DNA of 63,942 nt, filler included, from Thelocarpon superellum (Eukaryota): the NCBI GenBank assembly GCA_026025795.1. It is 4 parts of 4 records of this genome, joined end to end, with 100 filler letters (N's around TTAATTAATTAA, not from the genome) between each part and the next. Parts side by side here need not be neighbours in the genome. Positions count along the whole stretch, not along the records: positions 1 to 16,581 come from JAPEUG010000389.1; 3 more parts are not named here. The stretch is one strand, 5' to 3'. The translations under genes were made by a program, and so were the position numbers. Below, one piece after another: positions 1-63,942 of this stretch. Below the pieces are notes generated by a model. The model was given only the letters and a program-made list of their open reading frames with translations. It did not search any database and was not told the origin of the DNA. Numbering within the stretch: position 1 is the stretch's first letter; every line of letters begins with the position of its first letter.

Positions 1-448
1 CGCTGGCTCACACGGCCGGGGTCATATCCGAAAGAGATCCCAAGAGAGATCGGAGTTGAGATCGTGCCGCTAGATACCAGGCACATGGATGATATGAAGC
101 GGTAGAGCTTTGGCCTCGGCTGTCGACGTCACCATCGATGAATCTCCCATTGTCCGAACTACCCCCTTCGGCAGCGACAGCGCCAGCGCGACTTTCTCAC
201 AAGCACGAAGCTCGGTCGCCTCTCACTGAATGACGAGTGTCGACGTATGACCTCATTACATCCGAAGCCCCTTCCCACTTTTAGAATCTTGCAGAGGGAC
301 GCAGCACGTAGCGTCCAGAGTCAAGTATATACTGTAGTCGTTAGCCAGCAGCGTCTGCCATAGTATCAAACATAAGAGCGACTCTCAAGGCCTTCATTGA
401 CCAGATCAAAGAACTTGACACATTAAATCTAATAGCATCAGAGTCATC

Positions 449-1720
449 ATGGGTTATCCGGATACTTTCGAGGGGTTCATGGTCGAGTCCCAGACGAATT
501 GGAGCGACTTTAAGAAGCAACAGGTTGGTGCAACATGACCCTTGCCCTCGCGCTCGCCCTCACGTCTCGTAATGCTCATACTTCGCCGCACTTAGTTCAA
601 ACCCAAAGTATTTGGGGACTTTGACATCGACATCAAGATCGAAGCGTGCGGTGTATGCGGCAGCGACGTACATACCATCACCGGAGGGTGGGGTGACGTG
701 CACCTGCCCCTGTGCCCCGGCCACGAGATTGTTGGCAAGGCCGTCAAGGTCGGACCCAAGGTCAAGACAGTGAAGACGGGCGACCGCGTGGGCGTGGGCG
801 CCCAGATCTGGGCCTGTCTCGAGTGCAAGATCTGCAAGTCTGACAATGAGAACTACTGTCCCCATCAAGTTGGTACGCCGTTCTCTCTCCTCCTGTACCT
901 TCGCACCGTCTCCTGATCCGTCTCTTCAGATACGTACAACGCACCGTACCCCGACGGGACTATCGCGCAGGGTGGATATGCGAGCCATGTCCGAGCCCAT
1001 GAGTACTTCACCTTCAAGATCCCGGAGAATATTCCGACGGAGCTGGCCGCGCCCATGATGTGTGCCGGCCTCACCACCTACTCGCCGTTGGTCCGGGCCC
1101 ACACTGGTCCCGGCAAGAAAGTGGCCGTGCTTGGCGTGTACGCTGTCTCTCCTCTGCACCCCATACCCGTGATCTCGGCGCTGACTCGTTCCAGGGGTGG
1201 TCTTGGACATTTCGGCCTCCTCTGGGCCAGCGCTCTGGGCGCCGAGACGTACGCCCTCTCGCACACGCCGGCAAAGAAGGAAGACGCGCTCGCGTTGGGC
1301 GCCAAGGAGTTCATCGACACGTCGAAGAAAGACTGGGCCAAGCCGTGGGCGTACACGTTCGACTTCATCCTCAACGCGGCCGACATGACGCATACATTTA
1401 ATCTGAAAGAGTACATGAGCACCCTCGCCATCAACGGCGAGTTCCACAATGTCGGCCTTCCCGACGAGCCGCTGCCCCAGATGATGGCCCAGGACTTTGC
1501 CCCCAATGGTAGTAAGATCAGCGGCTCGCATATCGGCAGCCGCCCGGAGGTTCTGGCCATGCTGAAGCTGGCGTCGGAGAAGAATATCAAGCCCTACGTC
1601 CAGAAGATTGACATCTCCGCCGCCGGCTGCAAGGAGGCCGTGGAGCGGGTCAAGGTGAACGATGTTCACTATCGCTTCACCCTCGTCAATTATGACAAGG
1701 CGTTTGGACCTCGTGAATGA
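449..1720 (+). CDS. NADP-dependent zinc-binding alcohol dehydrogenase (cinnamyl-ADH / Adh6-like), 4 exons
   Basis: Spliced reading MGYPDTFEGF...IEACGVCGSDVH...PLCPGHEIVG...CLECKIC...YCP...APMMCAGLTTYSPL...GGLGH...YRFTL. MDR zinc ligands and Rossmann glycine motif present. GT-AG introns near 524-595, 873-929 and 1138-1194. Confidence 0.93.
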
Positions 1721-1959
1721 GCGGCGCGACTGGATGGGCCGTATAGATAGTTCTCTTTGAAGAAAATAGTAACGAATGGAAGACTTGACCTCGTCTCGCA
1801 GACCAAATCCGTCGAAATCAACGTCGACATCCGTCGTATCTCGCCATGAATTTCTATCCTCCCAAACCCTCGGAGTCCCGGCGTCCCGGCCGCACCGCCT
1901 GCAATGACGCTAAATGGCAAGCAAAAACATCAAGCACTTGATCGTGGTGTAGATTCACA

Positions 1960-3166
1960 TCAGGCCTCGTGACCGGCCCCGTTGACGCCGTTGCTTTGCA
2001 CATCGGCATCTGGAAGACCGCCAGCCGCGACACGCTCTCGTTCCTTCTTCTCCCCTGCCGCTTCCGTCTCCTTTCTCAGGGCATCGAGATTCCACGTCTC
2101 CCCGTCGTCGCCGCCATCATCTGCCTCGTCGTCTTCGCCGTCTTCTTCCTCTTCGTCGTCGCTAATGTCCCAATCGCCCTTCTCGAACATGGCGCGGCCC
2201 GTGGCCTCCTTGGCCTTGCGTGCTTCATCCTCGGCCGCTTTCTTGTCGAGTCGCTCCTTCTTCCACTTGGCGAACGACTCGGGCGTCACCGGCGTGAGGG
2301 CCCCAGTGAGTTTCTGCCGCGCCGCTTCCAGGTAGTCTTCGAGCGTGAGCGTCTTGAGCGGCGACTTGTCCATCATAGCCTTCTCCGCCGCCCGCTGTTC
2401 TTTGGTCTTCAAAACGAAGCTAGAGCGATATCAGGAATTGAGAGATGGGAGACGGAGGCAATAAGGAAGGGAAGATTCGACATACCCCGGGGGTAAGTTA
2501 TGCCGGTACATGCATTTGTCGCCGCCGTTGGGACACTGCCAGAACCAGCCGTATTTCCCATTCTCCACGGCTTCGATGAAGAATTTGCACACTTTATCCG
2601 TAGTCGTCTGCGGGTTGCCGTGCTTGGACTTGACTACGTTTCGTAGCTTTTCCTCGTCCCAGTCGTCCATCGTCTCCTCTTTCTTATCCACCTCGGCCCC
2701 TTCTTCATCCCGGCCATCGGTGTAGAGATTCTTCTTCTGCGTCTTGCGCTCTACGGAGAGGTCATGCGAGAACTTGCATTTCTTGCCTAAGCCAGATGTT
2801 AACCCACAAGTCGTCCACACGCAATTGCCTGCACCTACCCTTCTCGCAATTGCCCTTCTTGTAAAATTGGCAGACCACCGTCTTGGGATCCACCCCAAAC
2901 GGAACCTTTTGTACCTGGATAGGCTTGAAGAGCTCCGCCGTCTCCCGCTTGGCATCCTCGGACGCCTTCTTCTCGGCCTCTCGCTGTGCTTTCTCGGCCT
3001 CTTTCCGTTTCTGCTCCGGCGTCTTCGCAGACGACGCTTGCGCTTGAAGCTGTGCGATCTGTTTCTTGGCCGTCGACCCTTTCTTGTTTTTCATACCAAA
3101 GGTCTTGTCCGCCGCCGTGAGCTTTGATGACGCGGCCTTCTTGGGCTGCTCCTTCTTTGGTGGCAT
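1960..3166 (-). CDS. TMA46: Translation machinery-associated protein 46 (ZC3H15/DFRP1 homolog, two CCCH fingers), 3 exons
   Basis: MPPKK...[80 protein letters not shown], and [16 protein letters not shown]. Confidence 0.95.
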
Positions 3167-3609
3167 CTTGAAGGGGTGCGGTCAAGATCCGGGGGAGGTG
3201 ATGTAGGAGAGTAAGCAAGCTCGACGCGTCCACGCGACACTTCCCACCGTTGGGTGTAACTTGAAAGCATCAAAAATCAGGGGCTATCCAGCTGGAGAGC
3301 GGATTTTGGGGGTGGCGATCGGTACGTCCTCGTCGTATCCAAATCCCCACAAGAATCCCCACAACGAGGGATTCCGTGATATTGAGCGGCCTAGAGCGAG
3401 CGGCGGATGACATAATCATATCATGTCACGTGGTCGGGGCTCAGGAAAGCTGTCCTCGCTCATAGAAGCTTAACAAACTTCATTCCAGCACTCACCTCGC
3501 TATCCTTGACAACTCATGAATTCCAGCGGCACGAGCACACCTGTACTGTGGGTAGCATGCGTGGAAACATCCAGAACATGACACTGATGTGACAAATGTA
3601 GCTCATCCA

Positions 3610-3661
3610 CCAACGTCGCTCCAACGTCGCTCCAACGTCGCTCCAACGTTGCTCCAACGTC
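3610..3661. repeat. 11-bp tandem repeat (CCAACGTCGCT) x~4.7 upstream of OST4
   Basis: Units at 3610, 3621 and 3632, a one-mismatch unit at 3643, and a partial unit at 3654. Confidence 0.95.
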
Positions 3662-3738
3662 AGCTGTTCACACACTTGCCGGCACCAACACCTCGACCTG
3701 GCAATCGCCCAGCGTCTCCGGAACTTCCAATCGGCACC

Positions 3739-3909
3739 ATGATCTCCGACAATGACCTCTACATGCTGGCCATCTTCCTCGGCTCGGCCGCAATGCTCCT
3801 CATCGTGCTCTACCATTTCCTCGAAGTCAACGCAAAGCCGGACGGTGTCGATGAGAAGGCAGCGTTGAAGGCGACCTCGCAGACCGGCAATAAGGCCGGA
3901 CTGCGATGA
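3739..3909 (+). CDS. OST4: Oligosaccharyltransferase subunit 4 (56 aa, single TM)
   Basis: MISDNDLYMLAIFLGSAAMLLIVLYHFLEVN matches the Ost4 signature (MIxDxxL...LIVLYH). ATG is in good Kozak context (CACCATG). Confidence 0.93.
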   Translation: MISDNDLYMLAIFLGSAAMLLIVLYHFLEVNAKPDGVDEKAALKATSQTGNKAGLR

Positions 3910-4789
3910 TGGAGATAAGAACAGCTTGGACTACGATGTGTGATTATCGGGAGGATGATCGGGTTGCTGGGATAGCATTGACAGCGGACAGCGACCACCT
4001 GGCTTGCGCGCAGGCGCGGTGTAACGTGACGGATGACTGCGAGGAAAGCGTGGGTGAGGCCTCAGAAAATGGTGCTCCCCATGGTAGAGAATGACTGCTG
4101 CATACGTACGGAGTACGGGCAGCGTCTTGTTCCTGGCGATAACGCCGCTCGTCTCCCATAGCCGTGCTCTGTAGCAGACCTCTTGTCTCGGGAGTGCTCA
4201 CGAATAAAACGTTAGTCGTGATGTCAAAGGGGCTTTGCAGATCACGTGCAGTTCGCGTCGTCCGCGGCCTGTACGCCTGACTCGTCGCTGGCGCCTTCCT
4301 GACTCAACGAAGCGGGTGTCATCATCTTCCCAGCCGCCTCAACTGTTGCCAAACAATCTCTTCTCTTCATCCTCTTCATCCTCTTCACTTTTCTGCCATT
4401 CACCACGACCAAGATTCACCTTCTTCTTTGTGCACCCCAACCTTTTGATCAATCAAGACACCTGATCCTGCCACGGTAGCCTCTCTCGCATAATCCAAGT
4501 CCAAGCAAATTTCGCCTGGAGTCCTACCACATCGGTCGCACCTCGCGTCTCCGTCAATCCATTTTCTGCACCACTCGTCACCTCCCTCGTTGGCCGCTTT
4601 CGCACAGCCTCAAGAATCGAGATCATCAGTCGTCTCATCGCCAGACTCATCTGACCTGCTTGACTTACTCAAGCCGTCGAGACATCCGTCCCGCTCGGTT
4701 GTGACCCTCAGAACCGGGCATCACCGTCCCGCTATCTCTTCCCTCACTCTAAACCTCTCAGCTCAAGTCGACTCTCTTCACCAGAAAGC

Positions 4790-6712
4790 ATGTCGAACAA
4801 GCTTGACCGCTCGCTGGATGAGATCCTCAGTTCCTCCAAGACCCAGACCGCTCGCCGCGGACGTGGCCGTCGCGCCGCCACCGGCAAGGCCAACGGCACC
4901 GCTGCAGTCGGGCCCGTAGGAGGCATCAAGAAGAATACCCGCACCACCCGAGCGACTGTCCGCGCGAACGCTCCGACTGGACCGAGCGCTGTCTCCGGTG
5001 ATAGCAAAGTGATCGTGAGCAGCTTGGTACGTCTGACCCTGGCTTGATCTGAGATGAGTCGACCGCTAACACGCAACCCACCAGCCGTCCGATGTGAACG
5101 AAGGCCAGGTTAAGGTACGTTGATTGATGAGGTCCTCAAGCCTTTTGGACTTTTATCGCCATCTTCGCGAGATTCGACCGTGACTGGTCCATCTCTTACG
5201 CGGAAAGCCGTCGCCTCTTCCCTTGCCTTCCCGCCTGCCGCGGTCTCATGTTCACATGTGACCCACCACGACTAGCTCCCTTCAGCCCTGCTTGCTCGCT
5301 CATCCTGAGCTTGACGCAGAGGGCCGTGAGGTTGAGCAACAGGTCGAGGTCGTGGGACCGCCGTGTCCACAGCTGTCTGGCAAACACTGTGACCGGTCAG
5401 TCCCAGACCGCTTGGTGATGGCGTGACGTCCTCCGGATCTTTCGGATATATGTTTGGAAACATGTGGAGGGTTCCGAGATACCGGCGGGCGCCGCAGTGA
5501 GAACAGCATAGCGCAGCATTTACCCCGATGAGGCATCACCACCCCCGTGCGGCCTTCTCAACCGGCGACCCCTCCGATGACCCTGACCTTGGTCACTCCT
5601 GTCCATCGCCATCTAAGGACAGCGTGGATTTCATCACTCGTCTGCTCGTTCATGCAAGCATCGACGCCTTCCTGTTACGGGCTGGACGCACTTTACAAGT
5701 CCTTTAGGTTGGATCTCTCGCCACCAGTGGAAGGGGGTTATTGGTTCAGCCGCACCAGTCGTCCGACCCTCACGAAGCGGATCAACCATCGACCATCGAC
5801 AATCGCTCATCGCCCACCTTTGCCCAACACTGAACCTTGGTCCCCCGTCGTACTAACACTAACGCTCACTGCCCGCCCGCTTGCGGAATGCTTTTGGTTT
5901 TGGGGACGATCTATCTACCAGGCGTGGCTGGATTGAGATGTCGGCTGACGTTGCTGGCTCCGCCTTGTTCGCTTTCGACGATGCACGTTGTGCATAATTT
6001 CCGGGAGACTCCAGGACTGACGTTGGCTCGATTGTCTCTCTTAGGAATACTTCCACTCGACTGTTGGCCCCGTGAAGAAAGTGCAGCTCACCTATGGACC
6101 CAACGGTACCAGCCGTGGCATTGCCACCGTCATCTTCAGCCGTGGTGATGGCGCCCATAAGGCTCTGAAGCAGCTGAACGGCGTTCTCGTGGATGGTCGC
6201 CCCATTAAGGTTGGTTCGGCTCCATCTACCCAAGCCCACGCTCTCAGCTTACCATGATAGATCGAGGTGGTCCTCGACGCCTCCAAGGCCCCCCCACCGG
6301 CCGCCATCAAGGCCCTGAGCGAGCGTGTCGCGTACGTGTTCGGACATCGGTTGTATGGAACATCACTAACGAGGGATTGTAGTCAACCCAAAGCTCAGCC
6401 AAAGTCGGCTGCCGGACCCAAGCCGGTGACGAGCGGCCCAACAGTGGGTGGCCGTGGCCGTGGCCGTGGCGGCCGTGGGCGCGGCCGCAACGCGGGTCGG
6501 GCCAAGCCCAAGACGACGGAAGAGCTCGATGCGGAAATGAACGACTACTTTGACGGCGACAGCGCCGCGGCTCCGGCTGCTCCGGTAGGGGCCGATCCGG
6601 CGGTCGCCAACAAGGCGGTGGGGGGTGACGCGGGGATGGAAGACGAGATCATGGTGAGCGGGAACGCCGCTAAAGATATCTGACACGCTTGACTGACTTT
6701 GAGATGTAGTAA
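4790..6712 (+). CDS. YRA1: mRNA export adaptor Yra1/Mlo3/ALYREF (N-box, RRM, RGG, C-box). Exons 4790-5026, 5085-5114, 6045-6209, 6261-6331, 6383-6653, stop-only exon 6710-6712
   Basis: N-box LDRSLDEI. RRM SKVIVSSL|PSDVNEGQVK|EYFHSTVGPVKKVQLTYGPNGTSRGIATVIF...LNGVLVDGRPIK|IEVV. C-box KTTEELDAEMNDYF. All junctions are GT-AG and in frame. Confidence 0.93.
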
Positions 6713-7537
6713 TCACGTCCCCACGATCATCATGGGGCACTGGGAGGGTAGGACAGAAATTGAACAATGAAAGGGGTGGGAAAGAATGAGAAGAATGCCG
6801 GACGACGGGAGACTGCCTTGCTTCTTTTTCTTCTTCTTGTACTGTTCTGCGGGCTTTGTTTGATTCATTTTCTTTTCTTTTCTTTTCATGTCGTTTAGGA
6901 GAATCCATCCGTGAATTCAGTATACGTGCCGGTCGTAGATTGTAGATTGACTTTGGAGCAGAGAAGACAAATGGTAGTTGATGTGACGGGGATATCCTTA
7001 CACCTAGGTTATTTATCCACGATACACACTGTGCATGAATCAAGGGATCTCCTCAAGTGGGCACCCGAGCGTCCGCCAGCACATGGAGTGTAGTTACCTT
7101 GTACTGTTTAGATAGTCCACGAAGAGTCCGGGCATGTCGAGGGGTTGACGCTCTCGTAGAGCACGTGACTCGGCATTGCCACCGCGTGTGGCCAATGTGC
7201 CGAGCCCGACTCGTCACACGCCGACGTCTGAGACGACGGAGGGATCCTGAGACATGGCGGCATGGAAGTCGCATGTACCCCTCTGAAACTGCGGTGTCGT
7301 TGCCATTGAAATCGAATCAACCCAGCATGGATGGGCGTAGGCTGTTCTTTGCTACAGCGGGCCTGTATGGTAACCCTTAGCACCATGCGTCCGCCATGGC
7401 CTTACGCCACCTATCTGGGTGGACTTTAATGCAATGTTCTCCAGCAATGGGGGCAGGCTTCCCTTATCCTCAGTCGAGAGGTGCTTGTTCACCTTCTTCT
7501 CCTATCATCCTTGATCAAGGACGAGCCTGCTTCGAGG

Positions 7538-8796
7538 ATGCAGCCGACAGATGTCAACCCCGCGTCTAATAGACACCATGGCATGCCTGGCAAAGTCCGA
7601 CAGCCAGCCGTGAAGGGTTTGATTGCCTGCGTTGTTCTCTTCCTCATCTACAATGCCACAGGGACCGCCCGATCGGTACCGAACAACGGCGCTGGCTTCT
7701 CATCGCCCTCGACGTCCTCGTCGAGCGACGGCTCGTGGAGCGTGGCCAAGCTGTCGGCGCACGTCCCCAGCCTCGACCGGTGGCGCGCTGCGTTCATGAC
7801 GAGCGCCGGGTCGTCGTCGGCTTCGAAACCGAATGAAGTCCTCATCCAGTATGCCTACGCGGAGTCGGAAACTGGGCGCAGGAACCTGCAGTTCTTCCTG
7901 AAGCACGGGCTCCACGACGCGGCGGACTTCATCTTCATCCTCAACGGCGAGACGAACATGACGTCCAAAATCCCGACAGACCGCGACAACGTCGAGGTGG
8001 TCCAGCGTGCCAATTCTTGCATGGACGTAGGAGCCCACGGCGAGGTGCTCGGTCGAGATAGCGCAATGGCGACGAGCAAGTATAAACGCTTCATCCTCAT
8101 GAATGCGTCCATCCGGGGACCGTTCCTACCCAGCTACAGCCGGGCGTGCTGGAGTGACGTGTACACGGACATGATCACAGATCGAGTCAAGGTCAGATGG
8201 CGCTTGACCATGCCGCGCATCGAATACTATCTAACCAGGCGTGGTGCAGATTGCCGGCATGACAATGAACTGCGCGGTACAGGAACACGTACAGTCGATG
8301 GTGATAGCGACGGACCAGACAGGACTGAAGATCATGAACGAGACTTGCTTGAAAACGTGTTTCACCGACAAGTCAGAGGGTGAGCGACATGACGTTTTCA
8401 GCTTTCCCCCTCCCTCCCCCCCTCCCTCCTTCTCCCGCCCTCCTTCTCCCGCCCTCCCAGCCTTCAAGAACCGCAAAATACTGACGCAACGGACGCACAG
8501 CGATATACAAGTGCGAAACAGAATTGACAGCGGCGGTGCGAGAAGCAGGATACGAAGCCGACGCGCTGATGACAGCGTACCGCGGCTGGGGCCGAGGGAA
8601 ATTCAAAAGCGAGTGCGAGAAGCGCGAGGAGCCCGACGCGAACTGGAATGGGAATTACTTCGGCAGTAACATGCATGCGTACGAAGCCATCTTCGTCAAG
8701 GCCAATCGCGACATAGATCCTACCGGTCTGGAGCATTTGACCGAGTGGCATGATCGCATGGGGTACTCGTCTTATGAGGTCTGCAAGAGGCGTTGA
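7538..8796 (+). CDS. Uncharacterised type II membrane protein, putative glycosyltransferase (RgpF-like motifs), 3 exons
   Basis: N-terminal TM (GLIACVVLFLIY) and Ser-rich stem, then YAYAES..NLQFFLKHGL..DFIFILNG, RANSCMDVGA, FILMNASIRGPF and HVQSM. Introns near 8192-8249 and 8380-8500. Confidence 0.75.
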
Positions 8797-9108
8797 TGTC
8801 CTACGTTGTACGCATACGTTATTTCGCTAGGAGTAGATGGATGGATGGATGGATAGAAAAAAGAAGTACCGCGGCTCGTTGAACGACTTCGTTATCAGAC
8901 TATAATCATTCACCTCTTCTCACTGCGTCTCCATCTCCATCTCCATCTCCATTTTTCATTTTCATTCTTGCGCCTTCAATCTAGAGGAGTTTGCTCGGTA
9001 GGTGGGGAGGGAGGGAGGGAGGGGTGGAGAATGAAGAGGACGGTCTCATATGAGCGCGGACTAGATCGACTCGACTCGACTCGTCTCGTCTCAGCTCGAC
9101 TCAACGCA

Positions 9109-10098
9109 CTAAGACAATTCCTCAATCTTGGCTGATCCAGTCCCCGTCGTCGCCGCAGGCTCTGCTGATGCCGCTTCTTTCCCTTTCGCCTCGCCTTCTG
9201 CGCCCTCGTCTTCTAGTGCGGGCATATCATCGTCCTGTGGTTGACGCGGTCAGCCTTACTCCAATTGATGGGAGAAGCAGTCAAGAACTCACATCTTCGC
9301 CCTCGCCTTCATCCTCTCCCTCACCCTCGCCCTCGCCGCCAAGTCCTTCCATTGATCCCAGATCCGGCATCCCGCCCAGACCGCCCATGCCGGCGCCCAG
9401 CTTCGAGAAGTCCAGTCCCTCCATGCCGCCCATGCCGCCCATGCCAGGCATGCCACCCATTCCGCCCATCCCGCCCATACCTTCCATTCCGCCCATGCCT
9501 CCCATCCCGCCCATGTCGGGCTCTTCCGGGAGCTCGTTCTGTTCATCCTCATCGACCCACTGACAACGCACATTAGATACCGTTCACCTAGCACCATGCC
9601 TTGAGCCATAGCCTCCCACTAACCTTGTCGAAATCCGTCTTCAGGAAGTGCATCTTCTTGGAATCCTTCAACAATCGTGGCCAGAATTCCTCCTTCAGCT
9701 CCTTCTTCCGCAACACCATCTCCACGTCTCGGCCCGTGTGATGGATCTTGCTATTCTCCACGTCAATCTCGCCGAAGAACTCTAGCTCCACGTGATAGTT
9801 GATTTTCTTGGTCTCGCTATAGCCCGAGAAGGTGACGCCCGTGGGCTGCAGGTCAAGCTTCAACGACGACTTGTCCACATCCGGCGCCATGATGGTCAAG
9901 AAGACATAGTTCTTGGTCGGTTCTATGTCCGACGAGCGTTGCGCCCAGGTCACTGCAGGGGAGTCCAGGTCAACGATGTTCCGCACAGAATCCACCCAGT
10001 CGTGGCCATCGCGGCCCGGGAGAGCTCAGAGAGCGAGGCGGATGAGGGCCAAGTGGGACGCAGCTTCACCTACCTTCTGGGATCTGAGTTTTGGACAT
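9109..10098 (-). CDS. SBA1: Hsp90 co-chaperone p23 (Sba1/Wos2), 4 exons, with a GGM-repeat tail
   Basis: MSKTQIPE|VTWAQRS...EEFWPRLLKDSKKMHFLKTDFDK|WVDEDEQ...MGGMGG...|DDDMPALE...KIEELS*. Confidence 0.95.
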
Positions 10099-10927
10099 GT
10101 TTGCTCAACGTCGGTGCGCCGTCAAGAAGAGATTCAGATGGAGGGTGTATGCGGTAGTAGAGGGAGGAAGGTCAGGGAGAGTGAACAGCTTCACAGAGTG
10201 GAGTGGGGGAAAGCGTCAATGAGGCAAGACAAGGTGAGAAGATGTTGCCGTACGCTTACAATTTGCACGGTTGCTGCGACACAATTCGACGAAGTAGTAG
10301 TCGCTGGTAAAACTACTTGAACGAGTACGACGTAACTACCTTCACCTGCTCGCACCGCCCACCCGAGGGGGTGCGTTCCCACAGCCTTGCACCTCGTCTA
10401 CTTGCCCTAAGCGAGGCGCTTCCTCTCGACTGGTCTCACCCATGGTCGCTCATAGAAGCTTTACGAAGCCAGTCGAAGACACCGCAACGATCAGACTCGA
10501 TGGGCTGATTCCTTCCTGCTCGCTTCACTCTATCCCTCGCCCTCATTGCAACAATAATGACGGGTCAGAATATCATAGCCAGCTGAACGTTAGCTTTCCC
10601 AGCTTCCTGGCCGATGCGATGTGAGAGTGAAGTGCGCGGCCCTGTAGTGAGCCCCCCACCAATGCTTACGTATGAGGGTTCGGGTGCTCTCCTTCACCCG
10701 CACGCTCCACGTTTGACTGGCTGCGTGCCGCCACGGAGAAAGCCGGGAGAGACTCGTACTCCCATCGTGATCGGAGCCGTAGATCAACCTCAAGAGCCGT
10801 GCCTGACATCATGGCGGGGCATCAGTGACGAGCACCTTCCTGACCACGCCTGCTCACCATATCCCAGCGCCCTCACCCCCCGACCGTGTGATCGACGTGG
10901 TGGCACATGGCGCTGAACACGCCCACC

Positions 10928-11683
10928 ATGGAGTCGATCAGATCCATCTTCTGGAAGCCGGATCCGGCCGCGCAAGTCCGTCCCATCCCCGTCTGCGACC
11001 CTCGCTCCCTTACGTCCCACTAAGAGTGTGATTCCTCGTAGATGCGAAAATGCAACGCCCTGATCCGCGCCAACAGCCGGCAGCTCGATCGCGACATCTC
11101 GGCGCTCAAGGCGCTCGACGCCAAGACGCGCACCTACATCGTCCAGGCGTCGAAACGAGCCCAACGGTCGCCGTCGCAGGCCAAGCAGGCGGCGCAGGAG
11201 ACACGCACCTTCGCGCGGGAGCTGATCCGGATCCGCAAGCAGGGCGCGCGGCTGGCGACGAGCAAGGCGCAGCTGGAGAGCGTGGGCATGCAGGTGCGCG
11301 AGGCCTTCTCGGTGCGCAAGATCGAGGGCAGCATCCGCGCCTCCACGGGCATCATGAGGGATGTCAATAGCCTGGTGCGCCTGCCGGAGCTGATGGGGAC
11401 GATGCGGGAGCTGAGCCAGGAGCTGGTCAAGGCCGGCATCATCGAGGAGATGGTGGGCGATAGTCTGCCCGATGACCAGCTGCTCGAGGGGGAGGATGAT
11501 GAGGCCGAGACGGAGGTCGACAAGGTGCTGGGGGAGGTGCTGCAGGGCAAGCTGACCAAGGTCGACGACGGAAAGGTGCTGGAGCCGCCGGCGCCAGAAC
11601 AACCCGTGTCGACGGCGGAGGAGGAGGATTCCGAGCTGTTGCTCGACCAGATGAGGGGCCGGCTAGAGGCCTTGAAGAGTTAA
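10928..11683 (+). CDS. VPS24: ESCRT-III subunit Vps24/CHMP3, 2 exons
   Basis: MESIRSIFWKPDPAAQ|MRKCNALIRANSRQLDRDI...SKAQLESVGMQV...ELSQELVKAGIIEEMV...MRGRLEALKS (C-terminal MIM). Confidence 0.95.
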
Positions 11684-12165
11684 GCCGGCCGTGTCGGAGA
11701 GCAATGGTGTCCCGTGGAGTGAGGCGTTTTGGCGTTGGTCCTGTCAAGATCTCACTCATTGACCAGCGGTCATCGGTCGTCGGTCGTCGGACATCGGACA
11801 TCGGTCATCTCGAGTGTTGGAGAGCATCTACAAGTCCGCCTCGGTCCTTAAATCATGCATGCACTAGAGGATGGCAGTATCTCTGATTGAGCTCGTGCGG
11901 CCCGAGCCGGGTCGGACTCAGACGCGACGGTCCGTCCCATCAGCGCCGCTCACCCTTCCGCTATGTCAAATCAACGGTGAAAATCGCCCGCGCCGCGCTA
12001 TTCAACGGTGTTTCGAACCCACCAATCGCCAGGTGTCGCGCTCGGAACGAGTGGTCTAAGGATTTGGGCTAGAAGTGAAGACATCACACAACCAACTGGA
12101 CACGGCTAGGGCCTGACTTTGTGTCCCTGCACCAACCGCCTCTCATTCGACCGACACGTAAGCCC

Positions 12166-15100
12166 TCACCCGCTTCGAGATTGAGATGCGGCCGCCGACC
12201 GCGATCGGGCTGTGACATCGTAGCCGAGCCCGAGGCCCAAGTACGCCGAGGCGGCAGGAGGGAGGGCGCCTGTCTCGCCCGGGTGAGTGGTCTGCGGTCG
12301 TCTCTCCTTCATCCGCTGTACGTACCTGCGGGCCCAGTCGACGGGCCGTCGCCGAGCTTCCAGGCATACTTGTCGAGGTGGGTCTTCTCCATATGCCGGT
12401 CCCAACCCTCCTCCGTGTTGAAATCCATGGGCTGCAGGCTCGACGAGCTCCGGCCCTTCTTGGCATCAACAACGGTCGTAACCCGGCCGCATCCCTTCCA
12501 CGCACATGGAAATCCGCCGTGGGCGGCGCGGACGCAATGGACCTTGGTCAAGTGCTTGCGCAACGTCTCGAGGTTGTGTAGTTTGGCCCGACAATGCTTC
12601 CACCGACACGAGAAGACGGTATAACTGGGTTCGTCTAGTGCACCATCGTAGATCGGCGTGGTCGTGGCCGGAACAACTTCCCTGCTTACTGGGGTCTTCG
12701 GCTCGATGTAGGAGAGCTGAGCGGCGGGGGGCGGCCGACCGTTGATGACGACGGCAAACTTCGCGCTTGGGCGGACGGCCTGCTGTGGCTGGCTCGATGC
12801 GAGTCGGGCTGCAGGGCTTGTCGGATCGAGATCTCTCAACGGCAACGAGCGGGGCGTTTGCGTAGCCATCAACCCACCCCGTCCCCGATTCCGGGCCCGG
12901 ACCGAACCTTGCCCGCGCCCCGTCCCACGACCTCGAGTAGGCGAGCCACGCGTGTGCAGGACATCGGGCGAGCCCGTTACCGGTGTGGTGATAGAGTTGA
13001 CGGCGGTGGTATCGGCGCCCGGGAGAGAACTGTCTCCCCCGTGGGACTCGACGGGTAGTAGCCTCGGATCGGGCGTGCCGGGATCGACCAAGGTCCAGCG
13101 AAAGGTACTGAGATCCGCATCGTTCTTCACTGAGCCGAAGCTTTGCTTGAGCATTGCCAGATGCTCATTGAGTCCTCGGGCGCGAGGGTGTCGCCCCGTG
13201 GCGATCAAGACATCGTGAGCGATAGTCTTAGGGTCGTATGCGGACCGTCGTACTGCAAGGTCCCAATCCAATCGGTGAACCACTTGTCTCCCTTTCAAGT
13301 CTCGGCTCGGTAGCGGGGCGCCATGACCCTGGGACGAGGCCATCGCCATGGGGGCCAGGGGGTGCGTCATCACTGCCAGCTCACCAGGGACTCCCACGTC
13401 CGAATGCAGGGGAGCGGGTGGGACGCTGGGCCCTTCGGCGTAATCGGGGTGTTCCGTTGTCAGATCGACGATGTCGGAAAAGTTGCGTTTTCGAGCCGCC
13501 TCGGCTTTGGTTGAGACTTTGGCGGGCGCAGCGCCAGTGCCGTCGGCTTCCGCGTAGACGCGCACATTCACGTGAGAAGGACGTGACGCCATGGGCGGAC
13601 CTGCTCCTTGGCTCCCTGAAAAGTGCGCTGTCGTGGCTGGGCGCTTCGTCTCAGCCGCGGCCATCGTTCCTCTTTCCTCCGCTGAGCCTCCCCTCGCCGC
13701 AGGCCCACCCGGATGCGTTGCTGAGTGCACCAAAGTTCGCGGACCACGAGACGTCCCACTCGGGCTCGAGGACTGATCAGATCCAACTGGCTTCGGTCCT
13801 GGATTGCGGGATGCGTCCATGGTAGATGATGTGCGTTGGGTCGCTTCATGCGAATCGCTCGCACCGTCCACTTGCGTCAAGGCTTCCGTAGCCGGCCGGG
13901 CCCCGGCGGATGTCGAAGGCATCGGCGTCTCGCGAGCAAGCTGTCGATTGATCATTCGTTGATGTACATCCGCCGTGAACTGGAATCGTTCGGGCGCCGG
14001 ATTGCTCGGTCGTCGGTCGAGGGGTCGGGGTGGCGATGCTTGCTCACTCGCGCCTTGTGTCTTGCCCGAGAGCGAGCGTGCCAGATGAGCGGCATCCGTC
14101 GCGATGGAGGCACGAGGCGCCGCCGTATTCGCCTTCACTGGCCCGGTCGCTGTGATGGGCCGCGGTGCACTGAGGGCGGCGATCAAGGAGCGGGCAAAGC
14201 TTCGCCGGTCGATCGCAAAGCCGTCGGCTTCGAGCCACTCACACAACTCGACGTAGCTGGGATTGCGCTCCAAGAGCGCCGTGATCATCTGTGGACTGAC
14301 CGCTTTTCCCGCATTGGCTGGGTTGGAGCGGAGCGTGCTCGCCGCCGTATGGGCAAGAGACTCGCGCTGGGCTTCGGGCCAGAACGTTCCGGGCCCTGGC
14401 CGAGACGGGACTGCAGTCACTGTGGGTTGGGAACGCGGCACGCCGGTCGATGGAGTCAATGCGGTATCGGTCGGTCGTCGCGGTGCGTCCCACCTAGCAA
14501 CGTGGAATTGCTCGATGGGCTTGACCTCAGAGCCGTCTTGGGGCCCGTGGGAAGGCGTGGCTGCCGGGCGGAGGGGCTCTTCTGCCCTGGACTGTAGGGC
14601 CGCTGCGCCAGATGGCTGAGCCGGGCTCGTCGCGGAAGATTGCTGCGCCAGCGGTGGGCGAGAAGGACCGTCGGGCCCGACGATAGCCTTCTCAAGCGGA
14701 AAAGGACGCTGTTGACCTTGAAGCGATGGATCGGCCTCTGGGGTGGCCTGCAGTGTCCTCGTTAGTCCCCGTCGCGTGTCGATCCTCGGGAGTGAGATGG
14801 GCTCAAGGCACCAACGTACCTTCTGGACCTGCTCCCACACCTGCGTGAACAAGGAAGGATCTTGGGTTTGAAGGTGACGCATTTGGCCCAAAAACTGTCG
14901 CATGCTTGCCTCCACGTCGCCGCGGGGAAGATCGGTGGCCGTCGTGGCGTTGGTGGCTGGAGCCTGCGTGGACGAGCTGGATGGAGCGTGGGTGTCGTCA
15001 CAGGTGAGACCCGTCCCAGCCAGCTTGGTGCTCTGGTCCGTCATCGCGTCGTGGACTGGACGCCTGGAAGGGCCTGATTTCGTAGTCAGGCCCGATTGAC

Positions 15101-16166
15101 TTGCCTTGGGCTTGCGTGAACGACGCTTTGGCTCGGTCGGAGACGCGCGGCTCTCGGTTTGCTCGTGCGACAGGGATTGCAGGGATGGCAGGGATGGCAG
15201 GTGTTGGTAAGGATTGTAGATCTGACTCGGATTGACCGTTGTGGGAAGCGCTGGCTCTGTCGGGTAGACCGGACTGCTCAGGGCCAGAACTGGCATCGCT
15301 GTCGGCGCGAGTGACTGACGATGTTGGGAAGAAGCTATGGCTGGAGGAGGCGGCTTTTCCGGCATGCTTGGAGACGACTGACTCTGATACATTTGAGAGG
15401 TCTGATCTTGTGCGGAGGTGAATTGATGGTTCGGGGCGCCTAACAGTCCAGAGGACGTTTGGCGAAGGGTTTGCCCGCTGGATTGACCGGAAACTCGCGC
15501 TTGGGCCTGGGCTGGGGCCTGGACGGGTGATTGACGTGGGCCGTGGGGTCCAGGATAATGATATGGATAGGGCGCTGAAAAGTGAGGACGTGCATGCGGG
15601 CCCGGGTCCATGTGGTACGAGGCAACGGCTGGTGGAGGAGATGGCGCATGGAGCGAGGCGGCCTCTTCCGTCCTTTGTGGTAACGACGCCCGGATCGAGC
15701 CACGGGGGAGATCTGCGTGGGAGAAATCGGACGACGGTTGAAGCGCGCTGTGGTTGGGTGGGATACTTGATGGCGCAGAGGCATAAGCCGGATTCCCCAA
15801 AGTGGAGTGGTCGTGAGACCAGTCATTCCGTATACGTTCGTCGCGGTCGTCCTGCCCAGGTGGATACAGGACGGACAACGATGCCGCATGAGCTCCAGTG
15901 AACGAGTGCGATGTCGTCGTCCGTCCACGGTACCAATCATCGGCACTCGGGCCCCCCGCGCCGGACTGGCTCAGCGCTGGCGTGTATCCATGACGATGGT
16001 GGTCCGTCGCCGAGGGTGGCTGGCTCTGCCGCGTGCCCACGGCGTAATAGGGGGCCGCCGAGTTGGTGGGCGTCGTCGATGTCGGCGTTGGTACTGGGGC
16101 ATTGGGGTAGTCAAAGGGAGGGTTGGTACGATAGTGGCCATAATGGTCATAGCCGTTGGCCGACAT
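12166..16166 (-). CDS. Large low-complexity protein with C-terminal C2H2 zinc-finger region; probable nuclear/chromatin protein, function unknown
   Basis: ORF of 1301 aa with likely start MSANGY at 16166. C-terminal CRWKHCRAKLHNLETLRKHLTKVH and CAWKGC...WDRHMEKTH. In-frame intron 14748-14819. The 3' end after the donor at about 12325 is uncertain. Confidence 0.8.
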
Positions 16167-16581
16167 TGGCCCCGGTCTAACATGAGGATGCCAATGCCTT
16201 GACCGTGTCAGCACGTCGCCCGCTCTGATAACCTATTCGTAATGGTACGTGCTTACCCAAGGTAACGGCTGCGTGCACGCTCACGCTCCGCTGGGAGCTC
16301 GTTGCCGCCGTCGTGCACCCCTCGCGTTGTGATGGCGCGGTGTGTTGCCCGGCTCCTGGCTCAACGCGATCAGGCCTGCTTGATGGCTGCACGGAGGTAC
16401 CATTTGACTCGGCCTGGAGTCAGGCACCGGTGGGCAGATTGAGGGCCGGAAAGGCGGTCGTTAACTAGATGGTATACGGTCGGCGCCTGTCGCGTCACTT
16501 TCTTGTACTTGTACTCGTTCCAACCAGAAGATTGTCGGTCCTACGGGTAGAAGAACGGGTGTCACACCGGTCGTCTCGGGC

Positions 16582-16681
16582 NNNNNNNNNNNNNNNNNNN
16601 NNNNNNNNNNNNNNNNNNNNNNNNNTTAATTAATTAANNNNNNNNNNNNNNNNNNNNNNNNNNNNNNNNNNNNNNNNNNNN
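16582..16681. other. Artificial contig spacer (44N-TTAATTAATTAA-44N)
   Basis: N run with a central six-frame stop linker, identical to the other two spacers. Confidence 0.98.
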
Positions 16682-17846
16682 CGTCAATAGTGACGACTTC
16701 AGTGATGATGGACCCGCTCGGGTTCTGCACGAGGCCGGAAACGGAGGATGCATGCGCCTCCGCCACGCGATGATCCGGCGCCTTTCGCAGCGGTGCGTCT
16801 CTGCAGCTCCGCAGTTGAAACTACCAGCACTCGTACTCGTACAATATGAGGACGGATCTCCCCCAGGCTGTCCCCGTTCTCTCTCCGGCCTCCGGCTGCG
16901 ACGGAGACCAGTGAACACGACCAGCCTCGCACAGGTCCAGGCGCTTGCGACGCGTTGCGTCTGGGAACAAAAGACCAAGGCGAGGCCAGCCACCCTCCCG
17001 GGGATGCCCGCGCCTGCACGAGACGAGCCCTTACCGACAGGCTAACATGCATCTCCAGGGGCAAGCCGACGCGCCGGTCACTTTTACCGCGTCCCGCCGA
17101 GTCGTTGCGCACGCGCATCACGCAAGTCATCACAGGCTGTCGTGGGCGACTCGGGGCCTTGGGGCAGCTGCCTGCCTCCCGGAGCAATCTAAGCAAGCTC
17201 CCTGCATCCATCATCACGTTGGATGTCGGCACACCTTGAGCACCCGCCACTCGGCCCGGTCCTCCTGGGCGTGTCCAATGGCGTGGGCACACTCACCCGA
17301 GACTTTATCCGTGCCACGGAAGATTGAACGCCATGCCTCCGCTGAAGATTTTAGCTCTGGGTCGAGCTGGTTGGTGGCTGGCGCCATTGCTGCCCTATGC
17401 ACACCACGTCCTGGCCAGAGTTCACGTTGATGTAGAGATGCCCAATGATGACGCCGGAGCCCCGTCTGACGACGACGCCATGACGTGCCTCGCGCTGCAT
17501 GATCTGCTGGCCAGTGCATGTCATTCCCACCGGATCCAGTGGGCGACGTGGGCAAACAAGTCAGGCGATTGGTACTCGTACGAGGTAGCAGCTCCTCCAA
17601 CGGAGCCTGGCCCCAGGCTGGTTGAGGATTAGTTGGGCGGACTGGTCGGGGCTCCCAAGGCGAGTGCACGTGCCATGGCGCTCGGCAGCTCTTTCAGCGG
17701 CTCCCTCCCTCGCTCGTTCGCCAGCTTCCTCTTAGTGCGAGTCGGTGTCGCGAGGGTCTCGTGATATTACGTAAGCAATCTAGCGAGGAATCTCGCAAAT
17801 TGTGCTCGTTGAACTTCGGGCGTAGGTCGAGGCACATATCGTCAGG

Positions 17847-18865
17847 ATGGCGACGACTGAGATGGCTGCCGTCGCAGTCGAGGATGACCTCTCCAATGAG
17901 GCTATTCATCGTCTCCTGAAAGAAGCAGAAGAAAGATTGCGGCACAGATCGTCGACCTTGGAACAGAGAGATGAAGAGGTGAGATCCACACAGCTGGATT
18001 TCTCGCGCTCACGATTGGCCCCGCCGCCTCCCAAATTCAGGTGAGCCAGACCACTGGGATCCTTGTTCTGAACAGGATTCGTCGGCCCGGACTGACTTCC
18101 ATCAAAGCTTCCCCAAGCTTGACCCTGGAGATCTGCCCCAGCCTTTGGTGCGGTCCAATGGAGTGATATCTCACGTCGACACGACTCGGATGGTCGATCC
18201 AGAACAACAAGCACTCTCGAACCAGTTCCGGAAGGTCGAAGATCCTGTCGGCGTCAAGGAGAGGCTGAAGAAAGTGAGTGTCTACGAGATTGTCTGTCCG
18301 TCTTGTCAATGAGGAAATTTCACCCATTTCATCTCCTGATGCGAAATCTTGGGCCTGTTATGGGTACCTCTTCGCTGCCCTGAAGGTTTATCATACATAG
18401 TTACTCTGAGACATGCTTCATGCCTCGTCCTTTCTGTCCATCTTCATCCTCGGTGGCGGGCTCACGATGGAACAGGAAAAGGCAGCTTCGGCGGGCTCGG
18501 ATTGGTTCGACCTACCTCAGACCAAGGTGACCCCTGAACTCAAGCACGATCTCCAATTGCTACGCATGCGCTCGGTGCTCGATCCCAAGCGCCATTACAA
18601 GAAAAATGATGGGTCGAAGAAGTCCCTCGTTCCCGAGTACTCACAGGTCGGCACCGTGGTCGAAGGACCCACCGAATTCTTCAGTGGCCGACTAGCCAAC
18701 AAGGAACGGAAAAAGACATTCGTCGAGGAGGTGCTGTCGCGGGATGAAAATATGGGCCGATTCAAGCGCAAGTACAACGAGATCCAAAGCGCCAAGACGA
18801 GCGGAAAGAAGGCCCACTACCAGACGCTGAAGGCACGCCGAGCGACGGGGTCAGGACGTCGTTGA
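17847..18865 (+). CDS. FCF2: rRNA-processing protein Fcf2, 3 exons
   Basis: AGSDWFDLP...ELKHDLQLLRMRSVLDPKRHYKK...PEYSQVGTVVEGPTEFFSGRL...KRKYNEIQ. Introns near 18041-18107 and 18274-18475. Confidence 0.93.
18304..18413 (+). ncRNA. Intronic box C/D snoRNA, predicted guide for LSU rRNA helix-69 2'-O-methylation (yeast 25S Am2256; snR63/SNORD46-like)
   Basis: Terminal stem TGTC/GACA. Box C ATGAGGA 18309-18315, D' CTGA 18336-18339, box D CTGA 18406-18409. Box D is preceded by CATAGTTACT, complementary to conserved LSU AGUAACUAUG. Confidence 0.85.
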
Positions 18866-18901
18866 TTCGTAAGGATTCGCCTCTTTCTCTGACGACCACG
18901 A

Positions 18902-20224
18902 CTACTTCGAGGTTTGGCTCAAGCGCAGACGCCGTACCATCTCTACAATCAACGCCTAAGCCAAGAAGCCACGATTTAGCGAGGACTTCTTGCCGTCGTG
19001 CGCCGCAGACTTACCTGGACGTCCTTGGCCGCATCTTGCCCAGCGTGAAGGACCTCCTCGTGGCTCGCCTTCCCTGACTCCATCACTCGCGCCAGTTCCT
19101 GTCCGCTCGATCCTCCCACAAGAGAATCGTTGCCTCGTGGACCGGGCTCCAACACGGCGTTGTTCGTCACCAGGCTCAGAGCAAACACATTCAATCCACA
19201 GTGTCGGGCGACGACGATCTCTGGGACCGTTGACATGCCGACCACATCTGCGCCGAAACCACGCAGCATTCGACATTCCGCCCGTGTCTCATATCTACCG
19301 AGCCGTTCAGTTGAGATATACGTGGCGTTGTAGGAAGCACGTACGTCGGTCCGCTAACGAAGGCATACACCCCCTCGTGTATTCGCCGCTTACCAGCCGG
19401 CAGTTGAAGCGAGTCCCATGCCGCATGAGCCAGTCGTCGAAGTTCAAGATCATAGGCGTCGGACAGGGCGGTGAACCTGGAGCCGAATTCGTCGGCATTA
19501 GGACCGCGTAAGGAGTGGATGCCAGCCAGGCCAGCGAGATTGAGATGCTACAAGGCGGATCAGTGGCGATGACAGGACGGAACCCTGCGAGCCCATCACG
19601 AACATCATTCAAGACCATAACGTCGCCGACAGCATAGTCGGGATTAAGACCTCCGGCGGCGTTGGTGACTGAATTTTCCCCCGTTAGAGGTGCCACTCGT
19701 GAGGGCGAGATCGCCTACCAATGATCGTTTCCACTCCCAACAGCTTGAAGACTCGCACGGGAAATGTGATGGAAGAAATCGAGTGGCCCTCGTAGAAACT
19801 TTGACAGTTGTGAGGTCATGTACAGGGAAAGGGGAAAGGGAAGGGGAAGGGTGACGGGGGGCTTTGGCGTGAGACTGACTGTGCCCTCCCCACCATCAAG
19901 ACCACTGGTACCTTACGCTCACTCAACGATCCAAAGACCAGCTTGCCTGCATGGCCATGGACTGTCGATCTCGTAAGGTCCTGTCCCGGACAGCGTCCCG
20001 CGGACGGGTGCTCACGCACCTGTGGACACGGCGAAATTGGGCACATCGACATAGGCAGCCTCAACCCGAAGATCTGAGTTGATGGAGTGCTCTAGTCCGC
20101 CCAATCCCGAGCCGCAAATGACCGCGAGTGCCGGTGCTTGCAACGCTTTTGGCAAGAGAGAACGAAGATAGCCCGTCGTCTCTACGGCTTTCTGGTAGAT
20201 ATCCGAGGGCGCGCTGGCTGCCAT
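18902..20224 (-). CDS. PNP1: Purine nucleoside phosphorylase (multi-exon)
   Basis: [75 protein letters not shown]. Confidence 0.93.
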
Positions 20225-20558
20225 ATCTGCTTGCTCGGTGGGTGGTTGGAGCCAGGGACTGGCCAACCTCTAGAACAGATCAGAGTCGGTGATGGTCTCT
20301 GCATGCATTCCGAGAGACAGCGCTTGTCAGCTGTGTTGTGCCGGCTCACAGACGGTACTCCTGGATCCTGTCAGCTACTCGTGACACGGGCTCGGCCAGG
20401 TCGAAGGGCAGCCTATGGCGCAATGTAGGGCAACTTTTGGCGATGAAATCTTTCCCAACTCATAGTATTATCTTGGGTTGACGAACCACCACGCCTCCAA
20501 TCCACCAACACCTCAACCCCACACCCAAGACGATTGGACTGTCGCGCATCAGCCCTTC

Positions 20559-21569
20559 ATGGCGTTTGCGACATGCTGGAGATGCTCTGTCGGCATCTCC
20601 AAGCGGTTGAAGGTACGTGGCCGGTGGCCGTGTCTGCTTCTCAACGCTCATGAGGCTTGCTAGCTCCATAATCCTCTGTACATGATGGCCGCGAGCTTCT
20701 CCCCCGCACGGCCATTGAGCGATACGCCAGTTGAGGCTCAAGTAGCAGGGAAAGACCGGTATGATGCAAGTAGATTGAAATCTCCCGAGCGAACGTCTGA
20801 CGGGTCGATGCAGTCAGGTTGCAGATCCGCCGCCCTCCCTGTCTCTCCCACCGGAAGACAGCAGGTCAGAACGGAGCCAGAGATGGAGGAATACCGCTGA
20901 TGTGTTACTAGCCAAGCGTCAGATCTGGTAGCGGAAGGATCGTCCCGGCTGAGATTGCCACGAAGTGTGCAAGCCGTATATCTACGACCGCTCAAGCGGC
21001 GAGCGACGTACGGCGTGCCGACGTGCGATCTTCAACTGCGGTCCTACAGCGTGCGAAATGTCGAGTTCTTCGCGGATTTCGCCCTGCGTGCTGCCTACTA
21101 TCTCGACCTCCCGGCGTCTGGCCCGGTGCCATTGCCACGCATCGTCAACCGGTGGACGGTGCCGCGAAGTAACTTCGTCAACAAAAAGAGCCAGGAGAAC
21201 TTTGAGCGGGTCACGTTGAGGCGACTCGTACAGATCCAAGACGGGAATCCCGAGGTTGTTGAGATCTGGCTCTCATTTCTCCGGAAGTACCAATACCATG
21301 GCGTGGGCATGAAGGCGAATGTCTGGAACTACGAGCGACTAGGTGGGTGTTTTCTCGAATGGCTGATGCCTGGGTTCCTGGCTGACGATGGATCAGGTGT
21401 GGGTAAAACGATGGATGTGAGCCTGGAGAACGTGAAGCACGTACTGGATCCCAAATGGGCGCATTTCGGTCGAAAAAAGAACCTTGACACGTCGGAGAAG
21501 GTGATGGAGATGCTGGGTAGTGCTCGATTTGACGATGTTGGCAAGGAGATCTCCAAAAGCGAGAAGTGA
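20559..21569 (+). CDS. RSM10: Mitochondrial ribosomal protein S10 (uS10m), 5 exons
   Basis: CDLQLRSYSVRNVEFFADFALRAAYYLDLPASGPVPLPRIVNRWTVPRSNFVNKKSQENFERVTLRRL. Basic presequence-like N terminus. Confidence 0.92.
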
Positions 21570-21659
21570 TCATGTACCATGAACATAAATCAGGCGTTCA
21601 GGGACGATGGATCATAGGATGAGGTAGATGAGTTAGAATGGACATAGTACAATGCATGA

Positions 21660-21719
21660 TCTTCCGCACCTGACGTGGACGTCATGGAGTCTTCCGCACC
21701 TGACGTGGACGTCATGGAG
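21660..21719. repeat. 30-bp direct tandem duplication (TCTTCCGCACCTGACGTGGACGTCATGGAG) x2
   Basis: Two identical consecutive units between the RSM10 stop and the MSW1 start. Confidence 0.95.
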
Positions 21720-21830
21720 AGTTTGGAGTCTCTTCCATCACGCGTATCGGCTACTCTCTCTCTCGCGTCACGTCTTTGGATTGGAAGCTCCGCAGGCCCG
21801 CGTGAACAATGGTCCGCTGCACCACTCGAC

Positions 21831-23344
21831 ATGCTCTGGAGGATCGCTCGTCATGGCCTCCAGGGACGTGGAGTTTCGATGAACCGCTCGACGGGCTCAT
21901 CTAAGCCAAGACTCCAGCCGTCAAATCCGTACGGCAGCCATGCCACGTCCGCTACCAGCGAGTTGATCGACGAAACGACAGACCCCCTGCGGAAAAGCAG
22001 CGCAGCGGACGATAGGCCCAAAGTCATTTTCTCGGGCATACAGCCGACAGGAATCCCCCATCTGGGCAATTACCTCGGCGCCTTACGACCATGGGTGGAG
22101 CTGCAGAATTCGTCCCCGCCGGCCACGAAGCTCATCTACTCCATCGTCGATCTGCACGCCCTCACGGTCCCGCACGAAGCCGCCGTGCTGCGCCGACGCA
22201 AGCGCGAGACATTGGCCGTCCTGTTGGCCGTCGGCTTGGATCCGGAGCGGTCCATCATCTTCTACCAATCGGCGGTATGTCCGTCGGTCGTACAAGGGAC
22301 CGCATTGACGTTCATCCAACCTGACTTGACCACAGGTCGCGGCGCATACGGAGCTCATGTGGATGCTTAGCTGCTCTTCGACGATAGGGTATCTGTCACG
22401 CATGACGCAGTGGAAGGTACTGGCGGCGCTATCCAGGGACAGAGAGAATTATGCTGACGAGCTTCTAGACCAAGGTGGCGCAACGCGACACGACGACGGC
22501 GACGGCAATCGGCGCAGGATCGCAGCAGAGATTGGGCTTGTTTTCCTATCCGGTGCTTCAAGCAGCCGACATTCTCGTGCATGGGTAGATCACATCAGTC
22601 TCCTTCTCATTCGATCTCCATCTAAATGTGTACAGAGCCACGCACGTCCCGGTGGGAGAAGACCAAGTGCAACATCTCGAGTTTGCACGAGACCTCGCGG
22701 GTCGATTCAACGCAGAGCACGGCAGTAGCTTGCCTCTCCCTCAGACGCTAGTCTGTATGTCCTTCCTCCTCCAACCTCCATCACCAACCCCCCCTTCCAT
22801 TCCTCCACCTTCAATGCTCAAGCTAACGCGAAGCGGACCAGCAGCGCCCGGGAAACGAATAATGTCCCTACGGACGCCAAGCGTCAAGATGTCCAAATCG
22901 CACGGGCAGGAATCATCACGGATCCTCGTGACCGACTCGCGAGCCACGATCGAGAAGAAGATCAAGAACGCGCTGACGGATTCCGAAGACGGGATCGGTT
23001 TCGATCCGGCGCGACGGCCGGGCGTCTCGAATCTCGTGCTGCTCGTCGCGACGATGCGGGACGTACCCATCGACGAGGTCGTCAGGGACTGTCAAAGCTT
23101 GACTCTGCGCGCCTTCAAGGATCATGTTGCTCGTATCCTTGCCGACGGCCTGGACCCCATAAGGCATCGCTTTGGGGAGTTGCTTGGAGATGGCCACGGC
23201 GAGGGAGAATATGGGGGAGAGGGAAGGAGATGGGAAGATGAAAGAGCACGTCTAGCGGATATAGCGCAGCGAGGGGCCCAAAAGGCACGAGAGAACGCGG
23301 AGACGACGATGAGGGAGGTAAGGAGACGAGTGGGGGTGGAGTGA
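21831..23344 (+). CDS. MSW1: Mitochondrial tryptophanyl-tRNA synthetase, 5 exons
   Basis: IFSGIQPTGIPHLGNYLGAL (HIGH), GLFSYPVLQAADIL, THVPVGEDQVQHLE and KMSKS. Arg-rich presequence MLWRIARHG. Confidence 0.95.
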
Positions 23345-23696
23345 GACTCCGACCGTTGTACAATATCCCTCAAATCATACCTTCCCTCCATCTACTGCGC
23401 GCTCCAATCACTAGATCTCTTCGTTTGGTGGAGGATAAGCGTAGGTAGAAGGAGGTCTATTCACTACTCTTGTATGGTATTGAGCGTAGAAGAGGGGTGA
23501 GGAGGGCAGGGCATATAGTACATCGTGATGATTGAGGAGTCGTACGATTGATGGTGTGAAGGGAAGATGTTTCATGTCGTGGGTATCAGGGAGGAGAACG
23601 GGATGTTAGATTGGCGGAGGAAGGAGGGAGGAGGGAAAGGAGGAAGACGATGAGAGGTCTGGTCCAGTGTGGGACGCGGAGAGCTCACCCCCAACT

Positions 23697-26600
23697 CTAG
23701 ACATCCAACTGCCGCAAGCGCTCTGGATTCATGCCCTGGAAGAGATGGGCCGCGGTAGAAGAGGGCGAAGGGGATGGCGGTTTTCGCATCTTGTCGGGCC
23801 TTGTCTTGTCATCGTCACGGGGCGCCGTGGGACTGTCGTTCTGCGAGCGGTGTTGCAACGTCCCGTTTTCCAATGTCCCCGTCTCGCCGTTGGTGAGCGC
23901 TGTCCGTGCGTCCGCGAGAGGGGTCGACTCCATGTCTTGCGTCTGCCCCGGTGAAGTCGTGTCTGCGTCGCATGTTTCTCCATCCATGTCGACCTCCATG
24001 TCCGTGGCGGGTGGTGGGGGTGGGGGCGGTGGAGGCGGGGGCGTGGTGGGCTTCATTCGCTTGCTCGGCGAGCCGTCATCGTCGGTCGCGTCCGTGGGCG
24101 TCATCGTCTCCGCCGCGTCAGCCTGTCCCGTTCGCTTGCGCTTCAGCGTGTCGCCGTTCGAGCCCAGATCTCCGGGCGTTGGCGGATTGGATGCCGCGGC
24201 GTCTTTGAGATCGGCGTCGTCGTCCGATAGTTCCATCGTCCGATCCGCCTCGAGCTCCGGCGTCTCGGTCTCGTCGTCGTCCGCAGCTTTGGCCGGGCTC
24301 GGGGGTGAGTCCGCTGAGTCGCCGTCCTTCGTCTTCTCTTGGTCTTTGCGCGCCGCCTTCTTCATGTCGTGCGTCCGTTTCTTGGCCACGGCCTTGTCAA
24401 AGAAATCTTTGACGTACTTCTTCACATGTTTCTCCTGCCGCGATGAGATCTGCGTTGGGTCGTCCACTCGCTGGTTTTTGAAGTCCGAATTGACCAATTT
24501 CTTGGCAATCTGTGTGTCGATGGTCTGTCAGACCTGCTCGGACATGGATACACTCGAGCCCAACTCACTTCCTTGGCGAATCGCTTCAGGTCATCCTTCG
24601 GGAGCTTCGTCTTGAATTTGTCCGTCACGTACTTGACATGAGGGAAAAGCTGTCCGCCATTAGTCCCCGATCCCCGCGACCGTCCGACACACATACCGTA
24701 TTCTCATACAGCTTTTTCTTCTTGTCTTCGCTGTACCCTCGCCATTTCTCCTGCCCCTCCTTCTTTGCCTTGGCCTGGTCGACGACGGGCTCTGGAGTCG
24801 CCACCGCGGCCGCCGTCTCCTTCGGCTTTTCCTTGGTGATGCTATCGATGATTTGTTGGAGGGTCTGCTCGCTGGATGGCGCCTTGGGCGGCGGCGGAGG
24901 TTGGATGGCAGGCACGGTCGGTCGGGTCCACGTGGTCTGTCCACTGGCGCTATAATAGTAGGCTTTGCCATTCGACATGGCCGCGAACCAGCCGTTCGGC
25001 AGCGGATTAAACGGCCGCCGGGGAAAGGGCGGTCGCGACGCATTGGCGTGGCTGGAGCTGCGCGAGGGGAAATTCCGCCGCGGACCCGTGGGCGCGGACG
25101 AGCCTCGGCCATCCAGCGATGGGGACGATGATCGCGACCGCTCCTTGCGCTCCTCGCGATCAGACTCGCGACGCTCGAAGCGGTCGGGACGTTCGGGCGG
25201 GTGGGAGGTGTTCGCATCGCGCTTCTTGCGCGGGATGCGATAGGCCACCTCCAACGTGCTCCATTCCTGTAGCAGCAGTGTGGCTCCCTGCTTCACCCGC
25301 TCGTCCTCGCACGTGATCAGACTCTCGACGATGGGCTCGATCTTGGCATCGCTGATCTTGTTGCGGGTCAGGCGCGGGAACTTGTCGAGAATGTCGAGGA
25401 TCTGGAGCACGATGTTGACGTCTTCCTTCCACGCAGTCAGGGCCGAGCGCATGGCCTGGTAGCCGTGCATCTGCACGACCCGGTGCCACACCCGGTCATT
25501 CCCACACCGCTGCACCCGACTCAACAGCTTGACCACGATCCACTTCTCCTTGTCCTGGCATTGCATGAGCGTCGCCACGACCTTGGTGACGCTCGACTCG
25601 TCCAGCGACTTGGGCTGGACGCGGTCGACGTATTCCTCGTCATTCTCGCCGGCCTTCTTCTTCCGCGGCTTCTTCGCGACGGCCGTATCCCAGTCGTCCA
25701 GATCGTCGATGCCCAGCGCTTCCTGCACCAGCGCCGAGAGTTTCGTCGCCCGTTCCGTCTGCGTCTTGCCGCCAAGGAATCCGGTACAGTTGGGCTCGCC
25801 GCAGTAGCACGGCTGCGGATCCGCGCCATAACGGTCGACGTTGTAGTTGAAGACGAGTTCTTCACCAGCCTGGATCTTCCGCTCCGTGAAGATGCCCATG
25901 CGCAGCTTGTCGCCCACGACCCATTTGTCGACGTAGCAGTTCGGGTTACATGAGTGGTTGCAGAAGCGGCCGAGGTTGCCGCGCTTGGTGGCATCGACAA
26001 AGACATTCTTCTGCAGCGACATGAAGTAAAAGTGCTTGATGCCTTCCTCATCGTACTGCACCATGCGTTTGCGAAAGTTCCGTTCGTCGATGACATCGCC
26101 AATGTACTCGAAGATGAACTCGTGCGCATTGAGATCGGTGTCGGCGCGCAGGCCATAGCCCTTCTTCTCCGTCCTGATGACGGACACACGGGCAAACTGT
26201 CGAAGCTGAAAGCGCTGATTTTGGCATCCGCTGCCGCAGCCGCACTCCTTGTCCGTGCACTCGATCTTGGTCAGGCGGTTGATGCAATCCGAGTCGTCGC
26301 CACAGGCACCGTTGCGCGTGCCATCTGCGTGCGCGTGTTAGTCCGTGATGCGGTATGCGTGAGGGAGAGCGTCATGCACTGCGCGTCATGACGTACCCCA
26401 TTCTTCCGCGCACTCGCAGCCCAGGGCCTCCTGGTCCGACGAGCCCATGTGCCTGTTGGCATAGATGCAATCCGGGATGACCTCGAAACTACTGGTGGCG
26501 GCCTCGGTGGCATCGGGCAGGTGATCGAACAACGGCGGCGGTCGCGCCACGAATTTCTGGGACGCAGTACGAGACAGCTTGGGCGCCTTGCCCGGCTCGA

Positions 26601-26910
26601 GCTTGACGGCCAGTTCGCCACCCCGCTTCGTCTCAATCCCATTCTGGATCGACGCTGGCGACGGTGACGGGGATCGCTCGGTCTTGGAGGGTGAGATGGA
26701 CATGGCCTTGACGCCGTTGGATAACGGTGGAGGTGATGGTGGTGGTGACGAGCGGCTCGGTGGTGCGGCCAACTCCTCTTCCTTCACACCCACTTGATCG
26801 GGCTCGGGATTTCGCATCTCCTCATCCGAGGCGAGACCATCTTCAGTCTGCATCCCCCCTGCCGAGGGGTCGCCGACGATGGGCTTCTCCTCGTCGGCGT
26901 GGGTGGGCAT
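23697..26910 (-). CDS. SET2: Histone H3K36 methyltransferase Set2 (AWS-SET-postSET, WW, SRI), 4 exons
   Basis: [63 protein letters not shown] domain LPNGW..YYY..TTWTRP, and [13 protein letters not shown]. Confidence 0.97.
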
Positions 26911-29900
26911 GGTGGAGCCGTAGTTGAGGTGGTGAGGTGAGATTGGGGCGTGGGCGTGGGCAACGTCGGACGTCGACGGGAGAATTGGATTACAAGAGCA
27001 GAAGCGACGCGAGACTCACAACCCGGGCTGCTGCCGCCGGCCAATCCGAGGAGTATTATCGTCCCGCGGGCCGCGCCTCCGATACGGGCGCCGTCGCTGA
27101 CGTCCAGAACAGGACGCTCGGTGTGTGATCACGATGCACAGCGGCGGCGACGGCGGCGACGGCGGCGGTGGGTGCAAAGGCCCGTCGGGAGCTAGAGCGA
27201 AGGGTGCGAACCAAGGGCAGACGGGAACGTGGCGGAGGCAAGGTAAGTGCAAAGGCAGCAAGACATGAGCTGTGGTCGCCGATTGAGGTACCGATGAGAT
27301 GAGTCCGCGATCAGATGGCTCCACGAGAGCTCCACCCCGTCCAAGTGACGCTTGTGGGTGGGCGTGCGTAGAGCGGCAGCGATGGACGTCGTGTTCAAGT
27401 GTTATTCATGGCCAGTGCTAGACCACGCTCAGCGTGATCGGCCCATTTAGCAACACTCCCCCTCCACGGCTCCGCGACAATCGAGTCAAGCCAGGTCGTC
27501 GAAAGTCACCAAGTGAATGATCCTCGGGTGCGGAAAAGGGAGCGCCGAGCTCGTTGCCATTCACCAACGACTGGATCTGCTATTCAAGATGCCCAATACG
27601 AATACATGGGAGAGAGAGGGAGGCGAGCGGAACAAGCCGAAGGCCGGTGGCCACCCCGGCACCTGGGCCGTCGCGCGGCCACACCCGTTTCTCCCCCCAA
27701 GCCACCAGCCACACCTGGCAGCAAGATGGGTCGCGGGCCGACAGGCACATGATGAGAAATCGTCGCTGGAAGAAAGAAGGCCACAACGCTAATGATGACA
27801 ACGATTGAGAAGGGAGAAAGAATTTAGACGGAATCAACCCGGGGCTGCGTGTCACGTGACCCTCTCTACCGCGGCGCAGAATCCGTTCGGCGTCCCGCGA
27901 AGGGCTGAGTCCGAGCGCGAGTATACGTCGGCCGACGCAACTCACTACCCCAGGGCCGATCAAGTAGACGCAGCGGCTGATGGAGGAAGTGTCGGACAGC
28001 GTGTCGGAGGAGTCTCATCTGGCGCGCCGATGTGCCTCTCTCATCGTCCTGCAATCAGCCATGCCCAGCTCCGCGATCGCGTCGACGAAGGAGATACGTC
28101 GGCATGCGTGCGGATTCGTAGATCGACGTGGGGCTCACGGGCGTCCAGGTCGGAGGGGGTGAGGTGGCGCTGCAGGAGATGAAGTGTCTCGCAGCTCGGG
28201 CGCTCGTCGGGCCCGGGTTGGGATGCGGTGCCAGCGAAGAAGGCCGCGGGTCCAGGGCTCATGGCGCAGAGCACAGGGTCCCCCGGCCGGCGTCGGCCGA
28301 CATAAGAAGTCGGCGCTCGCATCTCGTGCGCATCCGCATCCGCATCCGCATCCGCATCCTCCGCTGCCATGTGGGCGCGGGAGGCGACGCAGGCGACGTC
28401 GCTCCGTGCCTGACGAGCGGCGGATGTTGCCAGCCGCCTCCCTTCTCCCGACGCCGACCAGCGGTTGAGACGTTGACGCTCGAGCCAGGATTGGCGCATC
28501 GATTGGACTAGAATTGCCTTCTTCTCTCGTGCCCTTCTCCCGTCGCCTTCTGGGACTAGTGCGGAAGAAAAGAAGGGCTCTTGGCCGATTGCGACGTGGA
28601 ACCAGGAGCGTCACCGCGGCGCACGCGTCCAGGCGAAAGTTTCAAGGACAGCGGCTAAGCGACCGGACGGAGGGGATTGGCCCAGCGCCACCGCAGCACC
28701 GCAGCACCGCAGCACCGCAGCGAAACTCCACCGCGCGCTCGTTGATGGGCTGGCACGCGCGCGCCGCCCTTGGCCGGTCGCCTCCCCTTATGGTCCGGAG
28801 CCAGACCCCCTTACCCTGTGCCCGTGTCTGCGTGCCCACGACCCTTTCCCAACCACCCACGAGCAACGTCACGCGGACCCGTGCCACGTAGGGCGGGCCA
28901 CGGACCGCTCAAGGCCACGTGCCAGCTCATGGACGCAGAGCGATCGGCGGCCGACAGGTGCTGCATCATGGCCGGGCGAGAACAAGGACTTGTTCAGGGA
29001 AGGGGAGAAGGGGGAGGGGGGGCCCGGCCGGACTTGATGAGAACGTACCGCCGTACCAGGGTTCCAGGTTGGCAAGTGCAGAAAACAGGACGGAGCCCTC
29101 GGCAGACTTGGTCCGGGTACTTTGTTCGTGCGCGTCTTCCTTTCTTCTGCCGCCGAGAAGCCTCGGACGAGGGAGGGGGCCCTATGGTCCGAGGGGGTGG
29201 GCCGGGGGAGGGTACAGGGCAGCAGCACGAAACGTTGTGTTACAGGAGCGTACCTGGCGACAGCGTATCCGCCCGAACAGAAGTTACCGGGCAGGACCTT
29301 GCGACGTGCGTTGGCGTCAACGGGCTTGGGGGTTAGCACTACGCAGGAGGTGCTATCCCATCATGGTTCGTTGCGAGAGGATCGCAGCGGATAAGGGTGC
29401 ATAAGGGAGTGGCGCCGCGCAGACCAAGCAGACCATGCAGGCGAGCTGGTCGGCGCGGCTGCTGCAACATTTGATTGCACCTCGCGCCGCTGCAACCATG
29501 TTACTACGACGCGACCACGAGACTACGAGACGGACGAGACGAGTACGGTGGACTGGACCTGGACGGGCCTCCCCAGGCGAACGCCTTGTACCACCGGCCT
29601 CTGGACTGGGGGCAGTCACGGCGCGCGCGCGCAAGTGCATCTGCAGACGCAGCCATGGTTTTTACTGGCTTTGGCTGCAGCGGTAGCCGCAGATCGAGCT
29701 CGAAACTCTCTGTGCGACTATTCTTCGCTCTCGCTCTCGCTCTCTCTCACTCACTCATTCTCTCCCTCCGTTCACTGACCACTTCTTTTCTCTCACGCAC
29801 GCACTTCCTCCCTCGCCCACCCACCACGCATGCACGCGCGCTCTTTCTCTCTCGCACTCTCTCTCTCTCTCTTTTTTTTTCACTATTTGTACTAACGACG

Positions 29901-30667
29901 ACTACTCCTTCGACCAGACGACTTTCTTGCAACCCTTTCTCCGGCGTCCGATCGCGTGCGCGCCCCTTCTGCTCCCCCCGCTCAGTGGGTGACGCGTGCT
30001 GGCGTAGGCATTGGCGACTCCATCACATCTCGCGGCGTACCCGACCACCACCGCCCCCGGCATCGTTGCATTGCCCTCCGGCGCACTCGTTCAGCATCAC
30101 TCTCCAATCAGCCCTACGTCCGCCCCTGCCTACGGCCACGGTCTCGGTCTCGGTCTCGGTCTCGGGCTCGTCCACGAGCACCACGTCTCGCTCTTGCCTT
30201 CCACTTTATCCCACTTAATCTCGTTTCTCTAAGCACCTTCGGCTCCTCGTCCATCCACACATTTCCCTCGGGCCCCTCTTGCGACCTCATCCACCTTCCT
30301 AGGTTCCACGTTTTTTTTTCCTTCGCTTGAACCACACGCCTTCTTAATGATCCTTTGATCCAACGTGCCCACGCGCCCACACAACGTGCCCTCCACGTTC
30401 CCTCCTTCCTTCGCGCGCTCGTCTCGCTCGCTCCTCCGCGCTCGTCCTTCCGCCGCCCTGGCCGTCCCCGGTATTCCGCTCACCATCCCGCCGCTCCGCC
30501 TCTGGCCGACGGACAACCATATGTGCGCGTGCGCTTGACCGTTGGACCGCGACCGCCTGACGTGCACTTCCATCGTTTGGTGCCCTCCTGCCCGACCTCG
30601 CCCTCACCCCGCCCTCGCCGCGAACGTCTCTCTGGGTCGCCACCGCGCGCCCACGTACACCGCCATC

Positions 30668-31884
30668 ATGTCCTTCAAAGCCGATGCGCCGTGGTCGGAG
30701 TCGGAAAAGGTATGGTTGACCCCCGAGCACGACAGACGACGTTCGCGCCGTCCATCGGCGAGCGCTACCTGCGTGCGCAGCGCGCGGGCGCAGCTCACCC
30801 CTCACCAACACCGACACTGATAGCCCCGTTCTCTAGGTCTCTCTGCTGGCCGAGATCTTGAAAGATGCCAACGTTCCTGCGGCCGTCTTTCTCCGGATCA
30901 TTATGGACGCGGGCATCGAGCCGCGGTGGATGGAGATCCCGTTGCCAGCAGGTGAGAGAACCAGCATCGTGTCACCCGCCCCGGGGCTTCGTGCGTCGTT
31001 CGTGGCCAGCGGCGCACGAACGCGCCAGTCCAAGGACCGTGGCGGACCAGATGCACCAGGGCTGATGTGACGCACCAGGTCGCTCTCTGAGAGCTTCTCA
31101 AAACGCCTTCAATGCCCTTATCGCCAACCCTGTCGTGCCTTCGCCGGTGCGTCCGCCACCGCCGTTCTCGTCGCCCAACGTGTCGGCGGAGGCGTCAGAT
31201 TCGCCCAATCCCAAGAAACGAGCGCTCTCGTCCAAGGAAGCCACGACGCCGGGTGGACGCACGCTGCAGCCACGCCCGCCGGCCTTCTCGTCCATCAACG
31301 GTCAGCCCATCTCGCCCTTCCAGAGCTCTCCGAGCGAAGACCCATTACAACCGCCGCGAAAGAAGCGCGGGCGACCGTCCAAACTGGAAATGGAGGCGCG
31401 CGCCCAAGCCGCGGCGGCTCGAGGCGAGGTGTACCCGCCCCCCAAGCCTCCCAAGACGCCGCAGGCGTCACATACCACAGGCAAGCCAACGACGATCGCG
31501 GGGGCTACGGCCGCGGCCGCGGCCGCGGCCGCCGCGGCGGCAGGAGCGGCGCAAGGGGCCACCGCGGCGAGTCCCGGAGGCACGTTGGAGGATGACGGGG
31601 ACCCTGCGTCAAAGGGAAAGAAGCGGCGGGGTCGTCCGACCAAGGATGAATTACAAGCCAAGCGCATGATTCTCGAGGCGGCCGCTCTGGCGGCATCCAG
31701 CGAGACGCCGGGAGAGCCGGCGAGGGCGCCTGCGACGGAGCCAGCGGAAGAGGCGGCACCCCCCGTCACCGCGGCGAGCGAGGCCTCGGCGCCAGAAGCC
31801 ACGGCCAAGCAGGCGGACCCGGCCGGCAGCGGCGAGACGGCGGCACCACTACCACCGCCGACGACGGAAGCGAAGGAGACATGA
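30668..31884 (+). CDS. Putative DNA-binding protein with a Myb/SANT-like N terminus and two AT-hooks, 3 exons
   Basis: MSFKADAPWSESEK|VSLLAEILK...EPRWMEIPLPA|GRSLRASQNAF. AT-hooks RKKRGRPSK and KKRRGRPTK. Canonical introns 30710-30836 and about 30952-31078. Confidence 0.8.
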
Positions 31885-32234
31885 ATGCATGAGGTCTAGA
31901 GGGGCTGCGAGATTGCCATTCCGTGACCATTTGACGATTTACTTGATGAAATGAGCCGACCGACGACCAACGATGTGGAGGCTGTTCCGTGGATTCCCCT
32001 GTCCCGTGCTTGAGGTGCAATGTCCCGCGTGCCATGTCCGATGTCCGATGCTTGATTGATGTTTGCGACGTGTGAAGTTTTGCCTAGATGTTCCCGACGA
32101 CCGAGTGACTTCGACGTCTGAATCATGGCGTGTACGAGACGTGGTTTCTATTTCCTTTGGGGCTCTGGATAACGATGGAGGCTTTTTCCTTTGGGTTTGC
32201 GCATCCGTTTTGCCTCTTTTGCCTGGTTCTCTAC

Positions 32235-32266
32235 GCCGATGCCGATGCCGATGCCGATGCCGATGC
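32235..32266. repeat. (GCCGAT)n microsatellite
   Basis: About 5 tandem hexamers. Confidence 0.9.
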
Positions 32267-32576
32267 TAATACTGACGTTGATGAACCCTTCACAACCGCG
32301 ACTCACGAGCACCAACACAAGCACAAGCGCAGAAACGGAGTCCGACGACGATTCGTACGAGTACGATGAAGTGTGCGAGGAGTGCGGCGGATGATTTCGC
32401 CTGCCCTTGACGTCGACGTTGATGCTGATATTTACAATCACGTTCGATCTGGAGGCTCTTGTTGCTGCTAATGTTTATTCCACGAGTGAATGACGAGTGA
32501 TTCTGACTGATTGATTGTATTACTGTCTCCCATGGCTCACTAAAAACTCTCCACGGCGCGACGCCAATGATTTCCT

Positions 32577-32581
<5 letters not shown>

Positions 32582-32637
<56 letters not shown>

Positions 32638-32641
32638 CGCA
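32582..32641. repeat. (TG)24 fused to a (CG)n run: uninterrupted alternating purine-pyrimidine tract
   Basis: Directly visible, about 60 bp. Confidence 0.97.
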
Positions 32642-33036
32642 GTTTTTCTCGTCTTATGTGAGATGATGTGTACTTCTATCTTATGTACCACACTCCGTCT
32701 TGTTTTCTACTTGTACTGTACTGTACTGTACTGTACCACTAGTATGTCACTTGTATTCCACGCTCCTGAGCGTGTTACCCCTGTACAATCAAGCAGAAGC
32801 GGGTCTCAGAATCTATCAGTATCATCACAACACGCTACTGACTGCCATCAACACAACCCCACACCTACAAGTTGTCCCTTTCCTACGCGGAGAAGCCTCA
32901 TTCTACCACCAGTCAAGGCGTGAAGATTCATCAAATCATGGGCGGAGAGCACCGTGTCTGAACATAAGGATAAATGAGTATATGGGGAACAGGCAAGAGT
33001 TGATATATTAAATCCAGTACAAACTCCCGTCTGCCG

Positions 33037-33103
33037 TGCTTCTGCTTCTGCTTCTGCTTCTGCTTCTGCTTCTGCTTCTGCTTCTGCTTCTGCTTCTGCT
33101 TCT
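33037..33103. repeat. (TGCTTC)n microsatellite near the contig end
   Basis: About 11 tandem hexamers. Confidence 0.95.
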
Positions 33104-33163
33104 AATAAATCGACAATGATATGAGGAAGAGCAGGAGTGGGTGTGTACGCGCTTATCGCTCTC

Positions 33164-33263
33164 NNNNNNNNNNNNNNNNNNNNNNNNNNNNNNNNNNNNN
33201 NNNNNNNTTAATTAATTAANNNNNNNNNNNNNNNNNNNNNNNNNNNNNNNNNNNNNNNNNNNN
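33164..33263. other. Artificial contig spacer
   Basis: 44N-TTAATTAATTAA-44N. Confidence 0.98.
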
Positions 33264-33293
33264 GAAGTGAAGCTAGTCGGTCCGTTGTCCGCA

Positions 33294-34216
33294 ATGCACT
33301 CCACCCTCGTACGAGTCCAGAATGTATTCGGCCTCTTCACCAGCATCGCCTTCTTCGTGGCGCTGCTCACGGCCTTGACCTCCCTCGCGGCTCCACAGGC
33401 TCCCAAGGCCGATCTGACAGTACGGTCATTGCAGGTGTATGTGTTTTTCTTTCACTCAACCTTTTCTCCTCCTGTGACCACTATAATATCCCTCCTCGAG
33501 TCTGCTAACCCAAGGATACATGTCCAGGGTGAAAGGACGACCATACAACGGCAGTCCGAAGAAGGTGGAATTCGCACACGTGCGCTTCGACATGGATGCC
33601 GGTAAGGAGCCTTCTCCCCCATTCCCATTTCCATCCCCGCGCCTCTCCCTTGCTCCTCTCGCTCTGACACCCAACGAACCCAGATTTCTCCTCACTGTTC
33701 AAGTACAACACCAAGCAAATCTTCATCTACGTGACAGCCACCTGGCCATCCTCCAACACCACCTCGTCTCCGACCCTCGACTCCGCCGTCATCTACGACA
33801 AGATCCTTCCGTGCGATCCGCCGTTTTTCCCATTCGGCGCCATAAGCAGCACATCGCGGCTCTTCTCGCGCTCGAACAAGCGCGCGCGGCCCGCTTCCTT
33901 GTCGCTTTCGGACCTGCTCGCGCCCCGGCCGAGTGGGCCAGGGAAACTGACCCTGACGAACCAGAAGCCGAAATACCCCATCTCGGACCCTAGTGGGCGC
34001 ATGGCGGAACGCACAAACGTCACGTTGTCCGTGGGCTGGAACGTCCAGCCGTGGGTCGGCGCTCTGCTTTGGGACGGCGATGCCATTTCAACCGCTATGC
34101 ATTCCCTCGGTGCTGCGCTGCGCTTGGGTGAGGCCAGGCGATGGGTGTCTCTCAAAGGGGGCCGGAGTGCGCCGTTTGAATTTCCGCCGTTGAAGAGCGC
34201 CAAGCCGAAGGAATAG
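33294..34216 (+). CDS. SPC3: Signal peptidase complex subunit 3 (SPC22/23), 3 exons
   Basis: MHSTLVRVQNVFGLFTS + TM, FAHVRFDMDA|DFSSLFKYNTKQIFIYVTA, LTNQKPKYPISD and LSVGWNVQPWVGAL. Confidence 0.92.
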
Positions 34217-34480
34217 GAGGGAGGGAGGGAGGGAGGGAGGGAGGGGAAAGGGTAATGTGCCCTTACTTTCTTGATATCTTGATTTTAGGCGTTTCGTGTT
34301 CAGTAGTCAGTGGGAGCCATGTCTTTGCAACTAGACAACGTAGTCTGCAATGTACTGCTACTTACAGCCATCTTATCTAGCGCGGAGTATGTGTGAGTGT
34401 GAATGTGGTCGTCGGGGTGCTGGGGTCAGGGGAGGAGTAGATGCAAGAGCAGGGGTGCGGGCAAGCCCATTTTCATCCTA

Positions 34481-37400
34481 CTAGCCCACGTTCACCGCTC
34501 CGCCTCGTGCGACGCCCCGTCCTCCGCTGCTCCCACCACGACCGCGTGGCCCCCTCCCGCCACGCCCTGCGCCTCTCCCTCCTCTCCCTCGCTGGGATGG
34601 AGCCGTGAGGCTAGACGGTGGTGGCAGGCTACCGTAGATGGGCCCCCCTTGGTGTGCTTGCGGAGCAGCGCTGGGGTCAGGGCCAGTCCCCGCTGCTTGG
34701 CTGTACTTCTGCCCGTTTGTCGGCCCTCCACGTCCGCCGCCTCCGTCTCCACCTCCATTTCCACCTCTACCTTGCCCTCCACGCGGCGGATTGCCATTGG
34801 CGTTGCCGCGCCCCCCTCGCATTGGGAGTGAATGCCCGTTGAAGCCGGTGCTGTCACGTCCTCGACCGCGTTGACCCGAGACGGCGCTGCGGAAGGATCC
34901 GCGCAGAGGAGGTGGCGCTTGGCTTTCGACAAATTGTCCGCTTCCACCCGCCACGGCCGGTGCTCCGTACCCATTCACCGTCAGGGGCTGCTTGGCCGCC
35001 GCTGGTCGGTGCTCGGCGCCCGCTTTGGTGCTGGCGATAAGCTGCCGCTCGGTGATGTTGAGCACTGAAGAGAGAGGCACCGTTGATCCGCGAAAGGGCG
35101 AACAGCGGTTGTCGAGCGTGCTGCCGCTCATGAACGTCACATCAAACACCACGTCCAGTAAAGTCGTTCGAGACGTTCGAGTGAGGCCCACGACCGTTCC
35201 ATGGGTCGCAATCGGAACTCTTCCCGAGTCTTGGGCGTAGACGACTCGATCACCTAGGGAGAACCGCTGGTTCCCTAGCCGGTGCTCGGCGTCCGACGGC
35301 TTGAGGAGTGCGTTCCGCGGCACCCCTTTGATCTTCTTTCCAGTCACCTCTGCCTTCTGCTTGACGAACTCGTCTGCGGCTTGCTCGATCTGCTTCACCA
35401 CGTCCGAGTCCAGTTGCTCGGCCTCCAACGGCACCTTCTCGAATCCCTTGGATTCCACCGATTTCAGCCAGGCCTGTATCTCCTTCATTTTCGCCGCCGC
35501 CATAGCCGAGGGATAGAAGTCGGTCGGCGCATACACATCGCCCTGCGGATTTCGCTGGATGCCGGCGATAAATTCTGGAAAGCGCACCATGTATTGTGCA
35601 ACCAGATCAATCGCCTTCTGGCTGAACTCCCACCCCGATGGCGATCGGCGCGAGTATCCCAGCACCTTTTGCTTCTTGGCCTCAAACTTCAAATTGAGGC
35701 CGAGGTTGAGGCGCGAGCCGTCCATCATGACGGAGAAAGAGGACGTGACTTTGCTCAGCACCAACGGGTTGAGACTGAGCATCCGGGCCACGGCGTAGGA
35801 CGGCGTGTATGGAGTCGTGCGCTCCGCATTGCGCGCGCATTCCCGTCCAAAGTCCGGTTCCCGGCCTTTGGAGATGGACACCCACGCCTCCACTTTATTG
35901 TTCGCATGCCGCACAATCTCCAGCGGCCGTCCGTAATTGAATTCGCCCAGGAAGAAGGCACGAGTGCCTTCAGGAAATTCCTCCTCAATACGCACGGCCG
36001 CCTTCTCCAGAAACCGCTGATCTTCGCTGATCACGTCGTCCACCACCACTTGCGAGGCATAGTCGGTCTCGAGGCCAGGAATCGTGGCGTATTCCTTGAC
36101 CGTGGCCCCGTCATCTGTCTTGCGTAGGCCTTTGAGCATATCGACATGCATCAGGGACTCCACTGTGCCAATGAGCATCCCCAGTCGCTTGCTGTAGACG
36201 CTCTCGATCCGCTCGGCCTTCTTCCGCCACTTATCGACGTCGTGTGGAGCGTGCGGCACGGGCATGACATGGCCGGTGCTAGGATCGGGGACGATGTAGT
36301 CGAACAGCTCGTCTGACACCCGCACCACCTTGGCCTCCTGCAAGAAGGGGAAGCCCACATGCACCTTTCGGCCGATGCGCAACTTTGCCGCCTCCACCTT
36401 AGTGCGCAAATCCGGGTCCGTCAGCGTCACCACCATGCTCTCATTCCGGCTGTCTTGCTGAAAGACATTGACCCCGTGGAAGTCCAGGGTGCCCATGTGC
36501 GGCAGCGTCTTCAGGCTGGGAAAGCCCGCGAGCGCCGCGGAACCTAGTTGGACGCCAGCAGGGAGACCCACATACATGTGCAGCCCCTCCACCGTCGGAA
36601 GCTCGAAGATGTTGGCGACGCAGTGGCAATGCGCAATGTCCGGAAAGATACCAATCATGGAGGAGGGGTAGGTGAAATCAAGCTCGGCGGCGTAGCTGAA
36701 TTTGAGCGTTACGCCAAACTCGTTCCGTTGTCGTTCGTCTTCCATCAGGAGCTTGTCGCGCGGCTTCATTGCAGCTAAGAGACGCTGCTCGTCGATGAAG
36801 GGAATCTTGACGACTGCCTCCCACTCCATCTTCTTCCCGTTCATGTCCAGTTCAAAGTCGCGCGGGTAGAAGTCGATAATGGGCGAGTCAGGGTGGGTCA
36901 TGAGCTCATGGTAGGGCGTCGGGACGATCTTCTTGCTGCGATCCGGTAAGACCCCCATGAGCTGCTGGTAGGGCCGGAAGGGCTGACCGAGCTTGAACTC
37001 CAGCGTAGCCTTCAAGCCCTTCTTCACGTCCGAGATCATGGGTGAGTAGTGATAGCCGTAGAACCAGGACCACGATGCCACCCCGCGGTAGTAATAGAAG
37101 AGGACCCACTGCAGGCCTTGCACGTAATTCTCCGTCAGCTTTCGCATCTCTTCCTCGTTGTCCAAGGTCCAGCCGAATTTGCTGTCGTAGTACTGATTCT
37201 TCCAGCCGCGGAACTTGGCGTCGTATTGCCGCTGCATCTCGAGCTGAGCCTCCTCCGCTGTAGAGTCGACAACCTTGGCCTTTTCGTACTGTTTCAGGAC
37301 GCGCAAGAGGGCTACCTGCGCTTCCTCATCCTCGTCCTCTTCTTCGCCGTCGTGTAGCCGGTCGGGGAAGCGCAGGCGGAGATGTCGATCGCCCTGCTCA

Positions 37401-38899
37401 TCTGCCACCGTATGCCACTGCAAGCGAAGGCCGTCGGCAAGATCCTCGACGAATTTCCGGTCCCGCGCTGGCAGCGTAGACGGAAGATCGTAGGCCTGCG
37501 TGATGTCAACACCAGGACTGGTGCGGGAGTTGACGAAGGCCTTGATCTTGCGAAAGAGCTCCTTCTGCGCCGTGGTCAGGACCAACGGGCCCTTCTTCTT
37601 CTTGCCCTTGTCCATCACGTCCACCCGCGCCATCTGCTTCCCCTTGAACCAGCTGGCGTCGGCGTTCTCCGACTCGAAGAAGCGGAATTCCACGTCGGAC
37701 AGCTCGTCCAAGAGCAGATTCAGCCGCTCGAGATTGATGACGCCGCCCTCGTTGATGTATCCACTGCCCTTGGATAAGACGGATTTGTACACCTTGAACA
37801 TGAGCGCCAAGGCGCCCTCGTTGATGTGCAGGTTGGGCAGGTTGGGAAGGAAGTCGTTGCCAACGAAGAAGGCCATGAGGATGAAGTCGTCAATCACACG
37901 TTCCATGTCGTAAGGGAAGGAGAGGGCGCCGGGCTCCTTCAGCTCCTGAAACTCTAACTCCAGATACTCGCGCACGATGCAGAGATGCATCAGGTAGAAG
38001 TTCTGATGTTCCAACTCCTTGGATTTCTTCTGGCTCTGGCGGCCAAACGTGACCTCCTCTCGCAGCAGGCAGAAGTGCGGGTCGTGGCTGAGCAAGCCCA
38101 GCATGATCAGGTCGGCGTCCAGGCCGTAGAGGCAGTGTCGCACATTGGGGTCGTAGTTGGGCTGGGCCTTAGCCAGGCGGATGTATTCCATGATTTTATG
38201 TTCGCCCTCACCGGGGACCTCATGGCCGGATAAGACAATCTCGATGCCTTGCCAGTCCACGTCCTCGGACACCTTCTTATTGATGAAGTACTTGAGCTGT
38301 TCGGTCAGCTTGGCCATGAACCCCGTCCCTGTCACAGTCAGGTCAGTTCGGGACGCCAGCGACACGACCGAGCGGGGACAGACCTGGGGTGATGCAGTTG
38401 CTGTCAAAAGCGTCCTCTTTGGGCATCTCTACTCCTTCACGAATGGCCTTTTCGCGTGCTAACTCACTGTCTAAGGCTGAACGGAAGCGCCGAGCGCGCT
38501 GCTGGTTCATCTTGGCACGCGGAGCAACGCCATCGATGGCCATGAAGAAGAGCTTCTGCGGTTTAATCAAGGCAAGGAGGTGCTCGAGGTAGCTGAAGAT
38601 GGCGATGAACATCTTGTCCTCGGTCATGCGAAAGGTGGGTGAGTCGGAGTCTTTGTGGGTACAGTTGTGGATGATGCCGTTCATGTCGAGCTAGAAATAT
38701 AGATTAGACACGAGAGCAGCCAGGCTCTACAGAGATCCTCTCACGTAGAGACAGTCAAACTCGGGGATTCGGTTCTCGGCGATGAGCTGTGAGATGGCTG
38801 GATACCGCTCCGAGAGCCCTGTCATCATGGGGATTAATCCTGTCTGCGTCATTGCCTGGGAGGGTTGGGCCTACATCGGAAGAACTTGGGCACACCCAT
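34481..38899 (-). CDS. XRN1: 5'-3' exoribonuclease 1 (Xrn1/Kem1), 4 exons
   Basis: MGVPKFFRW|LSERYP, LY|LDMNGIIHNC, AIDGVAPRAKMNQQRARRF, FDSNCITPG, PGEGEHKIM and YGLDADL. Long C-terminal extension (GLNLKFE, GTVVG) typical of Xrn1 rather than Rat1. Confidence 0.97.
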
Positions 38900-40384
38900 C
38901 TTGAGCGATGGGGGTTGAGGCACGCGAGAAAGAGAGACAGTGCCGTGGCGATGGTTGACGGGAAGGGCGGTGGGGGGTGGACCGGATCGCACTGTTGACG
39001 AACTATCATATCGCCGTTGGTAAACGGCCTGCGGCAGCACCACTGCCGCAGTGCCGTAAGTTAGTGCCGCGAGGTAATGCGGCACCTCGCCCTCCGTAGG
39101 GGTAGGGGGTTTGCTGCCACTGACTAGGCGAGTCTCCTCGCTTCACCTCGGTAACAGTGGGGAAGTGGCGCCGAGCCAGTTGTTGTGTCACTCACCGCCG
39201 GCATGCACTTCGAGGTTCGGCATACTGACTGGCCAGTCGTGGTGAACGGCCTGGCGGTGCACATTTCCCCAGTAATAGAGAGGTATACTTGCACCCCATG
39301 AAAGGATGGGGATGCACCTGTCTGTCCATGCACTCGTGGGCGAAGTCATGAGGGAGGCCGCGCGATCCTTGTGCGCACACGTGGACCTGCCGAATAGCCC
39401 TGGCCGTGACCTGACGGCGAGGTGCCCACTCAGGCAAGCCCCGGCTCCGAAGAGACCAGCAGTCATTGGTCGACGCGTTCTTCGAGGCAGCGATGTCAGT
39501 GCCTATATCTCCCAGAGCTTCAGGGCGATGCGTACCTGGGAATTGGTCTGCGCTTGGCGCAGACCTCCCGGGGAGACGGAGGCACCGCTCCTACGCTCCA
39601 GTGCTGCGTACCCAGCCACGGAATCCGCGGCCAGAATCCACGTCCATCTGGTCGTCACCCTGGGCCTCCGTGCCCTCTTCGTGACGGTGAACGCCATGGC
39701 GAGCACGGTCGTCCGCTGTGCGAGAGAGACGTGGACTGTGATGCCCGGGCATTTGACCGGGCAGTCCAAGACTCCCCGCTTCCAGAGTACTTGCTCCGAG
39801 TTTTTCTACGATGATATCGTGAAAAGGTCTTCGGTGTAGATTGTTAGAGGAGAGAAGTCGAGAAGTTGTTCGGGAGGTCCAACTATCTATTAGATGGGTC
39901 GAGCTAGCTACACAAATAGTTCCTCTCATAACACTGAACAGACAGCAAGAGCTATGCGAGGCGAGGCCATTCACGCCGACGGAGATCTCCGGCAATGACG
40001 CGCCACGTCCATAGACGAGGAGCTGATCGCGACCCACTTCAACAGGGCCGGTAAGTTACGGTGTAGTTAGCCCACTATCGACGTGTTTTGGACAGCGTAG
40101 AAACAACCACCAGCTGCTCTTACTCCACGCTGAGGAGTGCCAGTCCACAAATTCCTCGGCACGCTGTCCGTCCTGGTCCTGCTTCATACGTGATTCCTTG
40201 TTTGCCCCCGTCCCGCCTTCTCTCTTTGCAACTCCTCATCACTGTGACGATCACGGTGACCAGTCTATCCCGCACACCTGCCCGTCCCTCCACGGCCCAC
40301 AGACCCTGGAAGCTTCTGTCCGTAACGGTGCAGGATCGATCATCCTGATAAGGCCCAGATCCTTAGCTCCAGCGAACCGAAGAC

Positions 40385-42362
<1,978 letters not shown>

Positions 42363-42694
42363 GTTGTACGGAACCCCCGTCGACAGGTGTATTCCTAGGT
42401 GCCCACCCCGGGGCTTTCTTGGCGGTGGGTACTCCTGAGGGACGGCATCTGGCATACCAAACGCCTTGGCTGGCGCCACATGTCTCAATCTCATTGTCTG
42501 TATCATATCTCTGAGAGCTTGGTCCAGACGAAATGAACCGAGAGACACGATTACAATTGTCGCTCCACAATATCGTGTTCCAAGTGTGGGCTTCCATTGT
42601 CGCTCTATGATCTTTTGCTGGATCATTGTCGCACTTCCTCCTCTGCGCCCCTAAGAGGCATCTTCGACAGAGACATGATACACACAGGCAAGAT

Positions 42695-43861
42695 TCAACT
42701 AAGGTCCATGGGATCTTCCGCTCCCGCTCCGGTCCCCGATCCCGCCGCAACGGTTGCAGGGTGTCCATCGCCCCACTTCATCTCCCGCTCCATGTCCAAC
42801 TCCTCCGGGGTGGGCAAGATGTCCTCAAAGGTGGTGAGATCGATGAAGCCGTAGAGCATCATGTCGAGATACAGCGCCTCCATCTGGATGCCGCGACGAA
42901 TCGCCTCCTGCATGACGAGCTCGTCCGGACGGAGCAGGATGGCGGGGCCCTCGCCCCGATTCTCCAGCTCCCCACGACCGACCTGGTCTGCCGGCACGCC
43001 CAGAATCGAATAGTGGCTGAGGTCGGGCGAGGGCCGGTAGCCATGACGAACGTGCATGGCGAGGAGGTGGGTGTGGGTGGTGAGCATGGAGCGATCAAGC
43101 ACGCCACGGACGAACGCGAGGGAGCGCTGGGCCATGACGAGCTTGCGGAGGGCGTTCTCGCCATCACTCTCGACGGGATCCATGAAGCGCATGTCGAGCT
43201 TCATGAAGAACATAGTGGCGACGCGCAGGTCCTCGTTGGTCCAGAAGGCGTGGTTGTGCATCAGCCCGACGCGCTTCGCGTTCGTACTAATGTCCATGGT
43301 CAGCCACATACGCTTGAGGGTCAAGCTGGCGCGCGGGGGCAGTCGGTGCTCCTCGCGCGCCAGGAGCCGGATGATGTCGCGCACGACTTCCTCGCGGTAC
43401 AGCACCATGCGTAGCCAGCGGAAGCTGGGCACCAGACGCACTTCCTCCGCCTGGACGGGGTGCGGGCGCTGGGCGGGGTCGGGCACGCAGAGCTTCTTGT
43501 ACGCCTTGAAGAGGAAGGTGCTGGCGGATTCGGGGGCGTGGAAGCGTGCGTGGGACAGCAGCGTGGTGCTCATCCGGGCGGAGACGAGCGCGTGGAAGTC
43601 GCGCGAGATGGCGTACAGCGAGACGAGGGTGTCCACGTCCAGGTACTGGCTCACTTCCATCATGATGTCGACGTGCTGGAATAAAGCTGGGAAGATGAAG
43701 AAGGCCGCCCTGGGCTTCGTGGGTGGGGCGGCCGGAAGTGAGAGCTGCGTCACTTTGGGCCGCGCCGTGAGGACGCTGGTCGGGGATCGTCCAACGGGAT
43801 GTCCCTCGGGCTGCGTTGCTTGATTCTGCAGCTTCTCGATGGGCTGCGTGGATGGAGCCAT
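42695..43861 (-). CDS. Uncharacterised fungal protein with an F-box-like segment, apparently intronless
   Basis: Long ORF with strong GC3 bias. FPALFQHVDIMMEVSQYLDVDTLVSLYAISRDFHALV resembles an F-box. Confidence 0.8.
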   Translation of the reverse strand: MAPSTQPIEKLQNQATQPEGHPVGRSPTSVLTARPKVTQLSLPAAPPTKPRAAFFIFPALFQHVDIMMEVSQYLDVDTLVSLYAISRDFHALVSARMSTTLLSHARFHAPESASTFLFKAYKKLCVPDPAQRPHPVQAEEVRLVPSFRWLRMVLYREEVVRDIIRLLAREEHRLPPRASLTLKRMWLTMDISTNAKRVGLMHNHAFWTNEDLRVATMFFMKLDMRFMDPVESDGENALRKLVMAQRSLAFVRGVLDRSMLTTHTHLLAMHVRHGYRPSPDLSHYSILGVPADQVGRGELENRGEGPAILLRPDELVMQEAIRRGIQMEALYLDMMLYGFIDLTTFEDILPTPEELDMEREMKWGDGHPATVAAGSGTGAGAEDPMDLS

Positions 43862-44287
43862 GATGGATGGCGTTGGGCGAGGCGGCGTCGTTCTTGCGAG
43901 GGTAGATGTTCCTGAGGATGGAAGGCCAACGTTCAAAACAAGCGGCTGTTGATCGAAGACTGGGAGTCACGTATGCCACGACATTGAACAGTCCCTTGTA
44001 TCATGGAGCAACAGTAGCAATAGCACGGAAGACGATGGATGGTTGACATGCCAAGTCCCGTTGCAGGTCAGCCTTCAATGGTGAATGACCGCCGGGACAA
44101 AGATTTAACGCAGACGTCAACTCCTGGTCTAAAATTTCATGCAATTATCCCACCGGTGCCTGTTGAACGGCCATGCAAGGTGAGTCCTTAGTCTTTACTA
44201 ACGCCGAGAGCGCAGGGTATCGTTGCCCATGCTGAGATGCCAACCCGCGAAGCACCTTCACCAGCTGCAATCATCTCGCATGCCATG

Positions 44288-45416
44288 TCATTGACGTCGA
44301 TTGACGAGGTTGAGAAATTCTTCGCGTGACTTGGCACTGGAACGCATGCATCCCAGCATGCAGCTGGTGATGGTAACGGCGCTAGTCTTTTGCACACCCC
44401 GCATCACCATGCAGAGATGACTCGACTCCATGACCACGCCCACTCCACGGGGTCGCAGGACTTCGGACAACGCCAGCGCGATCTGCTTGGTCAAACGTTC
44501 TTGCACCTGGAGCCTCCGAGAAAACATCTCGGCAATCCGCGCGAGTTTCGACAAGCCCAGGACCCGTCGATTTGGAATATAGCCAATGTGGATCTGGACA
44601 CCGATCAGGGACGAGTGTGCAGACACGACACGGAGACAACACCAACCTTGCCGGTGAAGGGGACCAGATGATGCTCGCAGAGCGAGAAGACCTCGATGTC
44701 CTTGACGATGACCAGCTCATCGTGGTCCTCGTGAAAGACGGCGCCGTTGACGATATCTCTTACATTCTCCTCGTAGCCTTTGGTGAAGTATAGCATGGCC
44801 TTGGCATAGCGCTCCGGAGTACCACGCAGACCCTCGCGCTCCACGTCCTCCCCTACACAGTCGAGAATGGTGCGCACGGCGCCCGAGAGCTTCTCCAGCC
44901 GCTCCTGGGACTGGGCCTCGGTGGCTTCTAGTCGCTCCCGCGTTCCCAGGCCTGGGTACGCGACACGAATCAGTCGCCATCTCCGGTGCTGTGGGTGAGA
45001 AGCAGGCAAGAAGACTCACTAGGCCAGCTCAGGCCGTCGAAGTCGATGGGCGGACTGAGCGTGTACGGGCTTGCGGGGCGACTGGCCGTGGCAGTGGTTA
45101 GAGAGCGTGCTGCATCTCTAGGATCACGCGGCGCCTCAGTCAAATGGGGATGTGATAGGGAGAGGGCAGCATGGGCATGGGCATCAGCATTACGCTCCGA
45201 CCTGGCCGGCTTGGGCTTATAAGGGTCATGGCCATTGGGGAGCATATCAGCTTCGACGAGATCGGCCGGATTTCGTCGGGCGGTGGAGGAGACGATGGCA
45301 GTCACCAATCGCTCTTCCTCCGAGGGCTCCAGGTCGGATGGTGGGGAGTGAGTGCCATTGGTGTTGTATGGCGGCATGGCATGACGGGGGGTGGGACCCC
45401 GCGGCTGCGAATCCAT
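44288..45416 (-). CDS. FOL2: GTP cyclohydrolase I, 3 exons
   Basis: [68 protein letters not shown] and HLCMVMRGV. Confidence 0.97.
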
Positions 45417-46068
45417 TCCGCTCGGCAGAAATTGCCCCGTCGCCGGGTGCTCGTTGCTGGTCGCTCCGAGTCACCGAATCACCAAGTTACGGGCACTGGA
45501 AAGGCACAAGGCAGGGTCAGGTGAAATCATCCAGGCGGTGTTATCGGAGCACAGGTTCTGGCAGCGAGAGGTCTCCTGTCCACATCATCTGTGAGTCTGT
45601 CTCCGTTCACTCACGGTAGACCGTCGAGGGGGGAGAGGTTTGTTTGACAAACGTCACACTACCACGGCGGGTTAGTCGTAATTCTCTCACTCCCACCCAT
45701 CTTGCGGCCGTCTGATTTGTCCCGTCGCCAGTAGCGTCGCCGCTTTAGGGTGGTGGACCGTTGGTTCGTCAACGCCCGCTGTACTGGCAGGATGCCGGAG
45801 TAGCTCCAAGGGGCGTGACCATCAATGCCAACTGGATCCAGCGTGCTTGCGACGTGGAAACGGGCCTCGAACCGTGCAGGAACCAGCTGCGGAGCAGTTT
45901 AGTCGATCGAAAAGGTGGGAGCATCAATTCTCCTCAAGCACGGGCTATCGCTGACCCGCCCGGCAGCCGTTGATATTGCCCGTGACTCGTGACGTTGCTT
46001 GGGCGTGCTGCAAAAAACCGACCCCCCAGCGTGCCATCACCGATATCACCAATGTCGACGCAGGCACC

Positions 46069-49000
46069 ATGGCCACAGCGAGAGGGGCTCAAGCGCTGAG
46101 GGACCGATGGCGGGATGAAGATGACTATCGCTCTCCCCGGGAAGATCTAACCTCCGCACGGGATCACCGTGCGCGCTCGCCCGACTCGTTGAGACGTACG
46201 GCGCCGCCGGCTGATTGGGACGAGGGTGCCGCTCGATACTCGTCGACATCGGTCCATCACCACGCCCACGACCGGACCAACGACCGCCCACGCTCCGGCA
46301 CGCGCTCCACCACGGTCTCGCCGCCTCCTCGCTCGGTCAAAGGCGACCGTGAACGAGGTCAGGCGCGCTCCCACGCCATGGCAGAGGATCGCTCATCCTT
46401 TCGGGTCAAGCACCGTGACGACCTCTCGCCTCCGTCCAAACGCCTGCGGAGCCGCAGTCCGTCACCGTCTCGGGCCCATCCCAAGAAGCATCGTCGAACC
46501 CAGAGCCGCAGTCCGCATCGCTCCGACGGCTCAACTAACGGGGTGTCGGCCCGACACACCCACTATCGTAGCAGATCAGGCTCGCCAGCCATGCGTTCGC
46601 CCACCCGCAACGCCCGCTCCACCAAGTGGGATTACACCTCCTCTGCCGACCGTCGAACGCCAGATCGCGTCCCGTCGTCCTCGCACCGCCGCCGCTCGAG
46701 GTCTCCGGGAAGTCGTGCGGGCTTTGCTGCTGGCCATCGGCCTCCATCTCCACCGGAACGCCGGCACCTCTCCAGCGCCAAGCGAGACCTCTCACCACAT
46801 CACTTTTCGGACCGGCATTCCTCCAGCCGACGCTCGCCACCACACTACGCCGACCGTGATCGTGACCGTGATCGTGATCGCGATCGTGACCGCCGTGGCC
46901 CCGGGGACTCTCGCGCCAAATATCCCGCCGATAGCATCCGCCACTCGCCACGTCCTGCCCGCTACTCACCCTCCCCTCCCCCACGCTCGCGCCCATCAGG
47001 CGTCGCTTCGGCCCCCCGGTCTCGTCGGGAATCGCCCAATCCTCCCCGACATCGCGAATCCGATCGTTCTCGACGATCGTCACCGGCGCACATCTCACGC
47101 CCGGGATATGTGGATGATCATCGCCCACCCCCCCAGACGTCACGTGCCTCTCCCTCCGTGTCTGCCACCCGTCGGGGGGATGCGGCTTACCACGACAACG
47201 TCACCGACGTCTCCACCTCCAGAGACACCGATATGTATCGCGTGGAGCAGGGGCCACCGCCCTCGCCGCCGCGTCCTATCCCGAGCTTCACCGATTCCGA
47301 CGACCGCGACGACGCCGACGGAGACGCTCGCATGCGTGAAGCCTTCCCCATGCATGGCATGAAAGTTCCCACCGTTCACACCACCCACCGACAACCCGCC
47401 CGACCCCATCTCGACACCCATCACTCCTACTCACACCCGTCGCACCCGTCGCCCTACTCCACCCCGGGTTCCGCACACCAACCCTCCCCGCAATCGGCAT
47501 CCTCGTACGGCAGTGGTCGAGGATGGGGAGGTCCGAATGCGCAACATCCCGGGTAAGATTCGTCGCGACTGCTTTCCCTGACACTCGCGTTGCTAACCGT
47601 CGTCAGACCTGGGCATCCATATTCCCCCCAACCGCCCTACCGCACGAACAGCTATCCGCCTCAGGCCGGGTCCCCTCCGCACATGTACGGGGGTCATCAT
47701 CCCCACCACGGATCGTTTGGTAGCCATCCCGGTCAGATGCAGTCTGGATATCCCACGCAGCAGTATCGGGGCAGCCCCCATAACTTCCGCGGGAACCAAT
47801 TTAGCCCTGTGCAAGATCGGCGCTTCTCAGGGTCTGGACCGCCGCCGTACCAGGTGCACGGTCCACGAGGCCGTGGCGGGCACTTTACCAACCTGCACTG
47901 GAACGCCAACTCCAGTCGCAGCCGCGGGCCATATGAGCAGAACACCCCGTCGGTTCCCCAAGGGTCGCCACATGCGCTCAATCCGAGCATCCACCAAGTC
48001 ACGCCCTCGCCGACCGTCTCGTATCCCGCGGCGGATCCACCTGCGGAGGAGGCGCCGGACGAGGATCTCTTCCGACCATCCAAAGACTTGCGGGTGGAAG
48101 ATGAGAGCGTCAAGGAGGTGTCGCGAGAGGGGCTCACCTCGTCGGATCCGGCGACGATGCCGCCTCCCACCCGTCCCATTCCGACGACGACGTTGGACAA
48201 GGGACCGAAGATCAGCTTCACGATGAAATCCAAGGCTACGCCGGCCCCGAAACAAGATCTGGCACAGAAGATGCGCGAACCTCATCCTCGACGAGACTCA
48301 TCACTTCCAATTGACGCGAAGACGAGGACGCCGACACGAGCAAGCACAAGCACCAGCACTCCGACCCGAGAGATGTCGCGGGCGATGGAGCCACGGCGTG
48401 AGCGGAGAGTGATGAAACGCATCAAGGCACGGCCAACGCTATCGGCCGATTTTGCTGCCTCAGACTCAGTCTACTTCCGACGCCCCGGGAATGAGTCGGT
48501 CGTGGGGTCTGGGACATACGGGAAGGTATTCAAGGCGATCCATGTTTACACCAAGAACCTGGTGGCGCTCAAGAAAATTCGAATGGAGGGCGAGCGCGAT
48601 GGGTTCCCCGTGACGGCGGTGCGCGAGATCAAGCTACTGCAGTCACTCCGCCATGACAACGTGGTGAGCCTGCAGGAGGTCATGGTGGAGAAGAACGACT
48701 GCTTCATGGTGTTTGAGTACCTCTCGCACGATCTGACGGGTCTCCTCAACCATCCGACGTTCAAGCTGGAGCAGGCGCACAAGAAACATCTCGCCAAGCA
48801 ACTGTTTGAAGGGCTGGATTACCTGCACCGCCGTGGCGTGCTCCACCGCGACATCAAGGCGGCCAACATCCTCATCAGCAATGAGGGGCAGCTCAAGCTG
48901 GCCGATTTTGGACTGGCCCGCTTCTTCGCCAAGCGCCGCCAATTGGATTATACCAATCGCGTCATCACGATCTGGTACCGGTCGCCAGAGTTGCTCCTGG

Positions 49001-49692
49001 GTGGGACGCAGTATGGACCAGCGGTCGACATGTGGAGCGCGGCCTGCGTCTTGGTCGAGATCTTCACCAAACACGCCATCTTTCCCGGCGATGGCGGCGA
49101 GATCAACCAGCTCGACAAGATCTATAATGTCTTGGGCACGCCGACGCGCGGCGAATGGCCCGGGATCGTGGACTTGGCGTGGTTTGAGCTGATGCGACCA
49201 TCGGAGAAGAAGGCGAACGTGTTTGCGGAAAAGTACAAGGAGTATGCACGACATGCAAATCCTACCTGATCCTTACTGACGCTCGCGTCGCAGACGTCTG
49301 ACGCCAGACGCATTCGATTTGCTGTCAGCCATGTTCCAGTACGACCCGGCCAAGCGACCCAGTGCGTCCGATGTCCTAGAACATCCGTACTTTACGACGG
49401 AAGAGCCACCAGCCAAGCAGGTGATCGAGTGCGTATACCCAGCTCACCTGCACACTACCCCACTAACTCTGTCTCTCCTCAGACTCCGCGACCTCGAAGG
49501 CGACTGGCACGAATTTGAATCCAAGGCGTTGCGCAAGGAGAACGAACGTCGCGACAAGGAAGCGCGACGTGCTACGAGCAAGGAGCATCACCAGCGGGAG
49601 AGAGAGAAGGAGAAACGCCGCATCTCCACCAGTGCCTCTGCCGCTGTCACCGCCACCACCAACAACAACAACGGCACCGCGCACTCCTCGTC
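46069..49692 (+). CDS. CTK1: RNA Pol II CTD kinase Ctk1/Lsk1 (CDK12-like) with a long RS-rich N terminus; 3' end truncated by the gap
   Basis: VGSGTYGKVFK, ALKKIRMEGERDGFPVTAVREIKLL, HRDIKAANIL, DFGLAR, DYTNRVITIWYRSPE and EGDWHEFESK. Introns 47553-47607, about 49243-49293 and 49429-49482. Confidence 0.9.
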
Positions 49693-49792
49693 NNNNNNNN
49701 NNNNNNNNNNNNNNNNNNNNNNNNNNNNNNNNNNNNTTAATTAATTAANNNNNNNNNNNNNNNNNNNNNNNNNNNNNNNNNNNNNNNNNNNN
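49693..49792. other. Artificial contig spacer
   Basis: 44N-TTAATTAATTAA-44N. Confidence 0.98.
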
Positions 49793-49992
49793 CCAATCAT
49801 ACATGTCTCATGTCAACCCTTCAGCGGATTCCGTCGTGAATGTGTGAATTGCAAGAGGTTCTGCTGTGCCACCGCGGGGGAACGACTGCTTGTGGGGATT
49901 CCGTCTCGTAAGCCCAACCGATACCAGATATCATACCCGTCTGCTCTCGCACTCGACCATCACCGTCTGCTTGAAGCGGCATCACGGGCAAG

Positions 49993-51880
49993 ATGGGTAT
50001 GAGAGGCCCTCACACCAGTCCGATAGATTGCTAATATGGGCCAGAGTTGATCGAAAAACAGATATCGCCATCGAGTCCAACAAATCTAGACTCCCCAACT
50101 GAGCCGGAATCGTTGGTAGGGAGCCAGGAGACCGAGGCGAATCGCGGCGCAAAGAATGGCACCGAGGCGAAAGCCCAATGTCCACCCCACACTACGGAGC
50201 GTAAGCTCATGGCCAGGGTGGATCTACATGTACTGCCCATCTTGTGCTTCATCTATTTCCTCGCCTTCTTGGACCGGTACGTGTGGACAATGCCCCCCTT
50301 TGGCCGATGCTGACGATGATGAATAGGGTCAACATCGGAAACGCGGTCATCTTCAACATGAAGACGGACTTGGACTTACAAGGCTTCCAATACAATACCG
50401 CGTTGATGGTATTCTTTGTGCCGTACATCCTCTTCGAGATACCATCAAACGTCCTGTTGAAGAAGTTCAAGCCGCACATCTGGCGTACGTTGACCCAAAT
50501 CCCAGAATCTGACTCGGCCCTCACCATCTATTGGCAGTGTCGGGATGTATCTTTCTCTTCGGCCTAACCATGACTCTGCAGGGTCTGGTGCAGAACTTTA
50601 GCGGACTGGTTGCCACAAGGTTCTTCCTCGGCTTATTCGAGAGCGGGGTCTTCCCAGGCTGTGAGGTGAACGTGCCTCATCTCAGGCACGCTGCTGACGG
50701 TGGCAGGTTTCTACGTCATCAGCATGTGGTACAAACGATCGGAAGCTCAACGCCGCTTTACCTTCTTCTTCGGCTCGACCACCTTGGCCGGTGCCTTTGG
50801 AGGATTATTGGCAAGCGCCATAGGGAAGATGGACGGAGTACGCGGCTACCACGGGTAGGTCTCCACGAGGCCGACGTTCCGCAGGCACTAGATCTGACCA
50901 TCACAGGTGGCGATGGATCTTCATTCTCGAAGGCATCCTGACATGCGTCACGGCATGCGCAGCCATCTTCCTGATCCCCAACTTCCCGGAAGAGGCCAAG
51001 TGGCTGAGAGAAGACGAACGAGCGTATATCGAGGCAAGATTGAGAGACGAGCACGGCCTTCCGTCTGGAAAAGAAACCCGGACTTCGCCGAGAGAAATTC
51101 TCGCGGTGTTCAACGACCTGAAGATTTTCCTGGGCGGATTCATGTATTTTGGCATCATCGTGACGGCCTACGGTGTGTACCCATCTATCTCTCCACCTCC
51201 CTTTCCTCACCCCCAATCACCCTCCACAATCGTCGTGCTTCTCCTTCTAAGACTCCCCAGGCTTCGCCTACTTCTCACCCACCATAATCCACAGCTACGG
51301 GTACACGGCAATCGAGACGCAACTGCACAGCGTGCCACCGTACGCGGCGGGCTTCGTACTCTCCATGATCCTCGCCCTCTTCTCCGACCTATCGCAGCAC
51401 CGGCTCCTCTTCACTCTCTTCTCGACCTCTCTGTCCGCCATCGGCTTCACAATCCTCCTATGCATCCACCACCACCGACGCACACAATACGGCGCCCTCT
51501 TCCTCGTCGCCATGGGCTACACCAGCGCAATGCCACTGATCATATGCTGGTTCAGCATGAACACGGCGGGCCATCGTCGCCGCGCCGTCGCCACCGCGTG
51601 GCAGATTGGCTTTGGGAACGCGGGAGGGATCGTGGCGACGTACGCCTTTGTCGACGCGACACATTTCTATAGAACCGGCTACCTCATCTGTCTTGCGTTT
51701 GTGGGCCTGAGTGCGGCCGCCAGTCTGACGTACGGTGCTGCTTGCTGGTGCCAGAATCGAAACAGGCGGAGGGTCGTACGGGCGGAGGGGGAGGGAGGGG
51801 TGGATGGTGTGATTGCAGACGACGAGCAGGGCAGAGCGGCGCGGGGGGACCTGAACCCCGAGTTTCGCTATTTGTTGTAG
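49993..51880 (+). CDS. MFS transporter, anion:cation symporter / allantoate-nicotinate permease (Tna1/Dal5-like) family, multi-exon
   Basis: ERKLMARVDLHVLP..FLAFLDR|VNIGNA, YILFEIPSN, RFFLGLFESGVFPG, WRWIFILEG, QIGFGNAGGIVA and GDLNPEFRYLL. Confidence 0.93.
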
Positions 51881-51982
51881 TGGCATTCAATGTCCCTCAT
51901 CTGCTCCATAATGGAACGAAAGCGACGTAGGGAAGACAAAAACTTCATCTTTTCATGATTACTTACTGCTTCTTCTTCCTTC

Positions 51983-51993
51983 TCACACACACA

Positions 51994-52061
<68 letters not shown>
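51983..52061. repeat. (CA)n(TC)n compound microsatellite
   Basis: A short CA run followed by more than 30 TC units, between convergent 3' ends. Confidence 0.97.
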
Positions 52062-52063
<2 letters not shown>

Positions 52064-52325
52064 TGTGCCCTGTGCGCCTGTAACCAAGCCTACAACCGAG
52101 TTGCGCAAAGTTGAATGGACGGTGGAACAGCAAATGGTGAAATCTCAAGGTTAGACGAATGAATGGAGAATGAAGAAAGGTGGCAGTGACGCCAGTAAGA
52201 TGGACGAGCACAGGAAGAGACGCGACTCTGGAGACAACACGCCCACACCGTGAGAGGGACGGCCCGGCGACCATCAGGTGCCTTACGCCGGCAGCACAAA
52301 CGTCCGTACCCGTACATCAATCCTC

Positions 52326-54221
52326 TCACTTCTCAAGCAGGAATTCTAGTCCATGCGGAAGTGGACCTTTCGGTGACACGATCTCGTTTCGTTTGGCCCG
52401 GATGCTCTCGGGGCTTTCGCTTCCCATCGCGACCGATTTGTTTCCGGGTGCGTCGCTTCCGATGTCGCTTCCGAGGCTGGAATGAAAGGTTGGTGTGCTG
52501 GGTGGCAGGGTCCGGAAGGGCAGAAGAGGTGATGATGACGATGAAGGCCCATCTAGCGGCTGAAGATTGTCGAGCCCAGACAGTGAGCCATCTCTCAGTC
52601 CATCCGCCGTCTTCGGCAGTGGCGTCATCTTCCCCACGCTATCGTGCACTGTCGAAGCCGGATTTGAAGTCTTGGTGACTTTGAATGTGTTGGTGATGTG
52701 CTGGGTCATCTTCGATGGGACCGTCTTCTTGGTCGTCTTGGCCGTCTTCAACGAGTTCGGTTTCGGCTTCGGCTTCGGCTTTGACTTGGTCGCCAGAGCC
52801 TTGGATGGGCCCGCTTTCTTCGCGGCGGGGAGCTTCTTTCCGAGGTTCACGTGCACAGCCTGCGTCGACTTCAGGTACGGACTGGCCGCGGGCGTCAAGA
52901 TGCTCTGCACCAATTGGGTAGGAGTGGCCAACTTGGTCGAGTTGATGATGACCTGTGGGTCCTGCTGCTCGGCCTTGACCCGAGTCAACTCGGCCTCACC
53001 AACCTCTTGGTATTCGCCCGTTATTTCATCGTCCCACCGACCCATGTTGGCGAGGCGGGCCACCTCGTCGGCATCGCCTCGCACCACAAGATCCCAGCAC
53101 TTGTCAAACTCTCGACTCATCGGTTCCGGCCCATTGTTGATCCAGATGGCCATGCCGTTCCGTCGTCCACGTACCACCCCACACATCTCCTTTACGATCC
53201 GTCGGACGCCAGGTACTTTCAGACTCGTGCCCACCACGATGATGGCATCTGGTCGGCACCGGAGGTCGGCCTGGGATACCGCGCCAATGGCATCCTCGTC
53301 TGGGTTGTACTCATTGTAGAGCACGATCCGGGGACGAAGCTTGCCAATGCCATGGCTTCGCTTGCCCGCAATGGTGGTCCGCACCGAGTCCAGCTGTACG
53401 CAATCGGGGCAGGAAGGGGGCTCCGGGCCCTCAAATAGGCTGGCATCGAAATTCGAGAGGCTGTTGCATTTCTGGCATACCATCTTGCCCAAGCCTCCGT
53501 GCAGTTGGATCGTGCGTGGCCAGGGGCCTTTGGCGCTCAAGGGAACATCCGTTGCCAGCGGTGGGAGGGATGTGTCGATGCCATCCACATTTTGCGAGTA
53601 CAGCCGCAGGAGCCGGCCCTGCTGTGCAAGGGTGGCCAAGAGGTGATGGAAGGGAGTCGGTTCCGTGGAGGTGACGAGGTGAGACAAGGAACGGACCATG
53701 TCATGAAAGGACGCGGTCGAGGCATCCGTCTTGTAGACGGAGGCATCGAACAGATGCTTGCCCGACGCCTTGATCTTGTGTTGGGTGCGCAAGGTCCGAA
53801 ACAGGCCCGTGGAGGAGCGGAAGTCAGGAATCCCTGCCGACACCGAGATGCCCGCACCGACGACCACGACAATCTTCCGCCTCGTCCTCAAGACCTGGAG
53901 CAGAGCGTCCAGATGCGGGCGGTGGGTGGGCTGTCGCTCGTCCACGTCCTGCGGCGGTCGGGAGGAGAACAAGCGCAGATCAAGGTACTCGGTCGTGCGA
54001 GGCTTGGGCGCGGCCGTCTTCCGCTTCTTCGCCGGGGGGGGACCATCTCCGTCGTCGGTCTGTGATCGGGGTCGTCCGACCAGGCCAACGGATGCGGAGT
54101 CGCCCAATTCCTGGGACGAGGAGGGGGATGGGTAGGCGTCCGGGGGCGATGGAGAGCGCGAGGGGAGCGAAGATAGCGGCGACGAACAATCGCCGGAGTC
54201 CCACGGCGAACAGAGGGCCAT
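52326..54221 (-). CDS. HST4: NAD-dependent sirtuin deacetylase, Hst3/Hst4 class
   Basis: GAGISVSAGIPDFRSSTGLF, RLYSQNVDGID, IQLHGGL, CQKC..CPDC, GKRSHGIGKLRPRIVLYNE and VGTSLKVPG. The first ATG gives MALCSPW. Confidence 0.9.
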   Translation of the reverse strand: MALCSPWDSGDCSSPLSSLPSRSPSPPDAYPSPSSSQELGDSASVGLVGRPRSQTDDGDGPPPAKKRKTAAPKPRTTEYLDLRLFSSRPPQDVDERQPTHRPHLDALLQVLRTRRKIVVVVGAGISVSAGIPDFRSSTGLFRTLRTQHKIKASGKHLFDASVYKTDASTASFHDMVRSLSHLVTSTEPTPFHHLLATLAQQGRLLRLYSQNVDGIDTSLPPLATDVPLSAKGPWPRTIQLHGGLGKMVCQKCNSLSNFDASLFEGPEPPSCPDCVQLDSVRTTIAGKRSHGIGKLRPRIVLYNEYNPDEDAIGAVSQADLRCRPDAIIVVGTSLKVPGVRRIVKEMCGVVRGRRNGMAIWINNGPEPMSREFDKCWDLVVRGDADEVARLANMGRWDDEITGEYQEVGEAELTRVKAEQQDPQVIINSTKLATPTQLVQSILTPAASPYLKSTQAVHVNLGKKLPAAKKAGPSKALATKSKPKPKPKPNSLKTAKTTKKTVPSKMTQHITNTFKVTKTSNPASTVHDSVGKMTPLPKTADGLRDGSLSGLDNLQPLDGPSSSSSPLLPFRTLPPSTPTFHSSLGSDIGSDAPGNKSVAMGSESPESIRAKRNEIVSPKGPLPHGLEFLLEK

Positions 54222-55662
54222 GGCGATGGGTCGGGCGGATACGAGTCGTACAAAGGTCAGCAATGCCCACGGCCGTGTTTTGACATCTTGCTGGGACGCA
54301 GGGGAATCCGAAGAATGGAAATGGACATATGACAAGGTACGATCAGAAGATGAGGGCGGAAGAGGAGGGTGGTTGATTGGCCTGGTCCCGACCAGTGCCC
54401 GTCGCCAGGTAAGTCGGATCGACTCCTCGTTTTCTGGCTGCTAAACGATGGGCTGGGTGTGCTGGGCGTGCTGGGCCTTGCACCTGCTGGGCGGATGTTG
54501 GGGTAGGGCCTGGGTGGGCGGGAGCGGGATCTGTCCATGTGCCCGCCAACGCAGCCGAGCGTTGCATTCGGTTGGCTTGCGTGCTGCACACCACGGGGGG
54601 ATGGGGGGACTGGCGACAGCCGGCTTGCGGGTTGCGGGTGAAGGGTCGTGGGTGGTGGGTAGTGCCTCGTTTGTTTTGGCCGGCTTCGCTGTTGTATTCC
54701 CGTACACAAGCTCCGCACAGGCACCCGGTGGCATCCTGGTGGGCCGCCACACCTACCCACCGTCTCCACCGCCCTCCCACGCTACTCCCCACACTTTTAC
54801 CGGAGTGAATGGTCGTCCAGCATACCGACCCATTAGTCAATACATCTGACCTCGCAATATGCAGCCAGGAAGCCACAGAGCTTCGCATGTTCTTTGATCC
54901 AACCCATCCCGCAGGCCGCAGGGATCCGTAGCTACTTCTTCGTCGTCACGGTGCGCTCTGTTCCGGTCTGCAGAGCTCTGTGGTCAGCGGTCGGGAGCTA
55001 TAGCCGACGTCGTCTGAAGCCTGTCGCTTCGACATGCCCGCCCACGCACCGAATTGAGCGTTCCAACGAAAAGGCGTCGCATCGCAGCAGAAGTTGGAAT
55101 TTTGGTTGTTCTCCTTGATCCCAACTGACAAGAGTCGAGCCAATATAACCCTGTCCCCGTATCGCCGACCGTGAGGCCAACGCTCTCTGCTCTACGCGCC
55201 CTTGCCGCAGAGCCGCGTCCAGGGTGGAAGCGAGTAGCCGCGCCCACATCGGCCCAACTAGCGCCTGCGACCGAGTCCACGTACAAACACTCCCAGAGAG
55301 CTGACTGGTACACTCCCCCGCCTGGACCTTGGGACAGAGTCCGTATCGGTGCCTTGGTCATTCGATCGTACGAATCCAAGGAAAAGAACTCGACCTCCTC
55401 GGATTGCCGGTCTGCTCGTTGTTTCCGCTGCAGCAGTCTCCAAAGCGGCCAGACCTTGTTGGCAGCGAGGGTGCGGGAACAGGCAAACTCGCACCTCGCC
55501 AATGTTCCTTTTCCTGGTCGCCATGTCGTGAATGAATTGTGGTTGGGGACTGCATTTTCATCGGCCCACCGTGTACATGGCCCAGCCCCACCGCCGGACG
55601 ATGGGGCTTTGATAGTATAGCTACGGGTCGCGATTGCGTCGTCACGTTCATCGGTGTGCCTG

Positions 55663-58531
55663 ATGCCACTCATCATGGACGGCGGTCTGGACATGAATGA
55701 GCTGTTTGGCGAGGAACCGCCGCCGTCCGTGCCGCCGGCCCCCATCCGCAAGGGCCTGAGTCCACGCATCGAGGAGCTTCGTCTGAGTGGATGCTGCACG
55801 TCAGTGGACATGACTCACTCCACCCCTTCTGCATCGTGCCCGCACGCTGACATGCAGTAGGAGGGTGGCCTGGTCCAAGATCGGAAATATCGCCTACATC
55901 AATCGGCTTGGTGATGGCATCATCTTGCGCAACTACGTGTGCCATCCGGAGGATGGCAAGTGGGGCTTGACGGAAGAATGCCCCATCCCACAGCTCCCCC
56001 CCGCCCCCGAAGGTCAATCCTACGTGCATCTGGGATGGAGTCATTCCGGCTCCGAGCTGGCCGTGGTCGATACCATGGGCCGTGTGGCCATCTTATCCGT
56101 CGCCGTCGCGATGAACCGATTCCTTCTGTCGCGGCCCGGCGATACGCTGCAGGAAGACGATCTTGGTGCCGTGGCGGGCATGATCTGGCTCCAAGTCGAC
56201 CGCCAGTTTCCCGTCTACCGGCCGGCCGTCAAGGCCGACGACGGGTATCAGTATCTAGGCTCCTCCCACAAGACCATGGGGCCCTTTCACCCTTATAGCG
56301 TCCAGGGCAGGTCCGCACTGATCTGCCTGACGCGAGGAGGCGCAGTGCGACTGCTTTACCAGCAGGTCGATCAGCGCTGGCTGGACGTCAAGGCGGAGCT
56401 GGAGACCCTTGGCGGCTCGATTGATGTCATCTCACATGCCTCCTTCGCGACCGAAAAAGGTAACGATGCCGCTCTGGGGGGGGATTCGCTGGCGCTGAGC
56501 TCACCGTGGTACAGAGAACTCCTTACTCCTGCTCGTCCGTACCGTGGCTGCACAACATCATCTGTTCCGCGTAGAGATCAACTGGAATCTCCCGGCCGCA
56601 CCGAAGCCGCCGACGCAACCCGCTCCTCTTCCAGTTCCGAAGGTCATCGTGAGTCCAATCAAGACGTTGGACTCGTCCCTGGAAGACGCAAGCCTAGTCT
56701 CCAAAGTCTCTGAGGATGTGGGGGTCCCTCCACGGCTGTCCCACTTGGAATTGATTCCGGTCACGCCACACGCGAAGAATAGCGAACAAACCTTTCCTAC
56801 CATCATCGCCGTCTTTTCTCATCTTCCCGACCCCGACGCGCATGACGAGTCGGCTGCGTTTAGCACGATCTTGCGATGGGAGCTACGAGAGCTGGCACAG
56901 AAGCTGCATGGCAGCTTCGACCAGCTGACGTCGAAAAAGAACAGCGCGAGTGCGGCAAAGAAGGTGAGGGCACAGTGGGAGGCAAGCGACATGCGAGGCT
57001 AATCGGATCACAGCAATCGCTCCATCTCGTCCACATCGACGGGACGAGAGTCGATAACGTGGTGCTGTCCGTCCAGCAGCTGACCTTCAGCCTGATCGTG
57101 GCCCTCACATACAGCGACGGGACGATCGAGTACCGCGACCGCATGACGATGAAGGCGCTGACTTTCGACGATGACTTTCAGAAGGTAGGCAGTCTGGCCC
57201 AAGTGGGCTTCGCCTTTCCCGCCGGCGAGCCATGCCTTCACACGGCGCTGTCGCAGAATTTCAGCCTGGCCGTCACCATGGACGCGGAAGGCGAGGTGCA
57301 GGTCAAGTCGATGCAATACAGTCTCGAACAGCTCGAGGAAGAGCCGGGCGATCCGCGCTTCGAAGCTGCGGTGGTGGCCCTGACCTTACAGCTCGTATAC
57401 TGTTGCACCCAGATGAACAACGCCGATGACATCCTCGCCCTTGGCCAGCGGGCCTTCGCTCCCGGCACGGGGAATCATGTCTTGAGCCAATTTCAGCGGG
57501 CGCTCTCCCTGAACCTCGATTATACGGTCGATCCCCAACACGAGCGGCTCTTCCGCAACCCGTTCTTCCAGCAATATCTCAGCATGCAGCATTCCATGGG
57601 CTACCGAGGCGATCGTGAGCACCGGACGCTGACCTCCAAATCGGCTTGGATCACGCTGCAACTGCGCAACGTGGCGCGGACCTTTGCCTACTCCCTCAAT
57701 AGCGGGGCGAAGGGGGGACCGGGATCCGAGAGCGACTACACGCGGCCGGAAGTGCTGCAATCATTATTCGGCATCCTGAAATGGTCGGTCGACGTCAACA
57801 ATTTCCTCGTGGACGAGCTGTTGGCACTCGGCGACCTCCTCCGGGGCCAGCTCGACGACGTCGACTTCATCCAGCGCACCCTCCGCGAGACCAACTCCTG
57901 CGCCCTGCTCCTGATCCTCGGCAGCGTGTCGCGCACCTTTCTGCGCTACAACGCGCGAGCCCTGCACGGGCTCAGCAGCGCCTCGCACAAAGGCGTGCAA
58001 GCGACACAACGCGGCGACCAGAAACAAGCCTTCACGAGCGTCATGGGAGTCATCGACACCAGCCCGGTGAAGGTGAGCCAGCTCGAGCGCATGCTGGCAG
58101 AGCTGGACAACGAGATGAAAACGGCCTACCAGACCTTCAACCTCAGCGAAGCAGAGCGCAGCATCGCGGAGAAGACGCTCCTCGTGCACGCGCAGGTGGC
58201 CAAGCCCTTCCAGCCTGTCATCAAGAAACTCTTCTCCACCACCCTCGACGCCCTCCGTCGCGAGATCGACCCGGCTGCGATCTACTTCGCCGACTACTCC
58301 TGGCTAGGCCTCAGCGACGATCGCCGCACCGATGCCTATCGTCGCTCCCGCCTCGTCGACTGTATGAAAAAGGTCCCCATCTCTCCGGGTGTCCCGCTGC
58401 GTCGCTGCACCCGCTGCTGCGCATACATGGAGGATGCGGCCCCCGGAAAGACGACGAGTGCCTACATGGCAAGCCTCCAGAAGGCATGTTTTTGCGGCAG
58501 TTTGTTTCGCTTGGTCGATGCGAAGAAGTAG
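55663..58531 (+). CDS. MED16: Mediator subunit 16 (Sin4), 4 exons
   Basis: MDGGLDMNELFGE...RIEELRLSGCC|..VAWSKIGNIAYI, HLGWSHSGSELAVVD, ISHASF and C-terminal LRRCTRC...ACFCG. Confidence 0.9.
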
Positions 58532-58650
58532 GCGCTTGAGGATTCTCGTGCGTGGCTGGAGGAGGTTCTGCTGTTGAAGGTCAGGGGTGTTTTACATATC
58601 TGTCTAATTCTGGTGGTGGCATGTCTGAATACATGGCGAATGAATCCTCG

Positions 58651-59706
58651 TCACGACCCCTTCCTCCCCTCTTGTCCCTCCTCCTCTTCCAACATGGATC
58701 TTCGTCCCTCCATGGTAAAATACAGGTTGCGACTCGCGCTCTCCAACGTGCTTGTCAAGCCACCGCCAAGGCCTTGTAGCATAGCCACCAGCTGGGCACG
58801 GAGACCCTCTAGTCCGCCCTCGAGGCTGCCGACCCACTTGGTGCCGTCGGGGTCAAACACCTTGCCCTCGATGCGCGCACCCAGGAGCAGTAGCTTCTGG
58901 AGCCCGAACTGGACGGCGGGCTCGTGGTAGCCGGGGTTGGTGCGGCGCGGGGGGGCCGGGAAGAGCGGCGCGTGGGGCGCGAGGATGGACAGGGACGCTT
59001 TGAGATGCTGCGGCGTGACGGTAGGGAAGCTGAGGACGGCGAGTGGGCCAGACAGGAGCGGCGCCAGCGCATGCGTGAGCTTCTTGTTCACGACGGCGTC
59101 GTGGGCCGCGCGCGAGAGGCCGTGGGTGAAGATGGGATCGCTGGAGCTGCCGGTCGTATCGGGGATGGTGGCTGATGACGGGGTGTGCGGGTCTGTCGGA
59201 TGCTGGGGGAGACTTTCGAGACGGTGCTCGGGGTGGTAGTACTCCACCACGCGCAAGGCGGCGGCAAAGATGCCTGTCTGGATGATCTGGAGCTTGATGC
59301 CCTCGGCCATGGGCGCCTCCCGGATTCCTTGTGCCGCCCGGGTATCATCGACCTTGCGCAGGGCCAGGGCCAGTTCTCGCCGTACGCCCATCCATTCCAT
59401 CGACGTCAGGTTGTTGTGCTGGAAGAGGAGCATCAGCGGATTGGCCCGCAGCAGCGAGGAATACTGTCGGTGCAGCTGCGATTTTCGGAATTGTGGTGGC
59501 TTGTGGGAGGGGGGCTGGTGCGGAGGATATCGGGCAACGGGCGAAGTCGAGGTCGCGGCATCCTCAATTGAAGGTGCAGGCGTGATTGGAGCGGTCGTGG
59601 TGGCATATCTTTTGCTCAGACGTGATGAGATGGGCCGATGGAGGTGGAGGTGGAGGCAGAGGACACTGCACGGCTGCCTCGACCGCACTGGAGCACGACG
59701 ATGCAT
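58651..59706 (-). CDS. MRPL11: Mitochondrial ribosomal protein uL10m
   Basis: PPSHKPPQFRKSQLHRQY, LLFQHNNL, LAPLLSGPLAV, KLLLLGARIEGKVFD and GLEGLRAQLVAML. Arg-rich presequence. Confidence 0.85.
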   Translation of the reverse strand: MHRRAPVRSRQPCSVLCLHLHLHRPISSRLSKRYATTTAPITPAPSIEDAATSTSPVARYPPHQPPSHKPPQFRKSQLHRQYSSLLRANPLMLLFQHNNLTSMEWMGVRRELALALRKVDDTRAAQGIREAPMAEGIKLQIIQTGIFAAALRVVEYYHPEHRLESLPQHPTDPHTPSSATIPDTTGSSSDPIFTHGLSRAAHDAVVNKKLTHALAPLLSGPLAVLSFPTVTPQHLKASLSILAPHAPLFPAPPRRTNPGYHEPAVQFGLQKLLLLGARIEGKVFDPDGTKWVGSLEGGLEGLRAQLVAMLQGLGGGLTSTLESASRNLYFTMEGRRSMLEEEEGQEGRKGS

Positions 59707-60124
59707 CACGATAGATGAAGGAATGGGAGCCTCTCAGGCTGTGAATGTGATGAGCCTGGCATTACACCCATACAGAGTGTATCACGACGGTCGCATGTTC
59801 CAGCGTATACAGACTCACGGAGTGCTCGTTATGCTCGTACCTGCACCAGTGCAATGTCGGGTGGTCTTGCTGGACACGCTGGAACCAAGATGTGTCTCCC
59901 GTTACAAGTCCTGCCACGCTAGAGTCGTTGACTAAGTCTTAGCTGCAGAGGCTACGTCCAGTCCTTGTCCAGCGATACCCGGCATTGGTGCCCATCCGGA
60001 CCAGTAACCAGATCTATATACGGGTGTCACACATTCCGAGAGGTGCCATGTCTACTGGCGAGTCCTTGGTTAACGACTCAGGTAATATCCGGTGCTTCAT
60101 GTGCGCCTGATCCAGGTGCACTCG

Positions 60125-61463
60125 ATGGCGCAGCTGGCCATGATGCCGGGTGTGGAACCCAGTCAGACACCAAAGATCTCCATCACCCCACTGCTCAAGC
60201 GATTGTGGCCCAAGTCCCAACCTCCGCATGTCACGGCCGATGAGATTGCGCTGGCTGTCTCGCACATCTTCTCCGATCAATTGTCCTTGGTGCAGACCGG
60301 TGCGCTCTTGACCGCCTTGCATTTCGCGGAGTGGGATCTCCAAGCCGATGTCATTGCCAAATGTGCCCAGGCCATGAGGGCCGCGGCAGTCCCGGTGGAT
60401 CTGGAGGCGCTGGACGAGATGGTGCGGGAGAGGAGACGGGAGCGGGGGGGCTATCGAGGTGGTCTGGTGAGACTCTCACCCTATGATCTACGTGAACACC
60501 ACATGCCGTCCTCTCCACATGTTCTAACCGTGGGCCAAGTGTGACGTGGTGGGCACCGGGGGTGACGACCACTCGACCTTCAACATCTCCACCACGGCAT
60601 CTATCCTGGCGTCGGCGCTCCTCGTCGTCAGCAAGCATGGCAACCGGGCGGCGACGTCCAAGTCCGGCGCGGCCGACGTGCTGAACGCCATGGCTCCGAC
60701 GCCCCCCAACATCGCGGCCGTGACGCCGCAGACGCTGCGAGAGGTGTATCAGAAGACCAACTACGCCTTTCTGTTTGCCCCCGTCTTTCACCCAGGAATG
60801 AAGTACGTCGCCACGGTGCGGAAAGAGCTGGGTTGGCGAACGATTTTCAACTTGCTCGGCCCGCTTGCCAACCCCGTCGAGGGTCTGATCGAAGCAAGGG
60901 TGATCGGCGTGGCGCGCAGGGAGCTCGGTGCGACCTTTGCCGAAGCTCTACGGATGGGAGGCTCGCGGAAAGCCCTGGTCGTGTGCGGGGCCGAGGATCT
61001 GGACGAGATCAGCTGCGCCGGCCCGACCTTCTGCTGGCGTCTGACCGAGAAGGTTCCCTCCCAGCGAGACGGAACCGATGGGGTAGAGATGGACCATTTC
61101 ACCCTGTCGCCCCCCGACTTTGGTCTGCCCATCCACCCCTTGTCCGAGGTGGCGCCCGGGAGGATGCCGCATGAAAATGCCGTCATCCTCTCCAAGCTCC
61201 TGCAGAACCAGCTCGACCCGGAAGACCCCATCTTGCACTTCGTGCTTATGAACACCGCCGCCCTGTTCGTCGTCGCCGGCGTGTGCGACACGAACCCGGA
61301 CTCGCATCCTTCCTCCGTGCCTGGGGCGATCCTGGCGGAGCGAGGACCAGGCGGGGGCCGGTGGAAGGAAGGAGTGCGGCTGGCAAGATGGGCCGTGGAG
61401 AGCGGCGCGGCATGGCGATCATGGTCCAGCTTCGTGCAAGTAAGTAATAGCTTTGAGGGGTGA
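60125..61463 (+). CDS. TRP4: Anthranilate phosphoribosyltransferase, 2 exons
   Basis: GGL|CDVVGTGGDDHSTFNIST, SKHGNRAATSKSGAADVL, FLFAPVFHPGM, RTIFNLLGPLANP and DLDEIS. Confidence 0.96.
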
Positions 61464-61666
61464 TGCGTGCATCATGTGTAGTTCGCCATCGAGTCCGCGT
61501 TTAACAGACTCGATACCAGTAGAGGTTCAGCGTCGGAGATACACTGCCACCGGCTCGCCGGCCAATCCACCCGTATGTAGTCTTTGCATTCCGTAGGAAC
61601 CCCATCCAGCATCATGTAAAGAGCGACCGACGCCCTTCCTTCCTTCCTTCCACAGGTCCGCATCTC

Positions 61667-62054
61667 TCATCGCGCCTCAAACTGCACCATCCTAGACACA
61701 CGCACACGAATCAGCATCTCCATCAGCACCTCCATCTCCGCCACCTCAACCCACGCCTCCTCCGACTCCCACGCAGAGCTCATGACGAGGGCGGACGACT
61801 CCAACTCACCGCTTAGTCCGCTCTTTATACAGCACCCGATGCCCACACTCCTTGCATCGGATGGGATCTCCGCGCTTGAGCGGCACCTTGGAATTGCACT
61901 CGCCGCACAGGTAATTGATCGCTGGCCCGGACCCGTCCCCGGCCCCGCCCGTCTGCCCGCTGTAGTTTGCACCGCTGCCCGTGCCGCTTCCGCCCGCGCC
62001 GCCGACGGCAAAGGTCGGCGAGCCGGTCGGGACGTGATATTCTTCTCGTGACAT
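61667..62054 (-). CDS. RPC10: RNA polymerase I/II/III shared subunit RPABC4 (Rpb12/Rpc10), 2 exons
   Basis: [44 protein letters not shown]. Confidence 0.96.
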
Positions 62055-63323
62055 CTTGGATGGATCGTAGCTAGCTGGAGGATAGGTGCAGGTGGACAGT
62101 GGAGGTTGAGTGGGATGGAGGCAACGGCTGACGAAAGAAAGTTATGCTGGGCGAGTGGTCGAGGTGGTGGCTGACTTGGCGACTCACTAAACTTATGTGA
62201 CTGACTTTCCTTGATCGGGGCGATTTCGTAGCGGAGCTCACGCCACACCTTGACTACCACTACGTTACTGAAGTCTACCAGAATGACCGTTGATTAGATT
62301 CACGCGGAGCGCTACTGGAAAAACACCAGGGGTTGCTTCAGGACTGATTGCCACGACTAACAAGACACCTGCCATCAAGTCCACACATCTCTTCGCTCAT
62401 AGCCTTTCTCTCCAAAGTTATCGTCACGTGTTCCGCCTCGAGAATGGGCAAGAGCGAGCCTGCAACCCAGCACGGCAACCAAGTCAGAAAGAGTGTGCGA
62501 GTACGTGTTGAGGAGAGGCGGACACTGCCATGTCTCGCAGACACGAAGGACCAACCGCAATCCAATGTCACCTCCCAGGGTCCTTTTCATTGCTCGGGAA
62601 ATGTGGATTCGCCTGGGGGCAACTTCTTCGACCGCGCTGCAACTTGCAGATGAGTCAGCGACCTGATTTGAGAGATCACGCCGATCCTCTTCCTTCAGGA
62701 GACCTTCTCATCATCGCCCCCGTACTGCCTTCCTACGGGGCCTGCGTCTGAGAAGCTTTCCACGCTCAACGAAATCTATATCTTGGCTCCTCCTCGGCCG
62801 TCGCTGCCCTCCGCCGACCGAGTCGTACTGTCTCCTTTCCTCATCATGCCACCACGGATCAAATCGGCTGGTGTGATTAGAGCCTCGAAGGGGCTCTCTA
62901 CTGACCTTTCTAATCTCGTCATGACGACTGAAATCGTCGGCACGCAAGGACCGAGCGACCTGCTCGTCCTGTGTTACTCCCAGGATTGGACTGTGCGGAA
63001 GGTGCCAGGGACCGTGGCGACAGCTACAGGCTTCCTTCCCTTCTTCATAGCCCGTCAAACTCGGGCCGACACGACCTCCTCAAGTACCTCGTCGTGCACT
63101 TGTTTTCTTCTTCCTCTCTCTCCTCCCCTCCTCTCCACTCTCCACACTCATCTAGTCCTTTTTTTTTGGAACCACTCGGGGCCTGTGAGCCGCCCTTCCT
63201 GCGTCGAACCCACTTCTGGGGTGGTGTTCATTCATCGACCGCCGTCACTTTCGTATCGTTCCGGCTTGTACATAGCTTGTGCAATTTTCGCCCTTTCTCT
63301 TCATCAATTGACCCGCCGCCAGC

Positions 63324-63942
63324 ATGGACTATACCGGTATCGTACTTTCCACGGTCGAAGCCGTCCTCTTGATCGGCTGTCCATGCACTCTGCTCACGCC
63401 CATGCCTAGGTCGTCCAAATATGCCGTGGCAGCAAGAGAACATCGCGGCTCATAACGAGCGAGGCGAGCCGGGCAAGCTCGATGGACAGCCCAATGGTGT
63501 GCCGTCGTCTCCGTCCAAGATTGATCGGTCCTTAGCAACTCGCACGCCGCTAGGCGCAGCGGGGAATCGGGTATCAACGGCCAACACAGCGGAGTCGAGC
63601 CAAACAGTCGTGGAGAAGGGGGAGCCTGCCTCTCCACTCGGCAAGCGAATTCATAGTCCATCGATGGAAAGCTCTCAAAAACGCCGCGTGCGTTCGCCCA
63701 TGCTTCACCGCATGGGAGAAAAATGGTCGCCCATGGACTTGATTGACTCCGCCAAGCCTCCGACTCCACCTGGCCAGGACGTGTCCGGCGGTCTTCTTGG
63801 CTCGGAGGGTCGAACCGATGCCCCTACTGAGACGGCCGACGAGGTCGTGGAGGAGCCTTCGTCGGTCATCTTCCCGGGGGACCCATCGCTAGGTGATGGC
63901 ATCCGACGCCAAGACCCGGTGGACCGGACGATGAACCCCAGT
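63324..63942 (+). CDS. 5' part of an unidentified protein running off the window end
   Basis: ATG GAC TAT ACC G, intron 63337-63409 (GTATCG..GCTCAC..TAG), then a frame open to the end (MDYTGRPNMPWQQ...). Preceded by a pyrimidine-rich promoter-like tract. Confidence 0.55.

Follow-up and report, generated by a model that had tools for sequence, protein, structure and literature searches.

The 930-nt intron of the YRA1 gene of Thelocarpon superellum appears, from comparison with related loci, to be a real instance of the YRA1 type of regulatory intron already known, and a conserved one; by the same comparison it is the Thelocarpon copy of an ancient intron that occupies one fixed site in filamentous ascomycetes. 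The intron lies in the 63.9-kb stretch of DNA that was analysed as a whole (the window), and all coordinates count along that stretch. To the best explanation, an old regulatory intron that is spliced slowly or conditionally, feeds back through nonsense-mediated decay (NMD) and is tuned by a long-range helix and a branch-point-like box, we assign a probability of roughly 0.6. Through this intron the gene probably limits its own expression.

The gene is, by its domains and structural alignments, a Yra1/ALYREF orthologue; the initial annotation had named it YRA1, and the Pfam domains and PDB alignments uphold this. The spliced translation of the gene model is identical to a public T. superellum protein of 258 aa (P0001). 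Pfam places RRM_1 on exon 3 alone (E = 1.2e-9) and FoP_duplication (PF13865) in exon 5 (E = 1.2e-8). The top PDB matches of the product include human ALYREF and mouse REF2, and the RRMs align; the lowest single PDB E-value belongs to Pab1, a four-RRM protein. The segment MSNKLDRSLDEIL aligned to the N-terminus of REF2 and ALYREF (the N-terminal box), and ...EELDAEMNDY aligned to the ALYREF C-terminus. The product also contains GRGRGRGGRGRGR. It has the make-up of an ALY/REF mRNA export adaptor: a central RRM and RG-rich linkers, flanked by an N-terminal box and a C-terminal FoP/C-box region. Besides the long intron, the gene has four others, of 58, 51, 51 and 56 nt. The microexon upstream of the long intron was also found in genomic-type relatives in the form cag/PxDVxExQIK/GT (for example L029, L036, L045, L047, L061, L065 and L070), and in 17 related loci the last sense codon is directly followed by GT, as at the last intron here.

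Table. Features of the YRA1 locus, numbered along the window
Feature	Position	Strand	Description
Yra1/ALYREF (Mlo3, THOC4) orthologue	4790..6712	+	ATG to TAA stop; spliced translation, Pfam, PDB matches
Coding segments (n=6)	4790-5026, 5085-5114, 6045-6209, 6261-6331, 6383-6653, 6710-6712	+	Last segment is the stop codon
Intron 1	5027-5084	+	58 nt
Microexon	5085..5114	+	30 nt, PSDVNEGQVK; between intron 1 and the long intron
Long intron	5115..6044	+	930 nt, phase 0, GTACGT to TTAG; between K89 and E90, start of RRM
5' splice site	5115..5123	+	GTACGT, then at once in-frame TGA (5121-5123)
Conserved block	5144..5154	+	TTTGGACTTTT, about 30 nt into the intron
Conserved block	5330..5338	+	GTTGAGCA
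Near-invariant block	5374..5386	+	TGTCTGGCAAACA, window version of GCCTGGCAAGCA
Conserved block	5416..5423	+	TGATGGCG
Helix 5' strand	5484..5501	+	GGCGGGCG-CC-GCAGTGAG; consensus in relatives CAGCGAGC-nnA-GCAGTGAG
Internal branch-point-like box	5851..5863	+	TACTAAC/CACTAAC; directly abuts helix 3' strand
Helix 3' strand	5864..5881	+	GCTCACTGC-CCGCCCGC; about 180 nt from 3' splice site
First AG after the internal box	5920..5921	+	CAG; candidate acceptor, AWLD-stop if used; not conserved
Second candidate acceptor	6013..6014	+	CAG; D-stop; overlaps start of productive branch-point motif
Likely productive branch point	6015..6021	+	GACTGAC; branch A 24 nt from AG 6043-6044
Last intron	6654..6709	+	56 nt; exactly between last sense codon and stop codon

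The long intron had been flagged as exceptional. Its borders (5115-6044) were confirmed, and selection on it is upheld by a shared site, a shared length class and collinear blocks. As in YRA1-type genes, a single coding-region intron far above the norm (930 versus 51-58 nt) stands before or at the RRM. The public protein and spliced relatives both follow the productive path, in which the intron is removed whole. Retention was said to stop translation after two codons, and translation verified VR-stop; the retained reading frame thus ends after 89 residues, without the RRM. Two predicted joins to upstream acceptors were reproduced as well, 5114 to 5922 giving ...GQVK-AWLD-stop and 5114 to 6015 giving D-stop. 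The motif coordinates were all correct (TACTAAC 5851-5857, the overlapping CACTAAC 5857-5863, then GCTCAC). The AG-free run after the box is real, but its length is about 120 nt rather than the 60 nt first given: the interval 5800-6050 contains just five AGs, at 5920, 5936, 6006, 6013 and 6043. The AGs at 5936 and 6006, and a GGCTGAC at 5943, were absent from the initial annotation.

The comparison set comprised 80 related metagenome loci, of which 27 are spliced exactly at K/E and 17 begin inside the intron. In all 35 loci that have both flanking exons, a long intron interrupts the gene at this phase-0 position; none of the 35 has a short intron there. The homologous introns measure 591-1139 nt in 33 loci, while L068 and L072 were judged by HSP spacing. 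The nearest named proteins of the loci are sordariomycete, leotiomycete, dothideomycete (including Alternaria at 100%) and eurotiomycete. The earlier suggestion that this lineage instead uses a mode of its own did not hold, since the architecture is common to Pezizomycotina classes. The window 15-mer ACTAACGCTCACTGC was found exactly in the same intron of 7 of the 80 loci, all from other fungi.

Conserved blocks are collinear among the introns. Of 28 introns, 19 contain TGGCAAGC and 17 contain TGCTCGCT; shuffles reached at most 7 in each case (50 shuffles for the former). In 20/28 introns the near-invariant block is 218-267 nt downstream of the 5' splice site, and its columns are invariant in alignment A2. 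Blocks of this kind could also act at the DNA level.

The introns further share a long-range helix with compensatory changes, which in the window joins 5484-5501 with 5865-5881. In the minimum-free-energy fold of the window's whole intron, 5484-5491 is paired to 5874-5881 and 5494-5501 to 5865-5872, and the helix is also present in the centroid fold. Of 48 loci, 39 have its 3'-strand motif, with a spacing of 143-193 nt to the 3' splice site; the distance between the 5' splice site and the 5' strand is 340-413 nt across loci and about 370 nt in the window. GCTCAC, which had been listed as a third branch-like motif, is the start of this conserved 3' strand. Every one of the 22 aligned introns forms the helix, with energies from -17 to -46 kcal/mol, and 91.5% of cells in it are paired, versus 14-62% when the partner is slid. 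Double-sided changes occur in 6 of 16 helix pairs, and the 11 double-change cells were reached by 2 of 500 shuffles. Formal covariation is modest because the helix is so conserved in sequence: the number of pairs with double changes was matched by 23/500 shuffles, and further pair types showed no excess in the helix (193/500). Four loci (L041, L053, L069 and L078) have a helix of differing sequence in the corresponding position; it scores -46 to -54 kcal/mol, and the best of their shuffles reach -39 to -41.5. The duplexes of L076 and L080 were no better than shuffles. Cognate strands paired at -35.5 versus -25.0 for non-cognate ones, with the cognate partner first in 12 of 27, in a test in which the windows for five distant loci were picked by best duplex, which favours those loci. 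The best duplex of the Thelocarpon intron itself (-45.7) falls inside the shuffled range (mean -39.4, minimum -47.1), in a window that is GC-rich.

Other structure was sought around the helix. RNAalifold returned five weak pairs with no double changes in the 5' domain and none in the 3' domain. A hairpin just past the 5' splice site (GAGGCC...GGCCTT) was rejected, being 72% paired with 68/500 shuffles as high, as was an outer pairing of TCGACGT with GACGTCGA, at -21.7 versus -20.0 for shuffles overall. This outer pairing is strong in a few loci only (L021, L040, L059 and L076).

Next to these elements, the introns show signs of RNA-level selection. Of 28 non-redundant introns, 27 have the first in-frame stop within their first nine codons, whereas in the other two frames its median position is codon 52. 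Donor-like GTRNGT motifs number 8, against 26.4 +/- 4.9 expected, while the reverse complement shows no depletion (43 versus 41.8); no internal GTRNGT was found in the window's intron, nor in 20 of 28 relatives. A poison cassette exon, a nested (twin) intron and recursive splicing were each rejected, as internal donors are lacking and there is one recursive-type site in all. Eleven loci are without intron 1 and yet keep the long intron, and two loci (L020 and L034) have the stop directly after the last sense codon, where genomic-type relatives have an intron. The contig series Ga0170475 contains 10 spliced and 14 intron-bearing contigs. Judging from the absent other introns and from this series, the 11 intron-bearing contigs look like RNA, although total-RNA samples would include nuclear pre-mRNA regardless of retention. 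Retention with the early stop is likely to be the off-state.

The internal box invites a different reading. The initial annotation took TACTAAC for a decoy branch point that would direct splicing to upstream acceptors (AG 5921 and 6014), premature stops and NMD, in competition with a weaker GACTGAC. A decoy branch point is possible, and several observations agree with it. The motifs and predicted stops are real in the window. The window has 3 copies of TACTAAC over its two strands, more than chance would give (0.88 expected, with 3 reached by 4 of 100 shuffles), and CTAAC is enriched in the homologous introns (30 versus 15.2 expected). Of the 34 unique loci with the helix 3'-strand motif, 18 keep a CTAAY box immediately before that strand (15 flagged by script and 3 read by eye), and L041 and L053 have the box as well; the pyrimidine-rich helix strand after it resembles a polypyrimidine tract. 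The alignment of relatives that had been proposed as a check thus bore out the box, but not the acceptor: the distance from the box to the next AG ranges over 20-122 nt, with no fixed position, and this AG is the disfavoured GAG in 15/34 loci, YAG in 12/34 and AAG in 7/34, which looks like acceptor avoidance. A poison acceptor would be a conserved alternative acceptor leading to a premature stop, and the acceptor here is not conserved. Nor is the productive branch point generally weak against a strong decoy. A CTRAY motif precedes the 3' splice site in every relative, it is CTAAC in 16 of 28, and GACTGAC fits this loose fungal pattern and so does not count as non-consensus. The box is missing from a large share of helix-keeping loci (including L023, L032, L035, L039, L047, L063 and L070), and exon 2 joined to an internal acceptor was seen in none of the 80 loci, a set that could easily miss rare NMD-degraded forms. 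On balance, a switch built on poison acceptors is improbable. Use of the box as the branch point of the productive acceptor was likewise rejected, since AGs intervene.

The box could instead be a dead end, at which branching or binding of BBP/U2 occurs with no usable acceptor, so that engaged transcripts are discarded or kept nuclear, the helix controlling how accessible the box is. Budding yeast provides precedents in spliceosome-mediated decay and BBP-dependent nuclear retention. A strong consensus box followed by an AG-poor stretch, with GAG so often the first AG, would suit such a role, as would the fact that the box sits at the foot of a helix showing compensatory changes. However, the box is absent from many helix-keeping lineages, and past the helix strand the AG-free run is about as long as expected by chance (1247 AGs per ~23.9 kb, a mean gap near 19 nt). 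We regard this possibility as quite unlikely.

We see a similarly small chance that the helix is an enhancer of the zipper-stem type, compacting an over-long intron with no feedback, or that the intron hosts a non-coding RNA. Long-range helices that enhance the splicing of long yeast introns are known (RPL7B, PMC12311795), and the loop enclosed by the strands is of very variable length, its flanks being conserved. The helix exists, but its strands lie far from the splice sites, leaving about 500 nt after pairing, and the second, outer pairing does no better than shuffles. Length has been kept over many lineages beside neighbours of about 55 nt, which argues that length itself is used. As for a hosted RNA, the Rfam 15 covariance models gave 0 matches at E <= 1 in positions 4400-7000 of the window, and in six related loci a single sub-threshold match outside the intron; a snoRNA host was accordingly rejected, and the intron-bearing RNAs include flanking exons. 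Finally, an ordinary intron expanded by chance, with TACTAAC as a chance match, is almost certainly wrong: the overall folding energy of the window's intron does equal that of shuffles (z = 0.21), but position, length class, collinear blocks and helix are common to several classes.

We return to the old regulatory intron under slow or conditional splicing as the preferred reading. Productive splicing would most likely proceed through the GACTGAC branch point. The long intron would be spliced slowly or conditionally, while its 51-58-nt neighbours would be removed fast. Unspliced RNA would stop at TGA 5121-5123, after 89 residues, and thus yield no RRM-containing protein, and by homology it would probably be degraded by NMD. 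Retention and decay together would exert negative feedback on the Yra1 level, as in yeasts. The regulatory core would consist of the collinear conserved blocks and the long-range helix, which may loop out the variable middle and set the consensus branch-point box at its 3' base. Helix and box probably tune the efficiency of spliceosome assembly, perhaps by hiding or exposing a competing branch site and the pyrimidine-rich strand downstream of it; they probably do not direct the choice of particular poison acceptors.

A bolder extension of the preferred reading, which we offer tentatively and hold to be rather doubtful, is that the Yra1/ALYREF genes of all filamentous ascomycetes carry an intronic RNA sensor, with Yra1 or TREX/Sub2 occupancy deciding the outcome. 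A structured 5' domain would contain the near-invariant 11-mer, and the long-range helix would gate a consensus decoy branch site; the outcomes would be productive splicing versus dead-end or retained RNA that is then destroyed. If true, the sensor would be an ancient homeostat of the mRNA export machinery that works in another way than the Edc3 route in budding yeast.

The dosage of Yra1/ALYREF is critical, and in yeast excess Yra1 is described as blocking export and destabilising the genome. The literature we found gives no account of how its level is controlled in filamentous fungi. It likewise holds no account of this intron or helix in Pezizomycotina, including the main text of two fungal structured-RNA screens, and a paper on F. 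graminearum Yra1 does not discuss the intron. The present comparison supplies precise conserved nucleotides that are open to mutation, namely the two helix strands, the branch-like box and the invariant 11-mer. Both the in-frame stop so close to the donor and the removal of cryptic donors are signs that unspliced RNA is a regular, long-lived species. Thus, a vague long intron becomes a candidate regulatory RNA that is directly testable in Neurospora, Aspergillus and Fusarium, and it may offer a natural example of long-range RNA structure controlling branch-site choice or splice outcome.

The closest known system is the YRA1 intron of S. cerevisiae, whose autoregulation was reportedly described by Preker in 2002 and 2006, by Rodriguez-Navarro in 2002 and by Dong in 2007. 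Both genes belong to the same family and have one exceptionally long phase-0 intron after ~90 codons, premature stops in the unspliced RNA and intronic cis-elements that decide, or here would decide, its fate. The yeast intron is placed at nt 285, after codon 95, in phase 0 (PMC2864733), as compared with nt 267 here. The yeast pre-mRNA is exported and degraded via Edc3, not NMD, and its non-consensus branch point is said to matter; unlike it, the Thelocarpon gene has group-typical splice signals, four other short introns, a microexon and different conserved elements. A conserved RNA structure has been predicted in the S. cerevisiae intron (Hooks et al. 2016, PMC4937481); this concerns the same gene, and the structure is described there as conserved in Saccharomycetaceae only, with few compensatory changes.

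Other fungi come closer in the proposed decay route. In Y. lipolytica, YRA1 (YALI0A20867g) has an 850-bp first intron that is spliced inefficiently, and the unspliced form is degraded by NMD (PMC2911113, PMC6351623). This is again a long intron in an orthologue, with the coupling of retention to NMD that would apply here; the species belongs to another subphylum, only 3 nt separate its branch point, TGCTGAC, from the acceptor, and those papers describe no conserved helix or sequence blocks. In C. neoformans, a distant fungus (a basidiomycete), the intron-retaining mRNA of YRA1 (CNG03240) rises on UPF1 deletion and is an NMD target (PMC5006051), so retention and NMD are joined in an orthologue there too. 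The zipper stem of RPL7B is a long-range intronic helix that affects removal of a long intron in a self-regulated gene (PMC12311795). That stem joins the 5' splice site to the branch point, whereas the strands here lie about 370 and about 170-180 nt from the splice sites. Set beside these systems, the long YRA1 intron is not a budding-yeast curiosity but is, by the comparative sequence data, fixed across at least four or five Pezizomycotina classes.

The gene that holds the long intron is a Yra1/ALYREF orthologue. Its spliced translation was identical, letter for letter, to the 258-aa public protein P0001, listed by NCBI as a hypothetical protein from a Thelocarpon superellum MAG; therefore, the public annotation has the identical long intron. 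In a PDB search, P0001 aligned with human ALYREF/THOC4 and mouse REF2, N-terminal and C-terminal boxes included, and several orthologues bore the source names Mlo3 or "RNA annealing protein". The five introns measured, in order, 58, 930, 51, 51, and 56 nt.

Features of the YRA1 orthologue and its long intron, in positions of the window
Feature	Position	Strand	Basis or remark
Start codon ATG	4790	+	sequence read
Exon 1	4790-5026	+	
Exon 2, 30-nt microexon	5085-5114	+	
Long intron, 930 nt	5115-6044	+	GTACGT...TTAG
11-mer GCCTGGCAAGC	5374-5386		columns of alignments A2 and A4; the window's own version of the block
Helix pairing	5484-5491 with 5874-5881		MFE and centroid folds of whole intron
Helix pairing	5494-5501 with 5865-5872		MFE and centroid folds of whole intron
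TACTAAC	5851-5857	+	
CACTAAC	5857-5863	+	overlaps TACTAAC; GCTCAC next
GACTGAC	6015-6021	+	24 nt from productive AG
Exon 3	6045-6209	+	Pfam RRM_1 match on this exon alone
Exon 4	6261-6331	+	
Exon 5	6383-6653	+	Pfam FoP_duplication match
Last intron	6654-6709	+	TAA stop immediately after

The microexon, which sits between the short and the long intron, encodes PxDVxExQIK in the window and in genomic-type loci, and it is conserved across classes. The last intron exactly separates the last sense codon (...DEIM/L) from the stop codon, which stands alone on its exon. The same placement was seen in L029, L036, L053, L056, L059, L060, L065, L068, and other related loci, and GT directly followed the last sense codon in 17; in some Sordariomycete-like genomic loci (L023, L047, L061, L070) the stop came there directly. 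Some public protein models, such as P0047 and P0072, appear to run into this intron and have extra terminal residues. Among database entries called 'THO complex subunit 4' (P0177-P0215), many proteins of 141-190 aa comprise the FoP domain only and span just the part of the protein downstream of the long intron. They probably stem from gene prediction on intron-bearing contigs that begin 3' of the intron.

An alignment of 20 orthologues (A1) served to scan metagenome contigs, and the 80 loci kept were sorted by tblastn and position-specific scoring of both exon edges; as these loci are interrelated, their counts do not represent independent events. Precise splicing between ...IK and EYF... was found in 27 loci (the edge test gave 25, and contiguous HSPs added L037 and L051), 17 contigs began within the intron, and L074 was the odd one out. 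Both flanking exons were present in the remaining 35 loci. In every one of them a long intron occupied precisely this phase-0 position, and none had a short one. Its length was 591-1139 nt in the 33 measured loci, running from GTATGT or GTACGT to AG, while in L068 and L072 it was recognized by HSP spacing. Genomic-type loci also had the microexon, with a short intron before it. Judged by their closest named proteins, the loci belong to Sordariomycetes (Fusarium, Colletotrichum, Pleurostoma), Leotiomycetes (Oculimacula, Cadophora), and Dothideomycetes, with further loci near Eurotiomycetes; a divergent subgroup was assigned to Pleosporales because L024 was 100% identical to an Alternaria alternata protein.

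The long intron is conserved in sequence as well as in site. Over 28 non-redundant introns, the 8-mer TGGCAAGC occurred in 19, GCCTGGCA and TGCTCGCT in 17 each, CAGCGAGC in 10, and CAGTGAGC in 8, against a maximum of 7 in shuffles. The blocks were collinear, with GCCTGGCAAGCA at 218-267 nt from the donor, CAGYGAGC at 341-413 nt, and GCTCRCTG at 618-753 nt. The window intron carries its own versions, and its exact 15-mer ACTAACGCTCACTGC is shared by 7 of the 80 loci, including one Colletotrichum-like and several Leotiomycete-like ones. The 11-mer GCCTGGCAAGC was nearly invariant across classes, ~220-267 nt into the intron; no convincing pairing partner was found for it, and it may act by binding a protein or at the level of DNA.

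Two blocks, CAGCGAGC-nnA-GCAGTGAG and CTCACTGC-n-GCTCGCTG, are reverse complements and form a long-range helix. RNAduplex paired the strands in 22/22 aligned introns (-17 to -46 kcal/mol), and in alignment A3 standard pairs filled 91.5% of cells, versus 14-62% with the partner slid. Changes on both sides affected 6 of 16 pairs; the 11 double-change cells were matched in 2 of 500 shuffles, and two other measures did not exceed shuffles. The strong sequence conservation of the helix keeps formal covariation modest. Divergent strands still paired, for example, in L040 (CAGAGAGC with GCTCTCTG), L063 (GCAGCGAG with CTCGCTGC), L036 (GCAGTGGG with CCCACTGC), and the window (GGCGGGCG with CGCCCGC). 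A quite different helix sequence occupied the same place in L041, L053, L069, and L078, with energies of -46 to -54 kcal/mol versus shuffled minima of -39 to -41.5; duplexes of L076 and L080 were no better than shuffles, and that of the GC-rich window lay inside the shuffled range. Cognate strands scored -35.5 kcal/mol versus -25.0 for non-cognate ones, and the cognate partner ranked first in 12/27 and among the top three in 16/27, with the caveat that the segments used for five distant loci had been picked by best duplex. In 39 of the 48 loci with enough intron, 143-193 nt separated the helix 3' strand from the acceptor, and the loop between the strands was highly variable in length. A possible second pairing would join TCGACGT near the donor (~60-100 nt in) with GACGTCGA ~65-95 nt from the acceptor in L023, L036, L063, and L070; it was strong in a few loci and, over all 28 introns, no better than shuffles.

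The initial annotation had proposed that this intron holds a decoy TACTAAC branch point and poison acceptors coupled to NMD autoregulation. Re-reading the sequence returned the same motif positions and regional description, with AGs within 5800-6050 at 5920, 5936, 6006, 6013, and 6043 only, and the same predicted products: AWLD-stop from acceptor 5921, D-stop from acceptor 6014, and VR-stop upon retention. Perfect TACTAAC was scarce, with three copies on both strands of the whole window versus 0.88 expected; the other two lie at 29890-29896 and 44196-44202. Comparison of related introns reassigned GCTCAC, previously read as a branch-like motif, to the start of the helix 3' strand, which the ACTAAC box directly adjoins. 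Of the 34 unique loci that carry the strand motif, 18 had a CTAAY/CTRAY box there (15 script-flagged, 3 by eye in the script's output), as did L041 and L053. It was absent from L023, L032, L035, L039, L047, L063, L070, and others. The box-less Sordariomycete-like introns of L032, L047, L063, and L070 have another block in common, GGCTCACCTGCCAGTCGC, which lies ~190-200 nt from the acceptor and immediately 5' of the helix strand. The AG-free stretch 3' of the box is largely due to the helix strand lacking A. Across 34 loci, the first AG came 20-122 nt after the box and was a GAG in 15, a YAG in 12, and an AAG in 7, and the productive branch motif of 28 introns was CTAAC in 16, CTGAC in 4, CTAAT in 5, and CTGAT in 3. 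Thus, of the decoy model the conserved box stood and the specific poison acceptors did not, nor was the contrast of weak and strong branch points general. The conserved box probably has a function, and the particular acceptors and the branch contrast are features of the Thelocarpon lineage only.

Exon 1 and the microexon were joined, with the long intron kept, in 11 loci (L020, L021, L032, L034, L035, L039, L040, L057, L063, L078, L080). In L020 and L034 the stop directly followed the last sense codon, where genomic-type relatives have an intron, and a single contig series comprised 10 spliced contigs and 14 with intron sequence. We infer that these contigs are RNA-derived. The first in-frame stop fell within 9 intron codons in 27/28 introns (within 5 in 17); its median in the other frames was codon 52. 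Donor-like GTRNGT was rarer inside the introns than expected (8 vs 26.4 +/- 4.9; 0/200 simulations as low) and absent from 20/28, the window's among them, while its reverse complement was not depleted (43 vs 41.8 expected). The depletion of internal donor-like sites rules out both a poison cassette exon and a nested intron, and the findings as a whole agree with a persisting unspliced RNA.

The analysis established what the gene is, how it is productively spliced, that the intron's site, length class, blocks, and helix are conserved, and that retention leads at once to a stop. We propose that splicing of the long intron would be slow or conditional, with the helix and box tuning spliceosome assembly, and that the retained form would be a non-productive, NMD-prone off-state feeding back on Yra1. 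The NMD route would be as in relatives, from which it is taken over by analogy.

Our literature search found no description of a long YRA1 intron or helix in filamentous ascomycetes, the main text of two fungal structured-RNA screens held no YRA1, Mlo3, or related term, and Rfam gave no match. A long YRA1 intron was known from hemiascomycetous yeasts (PMC2911113, citing Preker and Guthrie 2006), as was a predicted YRA1 intron structure confined to Saccharomycetaceae (PMC4937481). In Y. lipolytica, which has an 850-bp YRA1 intron, upf mutants contain more of the unspliced RNA, and intron retention is 27 times higher upon upf1 deletion (PMC2911113, PMC6351623); unspliced YRA1 RNA likewise increases in C. 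neoformans when UPF1 is deleted (PMC5006051). In S. cerevisiae, by contrast, YRA1 decay proceeds via Edc3 (PMC2864733), a different route from the NMD suggested for Thelocarpon.
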